A stretch of DNA of 64,000 bases from Dehalococcoidia bacterium (GTDB lineage: Bacteria > Chloroflexota > Dehalococcoidia > UBA2979), in contig OZ253555.1 in the NCBI GenBank assembly GCA_965262725.1, positions 3,104,001-3,168,000 on the forward strand, in the 5' to 3' direction. The notes beneath the pieces are model-generated. The model ran no database searches. It had not been told where the DNA came from and saw nothing but the letters and a program-made list of their open reading frames with translations. How positions within the stretch are numbered: the stretch's first letter is position 1; every line of letters begins with the position of its first letter. The position numbers and the translations under genes are program-made. Below are positions 1-64,000 of the stretch, one piece after another.

Positions 1-176
1 CGTGGTCTCGGTGGGTGGCGAGCCGCGCCGCTCTTCCGCCGCTAGGTCCTCCCACGCCAGATTCGGTCGCCCGGCGGGTGCTGCGGAGGGAACGCTGTCG
101 GTTCCGGGCTGAACGGGGACACCGGGCAGCCGCACCGCTGGAAGCCAAGCGTCGTGCCCGGGTCGGGGAGGCGCTT

Positions 177-1058
177 CTAGAGCAGACCGCCCTCGCGGAG
201 CACACGCTCCATCGTCGCGCCGATCTCTGCCGGGGACTCCACGACCACGGCGCCAGCGGCGCGCAGTGCCTCCTGCTTCGCGGCGGCCGTCCCGGCGCGG
301 CCGGCGATAATGGCGCCAGCATGGCCCATCCGGCGGCCCGGCGGCGCTGTCGCACCCGCGATGAAGGCGACGACCGGCTTCGACATCCCGCGCACGTAGT
401 CGGCCGCCTCCTGCTCGGCGGTGCCGCCGATCTCGCCGATCAGCACCAGCGCGGCCGTCTCGGCGTCCGCCTCGAAGAGTTCGAGCGCCTCGCGCTGGGT
501 CGTGCCGATGATCGGGTCGCCGCCGACGCCGACCGAGGTCGACTGGCCGATGCCGAGGCGGGTGAGCTGGTCGACCGTCTCGTACACGAGCGTGCCGGAG
601 CGCGAGATCACGCCGACGTTGCCAGGGAGGTAGACGTCGGGCGGCATGATGCCGGCACGCGCCCGCTCGCCGGGCGACATCACGCCGGGGCAGTTCGGCC
701 CGATCAACCGCGTGCCGGATCCGCGCAGGCGGTGCCGCACCCGCACCATGTCGAGGGTCGGGATCCCCTCCGTGATGCAGATCGCAACGGGGACGGAGGC
801 GTCGGCGGCCTCGGCGATGGCGTCGGCCGCGAAGGGCGCCGGCACGAAGATCACCGAGACGTTGGCGCCGAACTCGTCGACGGCCTCGCGCACGGTGTCA
901 CGCACCGGCACGCCGGCGAGCTTCTGGCCGCCACGCCCGGGGGTGACGCCGCAGACCACCTGCGTGCCGAAGGCGCGGCTCACGGTGGCCTCGCGCTGCC
1001 CGGCGGCGCCCATCCCCTGGATCACGACGCGGCTCGCCTCATCGAGCAGTACCGCCAC
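177..1058 (-). CDS. sucD: Succinyl-CoA synthetase alpha subunit
   Basis: Motifs CITEGIP, GPNCPG, SRSGTL, GVGGDP and RRMGHAGA (phospho-His); directly downstream of sucC. Confidence 0.96.
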
Positions 1059-1097
1059 GCGTGCCTCCTCCTCGGAGCCGGTCCCGGCCGGCTGCGG

Positions 1098-2279
1098 CTA
1101 CTCGGCGCTGCGCGCGGCCGCCGCGACCGCCGCGACCGCCAGACGCGCTCCCTCAGCGAAGCCCTCGGCGCGGATCACGTCCACGCCCGCCTCATCGAGA
1201 ATGCGCCGGCCGTCGGAAACGTTCGTGCCGGCGAGCCTGACGACCGTGGGCTGCGGGATGAGTCCCATCTGCTTTGCGCGCACGACGCCCTCGGCGATTA
1301 CGTCGGTGCGCGCCAGACCGCCGAAGATGTTGACGAGCACGGCGCGGACGTCCGCATCGGAGCCGATGAGGCGGAGCGCGGCGATGACGGCGTCGGCGCT
1401 ATTCGCCGTCCCGATGTCGAGGAAGTTTGCGGGCTCGCCCCCCGCGTACTGAATGGCGTCCATGGTCGCCATCGCGAGGCCGGCGCCGTTCACGAGGCAT
1501 CCGATAGAGCCGTCGAGCTTCACGTAGTTCTGAATCCCGGCGTCCTGCGCCTCGACCTCCAGCCGATCCTCCTGGGCACGGTCGCGCTCCTCGAACAGCG
1601 CCTGCTGACGGAAGTCGGCGCTATCGTCGACGGAGAGCTTCGCGTCGGCGGCGAGCAGTCGCCCGTCTCCCGTCACGACCAGCGGATTGATCTCAACGAG
1701 GGAGCAGTCGGCCTCGAGAAAGGTCCGTGCGAGGGCCTCCAAGAGGGCGACCGCCGGTCGCAGCAGATCGCCACCGAGACCGAGCGCGAAGGCGAGCTGG
1801 CGCGCCTGGTACGGCATGAAGCCGAGCGTCGCGTCGATCGGAGCGCGGTGGATCTGTTCGGGATGCTCCTCAGCGATCTGCTCAATCTCCATGCCGCCGG
1901 CCGCCGAGCCGATCACAACGGGTGCGCCGGCCGCGTTGTCGATCACGACGCCGACGTAGATCTCACGCGCGATCTCGATCTGCTCCTCGACGAGCACGGA
2001 ATCGACGGGAAGCCCCGCGGGGCCGGTCTGCTCGGTGACGAGCCGCATTCCGAGCATGGCGGCCGCGGCCTCGGATGCCGCGGCCCCGGTGGCGGCGAGC
2101 TTGACGCCTCCGCCGCGGCCGCGGCCGCCGGTGTGCGCCTGTGCCTTCACCACGACGGGCCCGCCGAGTTCTCTGGCCGCCGATTCGGCCTCCTCGGGCG
2201 TCCGGACCACCCGCCCGACCGGTACGGGTACACCCCGCGCCGCGAGGACAGCCTTCGCCTGGTATTCGTGGAGCTTCAT
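1098..2279 (-). CDS. sucC: Succinyl-CoA synthetase beta subunit
   Basis: MKLHEYQAK, VVKAQ..GGRG, EINPL, NGAGLAMATMD, ANFLD, VNIFGG. Confidence 0.96.
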   Translation of the reverse strand: MKLHEYQAKAVLAARGVPVPVGRVVRTPEEAESAARELGGPVVVKAQAHTGGRGRGGGVKLAATGAAASEAAAAMLGMRLVTEQTGPAGLPVDSVLVEEQIEIAREIYVGVVIDNAAGAPVVIGSAAGGMEIEQIAEEHPEQIHRAPIDATLGFMPYQARQLAFALGLGGDLLRPAVALLEALARTFLEADCSLVEINPLVVTGDGRLLAADAKLSVDDSADFRQQALFEERDRAQEDRLEVEAQDAGIQNYVKLDGSIGCLVNGAGLAMATMDAIQYAGGEPANFLDIGTANSADAVIAALRLIGSDADVRAVLVNIFGGLARTDVIAEGVVRAKQMGLIPQPTVVRLAGTNVSDGRRILDEAGVDVIRAEGFAEGARLAVAAVAAAARSAE

Positions 2280-2440
2280 CGACCGCCGCTCACCCCCGCC
2301 AGCCCCCGCGACTCGCGCCGGGCATCGTAGCCGCCGCCCCCCGCAAGGCCAAGGCGACGGAACGCCGGTGAACGGGGCCAGCCCCCGGGCCGACCGTATA
2401 CTCGCCGCCGGGACGCGCAGCGCGGAGGAGGGGGTCGACG

Positions 2441-3535
2441 ATGGCGGCGAGCTACCGGGTGGGTGTGATCGGGACGTCGTGGGCGGCCAAGAGCCCGCTC
2501 CCCACCTTCCAGAGCTACCCCGGCATCGAGATCGCGGCGATCTGCAGCGGGCGGCTGGAGCGGGCCCGGGAGGCCTGCGAGCGCTTCGGCGCGCCGGTCG
2601 CCCTCGACGACTATCGCGAGCTGGTCGCGATGCCCGAGGTCGACATCGTCTACGTGGGGAGCCCTGTCGCTCTCCACGACCCGATGGCGATCGCCGCCGC
2701 CAAGGCGGGGAAGCACCTCCTGCTCGAGAAGCCGCTCTCGCTCGACGCCGTCCGCGGGCAGGCGATGCTCGATGCCGCCGAGCGCTCGGGCGTCTCGCAC
2801 ATTGTCGCGTTCACGATGCGCCATTTTGCGACGCACGTCCTCGTGCGCAGGCTCATCGACGAGGGGGTGATCGGGGAGCCGCGTCACCTCGCCATCGCCC
2901 ACTTCGGGGGCAGCGCGGTCGGCGCACCGCCCCGCGGCTGGAGCTGGTGGTCGGACCGGGAACAGGGCGGGGGTCTGCTCGGCGCGATGGGGAGCCACTA
3001 CGTCGACCTGGCGCGCTACTGGCTCGGCGACTTCGCGGAGGTATCGGGGAGCCTCCGCACATGGCAGCGCACGACCCCCGACGGCGAGGGGCGATGGCGC
3101 GAGGTCACCTCCGACGATGGCTTCGCGCTCGTCGGCACGACGCGCTCAGGCGCCGCGGTGACGATCCACATGAGCCTCGCGGTGCGACCGGGTCCGCCGC
3201 GGCGGGTGGAGCTCTACGGCGAGCAGGGCTCGGTCGCTATCGAGGGGGACGAGCTCGCGCCCGGCGGCGCGCGGGTCCTTCTCACGCGACCCGGCGAGAG
3301 CGCCCCCTCGGAGGTCGAGGTCCCGCCGCTTGCGCTCGGCGGCGCGGCGCGCGGGAGCGCCGTGCCGCGCTTCGGGCTTATGATCGAGAAGCTGGTCCGG
3401 GCGATCGAGGACGGCGAGCGCCCCTCCCCCGACATCGAGGAGGCGCTGCGCTGCCAGGAGGTTCTCGACGCCGTGCGCCGCTCCTCAGAGGAGGGCAGGA
3501 GCGTCCGCCTGCCGGCCGCCACGGACGCGGCGTAG
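2441..3535 (+). CDS. Gfo/Idh/MocA family oxidoreductase
   Basis: N-terminal Rossmann-like VGVIG, AGKHLLLEKP and GGGLLGAMGSHYVD motifs. Confidence 0.9.
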   Translation: MAASYRVGVIGTSWAAKSPLPTFQSYPGIEIAAICSGRLERAREACERFGAPVALDDYRELVAMPEVDIVYVGSPVALHDPMAIAAAKAGKHLLLEKPLSLDAVRGQAMLDAAERSGVSHIVAFTMRHFATHVLVRRLIDEGVIGEPRHLAIAHFGGSAVGAPPRGWSWWSDREQGGGLLGAMGSHYVDLARYWLGDFAEVSGSLRTWQRTTPDGEGRWREVTSDDGFALVGTTRSGAAVTIHMSLAVRPGPPRRVELYGEQGSVAIEGDELAPGGARVLLTRPGESAPSEVEVPPLALGGAARGSAVPRFGLMIEKLVRAIEDGERPSPDIEEALRCQEVLDAVRRSSEEGRSVRLPAATDAA

Positions 3536-3583
3536 CGGGACTCCGTTCCCGGTCGGAGGTCCCCCCGGTGCGCGTGCGGCGCC

Positions 3584-4783
3584 TCAGCCCAGGGTGCCGG
3601 CCGCCGCGAGGTCAGCGATCTCCTCCGACTCGAGGCCGAAGTCACGGAGGACCTCGTGCGAGTGCTCCCCGGGCTCAGGAGCGCGGGAGCGGACGCGCAC
3701 GTCGGCGCCGTCGATGGAGAAGGGGGCGGCTATCGTCTCGAAGCCCTCCATGGCCGGGTGCTCGACGGCGGTGAAGGCGCGCTGGTGGCGGAGTTGTGGG
3801 CTCTGGACGACCTCGGGAAGCTCGGCCACGGGCGCCCACGTGAGGTCGAACTCGTCGAGGCGCGCGCCCCAGTGGGCGAGGTCGTGCTCGAGGAAGCGCC
3901 GCTCGATCTCGGGCGCGAGTTCCTCTGCGCCCCCAAGCAGCGAGTCGAAGTCAGGGTAGCGCTCGGCCCAGTCGGGGCGCTCCAGCATCAGGCAGAAGCG
4001 CCCCCAGTAGCGGTCGGTCTGCGCCATCGCGAGCATCACCCAGCGGCCGTCAAAGGTGGGGTAGCTGTTGAAGATCGGGTTCGAGGGGCGCACGCGATCG
4101 TGCCGCGGCGGCTGCTCGCCGGTGACGAGCGCGCGCTGCACGTCCCCGGCGATGGTCCACATCCCGGTTCGCTGGAGCGCCACCTCGCAGCGCTGTGCCT
4201 TCCCGGTTGCGTCGCGCACCCTGAGCGCCGCCAGAGCGGCGGCGAGCAGGTTCAAGGCGGAGGTGTGATCCCCCTGCGAGCGGCGGCACAGCGGCGGCGG
4301 CGAGGGGGGCTCTCCGATCACGGACTGGATACCGGAGTGCGCCCAGAACGAGGTGAAGTCGAAGCCGCGGCGACCCGAATCGGGCCCGCTCGTCCCGTAG
4401 CCGGAGAAGACGGCGTAGACGACGCGCGGGTTGACCCCGCGAAGCGCCTCGAAGGTGAGTTCGAAGCGCTCCGCTCGAGGCTGCGTGAGGTTGGTGACGA
4501 AGATGTCGACGTCGCGGGCGAGGCGCCGCACCAGCGCGGCGCCGCCCGGGCGCTGCATGTCGATCACGATCGAGCGCTTGCCGCGGTTGTCGAGCTCGAA
4601 GGTGAGGTTGCCGGGGAAGCTCTCGACGGGGGGATGCTCGATGATGCCGCGGAGCGCGTCACCCCCGGGCGGCTCCACCTTGACAACGTCGGCGCCCATA
4701 TCCGCCATGAGCGCGGCGCAGCTGGGCGCAGCTACCCAGTTCGCCACCTCCAGCACGCGTATCCCCTCAAGCGGCGCGACCAT
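3584..4783 (-). CDS. Class III (CaiB/BaiF) CoA-transferase
   Basis: PLEGIRVLE, DMGADVVKVEPPGGD, NRGKRS, GYG..GP, APEPGEH; start moved to ATG 4783 after a GGGGGGAG RBS. Confidence 0.92.
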   Translation of the reverse strand: MVAPLEGIRVLEVANWVAAPSCAALMADMGADVVKVEPPGGDALRGIIEHPPVESFPGNLTFELDNRGKRSIVIDMQRPGGAALVRRLARDVDIFVTNLTQPRAERFELTFEALRGVNPRVVYAVFSGYGTSGPDSGRRGFDFTSFWAHSGIQSVIGEPPSPPPLCRRSQGDHTSALNLLAAALAALRVRDATGKAQRCEVALQRTGMWTIAGDVQRALVTGEQPPRHDRVRPSNPIFNSYPTFDGRWVMLAMAQTDRYWGRFCLMLERPDWAERYPDFDSLLGGAEELAPEIERRFLEHDLAHWGARLDEFDLTWAPVAELPEVVQSPQLRHQRAFTAVEHPAMEGFETIAAPFSIDGADVRVRSRAPEPGEHSHEVLRDFGLESEEIADLAAAGTLG

Positions 4784-4969
4784 CTCGAACTCCCCCCTGC
4801 CGCGGCGTGCCGCAGGTGCGGCCGTCGCCGGGGGGTGGTAGCACGCGGGCGGCGGCGGGACAACGGAGGAGCGGGGCCGGCGGCTCGAACCGGGACCGGA
4901 GCGCCGGAAACGGTGGCCCGCTATCCTCGCGCGGGCGGGGAGCGGGAGGGGAGCGGGAGGGGAGCAACG

Positions 4970-5845
4970 ATGGACTTCGAGTACCGGAAGACGGCGCGAT
5001 TCCGCGTGGGGGCGCTCGAGATCGTGCAGCTCTCCGACGGCTCGTTCGGGCGCGACGCACGCAACTTCTTCGACGGCGTCGACCCCGGAGAGTGGACGCA
5101 CGCCTGCGGCATCGCCTCACCCGAGGAGCCGGTGCCGTGGGCCTACAGCGGCTACCTGGTGCGGGGTGACGGGCACACGACGCTCATCGACACCGCGCTC
5201 GGAGAGCGCCCCTGCGAGCCCGGCATCCTCTCCTGCGCCGAGTTCCCGGAGCGCCTCGCGGAGTGCGGCGTGGAGCCGCAAGAGGTCGACGTGCTGCTGC
5301 ACTCGCACCTGCACTGGGATCACGTCGGCTGGGACGTGACGCGAGACGGCACCGTCGCCTACCCGAACGCCGAGGTCCACCTCTCTGGTGCCGAGCTCGA
5401 CTTCTGGATGACGCCGCACCGCGACGCGCCCGAGCGCCACGTGCTCTTCGCCAGTGAGCACTTTCGCCCGCTGCTCGACGCAGGGCAGGTCCGCACCTTC
5501 GATGGAGACGCCCAGGTCACGCCGTCGATCACGATGATCGCGACCCCCGGCCACACGCCCGGTCACACGGTCCAGCTCGTCAGCTCGGAGGGCGAGGCGC
5601 TCATCCTCGTCGGGGACGCGATGCACCACTGGACGCACGTCGAGCACCACGACTGGCTCTCGATCCACGAGTGGGACCCGGAACAGTCGCGCGAGGCGCG
5701 ACGGCGCATCTGTGAGCTCGCGATCGAGACGGATGCGCTTGTGACGGGGCCGCACTTCCCGCTCCTCACAGTCGGCAAGGTCCGGCGCGACGGCTCGGAC
5801 TACCGCTACGAGAAGATCCACCCGCCCTCGGCGAGCCTGCGTTAG
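4970..5845 (+). CDS. MBL-fold metallo-hydrolase
   Basis: SHLHWDHVG, TPGHTPGH, GD and terminal HF motifs; ATG 4970 after GGAG. Confidence 0.9.
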   Translation: MDFEYRKTARFRVGALEIVQLSDGSFGRDARNFFDGVDPGEWTHACGIASPEEPVPWAYSGYLVRGDGHTTLIDTALGERPCEPGILSCAEFPERLAECGVEPQEVDVLLHSHLHWDHVGWDVTRDGTVAYPNAEVHLSGAELDFWMTPHRDAPERHVLFASEHFRPLLDAGQVRTFDGDAQVTPSITMIATPGHTPGHTVQLVSSEGEALILVGDAMHHWTHVEHHDWLSIHEWDPEQSREARRRICELAIETDALVTGPHFPLLTVGKVRRDGSDYRYEKIHPPSASLR

Positions 5846-5895
5846 CAGGAGCCCCCGGAGACCCAGGGAACCGCTCGGGGGCCGGCGACGTTTAG

Positions 5896-7103
5896 GGCAA
5901 GTCTGATCAGGTGGGTCTAGCGACCCAGTTTCGCCGCGGTCAGGCGCTCTCAGGCGGATTCCCGATGACAGTGGTCATATCCGCCCCCTCGCGGGCCCCT
6001 GTGGCTCCCCTCCTCGCCCCGTGTGGGGCGGGGAGGGCGCACTCCACCCACGGTCAGGCACGGTGCGGCTTCGCGGTGAGCAGGTTGTGGAACCCCAGCA
6101 AGACCGCACACCGCTCGTGGTTCTTGAAGAGACCCCGGTACCGCACCTTGGCGTAGCCGAAGCGCCGCTTCACGCTGTAGAACGGGTGCTCCACCAGCGC
6201 TCGCACCGATGCCTTCCGCTTCTCCTCGACGGCCTCAGGACTCTCCGGGTCGAGCGCACGCCGGAGGCCCGGGCGCATCGCCACGTTCCAGTCCTTGACC
6301 CTGGAGTCCGCGTTCTCGGGTCTCTTCTGCACGCCCCGGTACCCGGCGTCGCCGTAGACCTCGGCTTCCTCGCCGTGCAGCAGGCGGTGCGTCTCAGACA
6401 CGTCCGACACGTTCGCAGGCGTGGTCGTGAAGTTGTGGACCAGTCCAGTATCCCTGTCGGCGCCGATGTGCAGCTTCATCCCGAAGAACCACTGTTTCCC
6501 CTTCTTGGTCTGATGCATCTCCGGGTCCCGCGCCCGCCCGCGATTCTTCGTCGACGATGGCGCCGAGATGATGGTCGCATCCACGATGCTGCCCTCGCTC
6601 AGCTTCAATCCCTTGCTCGTGAGGTGCTCGTTGATGAGTTGGAGGATCCTGCTACCCAGGGAGTGGCGCTCGAGCAGGTGCCGGAAGTTGAGGATCGTCG
6701 TCTCGTCGGGGATGGGCTCGGAGAGCGTGAGGAAGCAAAAGGCTCGCACCGACTCGGCCTCGTGGAGCAGATCCTCCATGCCGGGGTCGCTGAGGTTGTA
6801 GCAGAGTTGCACGGTATGGATGCGCAGCATCACGGAGAGCGGGTAGGGCCTCCGCCCGCGGCCCGGTTTCGGGTAGTGGGGCTCGATGGCTGCTTCGAAC
6901 CTCTGCCACGGGACGAGGCCATCCAGCCGTTCGAGGAACTTCTGGCGGCGCGTCTTGTAGCCATCCCGCTCGAACTCGACTCTCGCGAATGTCGGCTGAT
7001 GCATGGCAGCGCTCCCCTTTCCCGGAGGAGTGCCATGATCGCATATAGTCATCGGAGTGTGCATGTGCTCCAGTAACGACGCGGCGACCTGTTCAGAGAA
7101 CCC
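5896..7103 (-). mobile_element. IS5-family insertion sequence (1208 bp)
   Basis: Imperfect 17-bp IRs ggcaagtctgatcaggt / gggttctctgaacaggt (rc); 4-bp TSD TTAG at 5892-5895 and 7104-7107 (YTAR target typical of the IS5 subgroup). Confidence 0.9.
6054..7004 (-). CDS. IS5-family transposase
   Basis: IPDETTILNFRHLLE, VDATII, GMKLHIG, YGDAGY, RALVEHPF, VRYRGL; appears intact. Confidence 0.93.
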   Translation of the reverse strand: MHQPTFARVEFERDGYKTRRQKFLERLDGLVPWQRFEAAIEPHYPKPGRGRRPYPLSVMLRIHTVQLCYNLSDPGMEDLLHEAESVRAFCFLTLSEPIPDETTILNFRHLLERHSLGSRILQLINEHLTSKGLKLSEGSIVDATIISAPSSTKNRGRARDPEMHQTKKGKQWFFGMKLHIGADRDTGLVHNFTTTPANVSDVSETHRLLHGEEAEVYGDAGYRGVQKRPENADSRVKDWNVAMRPGLRRALDPESPEAVEEKRKASVRALVEHPFYSVKRRFGYAKVRYRGLFKNHERCAVLLGFHNLLTAKPHRA

Positions 7104-7146
7104 TTAGTCAGTGAGGACACGAACGCCGCGGCAGGAGGAGGCCCTG

Positions 7147-8529
7147 TTGGCGAGATGGATGTGGCTGGCCGTCGTCCCGCTGCTGCTGGCGATCGTGCTT
7201 GCGGCCTGCAGCGACGACTCGGATGCCGAGGAGAGCGACGCTACGACCCGCGCCTCCCCGTCGGAGCGCGCGCTGCAGGTGGCGGCCCCGGCCGCCGCCG
7301 GCGCCGCCACCTTCGCGGTGGGCGAGTCGGCTGGCGACGCTGACGGGAGCGCCTCCAGCGCCGCGGTCGGCGGTGCGGACGGTGCTCCCGCCCCGGTCGC
7401 CTTCCAGCAGATCGACTCGGGACGCTCGATCGTCTACGTGGGCTCGATGCTCGTCGAGGTGGAGAACGTCCGCCAAGCGACGCAGCAGGCGCAGGTGGCG
7501 ATCGCCGGGCTCGGGGGTCTCGTCTTCGGCCAGGAGACCATCAGCGAGCCGGTCGTGCGCACCGATCTCACCTTCAAGGTGCTGCCGGAGGACTTCCCGG
7601 AGGCGATGCGGCGCCTCGAGGCCCTCGGCGAGCTGAAGAGCCAGCGGATTTCGGCCGACGACGTCACCGAGCGCGTCGTCGATCTGGAGAGCCGCATCAT
7701 CACGGCCCGGGCCTCGGTGGAGCGGCTCCGGAACTTCCTCCAGAACGCGACCGACCTCGAGGCCGTCGCGGTACTCGAGCCCCAGCTCCTGAGCCGCGAG
7801 ACCGACCTCGAGCGGCTGCGCGGACAGCTGCGCACACTCCAGGATCAGGTGGCGCTGGCGACGATCTTCCTCACGCTGGTGGAGCCGGCGCCCGAGGAGC
7901 CCGAGGCGCGCGTCGAGTTCGTCGAGACGGCCTACTCGGGGGACGACGACGGCCTGCGCTGCCCCGCCGACGACGACCTGGCCGTCGACGAGAGCGAGTC
8001 GGTCACGATCTGCGTCGCCGTGGAGAACACCGGAAACGTCGCGCTGGTCGAGATCGAGATTCGCGACTTCGGCCTGGGCCTCGACGACCGCGACTTCGTC
8101 GCGCTCGAGGGCTCGGTCGCCGGCCCGCTTCAGCCCGGCGAGCGCCTGCTCGGCTACTTCCAGACCGAGGCCCAGACGGAGCGCTGGCCGGAGCCGGGAT
8201 TCTCTGCCGTGCCGGTGAGCGAGGACGGCGAGCCGCTGCGCATCCCGATCCGCACCGACTACGACGTGTTCGACTACCGCGTCGCCCCCGACGACTCACT
8301 CCCGACCTTCGTCGACGGGCTCCGGGCGAGCTGGGGCGCCGTCGTGACCCTCAGTCGGATCGGGGTGCTGGCGGCGGGCGTCGCGATCCCGTTCTTCTGG
8401 CTGCCGCTGGTTGCCCTTGGGCTGCTCTGGCTTGGTCGTCGGCTACGTCCCCTGGTGAGGCCGGACGCAGCGCCCGGTGCCGCGGACCCCGCCGCGGAGG
8501 GCGACGGCGCCGAGGCGTCCAATCGCTGA
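7147..8529 (+). CDS. DUF4349-like lipoprotein with C-terminal membrane helix
   Basis: Lipobox LAAC; DVTERVVDLESRI...LERLRGQ coiled segment; C-terminal hydrophobic helix; TTG start after AGGAGG. Confidence 0.75.
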   Translation: MARWMWLAVVPLLLAIVLAACSDDSDAEESDATTRASPSERALQVAAPAAAGAATFAVGESAGDADGSASSAAVGGADGAPAPVAFQQIDSGRSIVYVGSMLVEVENVRQATQQAQVAIAGLGGLVFGQETISEPVVRTDLTFKVLPEDFPEAMRRLEALGELKSQRISADDVTERVVDLESRIITARASVERLRNFLQNATDLEAVAVLEPQLLSRETDLERLRGQLRTLQDQVALATIFLTLVEPAPEEPEARVEFVETAYSGDDDGLRCPADDDLAVDESESVTICVAVENTGNVALVEIEIRDFGLGLDDRDFVALEGSVAGPLQPGERLLGYFQTEAQTERWPEPGFSAVPVSEDGEPLRIPIRTDYDVFDYRVAPDDSLPTFVDGLRASWGAVVTLSRIGVLAAGVAIPFFWLPLVALGLLWLGRRLRPLVRPDAAPGAADPAAEGDGAEASNR

Positions 8530-8597
8530 TGAGAATCGTCCCGGCCGGGTCTCCGGGGGGTCTCCGGGGGTTCACGCGGGGGCCGGGCCGGACGGCC

Positions 8598-9338
8598 TCA
8601 GCGCGGCGGTGCCGGCGACCCGCCGTTCGCCCCGGCGGCCGGATCGCCCTTCATCCCCGAGACGGCCTCGGCGATTTCGTGGCGAAGCCGCCCGAATACC
8701 TCGGTGACGCTGCCGCGGGCGTCGACAACGGTGAAGGCGTGCTTCTCCGCGAGCCGGCGAAACTCGCCCAGGAGCTGCGTCTGGTAGGTCACGAAGCTTC
8801 CGTAGACATCGTTACCGCCGATGTAGTCGCGCCCCGACTCCCAGTAGTCGAAGCCGCCGCGCGCGAGGACGCGCGGGAGGAGTTCCGGCACGTCGATGTC
8901 GAGGTAGATGACACGGTCGGGGACCAGCGCGAAACCGTAGAGGTCCTCGATCCAGCCTCGCGGTACGCCGCGCACGACGGCGCGCGCCACCATCGAGAAG
9001 ATGTAGCGGTCGACGAGCGCGACCATCCCGGCGCGGAGCGCTGGGAGTATCTGCCGCTCGAGTTGATCCCAGAGGTCGGTCGCATAGAAGAGGTTGAGCG
9101 TGATCGGGTCGAGCGTGTGCCCGCGCTTCGCGCGCTCGATGCCCGAACCGGCGAGCTGCGAGCGTCTCAGCCCCGTGTCGACGACGGCGTAGCCATCGTC
9201 CTCCAGCCACTCCTTGAGCATCGAGACCTGCGTGCTGCGGCCGACGCCATCGGTCCCCTCGATGACGATCAGGCGCCCCGGGAGCGGCTCGTCCCACTCG
9301 CCCGGGGGCGCGACGCCGTAGAAGTGCGGGGTGCTCAT
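8598..9338 (-). CDS. Thymidylate-kinase-like P-loop protein (copy 2, K-to-R P-loop)
   Basis: LIVIEGTDGVGRST and DRY motif; ATGA overlap with the upstream paralog. Confidence 0.85.
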   Translation of the reverse strand: MSTPHFYGVAPPGEWDEPLPGRLIVIEGTDGVGRSTQVSMLKEWLEDDGYAVVDTGLRRSQLAGSGIERAKRGHTLDPITLNLFYATDLWDQLERQILPALRAGMVALVDRYIFSMVARAVVRGVPRGWIEDLYGFALVPDRVIYLDIDVPELLPRVLARGGFDYWESGRDYIGGNDVYGSFVTYQTQLLGEFRRLAEKHAFTVVDARGSVTEVFGRLRHEIAEAVSGMKGDPAAGANGGSPAPPR

Positions 9339-10159
9339 TCCCGCTCCTCCGACCGGAGCGCAGGTAGCCGCACGTAGCGCCCGGAGAGGCCGGCGGCGCG
9401 GAGCGCCTCCTGCACGTCCCCGCCCTCCACGCGCCGCACGCCCTCGAGGTGCGGCGCCACGAGGGCGCGGATCTGCTGCTGCTGGCGCACGAGCGTGCCG
9501 GTGGCGTCGATGCGCGTGAGCCCGAACTCCTCGGTCAGCCGCCCGTACTCGTCAACGATCCGACCCTGGAAGATGCGGAATGACTCGACGATGTCGTCGG
9601 AGAGCCCGAGATCCATCCCCGCTTCGTAGTACTTGATACTGGCGCGCGCCGAGGCGATGCGCCGCATTGCCTCATCGAGCGGCACGTCGAAATAAAACGC
9701 GAGCGTCGGCGTCACCGCGAAGGAGTAGAGGCGGCGCAGCCACTCCCGCGGCACGCCGCGGGCGTGGTCGCGGGCGAATGCCGTGTAGGCGTAGCGGTCG
9801 GCGAGCACGACCGCGCCCGCCCGCATCGCGGGCAGCACTTGCGAGTAGACGCGATTCGCGAAATCCGCGGCGTGGATGAGCGAGAACGACATCGGGGTGA
9901 GCAGCTGGCGCCGCTTCCCGCGGCGCGTGGTGGAGCGCACGATCGGCGCCGAGTTCCACTCCGTGTAGATCGTCAGATAGCCTCGCCCGACGAGCCACTT
10001 GTAGAGCAGATCGATCTGCGTGCTCTTCCCGGAGCCGTCGATGCCCTCGACGATGATCAGGCGGCCCGGAAGCGTCGCGGCGTCGACCCCCAGGTCGGCG
10101 CGCGCCTGCTCCGAGGCGCGGTTGGCGGCCTCGACCACCTCCCCCCCCACGATGCTCAT
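9335..10159 (-). CDS. Thymidylate-kinase-like P-loop protein (copy 1)
   Basis: LIIVEGIDGSGKST and ADRY motif; ATG 10159 overlaps the ppx stop. Confidence 0.85.
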   Translation of the reverse strand: MSIVGGEVVEAANRASEQARADLGVDAATLPGRLIIVEGIDGSGKSTQIDLLYKWLVGRGYLTIYTEWNSAPIVRSTTRRGKRRQLLTPMSFSLIHAADFANRVYSQVLPAMRAGAVVLADRYAYTAFARDHARGVPREWLRRLYSFAVTPTLAFYFDVPLDEAMRRIASARASIKYYEAGMDLGLSDDIVESFRIFQGRIVDEYGRLTEEFGLTRIDATGTLVRQQQQIRALVAPHLEGVRRVEGGDVQEALRAAGLSGRYVRLPALRSEERE

Positions 10160-11658
10160 CGCCCCGACCCCGCAATCTCCAGCTTGAAGCCGAGCTCCTC
10201 GCGCACCCGCTCCGAGATTACCCCAGGGCGCCAAGCCCGCCCACCCTCGGGGGTGACCCGGAGCACCGAACCCTTCGCGCAGAGGAGGGAGCCAGGCGCG
10301 CGACGCGACCCCGGCGGCTCGCGCCGGAGCAGCTCGTCGGCGAGCGCGAGCACCGTCGCCCCGCGGCAGAGCAGCGCCTGGTCGGCAGGGCGCAGCAGCG
10401 GCGCCAGCTGTCGGATCCGCCACGCCGGCTTCTCCGCGAGCCGCAACAGCGCTGCGATCTCAGCGAGCGAGCGGTGGGTGAAGCCCGCCAGATCGCTTTC
10501 GAGGGCAAGCTCGGCCGCGGTCCGGTGACGGTTGTAAAAGCCGATCGCCGCGCCCACGTCCAGGAGGCGCGCCGCGTGCCCGAGGGACTCCCCGAGCGCG
10601 GCGTCGAGGTCCAGGTCCACGAGCGCCGCGATCTCGCGCGCCATCGCGCGGCGCCTCGCCGGCCGTCCAGGATCCGCGAGCCGGAAGCGAGCGAGCAGCG
10701 AGTCCACGGAGTCCTCGCGCACCTGTGCGGGCGGAGGCAGCGTGTCGCCGAGCGCATCGCGCAGTACTCCCTCGCGCAGCCCCTGCCCGGAGACGAGCAG
10801 TTCCTTCGCGCGCATCGCGTCGGCGACGGCACCCAGCACCAGCGCCCCCGCCACGATCGTGTCGGCGCGCTTCGGGTTGAGCCCCGGCACCGAGCCCGCG
10901 TGCGAGCCGAGCGAGCAGAGCAGTTCGGTGGCGGCCCGCAGGCGGGAGCGCCTGAGCTCGTAGCCGTGCAGCGCCGCCACCGGGTAGCGTGGGCGGCGGG
11001 CGCGGTCAATCTTCGCCAGGTTGCGGGCGGCGCCGCCGGTCACGACCAGCGCCTCGTCCCGCCCGAGCCTCCGGAAGCCGGCGGCGCGGACGGCCTTCCG
11101 GGTCCACTCGCGCAGCGCCTGCGCCTCTTCGCCGGTCGGCGGGTCGCTCGCGAGGAAGCGTGCGCCGGCGCGGAGCGTGCCGAGGGGGAGCGTCGCGGTC
11201 TCCACCAGCGTTCGGTCCCGGAAGCGCACGAGGTCCAGGCTGCCGCCGCCGAGATCGACGAGCACACCGGAGGAGACGGGCATCCCGTAGACGGCGCCCA
11301 GGAAAGCGTAGCGACCCTCGACGGAGGCGTCCGCCACCTCGAGCACGATTCCCATCTCGCCCACGAGCCTCGCGAGATCCGGTCCGTTGCGCGCGTCGCG
11401 GACCGCGGCCGTCCCCACGACGCGAAGGTCGCGCGCACCGGCGCCCACCGCGAGTGCGCGGAAGTCGGCGATGGCCTCGACCACCGCGTCGAGGGCCTCC
11501 CGCGGGAGCCGGCCGCGCTTGTCGAGCCGGCGAGCGAGGAGAAGCCGGCGGTCGAGCTCGTCGACCACCTCGACGTGGGCGCCCGCGCCGCGACGCGCGA
11601 CGAGCACGCGCGTGGTGTTCGATCCGAGATCGACGACTGCGGCGCATTCGGCGGACAG
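10156..11658 (-). CDS. ppx: Ppx/GppA family exopolyphosphatase with HD-like C-terminus
   Basis: VVDLGSNTTR, GTAAVRDARN, DLGGGS, GLREG; start inferred at CTG 11658 (in-frame TGA just upstream, GGAGG 9 nt before). Confidence 0.85.
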   Translation of the reverse strand: MSAECAAVVDLGSNTTRVLVARRGAGAHVEVVDELDRRLLLARRLDKRGRLPREALDAVVEAIADFRALAVGAGARDLRVVGTAAVRDARNGPDLARLVGEMGIVLEVADASVEGRYAFLGAVYGMPVSSGVLVDLGGGSLDLVRFRDRTLVETATLPLGTLRAGARFLASDPPTGEEAQALREWTRKAVRAAGFRRLGRDEALVVTGGAARNLAKIDRARRPRYPVAALHGYELRRSRLRAATELLCSLGSHAGSVPGLNPKRADTIVAGALVLGAVADAMRAKELLVSGQGLREGVLRDALGDTLPPPAQVREDSVDSLLARFRLADPGRPARRRAMAREIAALVDLDLDAALGESLGHAARLLDVGAAIGFYNRHRTAAELALESDLAGFTHRSLAEIAALLRLAEKPAWRIRQLAPLLRPADQALLCRGATVLALADELLRREPPGSRRAPGSLLCAKGSVLRVTPEGGRAWRPGVISERVREELGFKLEIAGSGR

Positions 11659-11797
11659 CGGTGCTCACCTCCGGGGACTCCGCGGTAGCGCCCGGCGACG
11701 GCGGGGCCTCGCTCTCCGCGGCGACGACATCCGCTCCCACCCGCGCGGGAATTCGTCCCTCTGACGTTAGAGGGACGGGCCCCTAGGCTACAGCCCT

Positions 11798-12265
11798 ATG
11801 GTCCCACGCTTCGCCCCTCTCCCCGTCCCCGCTCCCGTGCTCGCCTGTATCGCGATCGCCCGCTCCGACCACGACGCCGAACACGACAACATCAGCGCCG
11901 AGATGAGCGCGGACCTCGACGTGGGCCGCGTGCTCGCGGCGATCGAGGTCGGGCCGGGCCCACCCTCGTGAATTCGTTCCCGGGCGATCCCGCCTCCGTC
12001 GAGCGCGGCCGACCGCTCACCAGGCGAACTACGTGACCTGCCACGGGCCCGTGGGCGCGGACACGGGCCGGACGCCGTCGGGCTCTCACCGGCGCCCGAC
12101 GACCTCGCCCTGCACGTCCTCCTCCACCACGACGCCGACACCTTCGCCTTCATCGCGCGGGGCTTCGCCGGCCCGGCGATGACAGGATGGACCGGCGTGC
12201 TGAGCGACGAGCCGATCTCGGATCTCGTCAACTACCTCCGCGAGCTCGGCGCGCCCGGGCGGTGA
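11798..12265 (+). pseudogene. Degraded c-type cytochrome gene
   Basis: Frameshifted fragments NSFPGDPASVERGR / QANYVTCHG / GHGPDAVGLSPAPDDL..IARG..AM.GW..LSDEPISDLVNYLR; CxxCH mutated to YVTCH. Confidence 0.6.
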
Positions 12266-12359
12266 GCGGGTTGCGGGGCGGGTGCGCACGGTCGGCGCCC
12301 GATGGTGCATCATCGCCTTCCCGGCCGGCCGCGCGGCCCCGGGGCGTGGGGAGGGACGG

Positions 12360-13559
12360 ATGATGGAGCAGCCATTCGTGGGCGCCCGCGTGGTGGAAGT
12401 CGGAGACGGTGTGGCGGTCGCGGCCGCCTCGAAGCAGTTCGCCGATTTCGGCGCGCGCGTCGTGAAGGTGGAGCGGCCTGCAGGCGGCGAGGTGCGACGC
12501 CTCGCCCCCTTCGCCGACGACCGCCCCCACCTTGAGACGGGCGGCATGCATCTCGCGCTTGACACCGGGAAACGCTCGCTCGCGCTGGACGTGCGCACAC
12601 CCTCGGGGCGCGAGGTGCTCACGCGACTCGCGGGCGCCGCCGACCTGCTCCTCGTCGAGCTGCCGCCGGACGAGTGCGAGCGCGTGCTGGGCGCGGCGCG
12701 CCGCGCCCAGCACGCGCCGGACACCGTCGCTATCACGCCGCACGGGCTGAGCGGGCCCTACCGCGATCGCCGCGAGTCCGAGATGTCCATCTTCGCGTGG
12801 AGTAACCGGATGGCGCGGCAGCGCCCGCCGGAAGGGCCGCCCCTGCGCTACGCGCCCCACACCACCGCCATGCAGGTCGGTTTCACGGCCGCGGCGGTCG
12901 CCTCGGCGGCGCTCTGGGATCGCGAGCGCGGCGGCAAGCGGCGCGACGTCGACATCTCTGCGGTCGAGGCGCATTCCGGGAACGTCGACACGAACTTCAC
13001 GGCGTGGTCTCTCAACCAGGGGATCGCGCCGCTCTCGGCGACGCGCTCTGCGCGCGTCTTCCCGGTCGGCACCTACCGCTGCCGCGACGGATTCGTGCAG
13101 TTCACTGCCGCGGAGCCGCCGTTCTTCCAGCGCTCGTGCGCGGCGATCGGCCGCCCCGAGTGGCCGGAGGACCCGCGCTTCCACGATCCGGCCGTCCGGC
13201 CCGACTACCACGACGACTACATGGAGGTGTTCCTCCCCTGGCTCGCCGAGCGCACGAAGCAGGAAGTCTTCCACGAGATGCAGGGCCACGGCGTCCTTTG
13301 CACGCCGGTGCTCTCGGTCGAGGAGGCCGTGGCCGAGCCCGTGGCCGTCGCCCGGCGCTCCTTCGTCACGGTGGAGCAGCCGGTCGTCGGCGAGATGCTG
13401 CTCGCCGGCGCTCCGTTCCGCCTCGGCGGGATCGAGGGCGAGGCCTTCCGGGCGCTTCCGGCCCCGCGGCTCGGGGAGCACAACGCAGAGATCCTCGACG
13501 AGCTCGGCTACAGCCGCGACGAGCAGATAGCTCTCTTCCGGGCGGGGGTCACTGCATGA
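12360..13559 (+). CDS. Class III CoA-transferase, subunit A
   Basis: DFGARVVKVERP, TGKRS, YRCRDG, APRLGEHN; ATGA-coupled to the next gene. Confidence 0.9.
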   Translation: MMEQPFVGARVVEVGDGVAVAAASKQFADFGARVVKVERPAGGEVRRLAPFADDRPHLETGGMHLALDTGKRSLALDVRTPSGREVLTRLAGAADLLLVELPPDECERVLGAARRAQHAPDTVAITPHGLSGPYRDRRESEMSIFAWSNRMARQRPPEGPPLRYAPHTTAMQVGFTAAAVASAALWDRERGGKRRDVDISAVEAHSGNVDTNFTAWSLNQGIAPLSATRSARVFPVGTYRCRDGFVQFTAAEPPFFQRSCAAIGRPEWPEDPRFHDPAVRPDYHDDYMEVFLPWLAERTKQEVFHEMQGHGVLCTPVLSVEEAVAEPVAVARRSFVTVEQPVVGEMLLAGAPFRLGGIEGEAFRALPAPRLGEHNAEILDELGYSRDEQIALFRAGVTA

Positions 13560-14821
13560 CCACGACGGCACTTTCGGGCGTGCGCGTCGTCGAGCTCTCG
13601 GAGGTGTGGGCGGGTCCCTTCGGCGGCTGCCTGCTCGGCGACCTCGGCGCCGACGTGATCAAGGTCGAGTCCTACCCCCGCACGCCACCGACACGGCCGG
13701 TGCAGGTTCCGGACTGGCGCGTCTCCCCCGGCGAGGGGCCGCCGTACGAGCGCTCGTGGGCACAGCACCAGGCGAACCGCAACAAGCGCACCGTGGCGCT
13801 CAACGTCCGCTCGCCCCGCGGGGCGGAGGTGATGCGGCGGCTCGTGAGCACGGTCGATGTGATCATCGACACCTTCTCCGCCGGCACGATGGAGCGGCTC
13901 GGCTTCGGATGGGAGACGCTCCACGAGCTCAACCCCCGCCTCACGGCGATGTCCCTACCCGGATGGGGGGTCGAGGGCCCCTACCGGGGCTACGTGAGCT
14001 TCGGCGTCGGCTTCGACTGCGTGACGGGGCACAGCTTCGTACGCGGCCACCCCTGGCGGCGAGAGGACGACACCCCCGGCTCCACGCACTCCGACGCCAC
14101 GGTCCCGCTCTCTATCGTCTTCGCGGCCGTGGCGGCGCTCCGGCTGCGCGAGCGCACGGGTGAGGGGAGCTTCATCGACCTCTCGCAGGTGGAGCAGCTC
14201 GCCTCCCAGCTCCCGTGGGTGTACGCGGAGTGGGCGCTGAACCGTCGCGAGCCACCGCGCATCGGCGACGGCGACCCGCACATCGCCCCGCACGGCTGCT
14301 ACCAGACGGCCGGCGAGGACGCGTGGGTGGTGATCATCGCCCAGGACGACGAGCAGTGGGCGGGGCTCGCAGCCGCCGCCGGCCACGCGGAGTGGGCCGA
14401 GGACGGCCACCCGTGGGCATCCGTCGCGGGACGGATCCGCGAACGCGACGCCGTCGAGAGCACGATCGCCGCGTTCGCGCGCTCGGCACCGCGCGATGAG
14501 CTGGTCGAGTCGGTGCAGACGCGGGGAGCGATCGCCGCTCCCGTCGCGGATCCGCAGGATCACCTGCTCTCGCCGCAGCTCGCGGCGCGCGAGTGGCTTC
14601 AGACCGTGGATCACCCGTTCACCGGCCCCCGGATGCAGCCCGGCTTTCTCTGGCGGCTCGAGCCAGACGGCCCCTCGTGGGATCGCCCGTGCGGGCTCGT
14701 CGGTGAGCACAACCGTGAGGTGCTCGGGGAGATCGGCTTCGATGCGGAGGAGATCGCCCGGCTCACCGCCGAGGGCGTGATCGGGACGAGCTACGGCGAC
14801 TTCCCGCCGCGCGCCGAGTAG
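13556..14821 (+). CDS. Class III CoA-transferase, subunit B
   Basis: LSGVRVVE, DLGADVIKVE, NRNKR, HSD (putative catalytic Asp), PHGCY, GEHN. Confidence 0.9.
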   Translation: MTTTALSGVRVVELSEVWAGPFGGCLLGDLGADVIKVESYPRTPPTRPVQVPDWRVSPGEGPPYERSWAQHQANRNKRTVALNVRSPRGAEVMRRLVSTVDVIIDTFSAGTMERLGFGWETLHELNPRLTAMSLPGWGVEGPYRGYVSFGVGFDCVTGHSFVRGHPWRREDDTPGSTHSDATVPLSIVFAAVAALRLRERTGEGSFIDLSQVEQLASQLPWVYAEWALNRREPPRIGDGDPHIAPHGCYQTAGEDAWVVIIAQDDEQWAGLAAAAGHAEWAEDGHPWASVAGRIRERDAVESTIAAFARSAPRDELVESVQTRGAIAAPVADPQDHLLSPQLAAREWLQTVDHPFTGPRMQPGFLWRLEPDGPSWDRPCGLVGEHNREVLGEIGFDAEEIARLTAEGVIGTSYGDFPPRAE

Positions 14822-16019
14822 CAACGCCGCCGCCGTCCGCCCGCGGAGGGCCGCCTCCTAGTGTCCTGAATTGGAAATGCGATTGAGATATCCGGTGAGG
14901 TTGGTGTGTCCCGAAGTCGAAGGGCGGGTGACGTGATGACGTAACCGGTCTGGAGACATGCTCGTCGTTGCCAGCCGGTGCGAGTCCGGCACGGGTAACT
15001 GTCAGGAGGCCCGTTAGCAGGTCGGCGGCGCGGACGGGAAACGGTCCACGTCGAAGCCCGACGTCAAGAGCCCTATCAGGGGGAGCAACCAGGCGGTCCG
15101 CAGCATCAAGCGAAGCCTGCCGCGTCGTTAACGGATAGTGGAGGAGCCGAGCCCGGCAATTCAGGGCGAAGGCCATGGACGAGGTGAAGATCCTGAATGC
15201 GCGTTGCGCTGCAGCCTCAAGGAACCTCCCGGCGTAAGGGGCGTGGAACGTTTGGAAGGTAGCGACGGGAACGGGAGAAGCCCTCCCCGGCCCGGCACCC
15301 TGCGAGATGGTGTCGGAGCGAGGTGCCCTATAACCGGTCAAAGCCGGGAAGTGGGCAGCTAGCCGGAAGGGTGACGGAGGGGGTCGTAGTACCGCTTGAG
15401 CCGGACGGACAACACAACCGCCGGTGATGGGAAGGACCCCTGCTTTGCTCACGCGTGGGGAGTAGGGATGAATCGGTGAGTGCCCAAGCGGCTAACTCCA
15501 TCCAAGACAAGGTCCGAACACTACAACGCACGCTTTACCGGGCGGCCAAGGCCGACCCCAATAGACGCTTTCATGCGCTCTACGACAAGGTTTATCGCAG
15601 AGACATTCTGGAGCGCGCGTGGGAGCAGGTGCGTCGCAATCGCGGCGCAGCCGGTATCGACGGCGTCACGCTCGCCGAGGTCGAGCGCTACGGCGTGGAG
15701 CGCCTGCTGGATGAACTGGCCACGGAACTGAAGGAGGGAAGCTACCGGGTGCAGCCGAGCCGCCGGGTCTGGATACCCAAGCCCGGTCGGTCGGAAGAGC
15801 GCCCGCTCTCGATTCCTTCGGTCCGCGACCGCATCGTGCAGGCGTCGCTGAAGCTCGTGACGGAGCCGGTCTTCGAGGCCGACTTCCTGCCATGCAGCTT
15901 CGGCTTCCGCCCGAAGCGTTCGGCCCATGACGCCCTGCAGGTCCTCATTGACGAGGCGTGGCGGGGCAGGCGGTGGGTAGTGGAGACGGACATCGCCTCG
16001 TGTTTCGAGTCGATACCGC

Positions 16020-16881
16020 GTGCGTCCGGAAGTCGAAGGGGTGGTGACGTGATGACGTGACCGGTCCGGAGACATGCTCGTTGCTGCCAGCCGGTGAGAG
16101 TCCGGCACGGGTAACTGTCAGGAGGCCCGTTAGCAGGTCGGCGGCGTGGACGGGAAACGGTCTGCGTCGAAGCCCGACGTCAAGAGCCCTATGAGGGGGA
16201 GCAAACGTGCGGTCCGCAGCATGACGCGAAGTCTGCCGCGCCGTGAGACTCGCCTGTCTATTGACAGGACCAAGGAGGAGCCGAGCCCGGGTGGTCAGGG
16301 CGAAGGCCATGGACGAGGTGAAGATCCTGGAATGCAGCCTCAAGAAACCTCCCGGCGTATGGGACGTGGAACGTACGGAAGGTAGCGACGGGAACCGGAG
16401 AAGCCCTCCCCGGCCCGGCACCCTGTGAGAGGGCGTCGGAGCGAGGCGTCCTATAACCGGTCAGAGCCGGGAAGTGGACAGCCAGCCGGAAGGGTGGCGG
16501 AGGGGGTCGTAGTACCGCTGGAGCCGGACGGACAACATAACCGCCGGTGATGGGAAGGACCCCTACTTTGTCCGTGCATGTTGCTGGGGGTGTGGACTGG
16601 TGAGTGCCCCTCGGGGCTAGCAACCACTTGGTAGGGTTCGAGGCTCTCCGCACATGCTGTACCGGCTGGCCAAGGCACGACCCACGTTGTGGGGAGCGCT
16701 GCATGCCATCTGGTGAAGGGCATCGGTGAGCCGGATGAGGGAGAACCTCACGTCCGGTTCGATGTGGCAGGGGCTGGAGACGGACGCTGCTATGGCCGTG
16801 GAGTTGGGCACCACCGGGAAACCGGCTTGGAACTGATGCGCCACCGCCTACGGCTCGCACCGCGCCAGCCCCTGACCCTAC
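16020..16881 (+). mobile_element. ORF-less group II intron (inner), copy 1, 862 nt
   Basis: 5' GTGCG, DV at ~16728-16761, 3' ...ccctAC; excision restores the in-frame RT sequence FESIP(c|ac)HDRLM. Confidence 0.93.
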
Positions 16882-17347
16882 ACGACCGTCTGATGACGGC
16901 CGTCGAGGAACGGATATGCGACCGCAATCTCCTGAAGCTGGTACGGGCGATGCTGCGTGCCGGTGTGATGGAGTCGGGGGTCGTGCAGCACAGCGCGACG
17001 GGTACGCCGCAGGGCGGGGTGATGTCCCCGCTGCTGGCCAATGTCTACCTGCACCGGTTGGACCGGGACTGGGAGGCGAAGGGTGATGGCGTGCTGGTGC
17101 GCTATGCGGATGACCTCGTGGTGCTCTGCCGGAGCCGGGAGGAAGCGGAGCGGGCGTTGGCCCTGCTGCGTGACCTGCTGGGTGAGCTCGGACTGGAGCT
17201 CAAGGCGGAGAAGACGCGCATTGGGAATGATGCTCTGAATTGGCCCCACCTGGAGCCGTTTTGATCCTTTGAATTGGCCCCACCCCCGACCCATCCAGGA
17301 CCTACGCTCGGGTGACTGCATGACTCCCGGAGCGAGGGAAGAGGAGT

Positions 17348-18982
17348 GTGTCGAGAGTGGAGCTGTTCGAGTCTATCCGACGGATGGCGAGGGAGGAGGA
17401 GCTGTCGATCCATGAGCTGGGACGCCGGCATGGCGTGCACCGGCGCACGGTGCGGCAGGCTCTTGGGTCGGCGATACCCCCGGAACGCAAGCAGGCGACC
17501 CGCGTGGCCCCGAAGCTCGGGCCGTACGTCTCGGTCATCCGGGGCTGGCTCGTGGACGACCTCAGCGCGCCGCGCAAGCAGCGGCACACGGCCCGGCGCA
17601 TCTGGGAGCGCCTCGTCGACGAACACGGGGCGACGGTGGCCGAGCCCACGGTCCGCGCCTGCGTCGCGCGCCTGCGTCGCGAGATCCAGGGCGGGCGCGC
17701 GGTTGTGACGATCCCGCAGGTCCATCCTCCCGGCGAGGAGGCGGAGGTCGACTTCGGCACGGTGACGGTGTGGCTGGAGGGCGTCGAGACCCGGCTGGCG
17801 ATGTTCGTGATGCGGCTCTCGCATTCGGGGCGGGCGGCGCACGTCTGCTTCGTCGGCGAGGGCCAGGAGTCTCTGCTCGAGGGGCACGTGGTCGCCTTCG
17901 AGCGGCTCGGCGGAGTGCCGCGGCGCATCCGCTACGACAATCTGACGGCGGCCGTCACCACCGTGCTGCAGGGACGCGAGCGCCTGCAGACCGAGCGCTT
18001 CATCGCGCTCCGCTCGCATTACGGCTTCGACAGCTTCTTCTGTGAGCCCGGCATCGAGGGCGCGCACGAGAAGGGCGGTGTGGAGGGCGAGGTCGGCCGC
18101 TTCCGCCGGCGGCACTTCGTGCCGGTCCCGAAGGTGGCGACCCTCGGCGAGCTGAACGAACGAGTGCGGGAGGCGGACCGCACCGACGACGCCCGGCACA
18201 TCGAGAGCCGCCTCGCCACCGTCGGCGAGATGGGAGAGAACGAGAAGGCCTCGCTGCGTCCGCTTCCGGCGGAGCGCTTCGACCCGTCAATCCCGCTGCG
18301 CGCGAAGGTCGACCGCAAGGCGCGCATCGCCGTGCGTAGCTCCCGCTACTCGGTCCCGGCGGCCTATGCAGGCCGGAAGCTGGACGTGCGGCTGTCCGGG
18401 AACAGCCTGACCGTGTGGGCCGAGGGGCGTGAAGTCGCCCACCACGAGCGCAGCGCCCGCACCGGAGCAGAGGTCCTGCTGCTCGACCACTATCTGGAGG
18501 TGCTCGCGCGCAAGCCCGGGGCGGTCCCGGGCTCGGTGGCGCTCCAGCAGGCGCGTGCGAAGGGACACGTCACAGCCGAGCATCAGCGCTTCTGGGACCG
18601 CGCCCGCCGCAAGCTCGGCGACCGCGCGGGCACGCAGGCGTACATCGAGGTCCTGCTCCTGCATCGCCATCTTCCCTTCACGGCGGTGCACGCCGCGCTC
18701 GGGACGGTCAACAGGATCCAGTCGGTGAACCCCGAACTGGTCGCCATCGAGGCGCGCCGTCTCGCCGACCGCAGGCCACCAGACGCCGCCGTCGAGAGAC
18801 CGCACCTGGAGCGCTACGACCGACCTGCCCCGCTCCTCGATGGCTACGATGCGCTGCTCTCGGGTGATTCCCGATGGCCCGGCACGTCGCCGGGCGGGCG
18901 CTCCCGCGCTCCGCGGTCTGCCGAGAACGCGTCGCACACCACCACAACCGCCGTCACCGCTGCGGTGTCGACGGCACGCTGA
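17348..18982 (+). CDS. istA: IS21 transposase IstA
   Basis: PRKQRHTARRIWERL, PGEEAEVDFG, RYDN, HEKGGVE, YSVP. Confidence 0.95.
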   Translation: MSRVELFESIRRMAREEELSIHELGRRHGVHRRTVRQALGSAIPPERKQATRVAPKLGPYVSVIRGWLVDDLSAPRKQRHTARRIWERLVDEHGATVAEPTVRACVARLRREIQGGRAVVTIPQVHPPGEEAEVDFGTVTVWLEGVETRLAMFVMRLSHSGRAAHVCFVGEGQESLLEGHVVAFERLGGVPRRIRYDNLTAAVTTVLQGRERLQTERFIALRSHYGFDSFFCEPGIEGAHEKGGVEGEVGRFRRRHFVPVPKVATLGELNERVREADRTDDARHIESRLATVGEMGENEKASLRPLPAERFDPSIPLRAKVDRKARIAVRSSRYSVPAAYAGRKLDVRLSGNSLTVWAEGREVAHHERSARTGAEVLLLDHYLEVLARKPGAVPGSVALQQARAKGHVTAEHQRFWDRARRKLGDRAGTQAYIEVLLLHRHLPFTAVHAALGTVNRIQSVNPELVAIEARRLADRRPPDAAVERPHLERYDRPAPLLDGYDALLSGDSRWPGTSPGGRSRAPRSAENASHTTTTAVTAAVSTAR

Positions 18983-18998
18983 CCACAGGAGGCACCCG

Positions 18999-19781
18999 AT
19001 GACAGCACCCCTCACCGACCAGGCCGCGGAGCTGACAATCGAGGCGATCTGCCGCGAGCTCCGTCTCCCCACCGTCAGGAAGCAGGCGCTCCCGCTCGCC
19101 GAAGCCGCGGTCCGAGACCGGATCACCCATCTGGGCTATCTCGCCGAAGTGCTGGGAGCCGAACGCGATGACCGTGAGGAGCGGCGCCGTCAGCGCCGTA
19201 TCGTCGAGGCGCGGTTCCCGCGTTTCAAGTACCTCGCCGACTTCGACCTCGAGGCGGCGCCGACAGTCGACGCGCCGGCGCTCGCCACGCTGGAGCGCTG
19301 CGACTGGGTCGAAAGGGGCGAGCCCGTCGTCCTGCTCGGTGACAGCGGCACCGGGAAGTCACACCTGCTCATCGGCCTCGGCATGGCCGCCTGCCACCTG
19401 GGGCTGCGCGTGCGGTACATGACCACGGCCGCCCTGGTGAATGAACTGGCCGAAGCGTCGGATGATCGCGCGCTCTCACGCCTCGTCGCCCGCTACGGCC
19501 GCCTCGACCTGCTCTGCCTGGATGAGTTCGGGTACGTCCACCTCGACCCGCGCGGTGCCGAAATGCTGTTCCAGATCCTGACCGAGCGCGAGGAACGGGC
19601 ATCGGTCGCCGTCGCCTCCAACTCCCCGTTCTCCGAGTGGGGCCGCATCTTCACCGACCCTCGTCTCGCCGCGGCCGTCGTTGACCGCCTCACCTACCGT
19701 GCCCATATCATCGAGACCGGCACCGAGTCCTACCGGCTCCGGGCCTCGACCTCCCCGAGAGGAGGTGCCCCAACGACCTGA
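18999..19781 (+). CDS. istB: IS21 helper ATPase IstB
   Basis: GDSGTGKSH, LLCLDEFGY, SN..FSEW, AVVDRL, ESYR. Confidence 0.95.
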   Translation: MTAPLTDQAAELTIEAICRELRLPTVRKQALPLAEAAVRDRITHLGYLAEVLGAERDDREERRRQRRIVEARFPRFKYLADFDLEAAPTVDAPALATLERCDWVERGEPVVLLGDSGTGKSHLLIGLGMAACHLGLRVRYMTTAALVNELAEASDDRALSRLVARYGRLDLLCLDEFGYVHLDPRGAEMLFQILTEREERASVAVASNSPFSEWGRIFTDPRLAAAVVDRLTYRAHIIETGTESYRLRASTSPRGGAPTT

Positions 19782-20035
19782 TCCCGGTCCCCGGGGGTGG
19801 GGCCAGATCAGAGGATCAAAGTGGGGCCAGATGTAAGCATCATTCCCACGCGCATCGTGCACCTGCGGGAGGGAGGCGAGGGGCTGGAGTTCCTCGGCTT
19901 CGAGCATCGCTGGGTACGTGCGAAGCGCAACAAGAATATCCAGTTCCTCGCACGCTGGCCCTCACGGCGAGCGATGCAGCGGGCGCGGGACCGCATCCGT
20001 GAAATCACGGCGCGGTTGCGTCTGCTGCTGAGTCC

Positions 20036-21453
20036 GGTCACGTCCCGGCAAGTGGTGTCACTGCGCATCATCCTTATCATTTGTTAGCCGGCAGCCTGCA
20101 GCAGCACCTCCTTGCCTGACGTGAGCTCACTCCCCGGCGGGGAGAGCAGCGTCATCATCGTCATGTAGCGCCGCCCCACGGCCCACTCGTCGTGCTGCTC
20201 GGAGAGCACCGCACCGATGAGCCGGATGACCGCTGAGCGGTTGGGGAAGATGCCGACCACGTTGGTGCGCCGGCGGATCTCCTTGTTGAGCCGCTCCTGG
20301 GGGTTGTTCGACCAGATCTGCCGCCAGTGCGCCACCGGGAAGGCCGTGAACGCCAGGATCTCCTCCGCGGCGTCGGCGAGCATTGCCGCGGCCTGCGGGA
20401 AGCGCGCACCGAGCTGCTCCACGACCCGCGTGTGCTGGGCGTGCACCTCGGAGGCCGAGGGCTGCTGGTAGATGGTGCGCACGGTCGTCGCCACCAGCGC
20501 CTCGGCGCTCTTCGGCACGCGTGTGAGCAGGTTCCGCATGAAGTGGGTACGGCAGCGCTGCCAGGAGGCGCCGCCGAAGACGGTCGCGATCGCTCCCCTC
20601 AGGCCCTGGTGGGCGTCGGAGGTCACCAGCTCCACGCCGGAGAGCCCTCGTGCTACGAGGCCGCGGAGAAATGCCAGCCAGAAGGCCCCGTCCTCGCTGG
20701 TACCGACGTCGATGCCCAGCACCTCGCGCTTCCCCTCCACGTTGACCGCGGTGGCGACGACGACGCTCACCTGGGCGATGCGGCCCTCCTCGCGCACCCG
20801 CTGGGTGAGCGCGTCGAGCCAGAGGTATCGGTAGGGGCCGGAGTCCAGGGGCCGGCCGAGGAAACTTGTGACGACCGTGTCGAGCTCCGAGCAGATACGC
20901 GAGACCTGGCTCTTGGAGATGCCCTCGCAGCCGAGCGAGCGCACGAGGTCGTCGACGCGGCGAGTGGAGACGCCCTCCACGTACGCTTGCTGGACGACGG
21001 CTAGCAAGGCGCGCTCTGAGCGGCGCCGGGGCTCGAGCAGCGCCGGGAAGTAGGACCCCTGGCGGAGCTTCGGGATCTGCAGGTCGATGCTGCCCACCCG
21101 CGTGTCCCAGCGTCTTTGCCTGTAGCCGTTGCGCCGGGTGGTGCGCATCTCGCTGCGCTCGCCGTAGCCGGCGCCGACCTGCGCCGAGACCTCCTGGTCC
21201 ATGACCGCCTCGGCGAGCACAGCCACCGCTTCGCGCAGGAAATCGAGGTCAGCTCCCGATGCCTGCTTGCGGAGCAGTTCCAACACGTCCACGCTCTCTC
21301 TGACCACCGTCGTCCTCCTCCACGTTCGTCATAACTTCGTGAAGGATGATGCGGTGGTCTCTTACGTCCACCTGCATGGGCACCGTGGTCGGTAGTAGGT
21401 CCCCCTGCGGAGACCGTCTCCCCGCCTGTGACACCACTTGCTGGGACGCTACT
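20036..21453 (-). mobile_element. IS256-family element (1418 bp)
   Basis: 26-bp IR (22/26) ggtcacgtcccggcaagtggtgtcac; 8-bp TSD CTGAGTCC (20028-20035 and 21454-21461). Confidence 0.95.
20084..21307 (-). CDS. IS256-family transposase
   Basis: RNGYR, IPKLRQGSYFP, GVSTRRV, WLDA, SDAHQGL, WQRCRTHF, NPQERLNKEIRRR. Confidence 0.95.
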   Translation of the reverse strand: MVRESVDVLELLRKQASGADLDFLREAVAVLAEAVMDQEVSAQVGAGYGERSEMRTTRRNGYRQRRWDTRVGSIDLQIPKLRQGSYFPALLEPRRRSERALLAVVQQAYVEGVSTRRVDDLVRSLGCEGISKSQVSRICSELDTVVTSFLGRPLDSGPYRYLWLDALTQRVREEGRIAQVSVVVATAVNVEGKREVLGIDVGTSEDGAFWLAFLRGLVARGLSGVELVTSDAHQGLRGAIATVFGGASWQRCRTHFMRNLLTRVPKSAEALVATTVRTIYQQPSASEVHAQHTRVVEQLGARFPQAAAMLADAAEEILAFTAFPVAHWRQIWSNNPQERLNKEIRRRTNVVGIFPNRSAVIRLIGAVLSEQHDEWAVGRRYMTMMTLLSPPGSELTSGKEVLLQAAG

Positions 21454-22040
21454 CTGAGTCCCCGGCAGGTCGTGGAGGAAGTCAATCGCTACCTCCGCGG
21501 CTGGATGAGCTACTTCCGCTACGGCAACTCGGCGAGGGCGTTCGACGTCCTGCACTGGTTTGCCATGTGGAGACTCAAACTCTGGCTGGGGAAGCGGTTG
21601 CGTTGGCGGCGACGCCATCGCGGGCACCCGTTTCCCGTCGCCGACCGTCTGGGGCTCATCTCGCTAGCTGGACAGCGCGTCGTGGCACCACGGCCATATC
21701 GACCGTGGCGGGGCACCCCGCATGCCGCCCGGTGAAGGGCATCGGTGAGCCGGATGAGGGAAAACCTCACGTCCGGTTCGAGGCGGCAGGGGCTGGAGAC
21801 GGACGATGCTACGGCTGTGGAGATGGGCGCCACCGGGAAACCGGCCTGGCAATATGCGCCACCGCCTACGGCTCGCACCGCGCCAGCCCCTGACCCTACT
21901 CAAGGATCTGGTCCGCGGACTTGTGCCAGATGAAGCGCCTCCGGTGCTCGTTTCCAGTTGCGACCCAAGCCTCCACTGAGCGGACCAGGCCTGCGAGGCT
22001 CGGTGCGATTGTTTTCAGCATTTGCAACTCGGGACACTAG

Positions 22041-23957
22041 GACGCTGGTTGCAAATTCGAGTCTCGGTGGCCGCAGTCGGTGTGAGAGGGAAGTGTAGCG
22101 TCGGGTGGGCGCGGGTCGGGAGTTGCGCCGCTGGGGAGTGAGCGGGGCCGGCATCGACCCGGGATCGGGACCCCCGGACGCAGGCTCTCCCGCAGTGGCC
22201 CCCGCCTCCGTCTCCCCTACGAGGGCGCTGTGACCGCCCACCGGGTTGGTGTGTGATGCAGGCCCAGGACCGCCAACCGCGCCAGGTTGACTGAGGCGGC
22301 GAGCAGGTTGTGGTCGGCGTCGACCTTGAGACGGCCCCGGACACGGGCGACGCGGCCCCCGTGTCTGCGACGGGTCGTATGCGCCACCTTGCGTTCGACT
22401 ATCGAGCGGACCGTGCGGTAGCCGGAGAGCCACCCGGGAGCCTCCTGGCGTGCCCGGGCGGCCGCGAGGCTGGCCTCGCGTGGATCCCGACCTCGACGGT
22501 GCGGCCCGCAGGCGATGTGGTGCACTGGGCGCGAAGCGGACAGGGGCTGCAGGCGCCGCGGAAGTAGGCGGTCCCCGGGCCGTCGGAGGCGCGGCGAATC
22601 GGCACGGTCACCTCCGCGGGACAGGTGACGCTCCCCCTCTCCAGGTCGACGGTGAATCGCTCCTTGCTGAAACGGTGATGCGGTGCGGTCGCTCTCTGAG
22701 TGCGGCAGCGGGACTCGACCCCGTGCTCCTCCAGCAGCGACTGGAACGCGCCCGAGCCGTAGGCCGAATCGCCGTAGACGGTCGCCGTCCCGGTGCTCGC
22801 CTCCGCAGCCGGGTCGTCGGCATCGTCGTGTTCGCCTGCGTCCTCCAGCAGGTCCGTGATCAACTCCTCCGCGACATCGCCGTCCGCCACGTTGCCTGCG
22901 GTCACCGTCGTGTGGGTGATGAGCTCCGACTCCGGGTCGATCGCCAGGTGCCCCTTGTAGCCATCGAAGCCGTGCGCAGAGCTCTTGCGCCCGTGGCGGG
23001 CGTCGGGGTCCACGGTCGAGATGATGCGGTCCCTCGCCACCCGCCGCGCAATCACGAAGCGGCCGCCTTCGTCCTGCTCGAGGTCCTGCCCCACCACGGC
23101 CGCACACAGCTCGCCTGCCCGCGCAACGCGCTCGTCGAGCTCCCGTCCCTCCAGCACCCGGAGGCAGCTGGAGACATCGGTCGCCAGTTCGTCGATGAGC
23201 GCCCGCGCAGCCTCGCGGTCCTCCCAGTCACACGGAGGCTTGCCGGGAGCTCGATAGTCGTCATCGCGCCTCAGCACCGCCCGCAGCTCGGCCTCGAGCC
23301 CGGACTCACCGAGGCGCTCCGCCTCCCGCAGCAGCCCGCGGACCGACGACCGGAGCAATGTCACCGTGTCCTGCGTCGCGACCGCGTCGTAGAGCGGCGT
23401 CGAGTCCAGCACTCGCTGCGCAGAGAGCAGCTTCGCCTCGCGCGCCACCACAAGCGTGGCCTCGAAGATGCGCCGGGGGCGCTCGGAGCGGGCGAGGCGC
23501 GCCCGCATCGAGACCAGCACCGTGTGCACGAAGCCCGGCGCGTCGTAGTCGAGTCCGCCGCAGGCGAACTTCCAGCGGGCGTCCCACTCGAAGGCAGCCA
23601 CCGCCTCGCGGTCGGACAGGCCGTGGAGACGCTGCAGCACCATGACCGTGGCGACCACCCGTGGCGGAACGCTCCCGCGGCCGCGAGCGGAGAAGAGGTC
23701 GGCGAACATCTCGTCGGGGAAGAGGCGTTCGCCGTGGCGGGCAAGGAGGGTCCAGATGGAGTTCCCGGGGAGCCTCTCAGCGACGTAGGCGGTGCTCTTG
23801 AAGAAGGTAAGGGGCTGCCTGGAGGTCTCTCCCTGTGTCATGAGCGAGACTTTCACTGCGAACAGAACTGATCACCAACATGATCGCATTCCGTGACTGC
23901 TCGCAACGATGCCCCGCCTCCAGAAGGCACCCACCGCCCCACAAAAACACCAGGCTC
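22041..23957 (-). mobile_element. IS1182/IS5-like element
   Basis: Short imperfect IRs (g)gacgctggt / (g)gagcctggt, flanked by CTAG at 22037-22040 and 23958-23961; transposase inside. Exact ends depend on whether the TSD is TA or CTAG. Confidence 0.65.
22217..23841 (-). pseudogene. IS1182-like transposase with a frameshift near 22485
   Basis: GRGSVPP, LSDREAV, LDST, ISTVDPDARHG.KS..FDGYKGH, YGDSAY and C..CPLR..CT in one frame; C-terminal YR..RSIVERK..RVRG...NL.RL in another frame. Confidence 0.8.
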
Positions 23958-25337
23958 CTAGGCCCGCCCGGCCGCTCCGCCGGGCCGCGGCAGGTAGCGG
24001 CCGTGGCCGGGGCCGGCGGGGAACGCGCCCTCATCGTAGACGGTGATTCCCCTCACCAGGGTGCGCACCGCGGCCCCCGTGAGGAGGCGCCCTTCGAAGG
24101 CCGACCATCCCGCCTTCGTCCGCACCTCCCCCCGGCGCATCAGGCGCTCGCGCGCCGGGTCGACGAGCACGATGTCGGCGTCTGAACCCGGCTGAAGCAC
24201 GCCCTTGCGGGGGTAGAGGTCGTAGGCGCGGGCCGGCCCCTCGCACATCAGTGCCACCACCGTCGGCATGTCGACGAGGCCCTGCGCCACGCCGGTCAGC
24301 ATCGCGGGGAGCGTCGTCTCTAGCCCTGGGAGCCCGAACGGGCATTCCCAGATGTCGCTCTCGCCGGCGAGCTTCTCCTCGATGGTGGTCGGCGCGTGAT
24401 CGGCAGAGATGAGGTCGACCTCACGGTCGGCGACCCTCCGCCAGAGACCCAGGCGCGCCTCCTCGGAGCGCGCGGGCGGCGTGCACTGTGCCCAAGGGCC
24501 GCGCGCGCGCACGTCGGCGTCGGTGAGCCAGAGGTAGTGCGGGCAACTTTCGATGCGGAGCCTCGCGCCCCGTCCGCGCGCCGCGCGCAGGCGGTCGACG
24601 ACGGCCGGGTGCGAGGCGTGCGCAACCACCGCCCGGGCGCCCGAGGCGCGGAGAGCCTCGCCCATCGCATCGGCGGCGGAGAGCTCCGCCTCGAGCGTGC
24701 GCCAGGCGAGCAGCGCCTCGCCCCCGCCCGCCCCGGCCCGGCGCAGCTCGCGCCCGGAGGCGGCCGTCATCTCCTCGTCCTCGCAGTGCGTGAGCACAAG
24801 GCCGTCGAAGGAGGCGACCGCGGCGAGCGCTCGTGCGAGCACGTCGCCCGTCACCGCCGGGGCGCCGTGGAGCGCGCAGGTGAAGAGCTTGAAGGCGTAG
24901 GCGCCGGCCTCCCAGAGCGCGGCGAGGCGGTCGATGTTGCCGGGGTGCACCGCCCCGATCAGCCCGACGTCGACGTGGAGGCGGCCGGAGAGATAGCGCG
25001 ACTTTCTGGCGAGCGCCTCCGCGTCGAGCACCGGGGCCGAGTGGTGGTGCTCGAGCAGGAAGGTCGTCCCGTTGCTGGCGGCCGCCGCGGTGCCGCTCGC
25101 GAAGTCCTCGCGGTCGGAGCGGACCGGGTCGGGGATGTGTACGTGGCCGTCGACGACGCCCGGCATCACCCAGAGGCCGCCTGCATCGATGCTCTGCGCC
25201 GCCTCCCGAGTCGGCCCCCCCACGGCGATCACGCGGCCCCCGGCGATGTAGAGATCGGCCTCGGCCGCACCCCCGGGCGACCACACCGTGCCGCCACGGA
25301 TCGCGAGCTCGGCCCGGCCACCGTGCACTGCCGCCAT
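23958..25337 (-). CDS. Dihydroorotase/allantoinase-family cyclic amidohydrolase
   Basis: PGVVDGHVH, AFKLF, HCED, ESCPHYL, PPAR, ADHAP, GSDADIVL. Confidence 0.9.
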   Translation of the reverse strand: MAAVHGGRAELAIRGGTVWSPGGAAEADLYIAGGRVIAVGGPTREAAQSIDAGGLWVMPGVVDGHVHIPDPVRSDREDFASGTAAAASNGTTFLLEHHHSAPVLDAEALARKSRYLSGRLHVDVGLIGAVHPGNIDRLAALWEAGAYAFKLFTCALHGAPAVTGDVLARALAAVASFDGLVLTHCEDEEMTAASGRELRRAGAGGGEALLAWRTLEAELSAADAMGEALRASGARAVVAHASHPAVVDRLRAARGRGARLRIESCPHYLWLTDADVRARGPWAQCTPPARSEEARLGLWRRVADREVDLISADHAPTTIEEKLAGESDIWECPFGLPGLETTLPAMLTGVAQGLVDMPTVVALMCEGPARAYDLYPRKGVLQPGSDADIVLVDPARERLMRRGEVRTKAGWSAFEGRLLTGAAVRTLVRGITVYDEGAFPAGPGHGRYLPRPGGAAGRA

Positions 25338-25459
25338 CCAGGCCTCCCGCGCCGCGCCGGGCGCAGCGTAGCCGCGCGCCCCGCGCCGGGCGAGCGCGCG
25401 GCGAGGTGGGGTACCCTCGGTGGCGCGCCGTTGGGCCGGAGCCGGAGGGATGGGCGGGC

Positions 25460-26269
25460 GTGGACCTCGGCATAGCGGGGAGGGTGGCGATCGTCAGCGG
25501 CGGGAGCCGCGGCATCGGCTACGCAGCGGCCGAGGTGCTCGCAGAGGAGGGCTGCCACGTCGCCATCTGCGCGCTCGACCCCGGACGGCTCGACGCCGCC
25601 CGTCAGCGGCTCGCCGGGCGCGCGGCGCCGGGCGCCACCATTCACGCGGCGCGCTGCGACCTGCGCGATCCCGCCGCGATCGAGGACTTCGTCGCGGGGG
25701 TCGCCGAGCGCTTCGGCAGCGTCGACATCCTCGTCAACAACGCCAGCCCCACCGGCTCGCCCGCGATGTGGGGACCCATCCTCGACGAGGTCGACGACGA
25801 GGAGTGGCTCGACACGTGGCGGGCGAAGTTCATCGGCTACGTGCGCTTCTCGCGGGCGGTGCTGCCACACATGCGCCGGAGGCGCTGGGGGCGCATCGTC
25901 CATGTCTCCGGCATGGGTGGCCGCGGCCCCAACCGGCGCTATCTCGCCGGGGGGCCGGTCCACGCCGCGCTGCTCGCGCTCGCGAAAGGGATGGCCGACG
26001 AGTACGGACCCGACGGGGTCCTAGTGACGGCGCTCTCGCCAGGGCCCATCGACACGGGGCACCACGGGCTGATCCTCGACGCGCAGGCGCACGAGGCCGG
26101 CATCACCGCCTCGGAGGCGCGTGCTCGTTTCGTCTCGGGGGTGCCGCTGCGCCGTTACGGGACGCCGCGCGAGACCGGCGAGGCGATCGCCTATCTCTGC
26201 TCGGAGCGCGCGAGCTTCGTGACGGGGGTGGAGCTGCTCGTCGACGGCGGGCGCTCGCGGAGCTTCTAG
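25460..26269 (+). CDS. SDR family oxidoreductase
   Basis: SGGSRGIG, DILVNNA, PG.IDT, VDGG. Confidence 0.88.
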   Translation: MDLGIAGRVAIVSGGSRGIGYAAAEVLAEEGCHVAICALDPGRLDAARQRLAGRAAPGATIHAARCDLRDPAAIEDFVAGVAERFGSVDILVNNASPTGSPAMWGPILDEVDDEEWLDTWRAKFIGYVRFSRAVLPHMRRRRWGRIVHVSGMGGRGPNRRYLAGGPVHAALLALAKGMADEYGPDGVLVTALSPGPIDTGHHGLILDAQAHEAGITASEARARFVSGVPLRRYGTPRETGEAIAYLCSERASFVTGVELLVDGGRSRSF

Positions 26270-26280
26270 CGGGAGGCGGG

Positions 26281-27018
26281 ATGCTCGACCTTGGGCTCAC
26301 GGGACGACGCGCCCTCGTCAACGGCGGCGCGTCGGGGCTCGGCCTCGTCGCCGCGCGCGCGCTCGCCGCTCAGGGGGTCGAGGTCGCCCTCTTCGATCGG
26401 GACGAGGGAGCCCTTCGCCGCGCCGCCCGCGAGATGGGCGCGCTCGCCCTCACCGGCGATCCGGGGAGTCGCGAGCAGATCGAGGAGGCGGTGCGTGAGG
26501 CCGAGCGCGCCATGGGCGGCGTCGACATCCTCATGAACGCCGCGCCGGTCGTGACCGAGCCGGCCCCGCTCCACGAGGTGGACGACGCCGACTGGGAGCG
26601 GGCCGCGCGCGATCACGTGCTCTGCTACCTGCGCTTCATGCGTGCCGTGACGCCGGGGATGAGGGAACGCGGACACGGCCGCGTTCTCAACCTCACCGGC
26701 GTGGCCGGACGCAACCCGGATCCGCGGCGCCTCCCGGAGAGCACGGCCGCGATCGCGCTCCTGAACCTGACCAAGGCGATCGCCGACGAGTTCGCCCCGT
26801 TCGGCGTCACCGTCAACGCCCTCTCCCCCGGGGACTTCGAGACGCCGGGGGAGAGGCGCAGCGTGGGGCTCGTGCCGCCCGCCGCCGCGATCCCCGTGGG
26901 TCGCCCCGGGGTGCCCGGGGAGTTCTCAGACCTCGTGCTCTTCCTCTGCTCGGAGCGGTCCGGCTACGTGACCGGTACCAGCATCACCATCGACGGCGGC
27001 CAAAGCCGCGGTATCTGA
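26281..27018 (+). CDS. SDR family oxidoreductase
   Basis: NGGASGLG, DILMNAA, VTVNALSPG, IDGG. Confidence 0.88.
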   Translation: MLDLGLTGRRALVNGGASGLGLVAARALAAQGVEVALFDRDEGALRRAAREMGALALTGDPGSREQIEEAVREAERAMGGVDILMNAAPVVTEPAPLHEVDDADWERAARDHVLCYLRFMRAVTPGMRERGHGRVLNLTGVAGRNPDPRRLPESTAAIALLNLTKAIADEFAPFGVTVNALSPGDFETPGERRSVGLVPPAAAIPVGRPGVPGEFSDLVLFLCSERSGYVTGTSITIDGGQSRGI

Positions 27019-27055
27019 GGCAGCGGGGCGGCGCCGACGGGACGCGAGGGGATCG

Positions 27056-27274
27056 TCAGCGCGAGCCGTTGCGACGGCGACCGGTTATCCAGCCGAGCGG
27101 GAGGGCGAAACGCCTGCGGTGGCCGGGCTCTGCGCTCTCCTGGGAACTCCCGGCCGGGCGCTCGATGGGCTGGTGGCCGGCCGACTCCCCCGCCCGCAAC
27201 GCGACCGACGCGAGCAGCATGATCGCGCCGAGCAGCGCGAGCGAGAGGATCCAGGCGAGAGCGTCGTCGTACAT
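27056..27274 (-). CDS. Small single-pass membrane protein (hypothetical)
   Basis: MYDDALAWILSLALLGAIMLLASVAL hydrophobic helix; GC3-rich codons. Confidence 0.4.
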   Translation of the reverse strand: MYDDALAWILSLALLGAIMLLASVALRAGESAGHQPIERPAGSSQESAEPGHRRRFALPLGWITGRRRNGSR

Positions 27275-27392
27275 GTCCACCCGTCCGGCTCCGGCCACCC
27301 TCCGGCGAACCGAGCCGCATCCTACCGCCGAGTCGCCGTAGGGGCCCACCGCCGCGTCCGGCGGAGCGCCGGGCGCCTGCTACCGTGGCGGC

Positions 27393-27560
27393 ATGCCTTA
27401 CGGCGAGCGGGCGGAGCTGGCGGAGGCGAGAGGCGGACGGTGCGCCCATTGCCGGGCGCCTACCGAGCGCGCCTGCCTCGCCTGCGCGCAGCTCGTCTGC
27501 CCCGGCTGCGAGGAGCGGCACGACCGTGAATGGCCCCACCGAGCCTACGGGGAGATCTAG
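27393..27560 (+). CDS. 55-aa Cys-rich zinc-finger-like protein (absent from the ORF track)
   Basis: MPYGERAELAEARGGRCAHCRAPTERACLACAQLVCPGCEERHDREWPHRAYGEI*: three CxxC plus two further His. Confidence 0.6.
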   Translation: MPYGERAELAEARGGRCAHCRAPTERACLACAQLVCPGCEERHDREWPHRAYGEI

Positions 27561-27662
27561 GCCGATCAGTGGCTGGTCTAGTGTCCTGATTCGTAATAGC
27601 GACAGATAACGGGTATGGTGGCACAGCGGGGTTTTGCCCCATGGGGCAGACTCTGGAGTGTC

Positions 27663-28715
27663 ATGAGCACCCGAATCGGACGGCCGACGGTCGCGATCGT
27701 CCTGAGCGACGAGGAGCGTGAGACGCTGGAGCGGTGGGCGCGCCGGCCGACATCGGCCCAGGCGCTGGCGCTGCGCTGTCGCATCGTCCTGGCAGCGGCC
27801 GAGGGGACATCGAATAAAGCGATCGCCGCGGCGCTCGATTGCCATCCGGTCACCGTCGGCAAGTGGCGCCGGCGCTTTGCGCAGGGGCGGCTCGATGGGC
27901 TACAGGATGAGCCGCGCCCCGGGGCGCCGCGCACGATCGCCGATGCACAGGTGGAAGCGGTGATCGTCACGACGCTGGAGGAGCAGCCTCCCAACGCGAC
28001 GCACTGGTCGACCCGATCGATGGCAGCCGCGGTCGGGATGTCGCAGTCGGCGATCTTCAGGATCTGGCGCGCCTTCGGCCTGAAGCCGCACCTCGTGGAG
28101 AGCTTCAAGCTGTCGCCCGACCCGCAGTTCATCGACAAGGTGCGCGACGTGGCCGGGCTCTATCTCAACCCGCCCGACGCGGCGGTTGTGCTGTGCGTGG
28201 ACGAGAAGACCCAGATCCAGGCACTCGACCGCACCGCGCCGACGGTGCCGATGATGCCCGGCGTCCCCGCCCGCCAGACGCACGACTACATCCGTCACGG
28301 CACGACGAACCTCTACGCGGCGCTCGATGTCGCCTCGGGATGCGTGATCACGGAGATGACCCCCCGGCACCGGGCTCGGGAGTTCCAGCAGTTCCTCGCC
28401 CTCATCGACCAAAGCGTTCCCCGTGAGCTGGCGGTGCATGTCGTGCTCGACAACGTCTCCACGCACCGCACGCCCGCCATCCAGCGCTGGCTCCAGCGCC
28501 ATCCCCGCTTCACCTTCCATTTCACGCCGACCTACAGCTCCTGGATGAACCTCGTGGAGCGCTGGTTTGCAGAGCTCACCAGCAAGTGGCTCCGGCGCGG
28601 CACGCACCATAGCGTCCCTGATCTGATCCGCTCAGTGGAGATGTGGGTCGCCAGCTGGAACGAGAATCCGAGGCCCTTCATCTGGCACAAGTCCGCGGAC
28701 CAGATCCTTGAGTAG
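27663..28715 (+). CDS. IS630 transposase, C-terminally truncated by the antisense intron (native tail DNLAGYLERIPESGH* at 31647-31692)
   Basis: HTH region, THWSTR, CVDEKTQIQA, DYIRHGT, VLDNVSTH, PTYSSWMNLVERWF: DDE triad intact. Confidence 0.92.
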   Translation: MSTRIGRPTVAIVLSDEERETLERWARRPTSAQALALRCRIVLAAAEGTSNKAIAAALDCHPVTVGKWRRRFAQGRLDGLQDEPRPGAPRTIADAQVEAVIVTTLEEQPPNATHWSTRSMAAAVGMSQSAIFRIWRAFGLKPHLVESFKLSPDPQFIDKVRDVAGLYLNPPDAAVVLCVDEKTQIQALDRTAPTVPMMPGVPARQTHDYIRHGTTNLYAALDVASGCVITEMTPRHRAREFQQFLALIDQSVPRELAVHVVLDNVSTHRTPAIQRWLQRHPRFTFHFTPTYSSWMNLVERWFAELTSKWLRRGTHHSVPDLIRSVEMWVASWNENPRPFIWHKSADQILE

Positions 28716-28875
28716 GGTCAGGGGCTGGCGCGGTGCGAGCCGTAGGCGGTGGCGCATATTGCCAGGCCGGTTTCCCGGTGGCGCCCATCTCCACAGCCGT
28801 AGCATCGTCCGTCTCCAGCCCCTGCCGCCTCGAACCGGACGTGAGGTTTTCCCTCATCCGGCTCACCGATGCCCT

Positions 28876-31075
28876 TCACCGGGCGGCATGCGGGGTGCCC
28901 CGCCACGGTCGATATGGCCGTGGTGCCACGACGCGCTGTCCAGCTAGCGAGATGAGCCCCAGACGGTCGGCGACGGGAAACGGGTGCCCGCGATGGCGTC
29001 GCCGCCAACGCAACCGCTTCCCCAGCCAGAGTTTGAGTCTCCACATGGCAAACCAGTGCAGGACGTCGAACGCCCTCGCCGAGTTGCCGTAGCGGAAGTA
29101 GCTCATCCAGCCGCGGAGGTAGCGATTGACTTCCTCCACGACCTGCCGGGGACTCAGCAGCAGACGCAACCGCGCCGTGATTTCACGGATGCGGTCCCGC
29201 GCCCGCTGCATCGCTCGCCGTGAGGGCCAGCGTGCGAGGAACTGGATATTCTTGTTGCGCTTCGCACGTACCCAGCGATGCTCGAAGCCGAGGAACTCCA
29301 GCCCCTCGCCTCCCTCCCGCAGGTGCACGATGCGCGTCTTCTCCGCCTTGAGCTCCAGTCCGAGCTCACCCAGCAGGTCACGCAGCAGGGCCAACGCCCG
29401 CTCCGCTTCCTCCCGGCTCCGGCAGAGCACCACGAGGTCATCCGCATAGCGCACCAGCACGCCATCACCCTTCGCCTCCCAGTCCCGGTCCAACCGGTGC
29501 AGGTAGACATTGGCCAGCAGCGGGGACATCACCCCGCCCTGCGGCGTACCCGTCGCGCTGTGCTGCACGACCCCCGACTCCATCACACCGGCACGCAGCA
29601 TCGCCCGTACCAGCTTCAGGAGATTGCGGTCGCATATCCGTTCCTCGACGGCCGTCATCAGACGGTCGTGTAGGGTCAGGGGCTGGCGCGGTGCGAGCCG
29701 TAGGCGGTGGCGCATCAGTTCCAAGCCGGTTTCCCGGTGGTGCCCAACTCCACGGCCATAGCAGCGTCCGTCTCCAGCCCCTGCCACATCGAACCGGACG
29801 TGAGGTTCTCCCTCATCCGGCTCACCGATGCCCTTCACCAGATGGCATGCAGCGCTCCCCACAACGTGGGTCGTGCCTTGGCCAGCCGGTACAGCATGTG
29901 CGGAGAGCCTCGAACCCTACCAAGTGGTTGCTAGCCCCGAGGGGCACTCACCAGTCCACACCCCCAGCAACATGCACGGACAAAGTAGGGGTCCTTCCCA
30001 TCACCGGCGGTTATGTTGTCCGTCCGGCTCCAGCGGTACTACGACCCCCTCCGCCACCCTTCCGGCTGGCTGTCCACTTCCCGGCTCTGACCGGTTATAG
30101 GACGCCTCGCTCCGACGCCCTCTCACAGGGTGCCGGGCCGGGGAGGGCTTCTCCGGTTCCCGTCGCTACCTTCCGTACGTTCCACGTCCCATACGCCGGG
30201 AGGTTTCTTGAGGCTGCATTCCAGGATCTTCACCTCGTCCATGGCCTTCGCCCTGACCACCCGGGCTCGGCTCCTCCTTGGTCCTGTCAATAGACAGGCG
30301 AGTCTCACGGCGCGGCAGACTTCGCGTCATGCTGCGGACCGCACGTTTGCTCCCCCTCATAGGGCTCTTGACGTCGGGCTTCGACGCAGACCGTTTCCCG
30401 TCCACGCCGCCGACCTGCTAACGGGCCTCCTGACAGTTACCCGTGCCGGACTCTCACCGGCTGGCAGCAACGAGCATGTCTCCGGACCGGTCACGTCATC
30501 ACGTCACCACCCCTTCGACTTCCGGACGCACGCGGTATCGACTCGAAACACGAGGCGATGTCCGTCTCCACTACCCACCGCCTGCCCCGCCACGCCTCGT
30601 CAATGAGGACCTGCAGGGCGTCATGGGCCGAACGCTTCGGGCGGAAGCCGAAGCTGCATGGCAGGAAGTCGGCCTCGAAGACCGGCTCCGTCACGAGCTT
30701 CAGCGACGCCTGCACGATGCGGTCGCGGACCGAAGGAATCGAGAGCGGGCGCTCTTCCGACCGACCGGGCTTGGGTATCCAGACCCGGCGGCTCGGCTGC
30801 ACCCGGTATCTTCCCTCCTTCAGTTCCGTGGCCAGTTCATCCAGCAGGCGCTCCACGCCGTAGCGCTCGACCTCGGCGAGCGTGACGCCGTCGATACCGG
30901 CTGCGCCGCGATTGCGACGCACCTGCTCCCACGCGCGCTCCAGAATGTCTCTGCGATAAACCTTGTCGTAGAGCGCATGAAAGCGTCTATTGGGGTCGGC
31001 CTTGGCCGCCCGGTAAAGCGTGCGTTGTAGTGTTCGGACCTTGTCTTGGATGGAGTTAGCCGCTTGGGCACTCAC
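28876..31075 (-). CDS. ltrA: Group II intron RT/maturase (445 aa, no endonuclease domain), split into exons 31075-30532 and 29669-28876
   Basis: 544+794=1338 nt, open after inner-intron splicing; RT motifs including YADD and X domain; GTG start inferred. Confidence 0.92.
29670..30531 (-). mobile_element. ORF-less group II intron (inner), copy 2, 862 nt
   Basis: Reverse complement of 16020-16881, with the same length and insertion site. Confidence 0.93.
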
Positions 31076-31836
31076 CGATTCATCCCTACTCCCCACGCGT
31101 GAGCAAAGCAGGGGTCCTTCCCATCACCGGCGGTTGTGTTGTCCGTCCGGCTCAAGCGGTACTACGACCCCCTCCGTCACCCTTCCGGCTAGCTGCCCAC
31201 TTCCCGGCTTTGACCGGTTATAGGGCACCTCGCTCCGACACCATCTCGCAGGGTGCCGGGCCGGGGAGGGCTTCTCCCGTTCCCGTCGCTACCTTCCAAA
31301 CGTTCCACGCCCCTTACGCCGGGAGGTTCCTTGAGGCTGCAGCGCAACGCGCATTCAGGATCTTCACCTCGTCCATGGCCTTCGCCCTGAATTGCCGGGC
31401 TCGGCTCCTCCACTATCCGTTAACGACGCGGCAGGCTTCGCTTGATGCTGCGGACCGCCTGGTTGCTCCCCTGATAGGGCTCTTGACGTCGGGCTTCGAC
31501 GTGGACCGTTTCCCGTCCGCGCCGCCGACCTGCTAACGGGCCTCCTGACAGTTACCCGTGCCGGACTCGCACCGGCTGGCAACGACGAGCATGTCTCCAG
31601 ACCGGTTACGTCATCACGTCACCCGCCCTTCGACTTCGGGACACACCAACCTCGCCGGATATCTAGAGCGCATCCCTGAATCGGGACACTAGGAGCGGTC
31701 GGAACAGTTGCGGATGAGCGCCTTGCTCTCTGGTACCTAGTGCTTGCAGTCGATCCCCGCTCGGCGCGCTGCCAAACGCACCATGCGCACGCCACTCCAC
31801 CTGTTCAGACGATCCCTACGTCGCCGCCTGCCCGCC

Positions 31837-32235
31837 TCAGCCGGGGAGCTGCATCAGCTGCAGCGCGTTCCCGTCGGGATCGGCGAAGGTCGCGATGATC
31901 CCGCCCCAGGGCTCGCGCTCCGGCGGACGCGAGAAGGGTACGCCGGCGGCGAGCAGGCGGCGGTGGGCCGCCACGACGTCCCCGACGCGGAGGTTGATCA
32001 TCGCTCGCACCGGCTCGCGGCTGGCCCCCTCGACGGAGTCGTGCTCGGCGATCGTGAGGCGGAGCTCCCCCCACTCGAAATTGACGAAGCCCGGCCGCTC
32101 GGAGCGCGGCCTCAGGCCGAGCACATCCCGGTAGAAGCGCAGCATCGGCGGAAAGTCGCCGGTCCACAGCATCACGCCGGCAACGCCGACGATCTCCCCG
32201 TGCGCGCCCCGCGCGCCGTGGGGACGATCTGCCAC
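31837..32235 (-). CDS. VOC/glyoxalase family protein
   Basis: FYRDVLGL and PWGG..ATFADPDGN motifs. Confidence 0.88.
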   Translation of the reverse strand: MADRPHGARGAHGEIVGVAGVMLWTGDFPPMLRFYRDVLGLRPRSERPGFVNFEWGELRLTIAEHDSVEGASREPVRAMINLRVGDVVAAHRRLLAAGVPFSRPPEREPWGGIIATFADPDGNALQLMQLPG

Positions 32236-32250
32236 CGCCCGGCGCCCCGG

Positions 32251-32778
32251 CTAGTCGAAGCTGGTGAGGATCACAGGGCGCGCATGCTCCGCGAAGCCCT
32301 CCGCGCGCAGATAGGTCGGCGTCGTGCGAAAGAGGAGCCGCGTATAGCTCGGGTCATGCGGATGCGCGTCGCCCTGTCCGGTGGCCGCCTCGCGGCGGCG
32401 GAAGAAGTCGGCGACCTCCTCCGGATCCTCGATCAGCTCGGCGGTGCCAGCGACCCAGACGTTCTTCGTGTACCCGAGTGACATATACGGGGGCCCCTCG
32501 GCGTCGATGAAGAGATAGCCCACGGTCGGATTGTTGCGGACGTGCTGCACCTTGACCTGGTGGTGCTGGCTGATGGTCCCGATCGTCCAGCCCTCGACGA
32601 AGGTGGAGACGGGGCGCATCACCGGCGTGCCGTTTCGGCGCAGCGTCATCAGGAACGAGAGCGTCCCCGCATGGTACCTCGAGATGAAGGCGCGAATCTC
32701 CTCGCGGAGCGACTCCCCCGTCTCGGCGCCGACCGCCTTCTCCCCATCCCACACGCGGCCCAATCGCTGCGATGTCAT
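32251..32778 (-). CDS. Pyridoxamine-5'-phosphate-oxidase-like split-barrel protein (paralog 3)
   Basis: LMTLRRNGTP..RPV, K..HVRNNPTV, G.AELIED. Confidence 0.75.
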   Translation of the reverse strand: MTSQRLGRVWDGEKAVGAETGESLREEIRAFISRYHAGTLSFLMTLRRNGTPVMRPVSTFVEGWTIGTISQHHQVKVQHVRNNPTVGYLFIDAEGPPYMSLGYTKNVWVAGTAELIEDPEEVADFFRRREAATGQGDAHPHDPSYTRLLFRTTPTYLRAEGFAEHARPVILTSFD

Positions 32779-32825
32779 GCTCGGTTCCTCTCCCTGCCCG
32801 CCAGGCGGGCCCACCTCGGACTCCG

Positions 32826-33359
32826 CTACGCCGCCGGGACCGGCTCCGGGAACTCGCGCAGGATCACGGCCCGCATCGGCTCGCCCGGGGAGAAGCCCTC
32901 GGCGCGGACGTACTGCGGCCGCGTACGGATCAGGATGCGCCGGTAGCTCTGGTCGGTCGGGTGCGCGTCGCTGCGGCCGGTCGCCGCCGCGCGGCGCTCG
33001 AAGAAGGCCGCCACTTCGTCCGGATCCTCGACCAGCTCCGCCACGCCCTGCATCCAGACGTTGCGCGGGAACTCGAGCCGGCCGTAGCGCTCGCCGTCGA
33101 CCTCCACCCAGAGGTAGCCGACGATGGGGTCGCGGCGCACGTGCGTGGTCTTCAGGTGCAGGTCCTGCGTGATGGTGTTGGCCGTCCACCCCTCGAGGAA
33201 GCTCCCCACCGGCCGCATGATCTCGCGACCGTCCCGGCGCCTAGTCATCAGGAATGCCCGGTTCTGGCTCCAGTTCGCGATGAAGGCGCGGATCTCCTCG
33301 CGGAGGGCGTCGGCATCGGCGGCCGGCACCTCGCGTTCGCTGTCGTAGGTCTCGCCCAC
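32826..33359 (-). CDS. Pyridoxamine-5'-phosphate-oxidase-like split-barrel protein (paralog 2)
   Basis: LMTRRRDG...RPV, K..HVRRDPIV, G.AELVED. Confidence 0.75.
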   Translation of the reverse strand: MGETYDSEREVPAADADALREEIRAFIANWSQNRAFLMTRRRDGREIMRPVGSFLEGWTANTITQDLHLKTTHVRRDPIVGYLWVEVDGERYGRLEFPRNVWMQGVAELVEDPDEVAAFFERRAAATGRSDAHPTDQSYRRILIRTRPQYVRAEGFSPGEPMRAVILREFPEPVPAA

Positions 33360-33427
33360 GGCGGTCCCTCCTACACATCGCGCCGGGATGGTCCCGGCCC
33401 CCCGCCCCGGCCCCGAACCGGAAACTC

Positions 33428-33964
33428 TCAGCGCGCCGGGACGAATGCCCCCTCGCGCAGCACGACCGGGTGCAGTCCCTCGGCGAAGCCCTCCGCGCGC
33501 AGATAGCGCGGCGTGACTCGGATCAGGAGCGGCTTCCAGCCCTCGTCGTCCGCGTGCGGGTCGCCGCGGCCGGTCAGCTGGCGCCGATGCTCGTAGAAGT
33601 CGTCGATCTCCCCGCGATCCTCGACGAGCTCGGCGCGTCCCTCCACCCAGACGTTCTTGAGGTGCGGCGCCGGCGAGGTGGTCGTGTACGGCTCAAGTCC
33701 CACGAAGAGATAGCCGACGGTGGGGTCGTGCCGGACGTGCGAGGTCTTGACGTGCACGGCCTGCGTGATGGTGTGGATGCGCCAGCCGTCGACGAAGGCC
33801 GCCACCGGGCGGCTCACCGGCCGCCCGTCGCGGCGGAAGGTGACGAGGTAGGCACAGCGGGCCGATGCGTCTGAGATGAAGCTCTGGATGACGGCGGCGC
33901 GTTCTGAGGCCACCTCGGGCGAGACCTCCCGCTCGCGCTCGTAGACCTCGGCCGCGCTCAGCAT
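33428..33964 (-). CDS. Pyridoxamine-5'-phosphate-oxidase-like split-barrel protein (paralog 1)
   Basis: LVTFRRDGRP..RPV, K..HVRHDPTV, GRAELVED. Confidence 0.75.
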   Translation of the reverse strand: MLSAAEVYEREREVSPEVASERAAVIQSFISDASARCAYLVTFRRDGRPVSRPVAAFVDGWRIHTITQAVHVKTSHVRHDPTVGYLFVGLEPYTTTSPAPHLKNVWVEGRAELVEDRGEIDDFYEHRRQLTGRGDPHADDEGWKPLLIRVTPRYLRAEGFAEGLHPVVLREGAFVPAR

Positions 33965-34014
33965 GCCGCCTCCTCGCCGTCCGCGGACCATAGCAGGGCC
34001 GGGCGGCTCCGGGC

Positions 34015-34926
34015 TCACCCCGCCCCGTCGGCCCAGAAGGCCTCGGGCGGCGGGCCCCGGCCCCACCACTCGATCTCCGGGACGAGCCGCACGCCGGCGT
34101 GTGCGAGCACGCCGCGCTGCACGTCCGCCATCAGCGCCGCGATGTCCGCGGCGCTCGCCGTCCCGTCGTGCACGATGAAGTTCGCGTGGAGCTCGGAGAC
34201 ACGCGCCCCACCGACGGCGAGCCCCTTGAGCCCCGCCGCCTCGATCAGGCGACCGGCCGCGTCGCCGGGCGGATTGCGGAAGATCGATCCGGCGTTGCGC
34301 TCGGCGGTCGGCTGCGTGGCCTGCCGCGCCTGGAGCAGACGCCGCATCTCGGCCTCGATCTCGGGACGCGGGCGCGCCGTCAGGCGAAGGGTGGCGCCGA
34401 GCACGAGCACCCCCGATCCCTGCAGGCTCGTCGTGCGGTAGCCGAAGTCGAGGGAGGTCGTCGTGACGGCGCCGCCTTGCCACACCTCGACTTCGTCGAT
34501 GAGCGGCCCGATCGAGCGCCCGTCCCCGATGCCGGCGTTGCTCTGGAGCGCGCCGCCAAGCGAGCCGGGGATCCCGATCGTGAACTCGAGGTCGCCGAGC
34601 TCGCGGGCCGCGGCGGCGCGAGCGAGGGCCGGGAGCATCACGGCCGCGCCGGCGCGCACGCCGGTCGATCCGAGTTCGCCCCCCCACCGAACCTCGCCGC
34701 AGCAACGCCTGAGCGAGAGCACGAGCCCCGGCCACCCCTCGTCGGCGACGAGCAGGTTGGAGCCGCCGCCGAGCACGCGCACCGCCACTCCGGCCTGCGA
34801 CGCCCACGAGAGCACGCGCCGCAGCGACTCACGGTCCGGCGGCTCGGCATAGAGGTCGGCCGGGCCGCCGAGGCGCAGGTAGGTGTGCCGTGCGAGCGGC
34901 TCTGCCGGGCGCAGCCCGAGCTCCAC
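34015..34926 (-). CDS. murB: UDP-N-acetylenolpyruvoylglucosamine reductase
   Basis: HTYLRLGGPA, GGGSNLLV, GIPGSLGGA..NAG, FGYR, QP...NAGSIFRNP, HANF. Confidence 0.88.
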   Translation of the reverse strand: MELGLRPAEPLARHTYLRLGGPADLYAEPPDRESLRRVLSWASQAGVAVRVLGGGSNLLVADEGWPGLVLSLRRCCGEVRWGGELGSTGVRAGAAVMLPALARAAAARELGDLEFTIGIPGSLGGALQSNAGIGDGRSIGPLIDEVEVWQGGAVTTTSLDFGYRTTSLQGSGVLVLGATLRLTARPRPEIEAEMRRLLQARQATQPTAERNAGSIFRNPPGDAAGRLIEAAGLKGLAVGGARVSELHANFIVHDGTASAADIAALMADVQRGVLAHAGVRLVPEIEWWGRGPPPEAFWADGAG

Positions 34927-35098
34927 GGGAGGCGAGGGCACGCCCCCGGCCGCCGCCGCCACTACCCGCCGCCCCGTCGCCGCGCCGCCTCCATGGCGCG
35001 ATGGTACGCCGGTGGCGGGTCCCGGGCCCCTCCTCGCAGCGGCGGCGGGGAGCCTGTAGGCTCGGCGCCGACACGCCGGGAACGGGAGCAAGGCGGCG

Positions 35099-35644
35099 AT
35101 GATCGACTTCGGGCTCGTCGATGCCGTCGACGCCGATGCGGTCGGGCCGCCCGGCGAGCGGCGGTTCCGGCTCATCGCGCGCTCGTCCGGGCGCCACGCG
35201 ACCCTGTGGATGGAGAAGGAGCAGATCACAGCGCTGGGGCGCAGCTTCTCGCAGCTGCTCGCCGAGCGCTCGCGCCACCGCGGCACCCCCGACTCGGACG
35301 TGCCGCCCTTCGGCGCCCAGCCGGAGACGCCCGACATCGAGGTGCACGTCGCCAGGCTCGGTATCGACTTCCTCCCCGAGCAGGAGCACATCGTGCTGCT
35401 CGCCGACGACCGCGAGGCGCTGGAACGCGGCGAGAGCCCGCGTCTGCGCCTCGAGCTCGCCCGCAACCAGACGCTCGCCGTGATCCGCCACATCCGCGCG
35501 GTGGTCGCCGGCGGGCGGCCGCGCTGCCCGCTCTGCGGCCAGTCGCTGGAGGAGGCGGGCGCCGAGCACTTCTGCCCGCGCACGAACGGGCACTCGGAGG
35601 AGCTGAGCGTCCCCGAGGCCGGGGAGGAGCCCGGGAGGGGCTAG
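35099..35644 (+). CDS. DUF3090-family protein
   Basis: AVGPPGERRF, MEKEQ, GRPRCPLCG...HFCPRTNGH. Confidence 0.8.
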   Translation: MIDFGLVDAVDADAVGPPGERRFRLIARSSGRHATLWMEKEQITALGRSFSQLLAERSRHRGTPDSDVPPFGAQPETPDIEVHVARLGIDFLPEQEHIVLLADDREALERGESPRLRLELARNQTLAVIRHIRAVVAGGRPRCPLCGQSLEEAGAEHFCPRTNGHSEELSVPEAGEEPGRG

Positions 35645-35678
35645 CCGCGGGGGGGCTCCCGCACCGCGCATCGGGGGG

Positions 35679-35915
35679 GACATCTACACGGTCGCGCACG
35701 CCACAATCCCCTACCCCGCCGGGACGACCCGCGGGCGCATCGACCGGCGCGGCCTCGACTACAGCGCCGCCTTCGCCGCGACGATGGAGCAGGGGCAGTG
35801 GGTCGACTACATGTTCCCCAATCCCACCACGGGCGAGGACGACCTCAAGCACACCTGGGTCGTCCTCAACGACGGCCGGACCTTCGGCTCCGGCTGGTAC
35901 AAGGCCGCCGGCTAG
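35679..35915 (+). pseudogene. 5'-truncated Cache-domain gene remnant
   Basis: Start-less open frame: TVAH...[36 protein letters not shown]. Confidence 0.6.
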
Positions 35916-36079
35916 GAACCGCCGCGGCGCGGGGACCGCCCCCGCCTCTCCCACAGCCTGTGCCGCCCGCGCCTGCTACGATCCGCCGCCGGCACAGGCG
36001 CGCCCGCGGACCGACCTGCCCTGAACGACGAGGGTCGCGGGCGGCCCGGCGCGGCCGCGAGCAGCAGGAGAGGCAGCCG

Positions 36080-37756
36080 ATGTCGTTCGATCCCAGGCAC
36101 CGCAGCCGCACGCTGGTGGACGGCCCCGACCGTGCTCCGGCGCGCTCCTACTTCAAGTCGGTCGGCCTCACCAGCGAGGACCTGCGCCGGCCGCTGGTGA
36201 TGGTGGCGCACAGCTGGATCGGGACGATGCCTTGCAACTTCAGCCAGCGCGAGCTGGCGCAGCAGGTCATGGAGGGCGTGCGCGCGGCGGGCGGCACGCC
36301 GATGGAGGTCAACACCGTCGCGATCTCCGATGGCATCTCGATGGGCACGGAGGGGATGAAAGCATCCCTCATCAGCCGGGAGCTGATCGCCGACTCGATC
36401 GAGCTCTGCGGGGTCGGCTACTCCTTCGACGCAGCGGTGATCATCGTCGGGTGCGACAAGACGATCCCCGCGGGGCCGATGGCGCTCGCCCGTCTCAACC
36501 TCCCGGGCCTCGTCCTCTACTCCGGGTCCATAGCCCCCGGGCGCTATGAGGACGCAGATGTCACGATCCAGGACGTGTTCGAAGCCGTCGGTCGCCACGC
36601 CGCCGGCACGCTCTCCGCTCGCGAGCTCACGGCGCTCGAGGACGTCGCCTGCCCCGGCGCCGGCGCCTGCGGGGCCCAGTACACCGCGAACACCATGGCG
36701 ACGGTCCTGGAGTTCCTCGGGATCTCGCCACTGGGGAGCGCCACCGTCGGCGCCACCGACCCGCGCAAGGACGAGGTGGGCCGGCGCGCCGGCGAGCTGG
36801 TCATGGATCTGCTCCGGCGCGGCGTGCGGCCGCTCGACCTGCTGACGAGGCCCGCGCTTGAGAACGGCATCGCCTGCGCGGCCGCGACCGGCGGCTCCAC
36901 GAACGTGGTGCTGCATCTGCTCGCGATCGCACGCGAGGCCGGTGTCGGCCTCGGGATCGACGACTTCGACCGCATCAGCGAGCAGACGCCGCTGATCGGC
37001 GACCTGCGGCCGGGCGGTCGCTTCGTGGCCCTGGACTGGGACCGCGCCGGCGGGACACCCCTGCTCGCTCAGCGACTGCTCGCCGGAGACAAGCTCCACG
37101 GCGACGTCATGACGGTGACGGGGCGCACACTCGCCGAGGAGGCAGCGGCCGCGCCCGGGGAGACGCCCGGGCAGCAGGTCATCCGCAGTCTGGACGAGCC
37201 GCTCAAGGCGACCGGCGGCCTCGTGATCCTGCGGGGCAACCTCGCCCCCGAGGGCTGCGTCATCAAGGTCGCAGGCCACGAGCGCGTGACGCACCAGGGC
37301 CCCGCGCGCGTCTTCGAGCGCGAGGAGGACGCGATGCAGGCGGTGCTTGAGCGCCGGATCACCCCCGGCGACGTGGTCGTGATCCGGAACGAGGGGCCCC
37401 GGGGCGGGCCCGGCATGCGCGAGATGCTCGGCGTCACCGCGGCGCTCGTCGGCGCGGGACTCGACGACTCTGTCGCGCTCCTCACCGATGGCCGCTTCTC
37501 GGGGGCGACGCGCGGGCTGATGGCAGGCCACGTCGCGCCCGAGGCCGCGGCCGGCGGCCCGATCGCGCTCCTCCGGGAGGGCGATCCGATCCGCTTCGAC
37601 ATCCCGGGCCGCCGCCTCGACGTCGAGGTCGCGGCGGCCGAGATCGAGAGCCGGCGGGCATCGTGGGAGCCGCCTGAGCCGCGTTACGTGAGAGGGGTCT
37701 TCGCGAAGTACGCGCGCTCGGTCTCAGGCGCCGAGGAGGGAGCCGTCACCCGCTAG
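36080..37756 (+). CDS. ilvD: Dihydroxy-acid dehydratase
   Basis: [51 protein letters not shown]. Confidence 0.96.
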
Positions 37757-38585
37757 GGGCCGCCGGGGAACCGGGAGACTCCCCGCGGCCGCCCGCGGGC
37801 GCAATCGGGTCGAGCACGGCGCGCCACGCCGCCGGGCCGAAGCCGCCGTCGAGGTGCAGGGTGTGGCCGACCAGCATCACCGACTCCTCCGAGCACACCC
37901 AGGCGACGGCCGCCGCCACGTCGTCGGGTGCCACGTTCCGCCCGGCCGGCACGTAGGGGCGCACCCGTCCGGAGACCTCGGCGCGCACGCTGCGCTCCCC
38001 CTCCGAGCCCTCGACCCAGCCCGCCGAGACCCCGTTCACGCGGATCCCGCGCGGCGCCAGCTCGACCGCGAGGTAGAGCGTGAGCGACTCCAGCGCCGCC
38101 TTGCTCACCCCCACCGCCGCGTAGCCAGCCATGTAGTGGTGCGAACCTGGAGAGAGCAGGTTCACGATCGAGCCGCCGCCGGCCTCCTGGAGCAGGGGTG
38201 CCGCGAGCTGCGCGGCACGCCAGGGCCCGAAGAGGTTCACCTCCATCGCCCGGTGCAGGTGGGCCGGACGCTGATCGATGGCCGCGCGGGGGCGCTCTAG
38301 CCCGCGCGCGGCGTTGTTGACGAGGATGTCGAGGCCGCCCGCGAGCCGCGCACGCTCGATGAGCGACCGGAGGTCCTCGGGCACGCCCGCGTCGGAGCGC
38401 AGCGCCTCCGCCTTCACCCCCCGCGCCCGGCACTCCGCGACGGTCTCGTCGGCGTCCTCCTGCGAGCGGGCGTAGGTGAGGAGCACGTGCGCTCCCTCAT
38501 CCGCGAGCCGGAGGGCGATCGCACGGCCGATCCCACGCGACCCACCGAGCACGAGAGCGCGCCGCCCCGCCAAGGAGTCGTACAT
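37746..38585 (-). CDS. SDR oxidoreductase (FabL-like)
   Basis: [31 protein letters not shown]. Confidence 0.85.
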
Positions 38586-38652
38586 GCGGGGCAGTATGCC
38601 GTAGGCGGCGGCCGGGCGGCCGACGGGACGGGGCCGGGGCCCGCGGTCCGGG

Positions 38653-38973
38653 TCAGGAGTCCCCGGGCGCGGGGGGTTCCGGATCGTCCTCGACGAGCCG
38701 CAGCAGCAGCTTCCGCAGCCGCGGCGAGCGCTGGATCTCGCGCCGCAGCCGGCGGATCTCGCGCTCGTTCACGATCAGGGGCTGTCGCTCGAAACGTCCG
38801 TCGGGGCTGTAGGAGGAGAAGCGGATCGCGTACTGCCCCTTCTTCTCGCCGAGCTCGTAGCGCAGCAGCTGGAGGGCCGGCTGGTGGAGCCCGCCCTCGA
38901 TCGCGGCCTCCTCCAGGATCAGCCCGGTCCCCCAAGGGAGCGAGAACTGGCGCGGCACGCGGCGCTGCGGCAT
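38653..38973 (-). CDS. Hypothetical protein
   Basis: 106-aa ORF with a GGAGG RBS and protein-like composition. Confidence 0.6.
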   Translation of the reverse strand: MPQRRVPRQFSLPWGTGLILEEAAIEGGLHQPALQLLRYELGEKKGQYAIRFSSYSPDGRFERQPLIVNEREIRRLRREIQRSPRLRKLLLRLVEDDPEPPAPGDS

Positions 38974-39099
38974 CGGCCACCTCCCGACGTCCGGCGCGGG
39001 CTCCCGCCCCGAATCACGGAGCCGCCCGCGGCGGAGTCCGTCCCCCCGCGCGCAGCCGGAGGGCGATACTACCGCACGGGCCGCGGCGCGTGGGGTCGG

Positions 39100-40365
39100 C
39101 TACGGCGCCCCGGCCGCGACCTGGGAGAGTGCGATCGCGAAGCGCCCGATCGCCTCGCGCAGGAGCTCCGGCGGATGCGCCGAGTAGACGAGGCGCAGCT
39201 GGCTCTCCCCCCGCTCCTCCGGCGGAGGCGCGCCGACGGGGAGCGCCCCGGGGTCCGGGTAGTAGCCCTCGCCGGGCGTCACCGCGACGCCCTTGCGCGC
39301 GGCGGCGGCGACCACGGCGGAGGCACGCAGCCCCCCGGCGAGGCGGAGCCAGTGGAAGAAGCCGCCGGCCGGGCTACGGAAGCGCACGTGCGCGCCGCAG
39401 AGTTCGGCGAGGGCACGGGCCGAGGCGTCGCGCCGCTCCCGGTAGAGCGCGCAGAGATCGGCCACGTGCGCGTCGTAGTGGCCGCCGGCCAGGTACTCAT
39501 GCACCGTCCTCTGCACGAAGGGCGAGGCGCCGTTGTCGAAGCGCATGAACGCGAGGCGCTCGACGATCGGCGGGTCGGCCGTGATCCAGCCGACCCGCAG
39601 CCCCGTCCCGATCGTCTTCGAGAAGGTGCCGACGCGCAGGATCCCGCGCCCCTCGGCCGCGGCGAAGAGGGGCGCGGGGGGAGGCCCGTCGAGGTCGATG
39701 CCGGTGTAGGCGTCGTCCTCGACGATCAGCGCGCCGTGCTCGCGGGCGAGCCGGACCAACTCTGTGCGCCGCTCCCACGGGAGCGTCGAGCCGCTCGGGT
39801 TGTCGTAGTTGGCGACCACGTAGAGGAGCTTGGCCGGCGTCCCGCCGGCCTCAAGGCGGCGCAGCGCGACGGCGAGCGCCGACGGCTCGATGCCGTCGGC
39901 GTCCTGCGGCACCGACGCGATCCGGGCGCCGCGCGCGCGGAAGGCGCGGACCGCTCCTGGGTAGGTGGGTGCCGGCGTGACCACAACGTCGTTCGGGCCC
40001 AGGAAGGTCGCCGCGATGTTGTCGATGGCGTGGGCCGAGCCCGAGGTCAGAGTGATGTGCCCGGACGTGAGCTCAACGCCCGTCTCAGCGGTCTGCCGCT
40101 CCGCGATCCACGCCCGCAGCGGCTCGTACCCGAGCGCGCCGCCGTAGGTAAGCGCCCCGGCCGGGTCGCGGTCGAGCGCGCGCAGCACGGCCTCGGCGAG
40201 CTCGCGGGCGGGAAGGCTCGCCGCGTCCGGGAGCCCGGCGTTGAGATCGAAGGGAAGCTCAGAGAGCGACGTCGGCGGGCGCAGCTCGCGCACGGCGGGG
40301 GCGAGCAGCCGCTCGATGAAGTCGGCTTCCCCCGCGCCCGGCCCGTCGTCGCTGCTGCTCGCCAT
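39100..40365 (-). CDS. Class I/II PLP-dependent aminotransferase (LysN/MocR-like)
   Basis: NYDNPSG, EDDAY, GTFSKT..GLRVGW, GGFF.W. Confidence 0.9.
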   Translation of the reverse strand: MASSSDDGPGAGEADFIERLLAPAVRELRPPTSLSELPFDLNAGLPDAASLPARELAEAVLRALDRDPAGALTYGGALGYEPLRAWIAERQTAETGVELTSGHITLTSGSAHAIDNIAATFLGPNDVVVTPAPTYPGAVRAFRARGARIASVPQDADGIEPSALAVALRRLEAGGTPAKLLYVVANYDNPSGSTLPWERRTELVRLAREHGALIVEDDAYTGIDLDGPPPAPLFAAAEGRGILRVGTFSKTIGTGLRVGWITADPPIVERLAFMRFDNGASPFVQRTVHEYLAGGHYDAHVADLCALYRERRDASARALAELCGAHVRFRSPAGGFFHWLRLAGGLRASAVVAAAARKGVAVTPGEGYYPDPGALPVGAPPPEERGESQLRLVYSAHPPELLREAIGRFAIALSQVAAGAP

Positions 40366-40459
40366 CGGGGCGGCAGCGTATCAGCCGCTCCCGCTGGCGG
40401 CATCGTCGGCAGCCGGTGCGCCTGCTATCGTCACGCCGCGTGCGGGGACGGGACGGTCG

Positions 40460-41266
40460 ATGACAGGCGCGGTGCCGCGAGCGGGCGAGACCGGGGGCGA
40501 CGTGCAACTCGTGCTCGAGAGCATCGCCGCGGGTGCCGCCACCATCCGCCTGAACCGGCCGGGCAAGCGCAACGCCGTCAACCGGGCGCTCGCGCTCGCG
40601 CTCCAGCAGGCGGTCGCGCGCGCCGACGCCGACGCCTCGATCGCAGCGATCGTGATCGCGGGCGCCCCGGGGATCTTCTCCGCCGGCGCGGACATGACCG
40701 AGGCGCTTGCGACCTACTCCGAGCACGGAGGGCAGCCGGGCGAGGCGATCGCGAACCCGCTCGGCGACGCCGCCCGGCGCATCCAGTACTCCCCGAAACC
40801 GACGATCGCGGCCATCGACGGCCCCGCCTACGGCGGCGGCGCCGTGCTCGCCCTCGCCTGCGACCTGAGACTCATCACCGGGCGCGGCCGCTTCCGCTTC
40901 CCCGGTGCCGAGAACGGCCTAATCGTCGCACCAGTCGCGCTGACGCGGCTGGTCGGGGCAGCCGTCGCCAAGGAGTTGCTCTTCAGTTCGCGCGTCGTCG
41001 AGGCGGAGGAGGCGGTACGGATCGGACTCGCGAACCGCCTCGTCGCCGAGGATGCCCTCGACGTCGAGGTCGCCGCGCTCACCGACGCGATCGCGCGCTC
41101 CTCTCCGCAGGCGATGGGCTGGCTCAAGCGCATCGTCGACGCCACCGCGAGCGGGGGGGACGCGCGAGCTCTCGAGGAGCAAGCCGACCGCATGACGCGC
41201 GGCTCCGCCGACAACCTGGAGCGCTTCCGGGCGGCCACGGAGCGCGTGACCGGCCGCGGCGGGTAG
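40460..41266 (+). CDS. Enoyl-CoA hydratase/isomerase family protein
   Basis: LNRPGKRNA, FSAGAD, PTIAAIDG.AYGGG..LALACD. Confidence 0.9.
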   Translation: MTGAVPRAGETGGDVQLVLESIAAGAATIRLNRPGKRNAVNRALALALQQAVARADADASIAAIVIAGAPGIFSAGADMTEALATYSEHGGQPGEAIANPLGDAARRIQYSPKPTIAAIDGPAYGGGAVLALACDLRLITGRGRFRFPGAENGLIVAPVALTRLVGAAVAKELLFSSRVVEAEEAVRIGLANRLVAEDALDVEVAALTDAIARSSPQAMGWLKRIVDATASGGDARALEEQADRMTRGSADNLERFRAATERVTGRGG

Positions 41267-41269
41267 AGC

Positions 41270-41797
41270 GTGGCGGCGCTCGGCCGAGGCGTGGAGGCCG
41301 AGGTCGTCGCGCGCGCGCGCGAAGCGGGCCTGCGACTCGCGACGGCGGAGTCGAGCACCGGCGGTCTGATCGGCCACCGCCTCGCCGCCGTGCCAGGCGC
41401 CTCGGCCGTGCTCGCTGGCGGGATCACCGCCTACGCCGATGGGGCGAAAGAGGCGCTGCTCGGCGTACCGGCGCGGCTGCTCGCCGAGCGGGGGGCCGTC
41501 TCCTCCGAGGTCGCCTCGGCGATGGCACGCGGGGCGCGGGATGCCTTCGGAGCGGCCATCGCGCTGGCGGAGACCGGGGTGGCGGGACCCGCCGCCAGCG
41601 AGGCGAAACCGGCCGGCCTCTACTACCTTGCCGCCCTCGGCCCGGGCTGCGAGCTCACCGAGCGCGCCCTCTTTGGTGGCGGGCGGCAGGAGAGGCAGTG
41701 GGCCGCCTCGGAGGCCGCGCTCCGACTCGCCCTCGTCTGCCTCGACGGGGCGGCATCCGCGGGCCCGGCGGCATCAGACCCGGCGACAGCGTCGTGA
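41270..41797 (+). CDS. CinA C-terminal / NMN amidohydrolase family protein
   Basis: ATAESSTGG, PGAS, GAVS.EVA..MA.G, TGVAGP. Confidence 0.88.
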   Translation: MAALGRGVEAEVVARAREAGLRLATAESSTGGLIGHRLAAVPGASAVLAGGITAYADGAKEALLGVPARLLAERGAVSSEVASAMARGARDAFGAAIALAETGVAGPAASEAKPAGLYYLAALGPGCELTERALFGGGRQERQWAASEAALRLALVCLDGAASAGPAASDPATAS

Positions 41798-41811
41798 CGG
41801 AGGGGGGAGGC

Positions 41812-44478
41812 GTGACCGAACGCGAGGGGGGTCTGCTCCCGGAGGTCTCCTGCGGCGGCCTGCTCGGGGTCGTGCGCGGCGGCGGGGCGGCCACAGACGG
41901 CCGGCACGCCTTCGCCCTCCCCGGCGACCGTCCGGTGTGGGGACGCGACCGGCCCTTCGCCGTCGAGCACATCGCGCTGGAGTTCTCCTTCGATCTCGCG
42001 CGCCGCGAACTGCACGGCGTCGCGACCACCACCTTCCGCCCGCGGGCCGCCGGGCTGCGCGAGGCCGTCTTCGACGCCCGGGAGCTCGACGTCGAGTCGG
42101 TGACCGACGGCACGGGTCGTGCCCTCCCGTTCCGCCTCGGCGAGCGCTCGCTCCACGTCGACCTCGGGCGTCCGCGATCTCCCCGTCGCCGCATCACGAC
42201 GGTGGTGCGCTACAGGGCGCGCCCGCGCCGCGGGCTCTACTTCAACGCCCCGGACCCCGACTATCCCGACAGGCCGCGGCAGATCTGGACCCAGGGACAG
42301 GCAGAGGACTCCGCCTACTACTTCCCCTGCTTCGACTACCCCGGTGAGAAGGCGACCTCCGAGCTCACGGCGACGGTGCCGGCCGGGTGGTTCGTGCTCT
42401 CCAACGGCCGCCTCGCCTCCCGCCGAGAGGATCGGCGCCGTCGCCGCGCCATCTACCACTGGCGCCAGGAGCGCCCGCACCCCGCCTACCTGGTGACGCT
42501 CGTCGCAGGTGAGCTGGTCTCCGTCGAGGAGAGCGCCCCTGGTGCCGGCCCCGGCGGCTCGGAGGTCCCGGTCTCCTACCACGGCCCCGCGGGGAGCCGG
42601 CCGGCGCTGAGGCGCGCCTTCGGCCGTACGCCAGCGATGGTGCGCTTCTTCGCCGAGAGGATCGGCACGCCCTACCCGTGGCCGAAATACGACACGGTGG
42701 CCGTCTCGGACTTCATTTTCGGCGGGATGGAGAACACCTCGGCGACGACGATGACCGACGTGCTGCTCCACGACGCGCGGGCACACGAGGATCTCGCGGA
42801 GCTCTGCGACTCGATCACGGCACACGAACTCGCCCACCAGTGGTTCGGCGACCTCCTGACCTGCCGCGAGTGGTCGCACGGCTGGCTCAACGAGAGCTTC
42901 GCGACCTACTTTGACTCGCTGTGGGTGGAGCACGCACGGGGGTGGGACGCCTTCCGCCACGATCTTCGGGAGAAGGCGAAGGCGTACTTCAGCGAGGACG
43001 CTCAGAGCTACCGCCGCCCGCTGGTCCAGAACGTCTTCACCGAGCCCATCGACATCTTCGACCGACACCTCTACGAGCGGGGCGCCCAGGTGCTCGACAT
43101 GCTCCGCTACGTGCTGGGGGACGATCTCTGGTGGCGCGCGATCGCCCACTACGTCTCGAGCCACCGCGAGCGGAACGTGCTCACACACGACCTCCAGAGG
43201 GCCGTGGAGGAGGCGACGGGGCGCAACCTCGACTGGTTCTTCGACCAGTGGGTCTGGAAGGGCGGACACCCCGAGCTGCGGGCGACCTACTCTTGGGACG
43301 CTGAGCATCAGCTCGCGACGGTGCGGGTCGCGCAAGAGCAGAGGGTCGACGGCGACCCGCTCACCTCGATCTACCGCATGCCCCTCGAGATCGCCTTCCG
43401 CACGGAGCAGGGGCTCCGCACCATCCGCGTCGAGGTCTCCGAACTCTCGCACTCCTTTGTCTTCCCGCTCGACGGCGAGCCGCGCTGGGTCGCGATCGAC
43501 CCGGCGAACCGCGTGCTGAAGAAGCTCGTGTTCGAGCCGGGGGAGGCGCAGCTTCGCGCGAGGCTCGCCGAGGACCGCGAGGCGGTGGGGCGCATCGAGG
43601 CGGCAGAGGGGCTGGCGGCGGTCGGCTCCCCGCGAGCCGTCGAGGCGCTCGCCTCGGCGCTCGCGTCGGAGAGCGAGAACGATCTCGTCCGCGCCTCCGT
43701 CGCGACCGCGCTCGGCACGGTGCGCGCGGAGGCCGCGCGCAATGCGCTCATCGCCGCGCTCGACTCCCCGTCGGCGCGTGTACGCCGTGCGGCGGCGCGC
43801 GCGCTCGGCGAGAACCGGGACGAGGCGACGGCGCGGGCGCTCGCCGGGCGGCTGCGCGGGCGCGGCGACCGCTCGTACTACGTGCAGGCGGCGGCCGCCG
43901 CCGCGCTGGGCGCGACCAGGCAGCCCTCCTGCTTCCAAGCACTCCGCCGCGTGCTGGAGCGTCCGGCCCACAACGACGTCATCACCGCGGGCGCGCTGAC
44001 CGGCCTCGGTGCGCTGCGCGATCCGCGCGCCCTCGAGACGTTGATGGCCTACACCGCCCGGGGCCGCCACCCGAACGCGCGGCGGGCGGCCGCGGCGGCG
44101 CTCGGGCGGCTGGCACCGTTCACCGACGAGGGTCCGCGCGCCCGGGCGCGCGAGCGGCTGATCGAGCTTCTCGACGACGGGGAGCTGCGTGTTCAGCTTC
44201 AGGCGGCCGCTGCCCTGACCGATCTCGGCGATGCGCGCGCCGTGCCGGCGCTCCACCGGGTGTCCGGGCGCGCGCTCGACGGCCGGTTCCGCCGCGCCTG
44301 CCGCGTCGCCGCCCGCGACCTCGCCGAACGCTCCGACAAGGGCGATCAGGTGCGCGCGCTCACCGACGAGGTGGAGAAGCTCAGACAGCGCAACGACGCG
44401 CTGCGCGACCGCCTGGATGCGATGGAGGCCCGCCTCGGCGTCGAGGGCGCAGCAACCACTGCGCCCTCGACGCCATAG
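41812..44478 (+). CDS. pepN: M1 aminopeptidase with C-terminal HEAT repeats and coiled coil
   Basis: FPCFD.P..K, GGMEN, HELAHQWFG..WLNESFA, Y.RG; HEAT-like tail. Confidence 0.92.
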   Translation: MTEREGGLLPEVSCGGLLGVVRGGGAATDGRHAFALPGDRPVWGRDRPFAVEHIALEFSFDLARRELHGVATTTFRPRAAGLREAVFDARELDVESVTDGTGRALPFRLGERSLHVDLGRPRSPRRRITTVVRYRARPRRGLYFNAPDPDYPDRPRQIWTQGQAEDSAYYFPCFDYPGEKATSELTATVPAGWFVLSNGRLASRREDRRRRRAIYHWRQERPHPAYLVTLVAGELVSVEESAPGAGPGGSEVPVSYHGPAGSRPALRRAFGRTPAMVRFFAERIGTPYPWPKYDTVAVSDFIFGGMENTSATTMTDVLLHDARAHEDLAELCDSITAHELAHQWFGDLLTCREWSHGWLNESFATYFDSLWVEHARGWDAFRHDLREKAKAYFSEDAQSYRRPLVQNVFTEPIDIFDRHLYERGAQVLDMLRYVLGDDLWWRAIAHYVSSHRERNVLTHDLQRAVEEATGRNLDWFFDQWVWKGGHPELRATYSWDAEHQLATVRVAQEQRVDGDPLTSIYRMPLEIAFRTEQGLRTIRVEVSELSHSFVFPLDGEPRWVAIDPANRVLKKLVFEPGEAQLRARLAEDREAVGRIEAAEGLAAVGSPRAVEALASALASESENDLVRASVATALGTVRAEAARNALIAALDSPSARVRRAAARALGENRDEATARALAGRLRGRGDRSYYVQAAAAAALGATRQPSCFQALRRVLERPAHNDVITAGALTGLGALRDPRALETLMAYTARGRHPNARRAAAAALGRLAPFTDEGPRARARERLIELLDDGELRVQLQAAAALTDLGDARAVPALHRVSGRALDGRFRRACRVAARDLAERSDKGDQVRALTDEVEKLRQRNDALRDRLDAMEARLGVEGAATTAPSTP

Positions 44479-44607
44479 GACGGCCTCCGTAGAGTAGGGG
44501 TGGCGCCCGCTGCGCGGGCGCCACCCACGGCCCGGTCACGGAGGCGAACGGCCCCGGGGCGCAGCACGGGCGGCGCGGCGACCTGCAACGCGAGTGGAAG
44601 GCACGGC

Positions 44608-45057
44608 GTGCGAAAGCTGAACATCTTCTTCGATGTCGACAACACGCTGCTGATGTGGGACGGCTCGCTGCGCAACCACACGCGCGAGGTCTTCCAGCGG
44701 ATCCTCGACCAGGAGCACCGAATCTACATCTGGTCGGGGGTCGGCATCCGGCGCTGGGAGATGGAGGTGAACAAGCTCGATCACTTCGTGAGCGACTACT
44801 TCATCAAGCCGCTCTACGATCACCGCGCGCGTCTGCCGAAGCTCGGCGTGACCGTGGAGCCCGACTTCGTGATTGACGACCACCGCTCGGTCGTCGAGGT
44901 CTTCGGCGGCTACCACATCCCCGATGTCGCGACTCCGGACGACGAGGAGCTGCTGCGCGTCGCCGAGGCTATCGAGGCGCGGGCGCGCGGGGACGCCGAC
45001 GGGGAATCACCCCGGCTGCTCACCTCCGACGGTCAGCCCTCCACCGTCCGGGGCTGA
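44608..45057 (+). CDS. Small HAD-superfamily hydrolase
   Basis: FFDVDNTL (DxD), WSG, KP and PDFVIDD motifs; GTG start inferred. Confidence 0.75.
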   Translation: MRKLNIFFDVDNTLLMWDGSLRNHTREVFQRILDQEHRIYIWSGVGIRRWEMEVNKLDHFVSDYFIKPLYDHRARLPKLGVTVEPDFVIDDHRSVVEVFGGYHIPDVATPDDEELLRVAEAIEARARGDADGESPRLLTSDGQPSTVRG

Positions 45058-45121
45058 TCTGCGGGCTCCCCCCACAGACGCGTGTGGCGTGTGGATGTCT
45101 GGGCCGGGCCGGATGCGCGCC

Positions 45122-45886
45122 TCAGCCCGCGTCCTGCGCCACGGCGCCCCAGAGCAGGAGCGCGACGCGGTTCCGCTCTAGCATCGAAGCGGCGGAAGCC
45201 GCTGGCGCGCCCACGTCTCCGGCATCGTCGAGCTGCGCGAGCGCGAGGCGCGAGCGACTGTCGTCCCGCAGACGCAGCAAGGGCTCCACGATCGTCCAAA
45301 TCGAGACGCCGCCGCGGCGGGTGGGATCGACGCTCACGTAGGTCGTCCAGTCCAGGGCGCGTTCGCGCATGTCGTAGTGCGAGAAGAGCCGGTACTCGGG
45401 ATCCCAGCGGTTCGCGTCGCGGTAGCACTCGGCGTCCCACTCGATGGGGAGCGGTCGGTCGGTGATCGAGAGCGGATCGAGCGCAACGAGCCAGAGCGAG
45501 ACGGCAAGCGCGAGCGGAGTCTGCCCGTAGTGGCCCCCCGTCGAGGCCGTCCACGAGAGCCCGTACGCGTCGCACATCGCGCGCATGACGCGCTCGTCGA
45601 TGGAGAGGCCCGCCGCCAGCATGAGCCGCGTCGCCAGCAAGTGGCCCACGAAACGCGCCTCCTCGTCCGACGAGGTGCGCTCCCCGGTCGGCAACGTGAA
45701 GGACGCCACCCGATCGGGACCGAAGCAGGCGAACGTGTGGCGCAGCCCGCAGTCGCGACCGGGCGCTCCGGGAGCACCTTGCGTGGCGAGTAGCAGGTCT
45801 AGATCCGAGGGGTCGGCGACCACCCCCTCGTCGCGCGCTCGCGGCCAGAGCCGCAAGATGAGGTCGATGATCGGCGCGCCAGCCAC
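45122..45886 (-). CDS. Hypothetical protein
   Basis: 254-aa ORF with protein-like composition and GC3 bias; no recognised motif. Confidence 0.7.
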   Translation of the reverse strand: MAGAPIIDLILRLWPRARDEGVVADPSDLDLLLATQGAPGAPGRDCGLRHTFACFGPDRVASFTLPTGERTSSDEEARFVGHLLATRLMLAAGLSIDERVMRAMCDAYGLSWTASTGGHYGQTPLALAVSLWLVALDPLSITDRPLPIEWDAECYRDANRWDPEYRLFSHYDMRERALDWTTYVSVDPTRRGGVSIWTIVEPLLRLRDDSRSRLALAQLDDAGDVGAPAASAASMLERNRVALLLWGAVAQDAG

Positions 45887-46025
45887 GTCACGGACGCTAC
45901 CGAGCGGCTCATCCCGTTGTCAACGCGAGCGGGAGGCCCGTGCGGTCGGACGGGTATCCCCCCCGGATCCCCGCACCAGAGCGCCCTCTGCCCGTCGCCG
46001 GTCGGCCCGCCTAGGCGCCGTTTCC

Positions 46026-46823
46026 GTGGGGGCGCGACTCGCCGGCGCCTCTCTCCTCGTCCTCCTGATCACCGCCTGCGGAGGCGGCGCGCCAGTGGCC
46101 GACCCCACCGCTCGGTCGACTGCCGCCGTCGGTGACCCGGCCGCCGCGGCGGCGACTCGCCCGCCCACCGTCGTGCCGTCTCCCACCGACACGCCCACCG
46201 CCGTGCCCGCGCCCACCGTCACACCCACGCCCACGCCCACCGCCGTGCCCGCGCCCACCGTCACGCCCACGCCCACGCCCACCGCCGTGCCCGCGCCCAC
46301 CGTCACGCCCACGCCCACGCCCACCGCGGCGCCCACGCCCACCGCGGCACCCGCTCCCCCGGCCAGCCCGATCGCGACGGCGACGGAGGAGCCAAAGCCA
46401 GCGGAGCGGGTCGCCTCCACGGCGTCGATTCCGACGGCCGAGCTCCCTCGCCTCGAGTTCGTGCGAGCGGACGGCCATGCTGTCTCGCTCGCGGTCGAGA
46501 TCCCGCCGCGCAGCGAATACGGCATCGGGCTCTCCGGCCGCTACGAGCTGGACGAACGCGGGATGCTGTTCCACTACCCGGAGGGGACGAGCATGACCGG
46601 CTTCTACATGCGGAACACGCACATCGATCTCTCGATCGCCTTCGTCGGCCTCAGCGATCGCGTCATCGCCGTCCGCGAGATGGAGGCGGAGAGCCTCGAG
46701 ATCGTGCGGCCGGGCGATGCCTACCGCTTTGCGATCGAGGCGCCGTCGGGCTGGTACGCCGAGCATGGGATCAGCGAGGGGGCACTCCTGCGGCTCCCGT
46801 CGGACATCGTCCTGCCGGAGTAG
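46026..46823 (+). CDS. DUF192-domain lipoprotein with Pro/Thr-rich linker
   Basis: Lipobox ITAC; GLSGR..L..RGMLF, FYMRNT.IDLSIAF, AIEA..GW; start approximate. Confidence 0.8.
   Translation: MGARLAGASLLVLLITACGGGAPVADPTARSTAAVGDPAAAAATRPPTVVPSPTDTPTAVPAPTVTPTPTPTAVPAPTVTPTPTPTAVPAPTVTPTPTPTAAPTPTAAPAPPASPIATATEEPKPAERVASTASIPTAELPRLEFVRADGHAVSLAVEIPPRSEYGIGLSGRYELDERGMLFHYPEGTSMTGFYMRNTHIDLSIAFVGLSDRVIAVREMEAESLEIVRPGDAYRFAIEAPSGWYAEHGISEGALLRLPSDIVLPE
46191..46316 (+). repeat. Three tandem 42-bp coding repeats (TPTAVPAPTVTPTP)
   Basis: Direct reading of acgcccaccgccgtgcccgcgcccaccgtcac(a/g)cccacgccc x3. Confidence 0.85.
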
Positions 46824-46888
46824 TGCCGGCGGCACCGCGCCACCGGCGCGCATGGCGCGGCCCTGGACGTGTCAGCCGCTGAAGCGAC

Positions 46889-47419
46889 CTAGTACCAGTC
46901 GCGCTCGATCACGCGGCCAGCGTGATGGGCGAGAGGCCACAGTAGCCGCTCGTCGTCGTCATCGAAGGGCCGTCCGTCCTCGCGATCCGTGACGTAGAGC
47001 GCGCCGCGCACGGAACTCCCGGCCCACAGCGGGAGCCCGAGCAGCGAGCGCATCGCGGGGTGGCCGGGCGGGAAGCCGAAGGATCGCGCGTGCTCCGAGA
47101 CGTCGTCGAATCGCACGGCCCGGCCGTCCGCGCGCAGCGAGTTGAGAGAGCCGTGGCCCTGCGGCGGCGCCCTGAGCCGCCGCAGCACGTCCGGCGAGAG
47201 TCCGGAGGCGAAGAAGCCGATGGTGCGCTCGCCCGCGTCGGTGACAGCGAGTGCTCCGTAGCGGGCGCGAGCAAGCTCGCGGGCGAGCCCGGCGACGAGA
47301 TCGAGCGAGGCATCGGGGGGCGGGCGCGGCGGGAGGCGGCGCAGCTCGCGGGCAAGCGCTCGGAGCGCCCGGGCCTCGGGATCCTGGCCGGGCGCCGCCG
47401 CCGGCAGTCGGGGCCTCAC
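46889..47419 (-). CDS. Stand-alone GAF-domain protein
   Basis: ARYGALAV, H..SFGFPPGHPAMRSLLG.P, G.LYVTD..DG.PF.DDDE (DosS-type GAF); GTGA overlap with the upstream ATPase. Confidence 0.7.
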   Translation of the reverse strand: MRPRLPAAAPGQDPEARALRALARELRRLPPRPPPDASLDLVAGLARELARARYGALAVTDAGERTIGFFASGLSPDVLRRLRAPPQGHGSLNSLRADGRAVRFDDVSEHARSFGFPPGHPAMRSLLGLPLWAGSSVRGALYVTDREDGRPFDDDDERLLWPLAHHAGRVIERDWY

Positions 47420-48606
47420 GACGGTCCCCCAGGCGGCGCGATGGCCGCGCCCGTCGGCCCCACCAGCCGCAACGACTCCGGGCGGACGGCGATCGCCAGG
47501 CGGCCCCCGGGGGACGGGGGTCGCGGCTCCCCCTCCCAGCGCACGCGGATGCTGCGCGGCGGGCCCGGGGCGGCCCCGTCCCGGCCGGCGAGCCCGAGCG
47601 CGAGTTCGACGCGGACGAGAGGGCCCTCCGGGAGCACGCGGCGCACCTCCCCCACGACCCCGCAACCGCGGGAGGAGTCCACGGGGACGCCGAGCAGGCT
47701 CGCGGGGTGCGCCAGCATGCGCAGCGGGCGGGCGGACGGCGCAGGGCCGGCAGCGGCCGCGGCGGCGTCCCGGAGCGCCGGTGGGATCTCGACCTCGCCG
47801 GCGCCCTCCTCGACGATCGCGAGCCCTCCATCCGGACGGGCCACCGCTACGCCCGCGACGAGCGTCACGTAGCCGAGCATCTCCGCCGCGCGCAGCGTGG
47901 TCGGCCCGGCCAGGACCGCGGCCAGGGGCCCCGCCTGCAGGAGCCGCCCCGCCTCCATCACCAGCAGGTCGTCCGCGATCTCGACGGCGTCGCGCAGGTC
48001 GTGCGAGACCAGAAGCGAGGTCGTCCCCAGCCGGCCGAGCAGCTCGCGGACCGTCGGACGCAGCTGCGTCTTGAGTGGCTCGTCGAGCGAACCCAGGGGC
48101 TCGTCGAGGAGGAGCACCGCGGGCTCGGGAGCAACGGCGCGCGCGAGTGCCACCCGCTGGCGCTCGCCGCCGGAGAGCTCGTGCACTCGGCGCCCGCCGA
48201 GACCGTCGAGCTCGAAGAGCCGCAGCAGCTCGGCGACGCGCCCACGGCGGCGCGCCCCGGGCCAGCGCGCCATGCGCAGCCCGAAGTCGACGTTCGCCGC
48301 CGCGTCGAGGTGAGGGAAGAGCGCGAGATCCTGGAAGACGAGCCCGACCCCCCGCCGATGGGGCGGCGACGCCAGTACCGACTCGCCACCCAGCAGGATG
48401 TCGCCCCCGTCCGGCGCGTCGAGTCCCGCGACCAACCGCAGGAGCGTCGTCTTGCCGCAACCGGAGGGACCCAGTAGAGCGGCAATGCGGCCATCCCCCA
48501 CCTCGAAGTCGATGCTCCCGAGGGCGAAGGGCCTGCCCGGGCCGTCCCCGTCGCCTCCGCCCCGACCGTACGAGCGCGTGAGCGAGCGGACCGTCAGCGT
48601 CGCCAT
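47416..48606 (-). CDS. ABC transporter ATP-binding subunit (ThiQ-like)
   Basis: GPSGCGKT, FQD.ALFPH, LSGGERQRVALARA, LLLDEP. Confidence 0.88.
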   Translation of the reverse strand: MATLTVRSLTRSYGRGGGDGDGPGRPFALGSIDFEVGDGRIAALLGPSGCGKTTLLRLVAGLDAPDGGDILLGGESVLASPPHRRGVGLVFQDLALFPHLDAAANVDFGLRMARWPGARRRGRVAELLRLFELDGLGGRRVHELSGGERQRVALARAVAPEPAVLLLDEPLGSLDEPLKTQLRPTVRELLGRLGTTSLLVSHDLRDAVEIADDLLVMEAGRLLQAGPLAAVLAGPTTLRAAEMLGYVTLVAGVAVARPDGGLAIVEEGAGEVEIPPALRDAAAAAAGPAPSARPLRMLAHPASLLGVPVDSSRGCGVVGEVRRVLPEGPLVRVELALGLAGRDGAAPGPPRSIRVRWEGEPRPPSPGGRLAIAVRPESLRLVGPTGAAIAPPGGPS

Positions 48607-50273
48607 CAGAACTCGCCGATCTCGCGGTAGCGCAGCCGGGAGATCAGGAGCGCGCTCGCCACCGCTACGAGCATCAGGATGGTCGAGAGCGCCAGCGCCC
48701 GGCCGAGCCCGCCGGGGCGCCCGAGCGCATCGAAGACGGCGATCGGGAGAGTGGCAAACTCGCGCCGGCGCAGGACCGAGGTCGCGCCGAACTCGCCAAG
48801 CGAGACGGCGAACGCGAAGACAGAGCCGGCAAGCACGCCGCGTGCCATCAGCGGCAGCTCGACGTGCCGCCACGCGCGCGCCGGACCGGCGCCGAGCAGC
48901 CGCGCCGCCTCCACGAGGCGCGGGTCCAGCGCGCGGCGCACGGCGAGCGTCGCGCGCAGCACGAAGGGATAGGCGATGAGCGTGTGGGCGAAGAGGACGA
49001 GCCATGCGGATCCGCGCAGATCGTACCAGCCGCGATCGAAGGTGGTGAGGTAGCCGAAGCCGAGCACTACGGCGGGAACCGCGAGCGGCAGCATGAGCAC
49101 TGCGTCCAAGAGCACGCCCCGCCGGCCCGGCGCCTTCGCAACCGCGGTCGCGGCCGTCACGCCCAGCGCGATGGCCAGCGCCGTCGCGCCGGCGGCGAAG
49201 GAGAGGCTCCAGCGCACCGCGTCAAGTGGCGCGATGAAAGAGACGCGGCTCGTCTCCTCAAAGAGCCGCCCGAAGTGCGCAAGCGACGGACCGCCCACGT
49301 CGACGGTGAGCGCGCCCCACGCGAGCGCCGCGAGCGGCGCCCCGAGGAAGAGCGCCAGCAGCAGCCCCTCTGCGACCGCGAGCGAGCGCGTGCGCCATGA
49401 GAGGGCGGAGAGCGCGAGCGCCCGGTCGGGACGCTGCACGTGGCGAGCGGCGACGCGGCGCTGCAACCAGGCGTAGGCGCTGAGCGTGCCGAGGGTCGCG
49501 CCGATCTGCACGAGCGAGAGGATCGCCGCCGCGGGGAGATCCACAAGACGCACGGCGAGGCGGAAGATCGTGACCTCGAGTGTGTCGAGCCCGGGGCCTC
49601 CGAGCACCAGGACCACGCCGAACGAGGTGAACGTGAAGAGAAAGACCAAGGTCGCCGCGGCCGCGATCGCCGGCCCGAGCGCCGGGAGCGTGACGTGGCG
49701 CAGCGCGCCGAGCGGCCCGGCGCCGAGCAGCCGCGCCGCCTCCTCGGGGCCGGGGTCGAGGTTCGCCCAGACGCCGCTCACCAGCCGGATCACGATCGCC
49801 ACGTTGAAGAAGGCGTGCGCCGCCAGGATCGCCCACAGCGTTCCGCGCGGGTCGAGCCGGGGGAGGCCAGCGAGGGCGAGCCCATCGGAGAGCCAGCCCT
49901 CCGGCCCGGCCAGCTGCAGGAATGCCACCGCGACGACAAGCGTCGGCAGCACGAACGGGACGGTGACGAGGGCGAGCGCCAGGGCGCGACCGGGAAAGCG
50001 GACGAGGGCGACGAGCGCTGCCCCGGGGAGGCCGACGGCGAGAGCGAGCATGGTCGAGGCCGCCGCCTGCCCGGTAGTGAAGCCGAGCCGCTCCCAGTAA
50101 TAGCGATCGCCGGCAACGGAGAGGATCGCCTCCCATGAGGGCGCGCCGTCGGGCGCGATGCCCCGCCACAGCACGGCCGCGAGCGGCCACGCGATCAGCA
50201 TCGAAAGCACGACCGCGGCGGGTAGCCCCGCGCGCCATGCACCGCCCCCGAGGCGGGTGGGGCCGGCCCTCAC
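48606..50273 (-). CDS. thiP: ABC transporter permease (ThiP-like)
   Basis: Duplicated EAA loops (EEAARLLGA, VEAARLLGA), AHAFFN, SLGEFGA. Confidence 0.85.
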   Translation of the reverse strand: MRAGPTRLGGGAWRAGLPAAVVLSMLIAWPLAAVLWRGIAPDGAPSWEAILSVAGDRYYWERLGFTTGQAAASTMLALAVGLPGAALVALVRFPGRALALALVTVPFVLPTLVVAVAFLQLAGPEGWLSDGLALAGLPRLDPRGTLWAILAAHAFFNVAIVIRLVSGVWANLDPGPEEAARLLGAGPLGALRHVTLPALGPAIAAAATLVFLFTFTSFGVVLVLGGPGLDTLEVTIFRLAVRLVDLPAAAILSLVQIGATLGTLSAYAWLQRRVAARHVQRPDRALALSALSWRTRSLAVAEGLLLALFLGAPLAALAWGALTVDVGGPSLAHFGRLFEETSRVSFIAPLDAVRWSLSFAAGATALAIALGVTAATAVAKAPGRRGVLLDAVLMLPLAVPAVVLGFGYLTTFDRGWYDLRGSAWLVLFAHTLIAYPFVLRATLAVRRALDPRLVEAARLLGAGPARAWRHVELPLMARGVLAGSVFAFAVSLGEFGATSVLRRREFATLPIAVFDALGRPGGLGRALALSTILMLVAVASALLISRLRYREIGEF

Positions 50274-51301
50274 CGGAGCATGATCTCCGTCCACTCGCTG
50301 ACCCAGCGGTCGATCTCCTCGGCGGAGGCGTTCAGCACGACGCTCTCCGCGTCCACCTCCGCCCAGCGCCACCACTCGGGGGTGGAGACGCCGGGGATCG
50401 CGGGGTAGACGAACATCGTGCCCGGGATCTGCGCCTGGAAGGCGTCGGAGAGCATGAAGTCGATGAAGGCGCCGGCCAGCTCGCGCTCCTCCGCGCCCGC
50501 GAGCACGCCGGCCGCCTCCACCTGCCGCAGGAGCGGCCACGCCGCGAGCGTCTGGGTCGGCGGCTCGTCGAGCTCGCCAAAGAAGACCTCAGCGGCCGGG
50601 CTCGACGTGTAGGAGACGACGAGCGGGCTCTGGCCGCCGTTGCGGGTGAACTCCGTGTAGTAGGCGGCCGTCCAGCCGTCGGTGACCCGCACGTCGTTCT
50701 CACGGAGCGCCCCCCAGAACTCCTGCCAGTCCCCTTCGCCCAGAAGGGCGACCGTCAGCGCCAGGAACTGCAGGCCCGGAGACGAGGTCGCCGGATCCTG
50801 GACGACGAGGGCGCCGCGCCAGCGCGGGTCGGCGAGATCCTCGAGGCTCGCCGGTAGCTCCTCGAGCCCGGCTTCGCGGTCGACGTTGATGTCGACGAAG
50901 CCGTAGTCGATGGGCGTCAGCTCGAGCGTGCCTCCCACCGCCTCCAAGAACTCGGCCGGCAGGTCACCGCGCCGCTCGGCCTCGTACGGCTCGAACACGC
51001 CGACCGCGAGCGCGCGGTGGTAGGAGAGGTTGTCGACGCCGAAGAGGAGGTCCGCCTCCGGGTTCCCCGCGTTGAGGATGGCGCGCGAGACGATTTCGTT
51101 CGCGTCGCCGCCGCCGATCAGCGTGACCCTGGCGTTGTGCTCCTCCTCGAAGCGCGCGAGCAGCTCCTCCTCCATGTCGAAGGAGTCGTGCGTGAGGACC
51201 GTGAGTTCCCTGGGCTCGTCGTCGCCGCAGGCCGCGGCGCCCAGCAGCAGCACGCCGGCGAGCATCGCGATCGCCGGCACCATCCGGTTTAGGCCAAACA
51301 T
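50270..51301 (-). CDS. thiB: Thiamine ABC transporter substrate-binding lipoprotein
   Basis: Lipobox AAAC, THDSF, GVDN, DPATSSPGL.F, VVSY.SSP; downstream of a TPP riboswitch. Confidence 0.9.
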   Translation of the reverse strand: MFGLNRMVPAIAMLAGVLLLGAAACGDDEPRELTVLTHDSFDMEEELLARFEEEHNARVTLIGGGDANEIVSRAILNAGNPEADLLFGVDNLSYHRALAVGVFEPYEAERRGDLPAEFLEAVGGTLELTPIDYGFVDINVDREAGLEELPASLEDLADPRWRGALVVQDPATSSPGLQFLALTVALLGEGDWQEFWGALRENDVRVTDGWTAAYYTEFTRNGGQSPLVVSYTSSPAAEVFFGELDEPPTQTLAAWPLLRQVEAAGVLAGAEERELAGAFIDFMLSDAFQAQIPGTMFVYPAIPGVSTPEWWRWAEVDAESVVLNASAEEIDRWVSEWTEIMLR

Positions 51302-51432
51302 CGGCGCCCCCCGTCCGCGCGACCGCCGGGGTAGGGGCTCTTGAAGCAAGGGGCCGACGCGAGACGCATCGCCACCCGCGACGCCAGCGCTCGACGCTCC
51401 GCTCTGCCGTGAGAGAGGGGGCCGGGGCCGAC

Positions 51433-51523
51433 GACCGCATCCCTACGCACGTATCAACGTGATCAGGTTCAAGGGGTTGACGGCTCCTGGCCGCCTCTCA
51501 GCCCGCAGGCACCCCCAGCGGTC
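51433..51523 (-). promoter_or_regulatory. TPP riboswitch
   Basis: Minus strand reads gaccgc.GGGGGTGC..GCTGAGA..ACCCCTTGAACCTGATC..GTTGATAC..CGTAGGGA.gcggtc, with P1 closure, upstream of thiB. Confidence 0.93.
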
Positions 51524-51612
51524 ATCCTGATTCACCGGGATCGTGACAGACAGGGCCGCGGGCGGTCAAGGCTGGGCGGCGCCTCGGTCGGACACGTGGT
51601 GGGGCCGATGCC

Positions 51613-52929
51613 TCAGTCCAGCTCCCTCATCCGCGGCACGAACGCGATCACCACCGCTGAGGTCACCACCAGCGCCAGTGACACCCCGGCCATCACCCTC
51701 TGCACCCCGAACCACTCCGCGAGGACGCCGATGAAGAACGCGCCGATGAAGAGCAGGGAGAACTGCGTCATGTAGATGGAGAGGACGCGACCCCGGTAAC
51801 GCTCCTCCACGTACGCCTGCACCAGCACATTCGAGAGCGAGAGCCGCACGGCCGTGCCGACGCCGACCACGATCAGGATCAGGGAGGAGAGCCAGAAGAC
51901 GCTCGAGACGGCGAAGAAGAAGAGCGAGACGCCGGTGAGGAGCGAACTCGCCATCAGCAGGAGGCCGCGGTGGCGGTCGGGGAGGGAGGCGACGGCGAGC
52001 GAGCCACCCAGCGACCCGATGCCCGTGATCGAGAGGAGGAACCCGAGGGAGCCGGCGCCGCCCCCGAACACGGTCTCCACGAAGCCGGGCAGGATGATGA
52101 TGTAGGGCATCGCCAGCACGACGGTCACGAGGTTCACCGCGAGCAGCGTGCGGATCGTCGGTTCGCCGGCGATATAGCGCAACGCGTCGAGCGCGTCCCC
52201 CGTGGCGGAGCGGGCGCGGCCGGCGCCCCCGTGCCCCGCAGGGTGGGTCAGGCGGGTCGGGATAGGCATGATCCCGAGAATCGCGACGAGGTAGAGAGCG
52301 GCTGTCACGCCATAGCCCCAGTCGGCTCCGGCCCACGCCGTCAGCGCCCCGCCGGCGGCGGGCGCGAAGAGCCGCATCGACTGCATGCCGGCGCTGTTCA
52401 GCGCGATCGCGTTGGTGAGTCGGCCCGCCGGGATGATATCGGGGATCATCGACTGCCGGGCCGGCATCATCAGGGACATCACCACGCCCTGCACGGCGGC
52501 GCTCGCGATCAGATGCTCGACGCGCAGCCAGCCGCCGGCCACGATCGCGGCGAGCACGACCGCGTTCGCGACGTTTACCACCTGCCCCGCCTGCACGATG
52601 TGCTTGCGCGGCAGCCGGTCGGCGAGGATCCCGCCGGGGAGCGAGAGCGCGAGCATCGGCACGGCCTGCGCGAGCGACATCAACCCCAGCGCGGCGAAGG
52701 AGCCGGTGAGCTGGAAGATCAGGTAGCCGCGCAGCAGCTGCTGGAGTTGCATCGCGCCGGACTGGCCCATCTGCCCGAGGAAGAACCAGCGGAAGGCCGG
52801 CTCGCTAAGCGAGGCGAACGTCGTGCGAGCGAGCCGCCCCCCTCCGCCAGCAGCCGCGGGCCGCCCGAGGGCGAGGGGCGCCCCGGCGGCTTCGATGGCC
52901 GGCACCGCGCCCGGCCCGCCGACGGTCAC
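51613..52929 (-). CDS. MFS transporter
   Basis: GGILADRLPRK motif A, about 12 hydrophobic helices, RGRV.S. Confidence 0.9.
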   Translation of the reverse strand: MTVGGPGAVPAIEAAGAPLALGRPAAAGGGGRLARTTFASLSEPAFRWFFLGQMGQSGAMQLQQLLRGYLIFQLTGSFAALGLMSLAQAVPMLALSLPGGILADRLPRKHIVQAGQVVNVANAVVLAAIVAGGWLRVEHLIASAAVQGVVMSLMMPARQSMIPDIIPAGRLTNAIALNSAGMQSMRLFAPAAGGALTAWAGADWGYGVTAALYLVAILGIMPIPTRLTHPAGHGGAGRARSATGDALDALRYIAGEPTIRTLLAVNLVTVVLAMPYIIILPGFVETVFGGGAGSLGFLLSITGIGSLGGSLAVASLPDRHRGLLLMASSLLTGVSLFFFAVSSVFWLSSLILIVVGVGTAVRLSLSNVLVQAYVEERYRGRVLSIYMTQFSLLFIGAFFIGVLAEWFGVQRVMAGVSLALVVTSAVVIAFVPRMRELD

Positions 52930-53063
52930 GGGCGTCGGAGCACGAGGCGGCGGCGGGACGGACGACGGGAGCCGGGACGGTCGAGCGCGATGTCGGGGAG
53001 GATCGTGTCCACGATGCGGCTATCGTGCCACGGACGGGCCCGCCGCGCGCGCGGGCGGCACGC

Positions 53064-54695
53064 TCATCCCCCGACGGCCGGCAGCGCCTCCGCCACGAGC
53101 GATGCGAGCGCGCCCGGCGCGCCGGTGCCGTCGAGTACGAGCCGCGGCCCCTCGTCCGCGCCGAAGGGCTCGAAGCGCTCGCGTTGGAGCCGGTAGACCA
53201 CCTCGTCGGCATCGGAGACGCGCAGCGGATCCGAACGCCGTGCTGCGATGCGACCGAGCGCCGCCTCCTCCGGCAGGCGCAGCTCCACGGTGAGAGTGGG
53301 CACATCCGCCTCCTTCGCCACGCGCCGGGCCGCGGCGCGGTGCCGAGCGGAGGCATGCGTCGCGTCGATCACCACCGCGCGGCCCGAGCGCAGGTGTGCC
53401 GCTGCGCCGCGGCGCAGCTCCCCGTAGGTCCGCTCGGTCATCTCCCGGCCGTAGAGCCCGGAGCCTGCGCGAACCCGCCGGCGCGCATCGAGGGCGGCCA
53501 GCTCCTTGCGGGTCGCATCCGAGGAGAGGTAGGCGCAGCCGAGGCGACCGGCGACGGTGCCCGCGAGCACCGACTTGCCGCTCCCCGGCAGGCCGCAGAC
53601 GAGCACGAGCGCCGGCTTCGCGCGGCGGCGGGCGTACTCCGCCGCGAGCGCGAAGTAGCGCGCGGCCGAGGCCCGGAGGCGCGCGCGGGCGACGGGGGGG
53701 ATCTCCTCCGCGCGCGCTCCCAGCGACTCCACCTTCCCCCGGACGAACGCTCGTTGGCAGCGATGGAGCGGCTGCAGCACGCCGAGCGCCTCGTCTCGGG
53801 AGCCGACGATGTAGTGCCCCACCAGCTCGTCCCCGAGCGCGCCGTGGCCGAGCGATTCAAGATCCATCGCGGGGAAAGCCAGATCGTATCCGACGTCGAG
53901 ATAGCGGAATCGATAGTTCTCGCTGAACTCGATGCCGTCGACGGCGAGCACACGCGTGTTCCCGTCGTCCCCGGCAGGGAGGAGGTAGATATGCCGCGCC
54001 TGGAGGTCGCCGTGCCCCTCGACCACCCGCCCGGAGTCGGCCCGCTCGTCGAAGAGAGCCGCCTCCCGCTGAAGCGCCTCGGCAATGAAGTCCATCGTCT
54101 CCGACGCGTCGGCCGGATCCCATGTCCCCCCGATGTTTGCGCGCGCCTCGTCCCGTTCGCGCTCCCACCAGTTCCGCTCGGCGCGGGCGCCGGCGAAGTC
54201 CGCGCCCCCCGGCGCGCGCGCGGCGGCCTCGTGGAAGCGGAGGAGCGTCCCAGCCAGGAGCTTCGCGACACCGGGGTCGGCGGCAGGCGCACCCAAGAGC
54301 TGGTCCAGCGTGCGCTCGGCCGGGAGTCGCCGCATCTTCACCGCCCACTCGACGACAGGGACGGCCCCTGGCCGGACGGTGAGACCGTGCGCCCCCGGGT
54401 CGACGACGTGCCGACCCCCCGCGAGCCGCACGATCGGGACGACGCCCAGGTAGACCCCGGGGGCGAGCCGCTCGTTGATGCGCACCTCCTCGTGGCAAAA
54501 ATGTTCGCGGCGCTCGAGCGAGAGCTGCTCGATGAAGCTGAAGTCGACCGGCTTCTTCGCCTTGTAGACGAACTCCCCGGCGAGGAAGACGTAGGAGATG
54601 TGCGTCTGGACGAGTTCGACCGCGGTGGGGCGGGCGGCGTAGGCGCGGGGCTCTGTGAGGTCGCGCACCCACGCCGGGAGGGGAGTCTCGCTCAT
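53064..54695 (-). CDS. Aminoglycoside-phosphotransferase-like / P-loop kinase fusion protein
   Basis: QTHIS.VFL, K.KKPV, EGHGDL, D.IEF and C-terminal CGLPGSGKS, SSD..RK, DAT, SDA. Confidence 0.88.
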   Translation of the reverse strand: MSETPLPAWVRDLTEPRAYAARPTAVELVQTHISYVFLAGEFVYKAKKPVDFSFIEQLSLERREHFCHEEVRINERLAPGVYLGVVPIVRLAGGRHVVDPGAHGLTVRPGAVPVVEWAVKMRRLPAERTLDQLLGAPAADPGVAKLLAGTLLRFHEAAARAPGGADFAGARAERNWWERERDEARANIGGTWDPADASETMDFIAEALQREAALFDERADSGRVVEGHGDLQARHIYLLPAGDDGNTRVLAVDGIEFSENYRFRYLDVGYDLAFPAMDLESLGHGALGDELVGHYIVGSRDEALGVLQPLHRCQRAFVRGKVESLGARAEEIPPVARARLRASAARYFALAAEYARRRAKPALVLVCGLPGSGKSVLAGTVAGRLGCAYLSSDATRKELAALDARRRVRAGSGLYGREMTERTYGELRRGAAAHLRSGRAVVIDATHASARHRAAARRVAKEADVPTLTVELRLPEEAALGRIAARRSDPLRVSDADEVVYRLQRERFEPFGADEGPRLVLDGTGAPGALASLVAEALPAVGG

Positions 54696-54888
54696 GCCGG
54701 GACCGTAGGGAGAGCGCTCACCGGCCGTCAATCGGGGATGGAGGGGTCGACGCCCACCCGGCGCCCGAACGCGCCCGGCAGCGCCGTCGCCGCACCGCCT
54801 GAGAGGGGCTAGAGTGGCCGCCGGCCCGGCGGCTGAAGTCGACCCGGCCTCATCCGGCCCCGAGGGGGCGCGGGCATCAGGGACCGCG

Positions 54889-55824
54889 ATGCAGCCGACA
54901 CAGCACTTCTTCCAGTCGCAGCGGCTCCGTCTCTCCTACTGGTCGTGGGGAGCGGTCGCCGACCCCGGAGACGAGTCGCAGCCTCCGCTCGTGCTGGTGC
55001 ACGGCGGGCGCGACCACGCGCGCTCGTGGGACGGGGTGGCTGAGGCCTTCCGGGCGGACTACCACGTCGCGGGCTACGACCTCCGCGGCCACGGCGACTC
55101 GCAGTGGGCCACAGGGAGCCACTACAGCGTCAGCGACCACCTGCTCGACCTCATCGCCTTCGTCGACGTGCTCGGCGGACGCGCCTCGGTCATCGGCCAC
55201 TCCTTCGGCGGCCTCCTCGTTACGCTCGCCGCCGGCCTCTTCCCCGAGCGCTTCGAGCGCGTCGTCGCGATCGAGGGTAGCGGGGCGCGCATCCACCGCC
55301 GGCGCGACGCGACGCCGGACGCGCTCCGCGAGTGGGTCGAGCGCACCCGCGGCTACGAGCGCCGGATGCCGCGCGTCTACACCTCGGTGGAGGCCGCGGC
55401 GGAGCGGATGCGCCAGGTCAACCCCCGCCTCCTGCGCGAGCTCTCGCTGCATCTTGCGCGTCACGCCACGCGCTCCGCGGGGGATCCCGGCGACGCCGGG
55501 CACCCCTCGGGGAGCGGCTACGTCTGGAAGTTCGACAACTGGGTCGACGCGCGGCCCCCGGTCGAGCTGAGGCCGGAGGAGGCGGAAGCGATCTGGGCGG
55601 AGGTACGCGTCCCCGTGCTGCTCCTGATCGGCGCCGAGTCCCATCAGCGCGGGCACCAGGACCCCGAGGACGCCGCCTTCTTCGCCGACGGGCGAGCCCT
55701 CGAGATCGAGCGAGCGGGGCACTGGCCGCACCACGACCGGCCCGCGCTCGTCGTCGACCTGGTGCGACGCTTCCTTAGAGGAGAGGAGCCGACGCTCCCC
55801 CCGGAGTCCGGCCCCGCCCCCTGA
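54889..55824 (+). CDS. Alpha/beta-fold hydrolase
   Basis: LVHGGRDHARSWD, DLRGHGDS, GHSFGG, AGHWPHHD. Confidence 0.9.
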   Translation: MQPTQHFFQSQRLRLSYWSWGAVADPGDESQPPLVLVHGGRDHARSWDGVAEAFRADYHVAGYDLRGHGDSQWATGSHYSVSDHLLDLIAFVDVLGGRASVIGHSFGGLLVTLAAGLFPERFERVVAIEGSGARIHRRRDATPDALREWVERTRGYERRMPRVYTSVEAAAERMRQVNPRLLRELSLHLARHATRSAGDPGDAGHPSGSGYVWKFDNWVDARPPVELRPEEAEAIWAEVRVPVLLLIGAESHQRGHQDPEDAAFFADGRALEIERAGHWPHHDRPALVVDLVRRFLRGEEPTLPPESGPAP

Positions 55825-55865
55825 GCGAGGCTCCGTCGGGCGCCGGGGACCCGCGTGCTACACTC

Positions 55866-55976
55866 GCATCCGTCACGGCGCAGAGCCCGGGGAAGCCGGT
55901 GGGAGTCCGGCGCTGTCCCGCAACTGTGAGCCGCAATCTCCGTCGGAGATCGCGGCGAGCCAGAGCACCGGCCTGT
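55866..55976 (+). promoter_or_regulatory. Cobalamin riboswitch
   Basis: GGGAAGCCGGTG.GAGTCCGGCGCTGTCCCGCAACTGTGA ... GAGCCAGA B12-box core upstream of btuCD-like genes; ends approximate. Confidence 0.9.
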
Positions 55977-56142
55977 GATCGTTATGTCGGCCTGCGAGGA
56001 CAGGCGACGGCTGGCTGTGAGCGTAGCTGCACCCTCGTCCTCGTCGCAATTTGCTGCGTGCCGCGGAGGAGCGCCCCCGCTGGCGAGCGAGGCGTGGGAG
56101 ATGCGGCGTGTCCCACAGCACCCCGACCGGAGGTCGTCGCCC

Positions 56143-57231
56143 GTGACGGTGCGCGGCCGCCTCCACAGGTTCGGACCGGCCGGGAATCCGGGGGCGCGGC
56201 GGTACGGCTCGATCCCTCCGCTGGCGCTCGCCACGGTGCTGCTCGTCCTCGCAGCCGCGGCCGCCCTCACACGCGGCGCCGCCTCGATCCCGCCCGCCAC
56301 CGCCCTCGGCGTGATCATCGAGCGGCTCCCGCTCCTCCCCGTCGAGGTCGACGCGCCGGCGAACTGGGAGCGAATCGTCCTCGACGTGCGCCTGCCGCGC
56401 GTCGCTGCCGCCGGGATCGTCGGCGCAGCGCTCGGCTACGCGGGCGCCTCCTATCAGGGCGTCTTCCGCAACCCTCTGGCGGAGCCGTTCCTGCTCGGCG
56501 TCTCCTCGGGCGCGGCGCTGGGCGCGGCGATCGCGATCCTCTCGCCGCTGCCCGCCGGCTCCTACGGCTTCGGCTGGGTGCCGCTGTTCGCGTTCACCGG
56601 GGCGGCTCTGACGGTGCTCCTGGTGTACCTGCTTGCGCGCGCTGGCGCCGCCGCGAACGACGCCACGCTGATCCTGGCCGGCGTCGCGATCTCGGCGGTC
56701 CTCTCCGCAGCCACGTCGTTCCTGCTTCTGACCGGGGGGGAGCAGGCGCGTCCGATCTTCTCGTTCCTCTTCGGGGGCTTTAACACCGCGAGCTGGGAGC
56801 GAATCGTGATCGCGACGCCCTACATCCTCGCCGGGGCAGCCGTCGTCGCCCTGCACGCAAGGGCGCTGGACGTGCTGCAGCTCGATGACGAGCAGGCGGA
56901 GCAGCTGGGCGTCCACGTCGATCGCGCGCGGCTGACCGTCCTAGGCGCGGGCTCGCTGATGGCGGCGACCGCGGTAGCGATGGCCGGAATCATCGGATTC
57001 GTCGGCCTGATCGTGCCGCACGCGGTGCGGATGCTCGTCGGCACGAGCCATGCGAGCCTTCTGCCGCTGTCGGCCCTCGGGGGTGCGAGCCTCCTCATCG
57101 CGGCCGACCTCGTCGCGCGCACGGCTCTCGCCCCGCAGGAGGTGCCGGTGGGAATCGTGACCGCGGTTGTCGGCGGTCCGTTCTTCCTCTACCTGCTGCG
57201 AGCGCACCGCTCCGGGCTCGGGCCGCGATGA
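56143..57231 (+). CDS. FecCD/BtuC-family permease (probable cobalamin uptake)
   Basis: RLPR, Q.VFRNPLAEP..LGVSSGA, GIIGFVGLIVPH, PVGIVTA..GGPFF. Confidence 0.9.
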   Translation: MTVRGRLHRFGPAGNPGARRYGSIPPLALATVLLVLAAAAALTRGAASIPPATALGVIIERLPLLPVEVDAPANWERIVLDVRLPRVAAAGIVGAALGYAGASYQGVFRNPLAEPFLLGVSSGAALGAAIAILSPLPAGSYGFGWVPLFAFTGAALTVLLVYLLARAGAAANDATLILAGVAISAVLSAATSFLLLTGGEQARPIFSFLFGGFNTASWERIVIATPYILAGAAVVALHARALDVLQLDDEQAEQLGVHVDRARLTVLGAGSLMAATAVAMAGIIGFVGLIVPHAVRMLVGTSHASLLPLSALGGASLLIAADLVARTALAPQEVPVGIVTAVVGGPFFLYLLRAHRSGLGPR

Positions 57232-58073
57232 GCGCCGGAGTCGCCCTGGCGGCGCCTCCGACAGCTACGGCTGGCCTGGCGCCGGCGGCGGTGCTTGAGG
57301 CGCGCGACGTCGTCGTCGAGACCGGCGGAGCGCGGCTGCTCAGCGGTGTCGACGTCGCGCTCGCGTCCGGCGAGCTCGTCGGACTCATCGGCCCCAACGG
57401 CGCCGGCAAGAGCACGCTTGTTCGCGCGCTCACCGGGATCACGCCGCTCGCCGGGGGATGCGTGACGCTCAGAGGACGCCCGCTCGCGACGATCGCCAGG
57501 CGCGAGCGCGCCCGGCAGATCGCGGTTGTAGGGCAGATGCCGGACGCTCCGGCCTCCCTCACCGTCGCCGACCTCGTGCTGCTCGGTCGCTTTCCGCATC
57601 TCGGGTTGCTCGGCCGCGCCGGCGTGCACGACCGCGAGCGGGCGGCCGACGCGATGCGACGCGCCGGCACCCTCCGACTCGCCTCTCGCAAGCTGGGGAC
57701 GCTCTCGGGAGGCGAGCGCCGCCGCGCCTTCATCGCGAGGGCGCTCGCGCAGGAGCCCGAGCTCTTGCTCCTCGACGAGCCGACGGCCCACCTCGACATC
57801 GTCGCGCAGGCAGATCTCTTCGCCGTGTTGCATGAGCTCGTCTCCGGCGGCGCGGGCGTTCTGGTCGTCGTGCACGACCTCACGCTCGCCGCCGCGCACT
57901 GCGAACAGCTGCTACTCCTCGCGCGCGGTCGCGTGGTCGCGCACGGCGCCCCGTGGGAGGTCGTCACCACCGAGAACATCGATCGCGCCTACGGCGCCGG
58001 CGTCGAGGTGATCGCGGACCCGCGCAGCGGGGGCCCGCTCGTCGTTCCGGCCGCCCGCCAGCCCGGGGCGTGA
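57228..58073 (+). CDS. ABC ATP-binding subunit (BtuD/FepC-like)
   Basis: GPNGAGKST, LSGGE, LLLDEPTAHLD, HDL. Confidence 0.9.
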   Translation: MSAGVALAAPPTATAGLAPAAVLEARDVVVETGGARLLSGVDVALASGELVGLIGPNGAGKSTLVRALTGITPLAGGCVTLRGRPLATIARRERARQIAVVGQMPDAPASLTVADLVLLGRFPHLGLLGRAGVHDRERAADAMRRAGTLRLASRKLGTLSGGERRRAFIARALAQEPELLLLDEPTAHLDIVAQADLFAVLHELVSGGAGVLVVVHDLTLAAAHCEQLLLLARGRVVAHGAPWEVVTTENIDRAYGAGVEVIADPRSGGPLVVPAARQPGA

Positions 58074-58240
58074 TTGGCACCTCAACCGACCGCCGCTGCG
58101 GCCGCACGCCGAACGCGCTCCCGGAGAACGCCATCGCCCGATCCCATCGGACGCGGCTGCCACGTTTCCGCACATCGCGCGACCGGCGCATGGTATGGCG
58201 GTAACGCGGAGGCCGAGGGACGCGGGGGAGGGACGACGGG

Positions 58241-59296
58241 ATGCGCTACGGGATTCAGCTCGCCTCGCCCGGCGCGTACGACTCGCCGGCCCTGGCTCGT
58301 GCCGCCGAGGAGGCGGGGCTCGACGACGCCTTCGTCGCGGCGACCGGGTTCTACGTCGCGGTCCCGGGGTTGATAGCCGCCACAGCGCGCATCCGCGTCG
58401 GGACGGGGATCATCCCCCTCTTCCACGGCACGCCGTTCCTGCACGCCGCGACCGCCCTGCAGCTGCAAAAGATGGCGCGTGGCCGTTTCGTGCTGGGCGT
58501 CGGGTCGCAGACCAAGGGGCAGGTCCGCCGCATGGCCGGGACCGAGATCGACCGCCCGGCGATGCGCTCGCGCGACATGATCCGCGCGATCCGCGCGCTG
58601 ATGGCGGGCGAGGTCTACGCGGGCGAGTACTATAGCTCCGACCCGCCCGGCGGCTTCGGCCTCGAGCCAGGCGACGAGCCTCCGCCGCCGATCTACCACT
58701 CCGGCGTCAATCCCCTGAACCTGCGGGTGGCGGGAGAGGTCGCGGACGGGCTGGTCGGCCACCCAATCTTCACGCCCCGCTACCTCGACGAGATCGTGGA
58801 GCCGCAGGTCGCCCTCGGGCTCTCGCGCGCCGGACGCGAGCGCTCTTCCTTCGATCTCTGCGTCGCACCGATGGTGTGGGTGACGGATGCGCGGCACCCG
58901 CGCGAGCAGGGCGAGCGGATCGCGCGCCGCGCCCTCTCCTTCTATTTCTCCACGCGAGCCTACGGGAGCTTCATGACCCTCCACGGCTGGGACCGCGAGC
59001 GGGAGGCGATCCGCGCCATCTGGGAGCGGGCGCAGGCACGCGGCGTGCGTGTCGACCCCACCGAGATGGAGGCGGTGATTCCCGACGCGATGGTCGAGGA
59101 CGGGTGCCTCGTGGGGAGCGCCGCGGAGGTGCGCGACATGCTCCGCGACCGCTTTCAGGGCCGCGCCGACACCGTGCTCCTCTACTCGCTGCACGACTCC
59201 TACCTGCGAGGGCGGGAGGAGGGAGGGGTGAGCGGCGCGAACTTCCGGCGGGCCATCGAGGCCGTCGCGCCGCTCGCAGCGGAGGCGCGGGCCTAG
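58241..59296 (+). CDS. LLM-class (luciferase-like) oxidoreductase
   Basis: AEEAGLD, T.RIRVGTGI, GRFVLGVG, PPIY, AGEVADG. Confidence 0.85.
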   Translation: MRYGIQLASPGAYDSPALARAAEEAGLDDAFVAATGFYVAVPGLIAATARIRVGTGIIPLFHGTPFLHAATALQLQKMARGRFVLGVGSQTKGQVRRMAGTEIDRPAMRSRDMIRAIRALMAGEVYAGEYYSSDPPGGFGLEPGDEPPPPIYHSGVNPLNLRVAGEVADGLVGHPIFTPRYLDEIVEPQVALGLSRAGRERSSFDLCVAPMVWVTDARHPREQGERIARRALSFYFSTRAYGSFMTLHGWDREREAIRAIWERAQARGVRVDPTEMEAVIPDAMVEDGCLVGSAAEVRDMLRDRFQGRADTVLLYSLHDSYLRGREEGGVSGANFRRAIEAVAPLAAEARA

Positions 59297-59357
59297 CCTC
59301 GCGCCGCCCGCACCGGAGCGTTCCCCGTACTATTCGCGGGCAGGGGAGGGAGTCGAG

Positions 59358-60116
59358 GTGAGCAAGGCGACCGGCACCGACCAGTTGGGGAGGCGCGCGA
59401 AGATCGGCGTCCTCGTGCCCGCGACGAACACCGTCGCCGGGCCGGAGTGCGAGGCGCTGCGCCCGCCGGGCGTGACCAACCACCCCTCGCGCATGGCGCC
59501 GGCGCGCCGGCCGACCGACGACATGGAGGGCTACCGGAAGAGCATCGGAGCGGGCGAGGAGGCGTCCTGCGACGCCATCGACCTCGTCACCCCGTGCGAG
59601 CCGGGAGCGATCCTGCTCGCGCACTCCATCGACTCCTTCTTGGGCGGCGTCGCCGCCGCCGAGCAGCTCGCCCAGAGGCTGACCGATCACGCCGGCGTGC
59701 CGGTGATCGTCCCCTCGCTCGCGGCGGCCGCGGCGCTTCAGGCGCTCGGTGGCATCCGTCGCATCGCGCTGCTCACCCCCTACATGCCGCCCGGCGACGA
59801 GGTGTGCGAGGCCTTCTTCTCCGACGCCGGCTACGACGTGCGCCGCGTGCTCGGGCTCCGGTGCCAGGGGGCGCTCGCCATCGCGGAGGTGCCCGCCCCC
59901 CGCATCGAGGAGTCGCTCGATGAGCTCGACGGCGACGACATCGACGCCATCGTGCAGGCGGGTACCAATCTGCCCATGGCTCACCTCGTCGCGGGCGCCG
60001 AGCGCCGGCTGGGGAAGCCCGTGCTCTCGATCAACGTCGCGAGCTACTGGCAGACGCTGCGCGGGCTCGACATCCGGGACCGCGTCTCCGGCTTCGGAGC
60101 GCTCCTCGAGCGCTGA
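59358..60116 (+). CDS. Maleate isomerase / Asp-Glu racemase family protein
   Basis: IGVLVPATNT, LLTPY, DAIVQAGTNL, E..LGKPVLSIN. Confidence 0.82.
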   Translation: MSKATGTDQLGRRAKIGVLVPATNTVAGPECEALRPPGVTNHPSRMAPARRPTDDMEGYRKSIGAGEEASCDAIDLVTPCEPGAILLAHSIDSFLGGVAAAEQLAQRLTDHAGVPVIVPSLAAAAALQALGGIRRIALLTPYMPPGDEVCEAFFSDAGYDVRRVLGLRCQGALAIAEVPAPRIEESLDELDGDDIDAIVQAGTNLPMAHLVAGAERRLGKPVLSINVASYWQTLRGLDIRDRVSGFGALLER

Positions 60117-60230
60117 GCCGCTCCGTCCGGCGCCCTGCGGCACGCCGCCGAATCGCGGGAACGGAGGACGAGCGTGCGGACGCGGGGCGATGCCGGCGAC
60201 CGCGGCGTCGGCCGTGCGGCCGGCGAGCGG

Positions 60231-61388
60231 ATGAGGCGGGCGACGCCCGCCGCGCTGGGGCGTCCCCGCATTCCGGGAACGCGCGCGCGAGGCGGAGACG
60301 CTCGCGCCGCCCTGCTCGCCGCCCTGCTCGCGATCTCCCTCCTCTCGTGCGATGCACCGGCGCCGGCTCGGGACGCCACCGCTCCCCCCAACCCCCCAGC
60401 CACGGCCACCGTAGCTCCCACGGCCACAGCGGCCGCGACCGCGGCGCCGACCCCGGTCACTCCCGCTTCGGCGGCCTCCCCGGCCTCACCCGGCCCCACC
60501 GGTACCGCGGCAACCGCTTCCACGCCCGCCGCCACGGCGCTACCGCCCGTCCCCACGACGCCAGCAGCGACGCCGACCTCGACTCCCCCCGAGTCCCCTC
60601 CGCCCATCCAACTGGAGGTCGTGGTCACACCGATCGCGTCGGGGATTCCGGCCTACGACCGCGACGAGTGGAGCCATTGGCGCGACGCCGACGGCGATTG
60701 CCAGGACACGCGCCAGGAGGTGCTGATCGACGAATCACGCCTCAGGGTCAGCTACGAGAGTGGGCCGAACTGCCGCGTGGGGTCGGGGCTCTGGGTCGGT
60801 CCCTACACCGGGCTCGACTTCACTCATCCGGGCGACCTCGATATCGATCACATGGTGCCCCTGCACAACGCGCACCGCTCCGGGGGATGGGCGTGGAGCC
60901 GGGAACGCAAGGCCGCCTACGCAAACGACCTGAGCTACGACAACCACCTCATCGCGGCGCAGAGCTCGGCCAACCGGCGCAAGGGCGCGAGCGGCCCCGA
61001 GCAGTGGAAGCCGCCGCTACGCAGCTACTGGTGCCACTACGCCATCGACTGGATCGTGATCAAGCAGACCTGGGATCTGACCTCCACTGAGAGCGAGCTC
61101 GCGGCCCTGCGGTCGATGCTGGAGGAGTGCACCGACCCGCCGGCGCTCACGGTCCGGCGGGAGGACGCGGCGGCCCCGGGCCGGACGGGCGAGAGTACGG
61201 CCACGCCGGCGCCGCCCTCGGTACTCCTCTACGATCCCGCCGGCCCCGATCGCGATTGCGGAGACTTCCCCAGCTGGGCCGAGGCACAGGCCTTCTATAC
61301 GGCGGCCGGGGGGCCGGGCAGCGATCGACACCGGCTGGACGGTGACGGCGACGGCATCGTCTGCGAGTCCCTGCCGGGCGCGCCGTAG
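60231..61388 (+). CDS. Secreted lipoprotein: P/T linker, DUF1524 (HNH-like) nuclease and Excalibur-like Ca-binding domain
   Basis: Lipobox LLSC; YDRDEW.HW.D.DGDC.DTR, DIDHMVPL, N..KG, C.YA..W; DRDCGDF...LDGDGDGIVCESL. Confidence 0.82.
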   Translation: MRRATPAALGRPRIPGTRARGGDARAALLAALLAISLLSCDAPAPARDATAPPNPPATATVAPTATAAATAAPTPVTPASAASPASPGPTGTAATASTPAATALPPVPTTPAATPTSTPPESPPPIQLEVVVTPIASGIPAYDRDEWSHWRDADGDCQDTRQEVLIDESRLRVSYESGPNCRVGSGLWVGPYTGLDFTHPGDLDIDHMVPLHNAHRSGGWAWSRERKAAYANDLSYDNHLIAAQSSANRRKGASGPEQWKPPLRSYWCHYAIDWIVIKQTWDLTSTESELAALRSMLEECTDPPALTVRREDAAAPGRTGESTATPAPPSVLLYDPAGPDRDCGDFPSWAEAQAFYTAAGGPGSDRHRLDGDGDGIVCESLPGAP

Positions 61389-61465
61389 CGCGCGCACCGG
61401 TCGGCCACCAGAGTCCATCCATCGTGGCGAGCGCGTAGACTCCCCCGCCGTGGGAAGGGACGGGT

Positions 61466-62455
61466 GTGAAGCTCGCGACGTTCGAGGCGAGAGACGAGGG
61501 GGTCGGGACCCCGAACGGTGCGACGGCCGACGGCGGTCGCGAGCGCATCGGTGCCGTCGTCGACTCCGACAGCGCCGTCGTCGACCTGCAGGCCGCCCAC
61601 GAGCTCCAACATGGCGAGCCCGCGCCCCATCTCGCGAGCATGCTCGCGCTCCTGGACGGCGGCGAGCCCGCCCTCGAGAACGCGAGGCGGCTCGCCGAGG
61701 CGGGACCCACCGCCTCCGTGCGGGCGCTCGACGACGTCCACCTCCTCGCGCCACTCCCGCGGCCGCGGCAGATCCGCGACTTCCTCTGCTTCGAGGAGCA
61801 CCTCCAGAACGTCGTGGACCAGATGAGGCGGCGCGGGGCCTCGGGCGCGCTGGGCATCGCGCCGGTGTGGTACGAGCAGCCGGTGTTCTACACGGCGAAC
61901 GCGCTTGCCGTGGTCGGTCCCGACGCCGAGGTCACCTGGCCTCCCTACTCCACGTCGATGGACTACGAGCTCGAACTCGCCCTGGTGATCGGGCGCGCAG
62001 GAAAGAACATCCCCCGGGAGGAGGCGCTCTCACACGCCTTCGGGCTCACCATCCTCAACGACCTCTCCGCGCGCGACGCGCAGATGCAGGTGATGCCCGC
62101 CGGCCTGGGCCCCGGCACCGGCAAGGACTTCGACGGCGGCAACGTGCTCGGGCCCTGGATCACGACGCTCGACGAGATAGGCGACGTGCAGGGGCTCGCG
62201 ATGGAGGTGCGCGTGAACGGGGAGCGCTGGGGCGGTGGGAACTCGGCGTCGATGCACCACGACTTCGCGGCGATGATCGCGCACGTCTCGCGCGGGAGCA
62301 CGCTCCACCCCGGCGAGGTGCTCGCCTCCGGAACGGTCGGGACCGGCTGCGCCTTCGAGATCGGGCGCGATCTCTCGGATGGCGACCTCGTCGAGCTCGA
62401 GGTCGAGCGCATCGGCGTGCTGCGGACACGCGTGCGGCGCGCCCCGGCCGGCTGA
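61466..62455 (+). CDS. Fumarylacetoacetate hydrolase family protein
   Basis: RDF..FEEH, DYELE, ILNDLSARD, GKDF, GPWI, PGEVLASGT. Confidence 0.9.
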   Translation: MKLATFEARDEGVGTPNGATADGGRERIGAVVDSDSAVVDLQAAHELQHGEPAPHLASMLALLDGGEPALENARRLAEAGPTASVRALDDVHLLAPLPRPRQIRDFLCFEEHLQNVVDQMRRRGASGALGIAPVWYEQPVFYTANALAVVGPDAEVTWPPYSTSMDYELELALVIGRAGKNIPREEALSHAFGLTILNDLSARDAQMQVMPAGLGPGTGKDFDGGNVLGPWITTLDEIGDVQGLAMEVRVNGERWGGGNSASMHHDFAAMIAHVSRGSTLHPGEVLASGTVGTGCAFEIGRDLSDGDLVELEVERIGVLRTRVRRAPAG

Positions 62456-62596
62456 GTCCGGCGGCACGCCAGCCCGCGCGCAGCGATTGACAGTGAACCG
62501 TCAGGGCTATTCTCTAGTAGGTGGCCAGATCGACGTGAGCCGCCGACCGCCCCTCCGGGGTTGCGCGCGGGCGCGCAGGGGGAATCGGGGTAGACG

Positions 62597-64000
62597 ATGG
62601 CAGGCAGCGGCAAGGTACTGCATTTCGGGGATACCGCCCGGCGGGATCTGCAGACAGGCGTCGCGGCGCTGGCGCGGGCCGTCCAGGTCACGCTCGGTCC
62701 GCGTGGGCGCAACGTGGTCCTCAACCGTGGCGGCGGCGGCGGGACCTTCACGAAGGACGGCGTCACCGTCGCACGTGAGATTGAGCTCCGCGACCAGTTC
62801 CCGAACATGGGCACGCAGCTCCTGAAGCAGGCCGCCGAGAAGACCAACGACACGGCCGGCGACGGCACGACCACCGCGGTCGTTCTGGGGCAGGCCATCT
62901 ACGACGAGGGCGTCCGCAACATCGCGGCCGGCGCCGACCCGATGTCGCTCCGCCGAGGACTCGACCGTGCCCTCGGCGTCGTGAGCGAGGAGCTCACGCG
63001 CCTCGCGGTCCCGGTCGAGCAGGCGGAGATGGTCAGGCAGGTGGCGACCGTCGCGGCCAACGGCGACGCGGAGATCGGCGGACTGCTCGCCGACGTCCTC
63101 GACAAGGTCGGGCGCGACGGCGTGATCACGATCGAGGAGGGGAAGAGCACCGAGTTCGAGACCGAGGTCGTCGAGGGCTTGGTGATCGAGAATGGCTGGC
63201 TCTCCCCCCACTTCAACACCGATACGGATCGGCTGGAGTGTGTGATCGAGAAGCCCTACATCCTCATCACCGACATGAAGCTCAGCACGCTGCAGCAGAC
63301 CATCCCCTTCCTCGAGCGCTTCCTGCAGCACTCGAAGGACCTCGTGATCATCTGCGAGACGATGGACAACGAGGTCCTCTCGACGCTCGTCCTGAACAAG
63401 ATGCGCGGCAACCTCCATCCGCTGGTGGTGCGCGCGCCGAACTTCGGCGACCGCCGCAAGCAGGTTCTGGAGGACATCGCGACGCTGACCGGGGGCTCGG
63501 TCGTCTCCGTCGAGCAGGGGCACAGCATCGAGAAGGTCGCGTTCGAGGCGCTGGGCCGCGCCGACCGCGTGGTCAGCGGGCCCCGCCGCACGACGATCGT
63601 CGGCGGCCAGGGCTCGGAGGAGAGCATCCGCGAGCGCATCGACTCGCTGCGCGGGCAGATGGATCTCACCACGGACAGCTACGAGCGCGAGGCGATCCAG
63701 AAGCGCCTCGCCGCCGTGGCGGGCGGCGTCGGCATCGTCCGCACCGGAGGCACTAGCGAGGCCGACGTCAAGGAGAAGAAGTACCGGGTCGAGGACGCGC
63801 TGAACGCGGTGCGCGCGGCGCTCGAGGAGGGCGTGGTGCCGGGTGGCGGCGTCGCCTTCATTCGGGCGCGCAGCGCGCTTGAGCCGCTGATCGCCGAGCT
63901 CGGCTCATCGGACGAGGGAACGGCCGTCCGCATGCTGTACAGCGCGCTCGCCTCGCCGCTGCGCGAGATCGTGCGGAACGCCGGGGGTCTGGGCGACGTT
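62597..64000 (+). CDS. groL: Chaperonin GroEL paralog (runs off the window; absent from the ORF track)
   Basis: Translation from ATG 62597: VTLGPRGRNVV, TKDGVTVA.EI, TND.AGDGTTT, AP.FGDRRK, KEKKYRVEDALNA.RAA.EEG.VPGGG. Confidence 0.93.
   Translation, partial: MAGSGKVLHFGDTARRDLQTGVAALARAVQVTLGPRGRNVVLNRGGGGGTFTKDGVTVAREIELRDQFPNMGTQLLKQAAEKTNDTAGDGTTTAVVLGQAIYDEGVRNIAAGADPMSLRRGLDRALGVVSEELTRLAVPVEQAEMVRQVATVAANGDAEIGGLLADVLDKVGRDGVITIEEGKSTEFETEVVEGLVIENGWLSPHFNTDTDRLECVIEKPYILITDMKLSTLQQTIPFLERFLQHSKDLVIICETMDNEVLSTLVLNKMRGNLHPLVVRAPNFGDRRKQVLEDIATLTGGSVVSVEQGHSIEKVAFEALGRADRVVSGPRRTTIVGGQGSEESIRERIDSLRGQMDLTTDSYEREAIQKRLAAVAGGVGIVRTGGTSEADVKEKKYRVEDALNAVRAALEEGVVPGGGVAFIRARSALEPLIAELGSSDEGTAVRMLYSALASPLREIVRNAGGLGDV

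What the first reader, a model, noticed from the sequence alone, without database searches (positions are those of the whole stretch)
15132..16360. Three-site guide reprogramming: EBS1, EBS2 and EBS3 differ between sibling introns and each matches its own target
Seen: in the otherwise identical hairpin gccgagcccgg-NNNNN-cagggcgaaggc, the outer intron has CAATT (15157-15161), pairing with its exon end GGTTG (14899-14903). The inner has GTGGT (16291-16295), pairing with ACCGC (16015-16019); both include G-U pairs. At the putative EBS2 the outer has CGGATA (15132-15137) against exon TATCCG (14889-14894, also conserved in the copy-2 host), and the inner has GACTCG (16247-16252) against CGAGTC (16006-16011). 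At the putative EBS3 (cggcgtaN) the outer has A15237 opposite T(+1), and the inner has T16360 opposite A(+1). Inference: the satellite is specifically adapted to a conserved RT motif rather than inserted by chance, and one IEP tolerates two targets, a natural targetron pair. IBS2 lies 3-4 nt upstream of the 5-bp IBS1, which seems wider than usual.
Basis: partly seen in the sequence, partly recalled or inferred. Interest (0 to 1): 0.82.

Follow-up and report, generated by a model that had tools for sequence, protein, structure and literature searches.

The report
Nested introns with retargeted guide sequences
Two related mobile self-splicing introns, one nested inside the other's reverse-transcriptase gene, differ at the three short guide sequences that choose an insertion site, and each guide matches its own site; the reading is correct but is standard behaviour for this kind of element.

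Summary
The window holds two copies of a group II twintron: an RT-encoding outer intron (14904-21899 +; 31646-28712 -) with an 862-nt ORF-less inner intron (16020-16881 +; 30531-29670 -) splitting the RT domain.

Three independent tests support the pairings:
- **Ectopic copies.** The genome holds 28 inner copies, 12 at ectopic sites. All 12 pair at 4 or more of 5 EBS1 positions (random sites 20%). Ten pair at 5 or more of 6 EBS2 positions (random 14%).
- **Lineages.** Across 8 intron lineages the true intron-target assignment beats 40,319 of 40,320 permutations.
- **EBS3.** It pairs with +1 in 9 of 9 known 3' junctions, using three pair types.

Empty sites fix both intron boundaries. Weak points: EBS2 of the outer intron rests on one target family, and which protein mobilises the inner intron is untested.

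Retargeted sibling introns, ORF-less derivatives homing into intron ORFs and head-to-tail copies are all published (Thermosynechococcus, Sinorhizobium, Methanosarcina). This is a new member of a known kind. One notable point: all 15 RT genes of the two helper families are interrupted.

The parts
14904..21899 (+). Outer RT-encoding group II intron, copy 1 (5' GTGTG ... CCCTAC 3'), damaged by two IS insertions
   Evidence: Rfam RF02003 at 14972-15108 and RF00029 at 21745-21812. Boundaries are fixed by empty host sites ...ggcgaggttg|tcaaggatc... in the genome and by contigs that skip exactly 2935 nt in runs X5 and X8.
14889..14894 (+). IBS2 of the outer intron (TATCCG, -15..-10)
   Evidence: Six Watson-Crick pairs with CGGATA at 15132-15137. 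It is the only fully unpaired 6-mer match found in the scan.
14899..14903 (+). IBS1 of the outer intron (GGTTG, -5..-1)
   Evidence: Pairs with CAATT at 15157-15161.
15132..15137 (+). EBS2 of the outer intron (CGGATA)
   Evidence: Single-stranded slot after helix cols 219-224/345-350. It uses the same helical register as the inner, third and G083a introns when left-justified.
15157..15161 (+). EBS1 of the outer intron (CAATT) in the 9-nt terminal loop GGCAATTCA
   Evidence: Loop of the hairpin at cols 266-269/279-282.
15237..15237 (+). EBS3 of the outer intron (A)
   Evidence: Internal loop between helices 212-215/354-357 and 219-224/345-350. It pairs with T21900.
21900..21900 (+). IBS3 of the outer intron (T, +1 of the 3' exon)
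16020..16881 (+). Inner ORF-less group II intron (862 nt, GTGCG...CCCTAC), inserted in the RT domain of the outer intron's IEP
   Evidence: RF02003 at 16088-16224. RF00029 scores 37.5 bits, below the 40-bit cut-off. The Pfam RVT_1 profile is split at positions 83/84. There are 28 copies in the genome. Contigs in run X8 skip exactly 862 nt.
16006..16011 (+). IBS2 of the inner intron (CGAGTC, -14..-9)
16015..16019 (+). IBS1 of the inner intron (ACCGC)
16247..16252 (+). EBS2 of the inner intron (GACTCG), 5' of a small hairpin (CCTGTC/GACAGG) that the outer intron lacks
16291..16295 (+). EBS1 of the inner intron (GTGGT) in the loop GGGTGGTCA
16360..16360 (+). EBS3 of the inner intron (T)
   Evidence: It pairs with A16882.
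16882..16882 (+). IBS3 of the inner intron (A); first base of IEP exon 2 (c|ac = His)
16728..16881 (+). Domains V (16728-16760) and VI (16761-16881) of the inner intron. Domain VI is a long helix with a bulged A 7 nt from the 3' end.
   Evidence: z-score -4.6.
15455..16019 (+). IEP exon 1 (RT motifs up to ...ETDIASCFESIP). The start codon is uncertain.
17222..19848 (+). IS21-like insertion in IEP exon 2 of copy 1 (approximate ends; terminal inverted repeats TGGGAATGATGC / GCATCATTCCCA)
   Evidence: Comparison. ORFs 17348-18982 and 18840-19781. The family name is my own reading, from no call.
20036..21453 (-). Second IS insertion in IEP exon 2 of copy 1 (approximate ends; flanking repeat CTGAGTCC)
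   Evidence: Comparison. ORF 20084-21307 on the minus strand.
28712..31646 (-). Intact twintron, copy 2 (2935 nt)
29670..30531 (-). Inner intron of copy 2, 100% identical to 16020-16881. EBS2 at 30304-30299, EBS1 at 30260-30256, EBS3 at 30191.
31314..31419 (-). Guide region of outer copy 2: EBS2 at 31419-31414, EBS1 at 31394-31390, EBS3 at 31314
27615..28715 (+). Transposase (DDE_3 with HTH domains) of the host IS. The outer intron sits antisense in its last codons, about 45 nt from the IS end.

Best explanation
The region is a group II twintron. The outer intron has an IIB-like ribozyme and encodes an RT/maturase without an endonuclease domain. It homes into one end of an IS element. An ORF-less deletion derivative of the same lineage (862 nt) homes into the RT-motif sequence ...TTCGAGTCGATACCGC|A inside the outer intron's own RT gene.

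Both introns choose their sites by base pairing of three short RNA segments of domain I with the DNA or RNA exons:
- EBS1, four variable bases plus an invariant U in a terminal loop, pairs with -5..-1.
- EBS2, 5-6 bases in a single strand, pairs with about -14..-9.
- EBS3, one base in an internal loop, pairs with +1.

The two introns are about 86% identical in domains I-III, but these three segments have been replaced, which gives the two introns different targets.

Shown here: the anatomy, the loop positions, the pairing statistics and the exact boundaries.

Inferred:
- The inner intron is spliced and mobilised in trans by an RT of the outer or the third family.
- Insertion uses replication forks, as for other endonuclease-less RTs.
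- RT synthesis requires prior splicing of the inner intron.
For: 1. **Identity of the elements.** Rfam finds 4 RF02003 and 2 RF00029 matches in the window. Pfam finds RVT_1 and GIIM and nothing after GIIM, with the RVT_1 profile split 1-83 / 84-204 exactly at the inner intron.
2. **Fold.** In the consensus fold of 9 homologues, 98.3% of cells are paired. Twenty-four pairs have compensatory changes, against 11.6 +/- 2.2 in shuffles (0 of 500 reach the observed value). Slid controls give 36-48% paired. EBS1, the EBS2 slot and EBS3 all fall in unpaired positions.
3. **Ectopic copies of the identical inner intron (12).** Positions -4..-1 can pair with GTGG in 48 of 48 cells, counting G-U. EBS1 pairs at 5 of 5 positions in 8 of 12 sites, against 3.6% of random sites. 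EBS2 pairs at 5 or more of 6 in 10 of 12, against 13.8%. The +1 base is A in 7, G in 2, C in 1 and T in 2 of 12, with A at 14.6% of the genome (P = 6e-4).
4. **Covariation in relatives.** At the same alignment columns the third family has ACCCT against exon CGGGT and GAGTCC against GGACTC. G083a has GGAAT against CTTCC and AGCCA against TGGCT. G004a has GGGAT against ATCCC. G076a has GCCGT against ACGGT.
5. **Cognate against non-cognate targets.** EBS1 pairs average 4.5 against 2.25. The EBS2 run averages 4.1 against 1.7. EBS3 pairs in 9 of 9 cognate cases against 56% of non-cognate ones. Permutation gives 1 of 40,320.
6. **Boundaries.** Empty host-IS sites exist in the genome. Contigs skip 2935 nt (X5, X8) and 862 nt (X8).
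7. **Independent mobility of the inner intron.** There are 28 copies, 24 of them 100% identical over the full 862 nt. Twelve are ectopic, 3 sit in a second RT family and 1 is a head-to-tail tandem.
8. **Orientation.** Eleven of 12 ectopic copies (12 of 12 if the ill-defined terminus is placed 26 kb further on) and 10 of 12 outer copies lie with the intron sense strand on the GC-skew leading side. This is the bias reported for endonuclease-less class D introns (PMC4615759).
Against: 1. EBS2 of the outer intron is supported by only one target family. All 12 copies sit in the same IS or its short derivative, and one of them carries TAGCCG, a mismatch.
2. The nearest hairpin-less relative, G004a, pairs only 3 contiguous bases in the same register with its two targets.
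3. G077a's single target shows a run of only 1, and G076c pairs only 3 of 5 in EBS1.
4. Single-sequence minimum-energy folds of the outer and inner domain I arm do not reproduce the consensus fold.
5. For IIE and IIF introns an apparent EBS2-IBS2 pairing had no role in self-splicing in vitro (PMC3753933). Pairing potential alone therefore does not prove use in splicing.
6. The inner intron's domain V/VI scores 37.5 bits, below Rfam's 40-bit cut-off.
7. No spliced RNA junction was seen. The two RNA-library runs gave only short contigs inside the inner intron, and these may be DNA.
Confidence: 0.9

Rival explanations
1. The complementarities are chance matches in a GC-rich genome, and the segments are not exon-binding sites.
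For: Short complementary 5- to 7-mers between exons and domain I are common. One search lists 8 for the outer exon and 14 for the inner exon, including GGTTG/CAACC (cols 183-187) and ACCGC/GCGGT (cols 190-194).
Against: Those other matches lie mostly in conserved helices and do not covary in relatives.
Confidence: 0.02
2. For the outer intron only EBS1 and EBS3 are used. The CGGATA/TATCCG match is fortuitous or vestigial, as the hairpin next to EBS2 has been deleted in this lineage.
For: - The outer intron has a single target family.
- G004a, the other hairpin-less intron, pairs only 3 contiguous bases in register.
- EBS2 is dispensable for IIE and IIF self-splicing.
- One occupied site has TAGCCG.
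Against: The match is six of six Watson-Crick pairs in the single-stranded slot, in the same helical register (col 229 pairs with -10, through col 234 with -15) as the inner, third and G083a introns. By my own arithmetic, the chance of such a match at one fixed register is about (1/4)^6.
Confidence: 0.15
3. The nested arrangement spreads mainly as a composite unit: the whole twintron retrohomes. Shared position in the 12 outer copies would then say little about repeated, base-pair-guided homing of the inner intron.
For: All 12 outer copies carry the inner intron at the same offset and are 99.8-100% identical. No outer copy without the inner intron exists in this genome.
Against: The identical inner intron also sits in 3 copies of a second RT family, at 12 ectopic sites and once in tandem. 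It therefore moves on its own. The two routes are not exclusive, as discussed for T. elongatus.
Confidence: 0.3
4. The inner intron is served by the third-family RT, or by the unrelated uninterrupted RT family with about 40% identity, and not by the outer intron's RT.
For: The inner intron's domain IV start matches the third family over 138 nt at 72%. It matches the outer intron only over the first 31 nt and a second 31-nt piece. About ten RT genes of a distant family are uninterrupted.
Against: Domains I-III and V-VI of the inner intron are closer to the outer intron (86% and 89%) than to the third family (79% and 78-81%). Maturases are usually specific to close relatives (my own knowledge, not from a call).
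Confidence: 0.3

Closest known systems
Thermosynechococcus elongatus TeI3/TeI4 intron families (Mohr, Ghanem and Lambowitz 2010, PMC2882425; passages read)
   Same: - Intron families are defined by diverged EBS sequences.
- ORF-less deletion derivatives sit in a genome with RT-encoding relatives.
- ORF-less introns insert at a conserved site in the RT-encoding intron, forming twintrons.
- Inner copies are identical while outer copies have diverged.
- Other introns target IS elements.
- One IEP was shown to splice and mobilise both members of a twintron.
   Different: In T. elongatus the inner intron lies between the first two ATGs, so the IEP can be made without splicing it. Two of the eight RT-encoding introns there have uninterrupted ORFs. 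Here the insertion is in the middle of the RT domain and 15 of 15 genes are hit. Those introns are IIB1/CL with an En domain. Here the IEP has no En domain and EBS1 is shorter.
RmInt1 / RmInt2 / Sr.md.I1, class D introns of Sinorhizobium (PMC4615759; passages read)
   Same: - Sibling introns have different EBS1, EBS2 and EBS3 (G-C against U-A at EBS3) and target different IS elements.
- The EBS2 register is shifted by one nucleotide and the IBS1-IBS2 linker varies.
- T at -15 is critical and conserved.
- The endonuclease-less IEP shows a lagging-strand-template bias.
- Head-to-tail copies are attributed to EBS3 U pairing with the first G of the intron.
   Different: The class D C-terminal motif LX3AX3PXLF[V/A]HW is absent here. 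The linker is 3-4 nt rather than 1-2. Those papers describe no ORF-less satellite inside the RT gene in the passages I read.
Nested introns of Methanosarcina acetivorans (Dai and Zimmerly 2003; paper not held; known here only from the passages in PMC4424553, and PMC2882425)
   Same: ORF-less and RT-encoding introns home site-specifically into the sequences of related group II introns, giving nested arrays.
   Different: That case is archaeal, with up to five levels of nesting. I could not check the insertion positions or the EBS data.
Targetrons (engineered retargeting of EBS1, EBS2 and delta/EBS3; PMC3898094, search listing only)
   Same: Specificity is changed by replacing the same three short RNA segments while keeping the ribozyme and the protein.
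   Different: Targetrons are engineered. Here the change arose naturally, and no assay has been done.

Membership tests
Group II intron (ribozyme plus IEP) | 5' GUGYG and 3' AY termini | tested here: met
   The outer intron runs GTGTG...CTAC and the inner GTGCG...CTAC. The boundaries are confirmed by empty sites.
Group II intron (ribozyme plus IEP) | Domain V hairpin with the AGC triad, and domain VI with a bulged A | tested here: met
   RF00029 scores 41.5 bits for the outer intron and 37.5 bits for the inner, below the cut-off, E 1.3e-5. The fold has a bulged A 7 nt from the 3' end. Domain VI is unusually long, about 120 nt.
Group II intron (ribozyme plus IEP) | Domain I-IV core recognised by a curated covariance model | tested here: met
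   RF02003 scores 91.8-102.8 bits against a 49-bit cut-off: 4 matches in the window and 44 in the genome.
Group II intron (ribozyme plus IEP) | IEP with an RT domain and a maturase (X) domain in domain IV | tested here: met
   RVT_1 and GIIM are found. YADD is present. A 452-aa ORF results after in-silico removal of the inner intron in 7 of 12 copies.
IIB-type exon recognition (EBS1 + EBS2 + EBS3) | EBS1 in a terminal loop of domain I, pairing with the last bases of the 5' exon | tested here: met
IIB-type exon recognition (EBS1 + EBS2 + EBS3) | EBS2 pairing with a second 5'-exon segment | tested here: met
   Strong for the inner, third, G083a and G098a introns. Supported by a single target family for the outer intron. 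Weak for G004a and G077a.
IIB-type exon recognition (EBS1 + EBS2 + EBS3) | EBS3 in an internal loop of domain I, pairing with +1 of the 3' exon (as opposed to delta-delta' of IIA) | tested here: met
   Nine of 9 targets of 7 introns pair, with A-T, T-A and G-C. The 3' end of G098a was placed by homology only.
IIC / class C | No EBS2; insertion after a terminator stem-loop | tested here: not met
   EBS2 is present and covaries. The targets are an IS end and an RT coding motif.
IEP class D (RmInt1-like) | C-terminal signature LX3AX3PXLF[V/A]HW (quoted in PMC4615759) | tested here: not met
   The regular expression and relaxed forms find nothing in the C-terminal half. The IEP class stays undetermined. 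No reference IEP sequences were at hand for a tree.
Endonuclease-less IEP | No D/En region after domain X | tested here: met
   Pfam finds nothing beyond GIIM (residues 154-226 of 264), and only about 38 residues follow.
Twintron | One intron inserted precisely within another, with an uninterrupted form known | tested here: met
   The Pfam profile is continuous across the junction. Uninterrupted homologous RT genes occur in 4 loci of 3 other genomes and in contigs of run X8.

The most novel reading that the evidence does not exclude
The ORF-less intron is an obligate hyperparasite that has saturated every RT gene of its two helper families: 15 of 15 are interrupted in the middle of the RT domain. 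Synthesis of the helper protein would then depend on the parasite's own splicing, and so would the mobility of three intron families (44 copies in a 3.67-Mb genome). That would be a built-in feedback linking helper production to splicing of the parasite, not described in the passages I read for the cyanobacterial or rhizobial cases.
Probability: 0.25. Interest if true: 0.6.

Novelty: new member of a known kind. Interest (0 to 1): 0.35.

Why it matters
This is a clean natural illustration of how group II introns change targets by replacing three short guide segments. It comes with a rare internal control: 12 ectopic insertions of one identical intron give its target rules directly. These are:
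- -4..-1 strictly able to pair;
- a CGAG core of IBS2;
- T at -15;
- A preferred at +1.

For specialists the more interesting point is genomic. An ORF-less derivative interrupts every RT gene of its presumed helpers, inside a genome holding at least four intron families, some nested three deep. The compact, endonuclease-less ribozyme with a short EBS1 could be of practical interest for retargeting, but nothing here shows activity.

Tried and rejected
**Alternative pairing partners.** I scanned all of domain I for alternative partners of each exon. Other 5- to 7-mers exist, but they lie in conserved helices and do not covary, so I rejected them.

**An EBS2a-IBS2a pair.** I tested whether T(-15) is explained by an EBS2a-IBS2a pair of the kind described for IIB1 and IIB2 introns (PMC8643678). 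By hand, the base two positions upstream of EBS2 pairs with the base upstream of IBS2 in only 3 of 6 lineages with Watson-Crick pairs, plus 1 with G-U. The result is inconclusive and I dropped it. T(-15) is better matched by the IEP-recognised T-15 of RmInt1.

**Widening the homologue set.**
- The 'order' search returned the same 99 genomes as the 'family' search.
- The protein scan of genome contigs gave 5 loci. Only one seemed to lie outside the genomes already sampled, and it lacks domain I.
- The covariation set therefore stayed at 9 introns in 8 lineages.

**IEP class.** RF02003 rings in none of the 14 control genomes, and the class D motif is absent. No reference sequences were available for a tree.

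**Single-sequence folds.** The folds recover the canonical arm in 3 of 9 sequences only. I rely on the consensus fold.

**Sequencing runs.**
- No joint across either intron was seen in the two RNA-labelled runs (X19, X20).
- They gave only short contigs inside the inner intron: one of 263 nt and one of 179 nt, each with 0 differences. DNA carry-over is not excluded, so nothing can be said about expression or splicing.
- Parts without cover in these runs mean nothing.

**An error in one of my tables.** The +1 column printed in the table is wrong for minus-strand sites because of a script slip, and the EBS3 row computed from it is wrong too. The per-position counts lower in the same output are right, and those are the ones used.

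**An assumption I withdrew.** I first assumed an actinobacterium from the GC content. No call supports that, and I leave the organism unnamed.

**Literature search.** The search was poorly aimed and supports no claim of absence from print.

**Material I could not see.** Supplementary files of papers were closed. The supplementary figures of PMC2882425 and PMC4615759, which hold target-site alignments, may bear on how unusual the 3-4 nt linker is.
Full report
**What is there.** The window is G000:C1:3104001-3168000. It holds two copies of a nested group II intron.

Copy 1 is on the plus strand. The outer intron spans 14904-21899 (GTGTG...CCCTAC). The inner intron spans 16020-16881 (GTGCG...CCCTAC, 862 nt). 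Two IS elements have landed in the downstream half of the RT gene, at about 17222-19848 and 20036-21453.

Copy 2 is on the minus strand and is intact: outer 31646-28712 (2935 nt), inner 30531-29670.

Rfam finds four domain I-IV matches (RF02003, 91.8-102.8 bits) and two domain V/VI matches (RF00029, 41.5 bits) at gathering thresholds. The inner intron's domain V/VI scores 37.5 bits, just under the 40-bit cut-off. It folds into a canonical domain V followed by a long domain VI with a bulged A 7 nt from the 3' end.

The outer intron encodes an RT/maturase. Pfam RVT_1 is split exactly at profile positions 83/84 by the inner intron. GIIM follows, and there is nothing after it, so no endonuclease domain.

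The outer intron's host is the end of an IS with a DDE_3 transposase, or a short derivative of that IS of about 188 bp. The intron is antisense to the transposase and lies in its last codons.

**Check of the observation.** The hairpin gccgagccc-N9-gggcgaaggc is conserved and its loop differs between the introns: GGCAATTCA in the outer, GGGTGGTCA in the inner.

**Do the segments lie in loops?** I collected homologues from the same genome and from five other genomes of the same family:
- a third intron family in G000, about 78% identical;
- introns in G083, G004, G076, G077 and G098.

I aligned domain I of 9 introns. The RNAalifold consensus is a standard domain I:
- 119 pairs, with 98.3% of cells paired.
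- 24 pairs have changes on both sides, against 11.6 +/- 2.2 in shuffles (0 of 500 reach the observed value).
- Only 36-48% of cells pair when the partners are slid by 1-3 columns.

In this fold the three segments sit as follows:
- EBS3 (col 352) is in the internal loop between helices 212-215/354-357 and 219-224/345-350.
- EBS2 lies in the single strand that follows helix 219-224/345-350.

In 7 of the 9 introns a small, covarying hairpin follows EBS2. The outer intron and G004a lack it.

One caveat applies. Single-sequence minimum-energy folds recover this arm in only 3 of 9 sequences, and not for the outer or inner intron themselves.

**An independent test from the genome itself.** The genome holds 12 outer copies and 28 inner copies. 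Twenty-four of the inner copies are 100% identical over all 862 nt. The 28 inner 5' junctions divide as follows:
- 12 lie in the outer intron's RT gene;
- 3 lie at the same site in the third family's RT gene;
- 1 is the second unit of a head-to-tail tandem;
- 12 are at unrelated, ectopic sites.

Results:
- Positions -4..-1 can pair with GTGG in 48 of 48 cells. The variation seen (C/T, C/T, G/A, C/T) is exactly what G-U wobble allows.
- EBS1 pairs at 5 of 5 positions in 8 of 12 sites (random sites 3.6%) and at 4 or more of 5 in 12 of 12 (random 19.8%).
- EBS2 pairs at 5 or more of 6 positions, within +/-2 nt, in 10 of 12 sites (random 13.8%).
- The joint criterion is met by 10 of 12 sites, against 2.7% of random sites.
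- The +1 base is A in 7, G in 2, C in 1 and T in 2. A makes up 14.6% of the genome, so P(7 or more of 12) = 6e-4.

**Covariation among homologues.** At the same alignment columns the other lineages carry different bases that fit their own exons:

| Intron | EBS1 / IBS1 | EBS2 / IBS2 | EBS3 / +1 |
|---|---|---|---|
| third family | ACCCT / CGGGT (4 of 5) | GAGTCC / GGACTC (6 of 6; 5 in a second target) | A / T |
| G083a | GGAAT / CTTCC (4 of 5) | AGCCA / TGGCT | A / T |
| G004a | GGGAT / ATCCC and GTCCT (5 of 5) | not identified | 3' end not found |
| G076a, G077a | GCCGT / ACGGT and GCGGC (5 of 5) | weak (see below) | G / C |
| G098a | TCCCT / CGGGA (4 of 5) | TGGTG / CACCA | G / C |

Summary figures:
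- EBS3 pairs with +1 in 9 of 9 targets with a known 3' end, using three pair types. The G098a 3' end was placed by homology only.
- Cognate pairs average 4.5 EBS1 pairs and an EBS2 run of 4.1. The 96 non-cognate combinations average 2.25 and 1.7.
- Among all 40,320 assignments of 8 targets to 8 lineages, 2 reach the observed EBS1 sum and 1 (the true assignment) reaches the EBS2 sum or the combined sum.

Results against the reading are these. G004a pairs only 3 contiguous EBS2 bases in register. G077a's single target gives a run of 1. G076c pairs only 3 of 5 in EBS1. Because the fifth EBS1 base (T) never varies, EBS1 is effectively four variable bases plus a U that pairs only when -5 is A or G.

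**The outer intron's EBS2.** All 12 outer copies sit in one target family, so there is no ectopic test. One copy has TAGCCG, a mismatch. In favour of the assignment:
- The match is six Watson-Crick pairs in the unpaired slot.
- Once the deletion of the hairpin is left-justified, it uses the same helical register as the inner, third and G083a introns: col 229 pairs with -10, through col 234 with -15.

I hold this assignment at about 85%.

**Boundaries.**
- Empty host sites in the genome read ...ggcgaggttg|tcaaggatc....
- Contigs of two public runs skip exactly 2935 nt (X5, X8). Two contigs of X8 skip exactly 862 nt at 29669|30532. That run is of unknown library type, and the bridging contig is about 10% diverged, so it comes from a relative.
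- In G083, G098 and G004 (2 loci) the homologous RT genes are uninterrupted. At the two loci whose junction was printed (L020 of G083, L026 of G098) the site still reads ttcgagtcgattccgc|a: IBS2 6 of 6, IBS1 4 of 5, IBS3 A.
- By the DNA search of 99 genomes, these relatives give only diverged matches (78-86% identity) to the inner intron's sequence; 100%-identical copies are listed only for G000.

**How it most likely works.** The following steps are inferred.

The inner intron is a deletion derivative. Its domains I-III are about 86% identical, and domains V-VI 89% identical, to the outer intron. A remnant of the RT N-terminus lies in domain IV.

It must be spliced and mobilised in trans. The candidate helpers are the outer RT and the third-family RT, and I cannot tell which.

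The IEP has no endonuclease domain. The orientation data fit priming at replication forks:
- The cumulative GC skew has its minimum near 0.40 Mb and its maximum near 2.51 Mb.
- Eleven of 12 ectopic inner copies have the intron sense strand on the leading-strand side. The twelfth lies 26 kb past the maximum, in a 0.6-Mb plateau. By my own arithmetic, P(11 or more of 12) = 13/4096.
- Ten of 12 outer copies show the same orientation.
- This is the bias reported for class D introns.

T at -15 is present in 9 of 12 ectopic sites (P = 5e-6) and in 10 of 12 homologue targets. This matches the T-15 that is critical for RmInt1 and is probably a protein contact.

The tandem copy (G000:C1:549500-551223) is what one expects if EBS3 U pairs with the first G of a resident copy. 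That explanation was given for RmInt2.

**All helper genes are hit.**
- tblastn finds 12 outer-family and 3 third-family N-terminal RT halves. All 15 stop at residue 188, directly against an inner intron.
- After in-silico removal of the inner intron, 7 of 12 outer copies give a 452-aa ORF. The other 5 carry IS insertions.
- A distant RT family with about 40% identity and about ten copies is uninterrupted.

**Comparison with what is known.** The closest case is T. elongatus (PMC2882425, passages). It has EBS-defined families, ORF-less derivatives, insertion into a conserved site of an RT-encoding intron or an IS, identical inner copies, and one IEP serving both members. There, however, the inner intron lies between two start codons and does not break the RT.

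The rhizobial class D introns (PMC4615759, passages) show the same three-site divergence, register shifts of EBS2, T-15, the strand bias and tandem copies. The class D C-terminal motif is absent here.

Homing of ORF-less introns into related intron sequences is reported for M. acetivorans. I know this only through PMC4424553 and PMC2882425; the original paper is not held.

The review states that ORF-less introns are rare in bacteria and nearly always occur beside related IEP-encoding introns. That is the pattern here. The IEP class remains undetermined.

**Verdict.** The mechanism is the ordinary one for group II introns, and natural retargeting of sibling introns is already in print. This is a new member of a known kind. 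Its main added value is the 12-site natural target set and the complete interruption of the helper RT genes.

Noticed in passing
G000:C1:549500-551223 (locus L029): Two identical inner introns lie head to tail inside one outer intron (3798-nt twintron). This fits EBS3 U pairing with the first G of a resident copy, as described for RmInt2.
   Followed up: partly
G000:C1:732582-737446 (locus L028); also G004 locus L021: Three-level nesting. A third-family intron carries the inner intron, and that inner intron is split after the 14th base of its domain V by a 1923-nt element starting GTGCGCC. That element belongs to a fourth intron family with about 10 copies at about 85% identity. The same element interrupts domain V at the same position in an intron of another genome (G004), which suggests a family that homes into domain V.
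   Followed up: partly
whole genome G000: There are 44 RF02003 matches (28 inner, 12 outer, 4 third family), plus a distant RT family of about ten uninterrupted copies, in 3.67 Mb. All 15 RT genes of the outer and third families are interrupted at residue 188.
   Followed up: yes
G000 ectopic inner sites, position -15: T is found at -15 in 9 of 12 ectopic sites and in 10 of 12 homologue targets. It is not explained by pairing with the base next to EBS2, so it is probably a protein contact.
   Followed up: partly
whole genome G000: Intron orientation follows the GC skew: 11 or 12 of 12 ectopic inner copies and 10 of 12 outer copies. The skew is flat over 0-0.45 Mb and over 1.95-2.55 Mb, so the origin and terminus are poorly defined.
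   Followed up: partly
window 14858-14903 with 21900-22041; window 27615-28715: The outer intron's host occurs in two forms: a full IS with a DDE_3 transposase, and a derivative of about 188 bp with the same terminal repeats (ctagtgtcc...ggacactag). The intron is antisense to the transposase and replaces its last 16 or so codons with Glu-stop.
   Followed up: partly
window 17222-19848 and 20036-21453: Two different IS elements are inserted in the RT gene of copy 1. Copies of the first also interrupt other intron copies (for example G000:C1:291405-294032).
   Followed up: no
loci L023, L024, L025 (G077, G076): Relatives in two other genomes are also ORF-less (about 911 nt). They sit at non-intron targets, with EBS1 5 of 5 and EBS3 G-C.
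   Followed up: partly
window 31463 region (copy 2) against 15082-15086 (copy 1): There is a one-base difference in a G run of a domain I loop (CAGGGGAGC against CAGGGGGAGC). It is the only length difference between the two outer copies' ribozymes.
   Followed up: no
window 30118-30380 and 29890-30068 (runs X19, X20): Contigs of two RNA-labelled libraries are identical to parts of the inner intron (263 nt and 179 nt). DNA carry-over is not excluded.
   Followed up: no
window 51423-51526 (-) and 55860-55990 (+): A TPP riboswitch (71.5 bits) and a cobalamin riboswitch (42.4 bits) pass the Rfam gathering thresholds.
   Followed up: no

Follow-up and report, generated by a model that had tools for sequence, protein, structure and literature searches.

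A group II twintron in a Dehalococcoidia genome: an ORF-less intron nested in the reverse transcriptase gene of its probable helper

A stretch of 64,000 nucleotides from a Dehalococcoidia bacterium (contig OZ253555.1, positions 3,104,001 to 3,168,000; referred to here as the window) contains a twintron, where one group II intron is wholly enclosed by another and the boundaries are set by uninterrupted homologues. The outer intron, a member of family A and the second copy in the window, occupies 28712..31646 on the reverse strand (2935 nt, GTGTG...CCCTAC), and the inner intron, which is ORF-less, occupies 29670..30531 on the same strand (862 nt, GTGCG...CCCTAC). In its structural and evolutionary core, the arrangement very probably represents two mobile group II introns that stand to each other as helper and satellite and became nested via site-specific retrohoming.

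The genome also has 14 empty IS630 sites, and the gap that they show coincides with the ends of the outer intron; contigs of sequencing runs X1 and X7 contain the joint 28711->31647 (short sides of 27 and 19 nt). Read at their exact boundaries, both introns have termini that fit the group II consensus (5' GUGYG and 3' AY). The Rfam model of the domain I core (RF02003, cut-off 49) scores 102.8 bits on the inner intron and 91.8 bits on the outer one, and the model of domains V/VI (RF00029, cut-off 40) scores 41.5 bits on the outer intron and 37.5 bits, just below the cut-off, on the inner one, where the alignment spans the full model (1-77). Domain V of the outer intron is located at 28832..28864 (reverse strand; RF00029), followed by domain VI at 28712..28829 (reverse strand), a basal helix with an insert of about 90 nt. 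The bulged A of this helix is nucleotide 28718, which lies 7 nt from the 3' end, and covariation of the helix is seen between family A and a second family, B. Domain V of the inner intron (29791..29823, reverse strand; RF00029) is one base apart from that of the outer intron, and its basal domain VI helix has a bulged A.

The outer intron encodes an endonuclease-less reverse transcriptase (RT)/maturase, the ORF of which is divided by the inner intron into two pieces on the reverse strand: an upstream piece at 30532..31075 (181 codons and 1 nt, with a GTG start at 31075 and an alternative GTG at 31096) and a downstream piece at 28876..29669 (2 nt, 263 codons and the stop), which carries the YADD motif and the maturase (X) domain. 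When joined (31075-30532 + 29669-28879), the pieces form 1335 nt, or 445 codons, including YADD, and the split codon lies in ...ATA CCG C/AC GAC CGT, which encodes FESIP/HDRL (the slash marks the insertion). The Pfam RVT_1 profile matches above its cut-off with positions 1-83 on the upstream piece and 84-204 on the downstream piece, so that the positions abut, and GIIM matches the downstream piece above its cut-off, at 53.3 bits. With TIGR04416, each piece remains below 300 bits (upstream, profile 2-137, 172.4 bits; downstream, 140-352, 214.5 bits), whereas the uninterrupted homologue in G003, a genome of the same genus, scores 396.6 bits. The dN/dS of the family-A RT versus that of G003 is 0.24 (444 codons), a sign that the protein is constrained. 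The solved structures closest to the RT are those of IIC RTs (6ar1, 3e-58; 7uim, 6.6e-58). Class IIC introns have no EBS2 and choose targets behind a hairpin or terminator; membership of this class was considered and rejected, because an EBS2-IBS2 pairing is present and covaries. IIC introns have also been described as differing in target specificity (PMC4424553). The C-terminal motif described for class D, LX3AX3PXLF[V/A]HW (PMC4615759), is absent from the 445-aa protein, the C-terminus of which reads ...RHRGHPFPVADRLGLISLAGQRVVAPRPYRPWRGTPHAAR.

The original prediction, made from the window alone, held that an 862-nt ORF-less intron splits the RT ORF at FESIP/HDRL, that its removal yields a clean 445-aa RT/maturase with YADD, and that the two ribozymes are homologous. 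The first point stands, with exact boundaries; the second is borne out by the joined ORF with its RVT_1 and GIIM matches, and the third by the likeness of the inner and outer ribozymes (at the 5' end 86.5% along 562 nt, at the 3' end 91.7% along 181 nt) and by their common match to RF02003. Across domains I-III, the likeness of the inner intron to family A is 90.3%. The inner intron retains the domain IV base, which adjoins the start codon, and tblastn with both RT pieces revealed no RT sequence inside it. The RNAalifold consensus of seven sequences contains 155 pairs, 21 of them with compensatory changes, the inner intron preserves 153 of the 155, and 14 of the 16 pairs that differ between the inner intron and family A are still paired, six through double changes, all of these being counts on a structure obtained by alignment and prediction from the very sequences that are counted. 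The pairing points to a ribozyme under constraint. To judge from its sequence, the inner intron branched off the lineage of the outer intron and lost its ORF.

The inner boundaries are exact because the outer intron of G003 lacks the insert: it is 2073 nt long and contains a single continuous ORF of 444 aa (...CFESIPHDRLM...). The RT gene is likewise continuous at the insertion site in G008 (3 loci) and G018, and two contigs of run X7 contain the joint 29669->30532, which skips exactly 862 nt. Both states, interrupted and uninterrupted, occur among other assemblies: P0002 is a 445-aa protein without interruption that is 1-2 residues off that of the window, and P0001 and P0003 are ORFs that open with 15 residues encoded by the 3' end of the inner intron.

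As assigned from alignments and predictions, the EBS1 and EBS2 loops of each intron lineage appear complementary to its own insertion site. On the reverse strand, the EBS2 of the inner intron, GACTCG (30299..30304), is located in an 18-nt stem-loop that is absent from the outer intron, and is complementary to the IBS2 of the homing site, CGAGTC (30540..30545), within the RT codons; its EBS1, GTGGT (30256..30260), the variable 5-mer of the loop CCCGG-NNNNN-CAGGG, pairs 5/5, with one G-U, with the IBS1, ACCGC (30532..30536). The EBS2 of the outer intron, CGGATA (31414..31419, reverse strand), has its complement, TATCCG, in the IS630 5' exon at 31656-31661, and its EBS1, CAATT (31390..31394, reverse strand), pairs with GGTTG at 31647-31651. 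In six lineages (A, inner, B, G003, G008, and G018), the EBS1 5-mer can pair with the 4-5 bases that end the exon, and in five of these six an upstream exon hexamer or pentamer matches the EBS2 position; loops and targets covary across the lineages. The RT site provides 11/11 possible EBS-IBS pairs, and solo copies of the inner intron, which sit in unrelated genes at EBS-matching sites, score at least 9 at 10 of 12 sites, versus 4% of 200,000 random genome positions.

The nested unit of the window is hosted by an IS630-family transposase gene (DDE_3; 27615..28711, forward strand), in which the intron lies antisense, 15 codons before the stop, and the tail of the transposase, NLAGYLERIPESGH-stop, picks up again at 31648-31692, beyond the intron. 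The genome contains 26 such IS630 sites, 12 occupied and 14 empty. With the origin and terminus placed by GC skew alone, 10/12 outer copies and 11/12 solo inner copies run along the G-rich strand of the replichore; the IS630 sites in the favoured orientation comprise 10 occupied and 5 empty, versus 2 and 9 in the other orientation (Fisher p = 0.021). The same orientation bias has been reported for endonuclease-less introns (PMC4615759). Clustering of flanks at 98% identity distributes the occupied IS630 copies, 12 in number, over 10 clusters, 3 of which include empty copies. Retrohoming is thus indicated by the target-matching EBS loops, by the leading-strand orientation, and by the occupation of differing IS630 copies.

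Across the 3.67-Mb genome, which has a G+C content of 70.6%, 59 domain V/VI signals are found, and nesting reaches up to three levels; Thermosynechococcus has 28 intron copies, so the signals here number about twice as many. The statement in the original prediction that the nested unit occurs twice is right for the window and too low for the genome, which has 12 units of family A, six of them intact and the remainder with further insertions or a doubled inner intron. Copy 1 in the window (14904..21899, forward strand; inner intron at 16020-16881) is broken by two IS elements within its RT ORF, an IS21-family element (istA/istB; 17222..19847, forward strand; IstB_IS21, 205.7 bits) and an IS256/Mutator-family element (20036..21453, reverse strand; Transposase_mut, 441.2 bits), each with an 8-bp duplication. 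Family B, the second helper family, comprises three units, all invaded at the same codon; families A and B are 77-82% alike, yet the inner intron is identical in each. The inner intron has 28 copies, all 99.9-100% identical, which marks it as mobile; 15 of them occupy the RT site, one is a second copy in a head-to-tail double insertion (G000 549500-551223), and 12 are solo. Further changes are present in 9/15 helper units, namely IS-sized insertions in five family-A units, the doubled inner intron in one, and changes in all three family-B units. A third, distantly related intron family, in which the RT ORF is uninterrupted, is present in 13 copies that also give domain V/VI signals, and its RT is 36-41% identical to the A-type RT. 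The IS elements of copy 1, the IS630 host and this uninterrupted 13-copy family went unmentioned in the original prediction. Its claim that a full-length RT requires removal of the inner intron holds as logic, as 15/15 helper copies are interrupted; the outer copies without the inner intron for which it had suggested a search are missing from the genome (0/15 uninterrupted A/B helper RT genes and no empty RT site), but the gene is continuous in G003, G008, and G018.

In the proposed mechanism, the outer intron would home by EBS1/EBS2 pairing into the 3' end of IS630, antisense to the transposase. In the inner intron, the ribozyme was kept along with the domain IV base, while new EBS1 and EBS2 loops would have evolved, which are predicted to pair with the DNA that codes for the RT motif CFESIP/H of its own helper family, and this match points to the helper RT gene as the homing site of the inner intron. 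It has filled the RT site in 12/12 family-A and 3/3 family-B units and also reached 12 look-alike sites elsewhere. Kinship and the retained domain IV base suggest that the A/B protein is the helper of the inner intron, which it would mobilise and splice, and in this genome the protein would be obtainable only from RNA freed of the inner intron. From the RNA libraries compared with the unit came only two short contigs, both within the inner intron and neither with a junction. The chances are about even that inner splicing persists at some level, with self-splicing as a primer and the maturase as an amplifier.

Several other accounts of the nesting and its spread have to be weighed against this reading. 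High-copy repeats, at the borders of which short-read contigs break, can be mis-joined, and among the listed contigs of X1 and X7 none spans the whole unit; an assembly artefact is nevertheless extremely improbable, as 12 units with different flanks lie within a single 3.67-Mb contig, contigs of other assemblies contain ORFs that run from the inner 3' end into the RT, and the depth in X1, which is no copy number and possibly derives from the source sample itself, is about 501 on inner-only versus about 216-250 on outer-only segments, consistent with 28 versus 12 copies. The units could also have been spread at the DNA level rather than by retrohoming: an IS630 copy with the introns already nested in it would have transposed, or IS630 copies would have passed them on through recombination or gene conversion. 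Each unit indeed lies within an IS630 element with apparently intact ends on the 5'-exon side, two pairs of units have identical flanks across 246 nt, and units 294827 and 1591326 have common sequence outside the IS end. However, the 10 flank clusters, three with empty members, the orientation-dependent occupancy, which is not an outcome of transposition, and the solo inner copies in unrelated genes, at sites that match the EBS loops, make such a spread quite unlikely.

With retrohoming retained as the mode of spread, the accounts differ in the present activity of the pair. A fully active twintron, in which the helper protein needs inner splicing and vice versa, would form the splicing-gated switch with positive feedback of the original prediction, an ON/OFF device that moves as a unit. 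Its ribozyme pairs and ORF are intact. Although no helper RT gene among the 15 is free of an interruption, 28 inner and 12 outer copies are nearly identical, which on this account implies very recent activity; the inner intron also retains the domain IV base next to the start codon, which is the main protein-binding site in other group II introns. In another system, experiments have demonstrated that a nested group II intron can gate a mobility protein (PMC4801052). Copy identity is nevertheless equally explained if a recent sweep had inactivation as its end, and the 0/15 uninterrupted outer copies count against efficient inner splicing combined with a moving outer intron, unless new copies are re-invaded instantly; a switch of this kind is accordingly rather unlikely. 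A dead end accounts for the data about as well as positive feedback: an intact outer intron would have spread to 12 IS630 sites before the satellite swept all RT genes, at a time when helper protein was still being produced, leaving A, B and the inner intron inert. RT sites are never empty (0/15) whereas IS630 sites often are (14/26), and with further insertions or duplication in 9/15 units the locus also resembles a graveyard. The identity of the inner intron in two diverged families is a further point in its favour; for Thermosynechococcus, where diverged outer introns likewise carry identical inner ones, this pattern has been read as recent independent insertions after dispersal of the outer introns (PMC2882425). 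On the other side, neither the 28 copies of the inner intron nor the ORFs of the six clean units show any decay, so the sweep, if it was a dead end, must be extremely recent. Group II ribozymes of this type often keep some self-splicing. The dead end is a serious possibility, if short of an even chance. The interrupted genes would be irrelevant if uninterrupted RT/maturases, of the 13-copy third family with its continuous ORFs and domain V/VI signals or of another family, spliced and mobilised the inner and perhaps the outer intron, and relaxed protein specificity is documented in Thermosynechococcus (PMC2882425) and Sinorhizobium (PMC4615759). Help from elsewhere is very unlikely, however, given an RT identity of 36-41% to the A-type versus 72-87% in the documented cases of cross-help (PMC2882425, PMC4615759), and an inner ribozyme that is 90% identical to family A. 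The strictest version of the helper/satellite pair, in which the helper RT arises only via satellite excision, the satellite needs the RT, the state is bistable, and a 2.9-kb unit homes into IS630 at replication forks, is unlikely as a whole.

ORF-less introns within helper ORFs are already known from Thermosynechococcus and Methanosarcina, and the precedent that the original prediction cited for Methanosarcina is supported (PMC4424553); what is unusual here is that a catalytic RT motif is occupied in every copy. In Thermosynechococcus elongatus, TeI4 introns have ORF-less TeI3 introns within their ORF (Mohr, Ghanem & Lambowitz 2010, PMC2882425), and the helper protein has been shown to act on both introns, inner and outer, in splicing and in mobility (PMC2882425). 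Both systems have an ORF-less derivative of the helper at one conserved site of the helper gene, identical inner copies, ORF-less copies elsewhere, targeted insertion sequences and a high intron load (PMC2882425). In Thermosynechococcus, however, the insert sits after the first ATG and before the second, which allows a protein from the second ATG without splicing, and two introns have continuous ORFs (PMC2882425), versus 0/15 helpers here; no such bypass is apparent here, because the interruption falls within a codon midway through the RT domain. The present organism, at 70.6% G+C, also differs in having an endonuclease-less protein of a different lineage. In Methanosarcina acetivorans, ORF-less and RT-encoding introns home into related introns (Dai & Zimmerly 2003, via PMC4424553) and form multi-level nests in non-essential DNA, comparable to the three-level nest here, although that system is archaeal, reaches up to five levels and is balanced by deletions (PMC4424553). 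Trichodesmium erythraeum, the genome of which is rich in ORF-less introns, likewise has a bacterial group II twintron, for which sequential splicing has been demonstrated in vivo (Pfreundt & Hess 2015, PMC4649490), but that twintron lies in a conserved host gene, with no helper/satellite relation at the insertion site (PMC4649490). Sinorhizobium RmInt1/RmInt2 resemble the outer intron in their endonuclease-less protein of about 420-445 aa, in natural targets that are insertion sequences (ISRm2011-2 for RmInt1), in a lagging-strand template bias, and in head-to-tail double insertions, of which there is one here; their protein acts in trans on ORF-deleted introns, whereas their class D motif is absent here and RT-gene nesting is not among the features reported in that source (PMC4615759). 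In mS1247 of Chaetomium thermophilum, a nested intron also lies within the mobility-protein ORF of its host intron (Guha & Hausner 2016, PMC4801052), where a group II intron gates, as shown experimentally, expression of a group I intron's homing endonuclease; this host is fungal, mitochondrial and endonuclease-encoding, and the nested intron is independent of the protein that it gates (PMC4801052).

The homing site of the parasite is the catalytic core of a gene on which it presumably depends, and it has reached 15/15 copies. With its 59 signals and three-level nesting, the genome is a useful case of intron proliferation in non-essential DNA, and the pair offers compact experimental parts, namely an 862-nt ribozyme, a 445-aa protein that also occurs uninterrupted in nature, and targeting loops of 5-6 nt. 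If the pair is obligately self-gated, it would fall silent once the protein is diluted and become self-sustaining after priming by rare self-splicing. The fate of a helper saturated by its satellite is here put to a natural test, with extinction of both on the one hand and survival through splicing on the other.

The family-A helper, an RT-encoding group II intron, occupies positions 28712-31646 on the minus strand (2935 nt, GTGTG...CCCTAC), and the inner intron, an ORF-less group II intron of 862 nt (GTGCG...CCCTAC), lies inside it at 30531-29670 on the same strand. The inner intron splits the RT ORF into two pieces (31075-30532 and 29669-28879, minus strand), which when joined give 445 codons with the YADD motif, and the codon of the outer intron's protein gene that it cuts reads ...ATA CCG C/AC GAC..., the slash marking the insertion point. 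The Rfam model of group II domains I-IV (RF02003, cut-off 49) scores 91.8 bits in the outer and 102.8 bits in the inner intron, and the domain V/VI model (RF00029, cut-off 40) scores 41.5 bits in the outer intron and 37.5 bits, slightly under the cut-off in a full-length alignment, in the inner one. Positions 1-83 of the Pfam RVT_1 profile fall in the upstream RT piece and positions 84-204, together with the maturase domain GIIM, in the downstream piece; NCBIfam TIGR04416 is divided likewise (2-137 upstream, 140-352 downstream). Wherever it can be checked, the original prediction of a nested pair is right.

For the outer intron, the boundaries follow from 14 IS630 copies in this genome whose sequence runs across the site without a break. 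The copy at 28712-31646 measures 2935 nt and at least five other clean copies 2936 nt; at positions 31459 and 31467, in domain I, one G of a G-run is missing and one base is changed. Contigs of run X1 carry only the majority form at these positions, the predicted helix is intact in the window copy, and the differences are either a private mutation or an assembly slip. The predicted second nested unit, at 14904-21899 on the plus strand, holds as to the pair itself (inner intron at 16020-16881), but its RT ORF is additionally broken by an IS21-family element with istA/istB (17222-19847) and an IS256/Mutator-family element (20036-21453), each with an 8-bp duplication at its flanks.

Other features of the window include a TPP riboswitch (51423-51526, minus strand, 71.5 bits) and a cobalamin riboswitch (55860-55990, plus strand, 42.4 bits), both above the Rfam cut-off. 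An imperfect repeat rich in CCCACG/CCCACC, with copies offset by 12, 18 or 30 nt, extends over 46110-46391 and gives a Pro/Thr-rich stretch if read in the frame of Pro and Thr codons. Three successive units of about 600 nt that are 63-80% alike (repeat families D4, D7 and D10) occupy 32287-33835; the minus-strand ORFs that they overlap have similar ends and resemble paralogous genes in tandem.

Uninterrupted counterparts of the helper are found in other genomes. In G003, which belongs to the same genus, the outer intron is 86-88% identical, measures 2073 nt without the inner insert and carries its ORF as a single 444-aa piece reading ...DIVSCFESIPHDRLMAAV...; at three loci of G008 and in G018, the RT is also uninterrupted at the inner-intron site. 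Two contigs of run X7, which is probably DNA from another study, join 29669 straight to 30532, skipping exactly 862 nt. The public protein P0002 (445 aa, from a 61.5-kb contig of another assembly) equals the two RT pieces of the window joined, except for the start residue and one R/W change. Its 90% cluster comprises 51 proteins, many of them 442-445 aa long, from contigs of several assemblies, indicating that uninterrupted A-like helpers are common outside this genome. The nesting itself also extends beyond this genome, as shown by P0001 and P0003 (89% identity), ORFs on contigs of other assemblies that open with the 15 residues of the inner intron's 3' end and continue into HDRLM.... A 24-nt stretch of the inner EBS2 stem-loop has no exact match in the genome or metagenome contigs, and the inner-specific middle part has no covering match among the 40 related genomes searched. 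An 18-nt stretch across the inner 3' junction has 27 matches in genome contigs against an estimated chance expectation of about 17, and these were discarded, none of the 27 loci having blastn or tblastn likeness to introns or RT. A continuous B-type RT of 442 aa (P0028), differing by a few residues from the three interrupted B copies described below, is encoded on a contig of 3,674,387 nt, 16 nt shorter than that of the present genome and distinct from it; that contig may represent a sibling assembly in which the introns are arranged differently.

The genome containing the window is a single contig of 3,674,403 nt with 70.6% G+C. Family A is present in 12 copies of 99.7-100% identity, and in every one the inner intron sits at the same codon; six of these units are clean (2935/2936 nt), one has a doubled inner intron, and five carry extra insertions of about 1.2-2.6 kb. 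Family B, a second helper family 77-82% identical to A, has three copies; each holds the identical inner intron at that same codon and carries further insertions. Together with 12 solo copies elsewhere, one of them interrupted, the inner intron reaches 28 copies of 99.9-100% identity. The third family (family C), with an RT of 36-41% protein identity that is continuous in frame in most copies, contributes 13 copies with domain V/VI signals. At E <= 0.01, domain V/VI matches number 59 genome-wide, comprising 12 of family A, 27 of the inner intron, 3 of family B, 13 of the third family and 4 others.

Two loci of this genome show further arrangements. In the family-A unit at 548384-552181 (L011/L012), two inner introns stand head to tail (...CCCTAC/GTGCG...); the junction between them is a poor match for the inner EBS loops (6 of 11 pairs), so the extra copy more likely entered at the original 5' junction. 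Head-to-tail double insertions like this one, at 549500-551223, are likewise described for RmInt2 (PMC4615759). At 732582-737446 (L015), three levels are nested on one strand, with an element in domain V of an inner intron that itself lies in a family-B RT gene; this innermost element has 1923 nt, a GTGCG start, a domain-V-like hairpin and its own RT, 38-42% identical to that of A.

Target choice by these introns can be read from an alignment of the first ~550 nt of A, the inner intron, B and relatives from G003, G008 (two copies) and G018, which are 77-98% alike save for two short variable places. At the first, a 5-mer in the loop CCCGG-NNNNN-CAGGG pairs in every lineage with the last 4-5 bases of its own 5' exon: CAAUU with GGUUG in family A, GUGGU with ACCGC in the inner intron, ACCCU with GGGU in family B, GGAAU with UUCC in G003, GGGAU with AUCCC in G008 and UCCCU with GGGA in G018. 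The second, about 25-45 nt upstream of the 5-mer, forms pairs with exon bases that lie 9-15 nt ahead of the insertion site (CGGAUA with UAUCCG in family A, GACUCG with CGAGUC in the inner intron, GAGUCC with GGACUC in family B, AGCCA with UGGCU in G003, and UGGUG with CACCA in G018); no convincing exon partner for this place was found for G008 in the same alignment. The two places match EBS1 and EBS2 in position and behaviour and are so assigned on the strength of alignment and predicted pairing, the inner EBS2 lying in an 18-nt stem-loop that is not present in family A. The homing site in the RT codons forms all 11 possible pairs with the inner EBS loops, and 10 of the 12 solo sites score at least 9 and 7 of 12 at least 10, scores reached by 4% and 0.5%, respectively, of 200,000 random positions in the genome. 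It follows from these scores and from the pattern common to the solo sites (TCGAG, 6-7 nt, CYGC/) that the inner insertions arose by an RNA-guided route rather than by duplication of DNA segments.

The helper units also appear to have spread by homing. Every one of the 12 family-A units sits at one and the same position of an IS630-family element, antisense to its transposase gene and 15 codons ahead of the stop of that gene, and could have been carried there by transposition of IS630 itself. The host IS630 copies, however, differ from one another (the 46-nt 5' flank has at least four forms, and grouping 246 nt at 98% gives 10 clusters), and empty copies are also present in 3 of the 10 flank clusters. 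Relative to the extremes of cumulative GC skew (minimum ~0.40 Mb, maximum ~2.51 Mb), 10 of 12 outer and 11 of 12 solo inner copies are oriented with the G-rich strand, and IS630 sites in that orientation are occupied in 10 cases and empty in 5, against 2 occupied and 9 empty in the opposite orientation (Fisher p = 0.021). The differing hosts, the orientation and the occupancy bias oppose units riding on IS630 and point to retrohoming into pre-existing IS copies; such a bias for the lagging-strand template has been reported for endonuclease-less introns (PMC4615759). The outer copies differ at no more than 3 positions in 1115 nt, and both RT haplotypes, told apart by R or S at a single residue, contain the inner intron, so that the copies are too alike to separate movement as a unit from later copy-by-copy invasion. 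That families A and B share an identical inner intron implies at least two independent invasions, a logic that has also been applied to Thermosynechococcus (PMC2882425).

A solo copy in an indispensable gene would imply splicing in vivo, and none of the annotated sense-strand hosts is demonstrably essential. These are an RNase_T/ExoX-like exonuclease, a DUF429 gene, an ABC-2 permease, a large LRR/cadherin protein and a family-C RT. In this last, one inner copy interrupts the third-family gene at a different motif (...YESGY/YGFSHGFRPGRS). The copy at 1302815-1303676 (L046) lies in sense outside the coding region of the genome's only NAD kinase gene, some 18 nt before its likely start codon, and could affect expression of that gene. 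Three copies in coding regions, at 537614 (a phosphotriesterase-family gene), 1018206 (a HAMP/HisKA sensor kinase) and 381562 (an IS630 transposase), are antisense to the mRNA and therefore cannot be spliced from it; the first two look like plain gene disruptions. The copies at 294653, 1963038 and 2536486 lie at sites without annotation.

The inner intron bears the marks of a maintained ribozyme rather than debris. An RNAalifold consensus of seven sequences contains 155 pairs, 21 with compensatory double changes; the inner intron forms 153 of them, and 14 of the 16 pairs at which it differs from A are still paired, 6 by changes on both sides, counts that are supportive rather than independent as the structure was predicted from the same alignment. 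Domain V differs by one base between the two introns, and domain VI is unusually long in both (~115 nt after domain V), with a bulged A 7 bases from the 3' end in a basal helix that covaries between A and B. Over domains I-III, the nearest relative of the inner intron is A (90.3%); it follows the outer-intron sequence as far as the start-codon region, resumes it at the last ~10 codons, and is thus an A-like intron from which the ORF has been cleanly deleted.

The RT/maturase lacks an endonuclease domain, and its nearest solved relatives are IIC RTs. Class D is disfavoured by the absence of the tail motif quoted in PMC4615759, and class IIC by the use of EBS2, which is not IIC behaviour, the PDB neighbours being uninformative for class. 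Between A and its G003 homologue, dN/dS is 0.24 over 444 codons, consistent with purifying selection on the RT gene over most of their divergence. An open frame of 328 aa at 28876-29862 on the minus strand starts with a GTG at 29862 inside the inner intron and is fused in frame to the downstream RT piece; in this and other assemblies, gene callers place the start at the ATG at 29715, which gives 279 aa (P0001 and P0139). Such a product would be without RT motifs 0-3, and the frame is probably an accident of 70% G+C.

As 0 of the 15 helper genes is continuous, A- or B-type protein can be produced in this genome only from RNA without the inner intron, and to this extent the logic of the predicted gate, in which protein would follow only upon removal of the inner intron, is sound. 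That the nested pair retains residual function is an evenly balanced proposition. A working gate is favoured indirectly by the state of the parts, with decay in none of the 28 inner copies, intact RT frames and conserved ribozyme pairing. Efficient inner splicing followed by outer retrohoming would, however, be expected to leave some inner-free outer copies, and no uninterrupted RT site (allowing <=4 mismatches in 26 nt) and, by tblastn, no continuous A- or B-type RT is found in the genome; moreover, 9 of the 15 units bear further damage. These observations, likewise indirect, lend some plausibility to a pure dead end, in which the satellite has inactivated all helpers, a reading that the undecayed inner copies make somewhat doubtful. 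The full positive-feedback switch of the original prediction, in which the maturase would in turn assist removal of the inner intron, is a reasonable but rather unlikely hypothesis.

The sequencing runs do not bear on this choice. Among the 24 listed, X19 is on record as RNA and three others are guessed to be RNA; X1, X7, X19 and X20 were mapped. X19 yields five pieces, namely four domain-V look-alikes of 33-39 nt and a 263-nt contig at 30118-30380 (no differences, depth 2.9), and X20 three, including a 179-nt contig at 29890-30068 without differences. Neither contains joints, and as contigs with possible DNA that leave most of the stretch uncovered, both are uninformative on splicing or transcription either way.

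Nested arrangements of this kind are already known. As described by Zimmerly & Semper (PMC4424553), ORF-less introns are rare in bacteria and nearly always accompanied in the genome by relatives whose proteins may serve them in trans, bacteria have several known twintrons, and introns have homed repeatedly into the sequences of other introns in Methanosarcina acetivorans. Sequential splicing of a bacterial twintron in vivo was shown by Pfreundt & Hess (PMC4649490), and gating of a homing endonuclease by a nested group II intron by Guha & Hausner (PMC4801052). The closest case is that of Mohr et al. (PMC2882425), in which ORF-less TeI3 lies in the ORF of five TeI4 introns, as the inner intron does in its helpers here, and the TeI4c protein splices and mobilises both. 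In TeI4, a second ATG permits protein without splicing and two introns are continuous, according to the same study; in contrast, no bypass is apparent here and 0 of 15 helpers is continuous. The literature searched, taken without supplements and two key papers, contains no report of a genome in which a catalytic RT motif is occupied in every helper copy. The nesting is real; it was made by RNA-guided homing of a satellite that targets its helper's RT gene, and it belongs to the known kind of twintrons formed by ORF-less introns in helper ORFs. What distinguishes this genome is the occupancy of 15 of 15 helpers at a position in the RT core without apparent bypass, together with the scale, 28 copies of the satellite and 59 intron signals within 3.67 Mb, and a nest of three levels.
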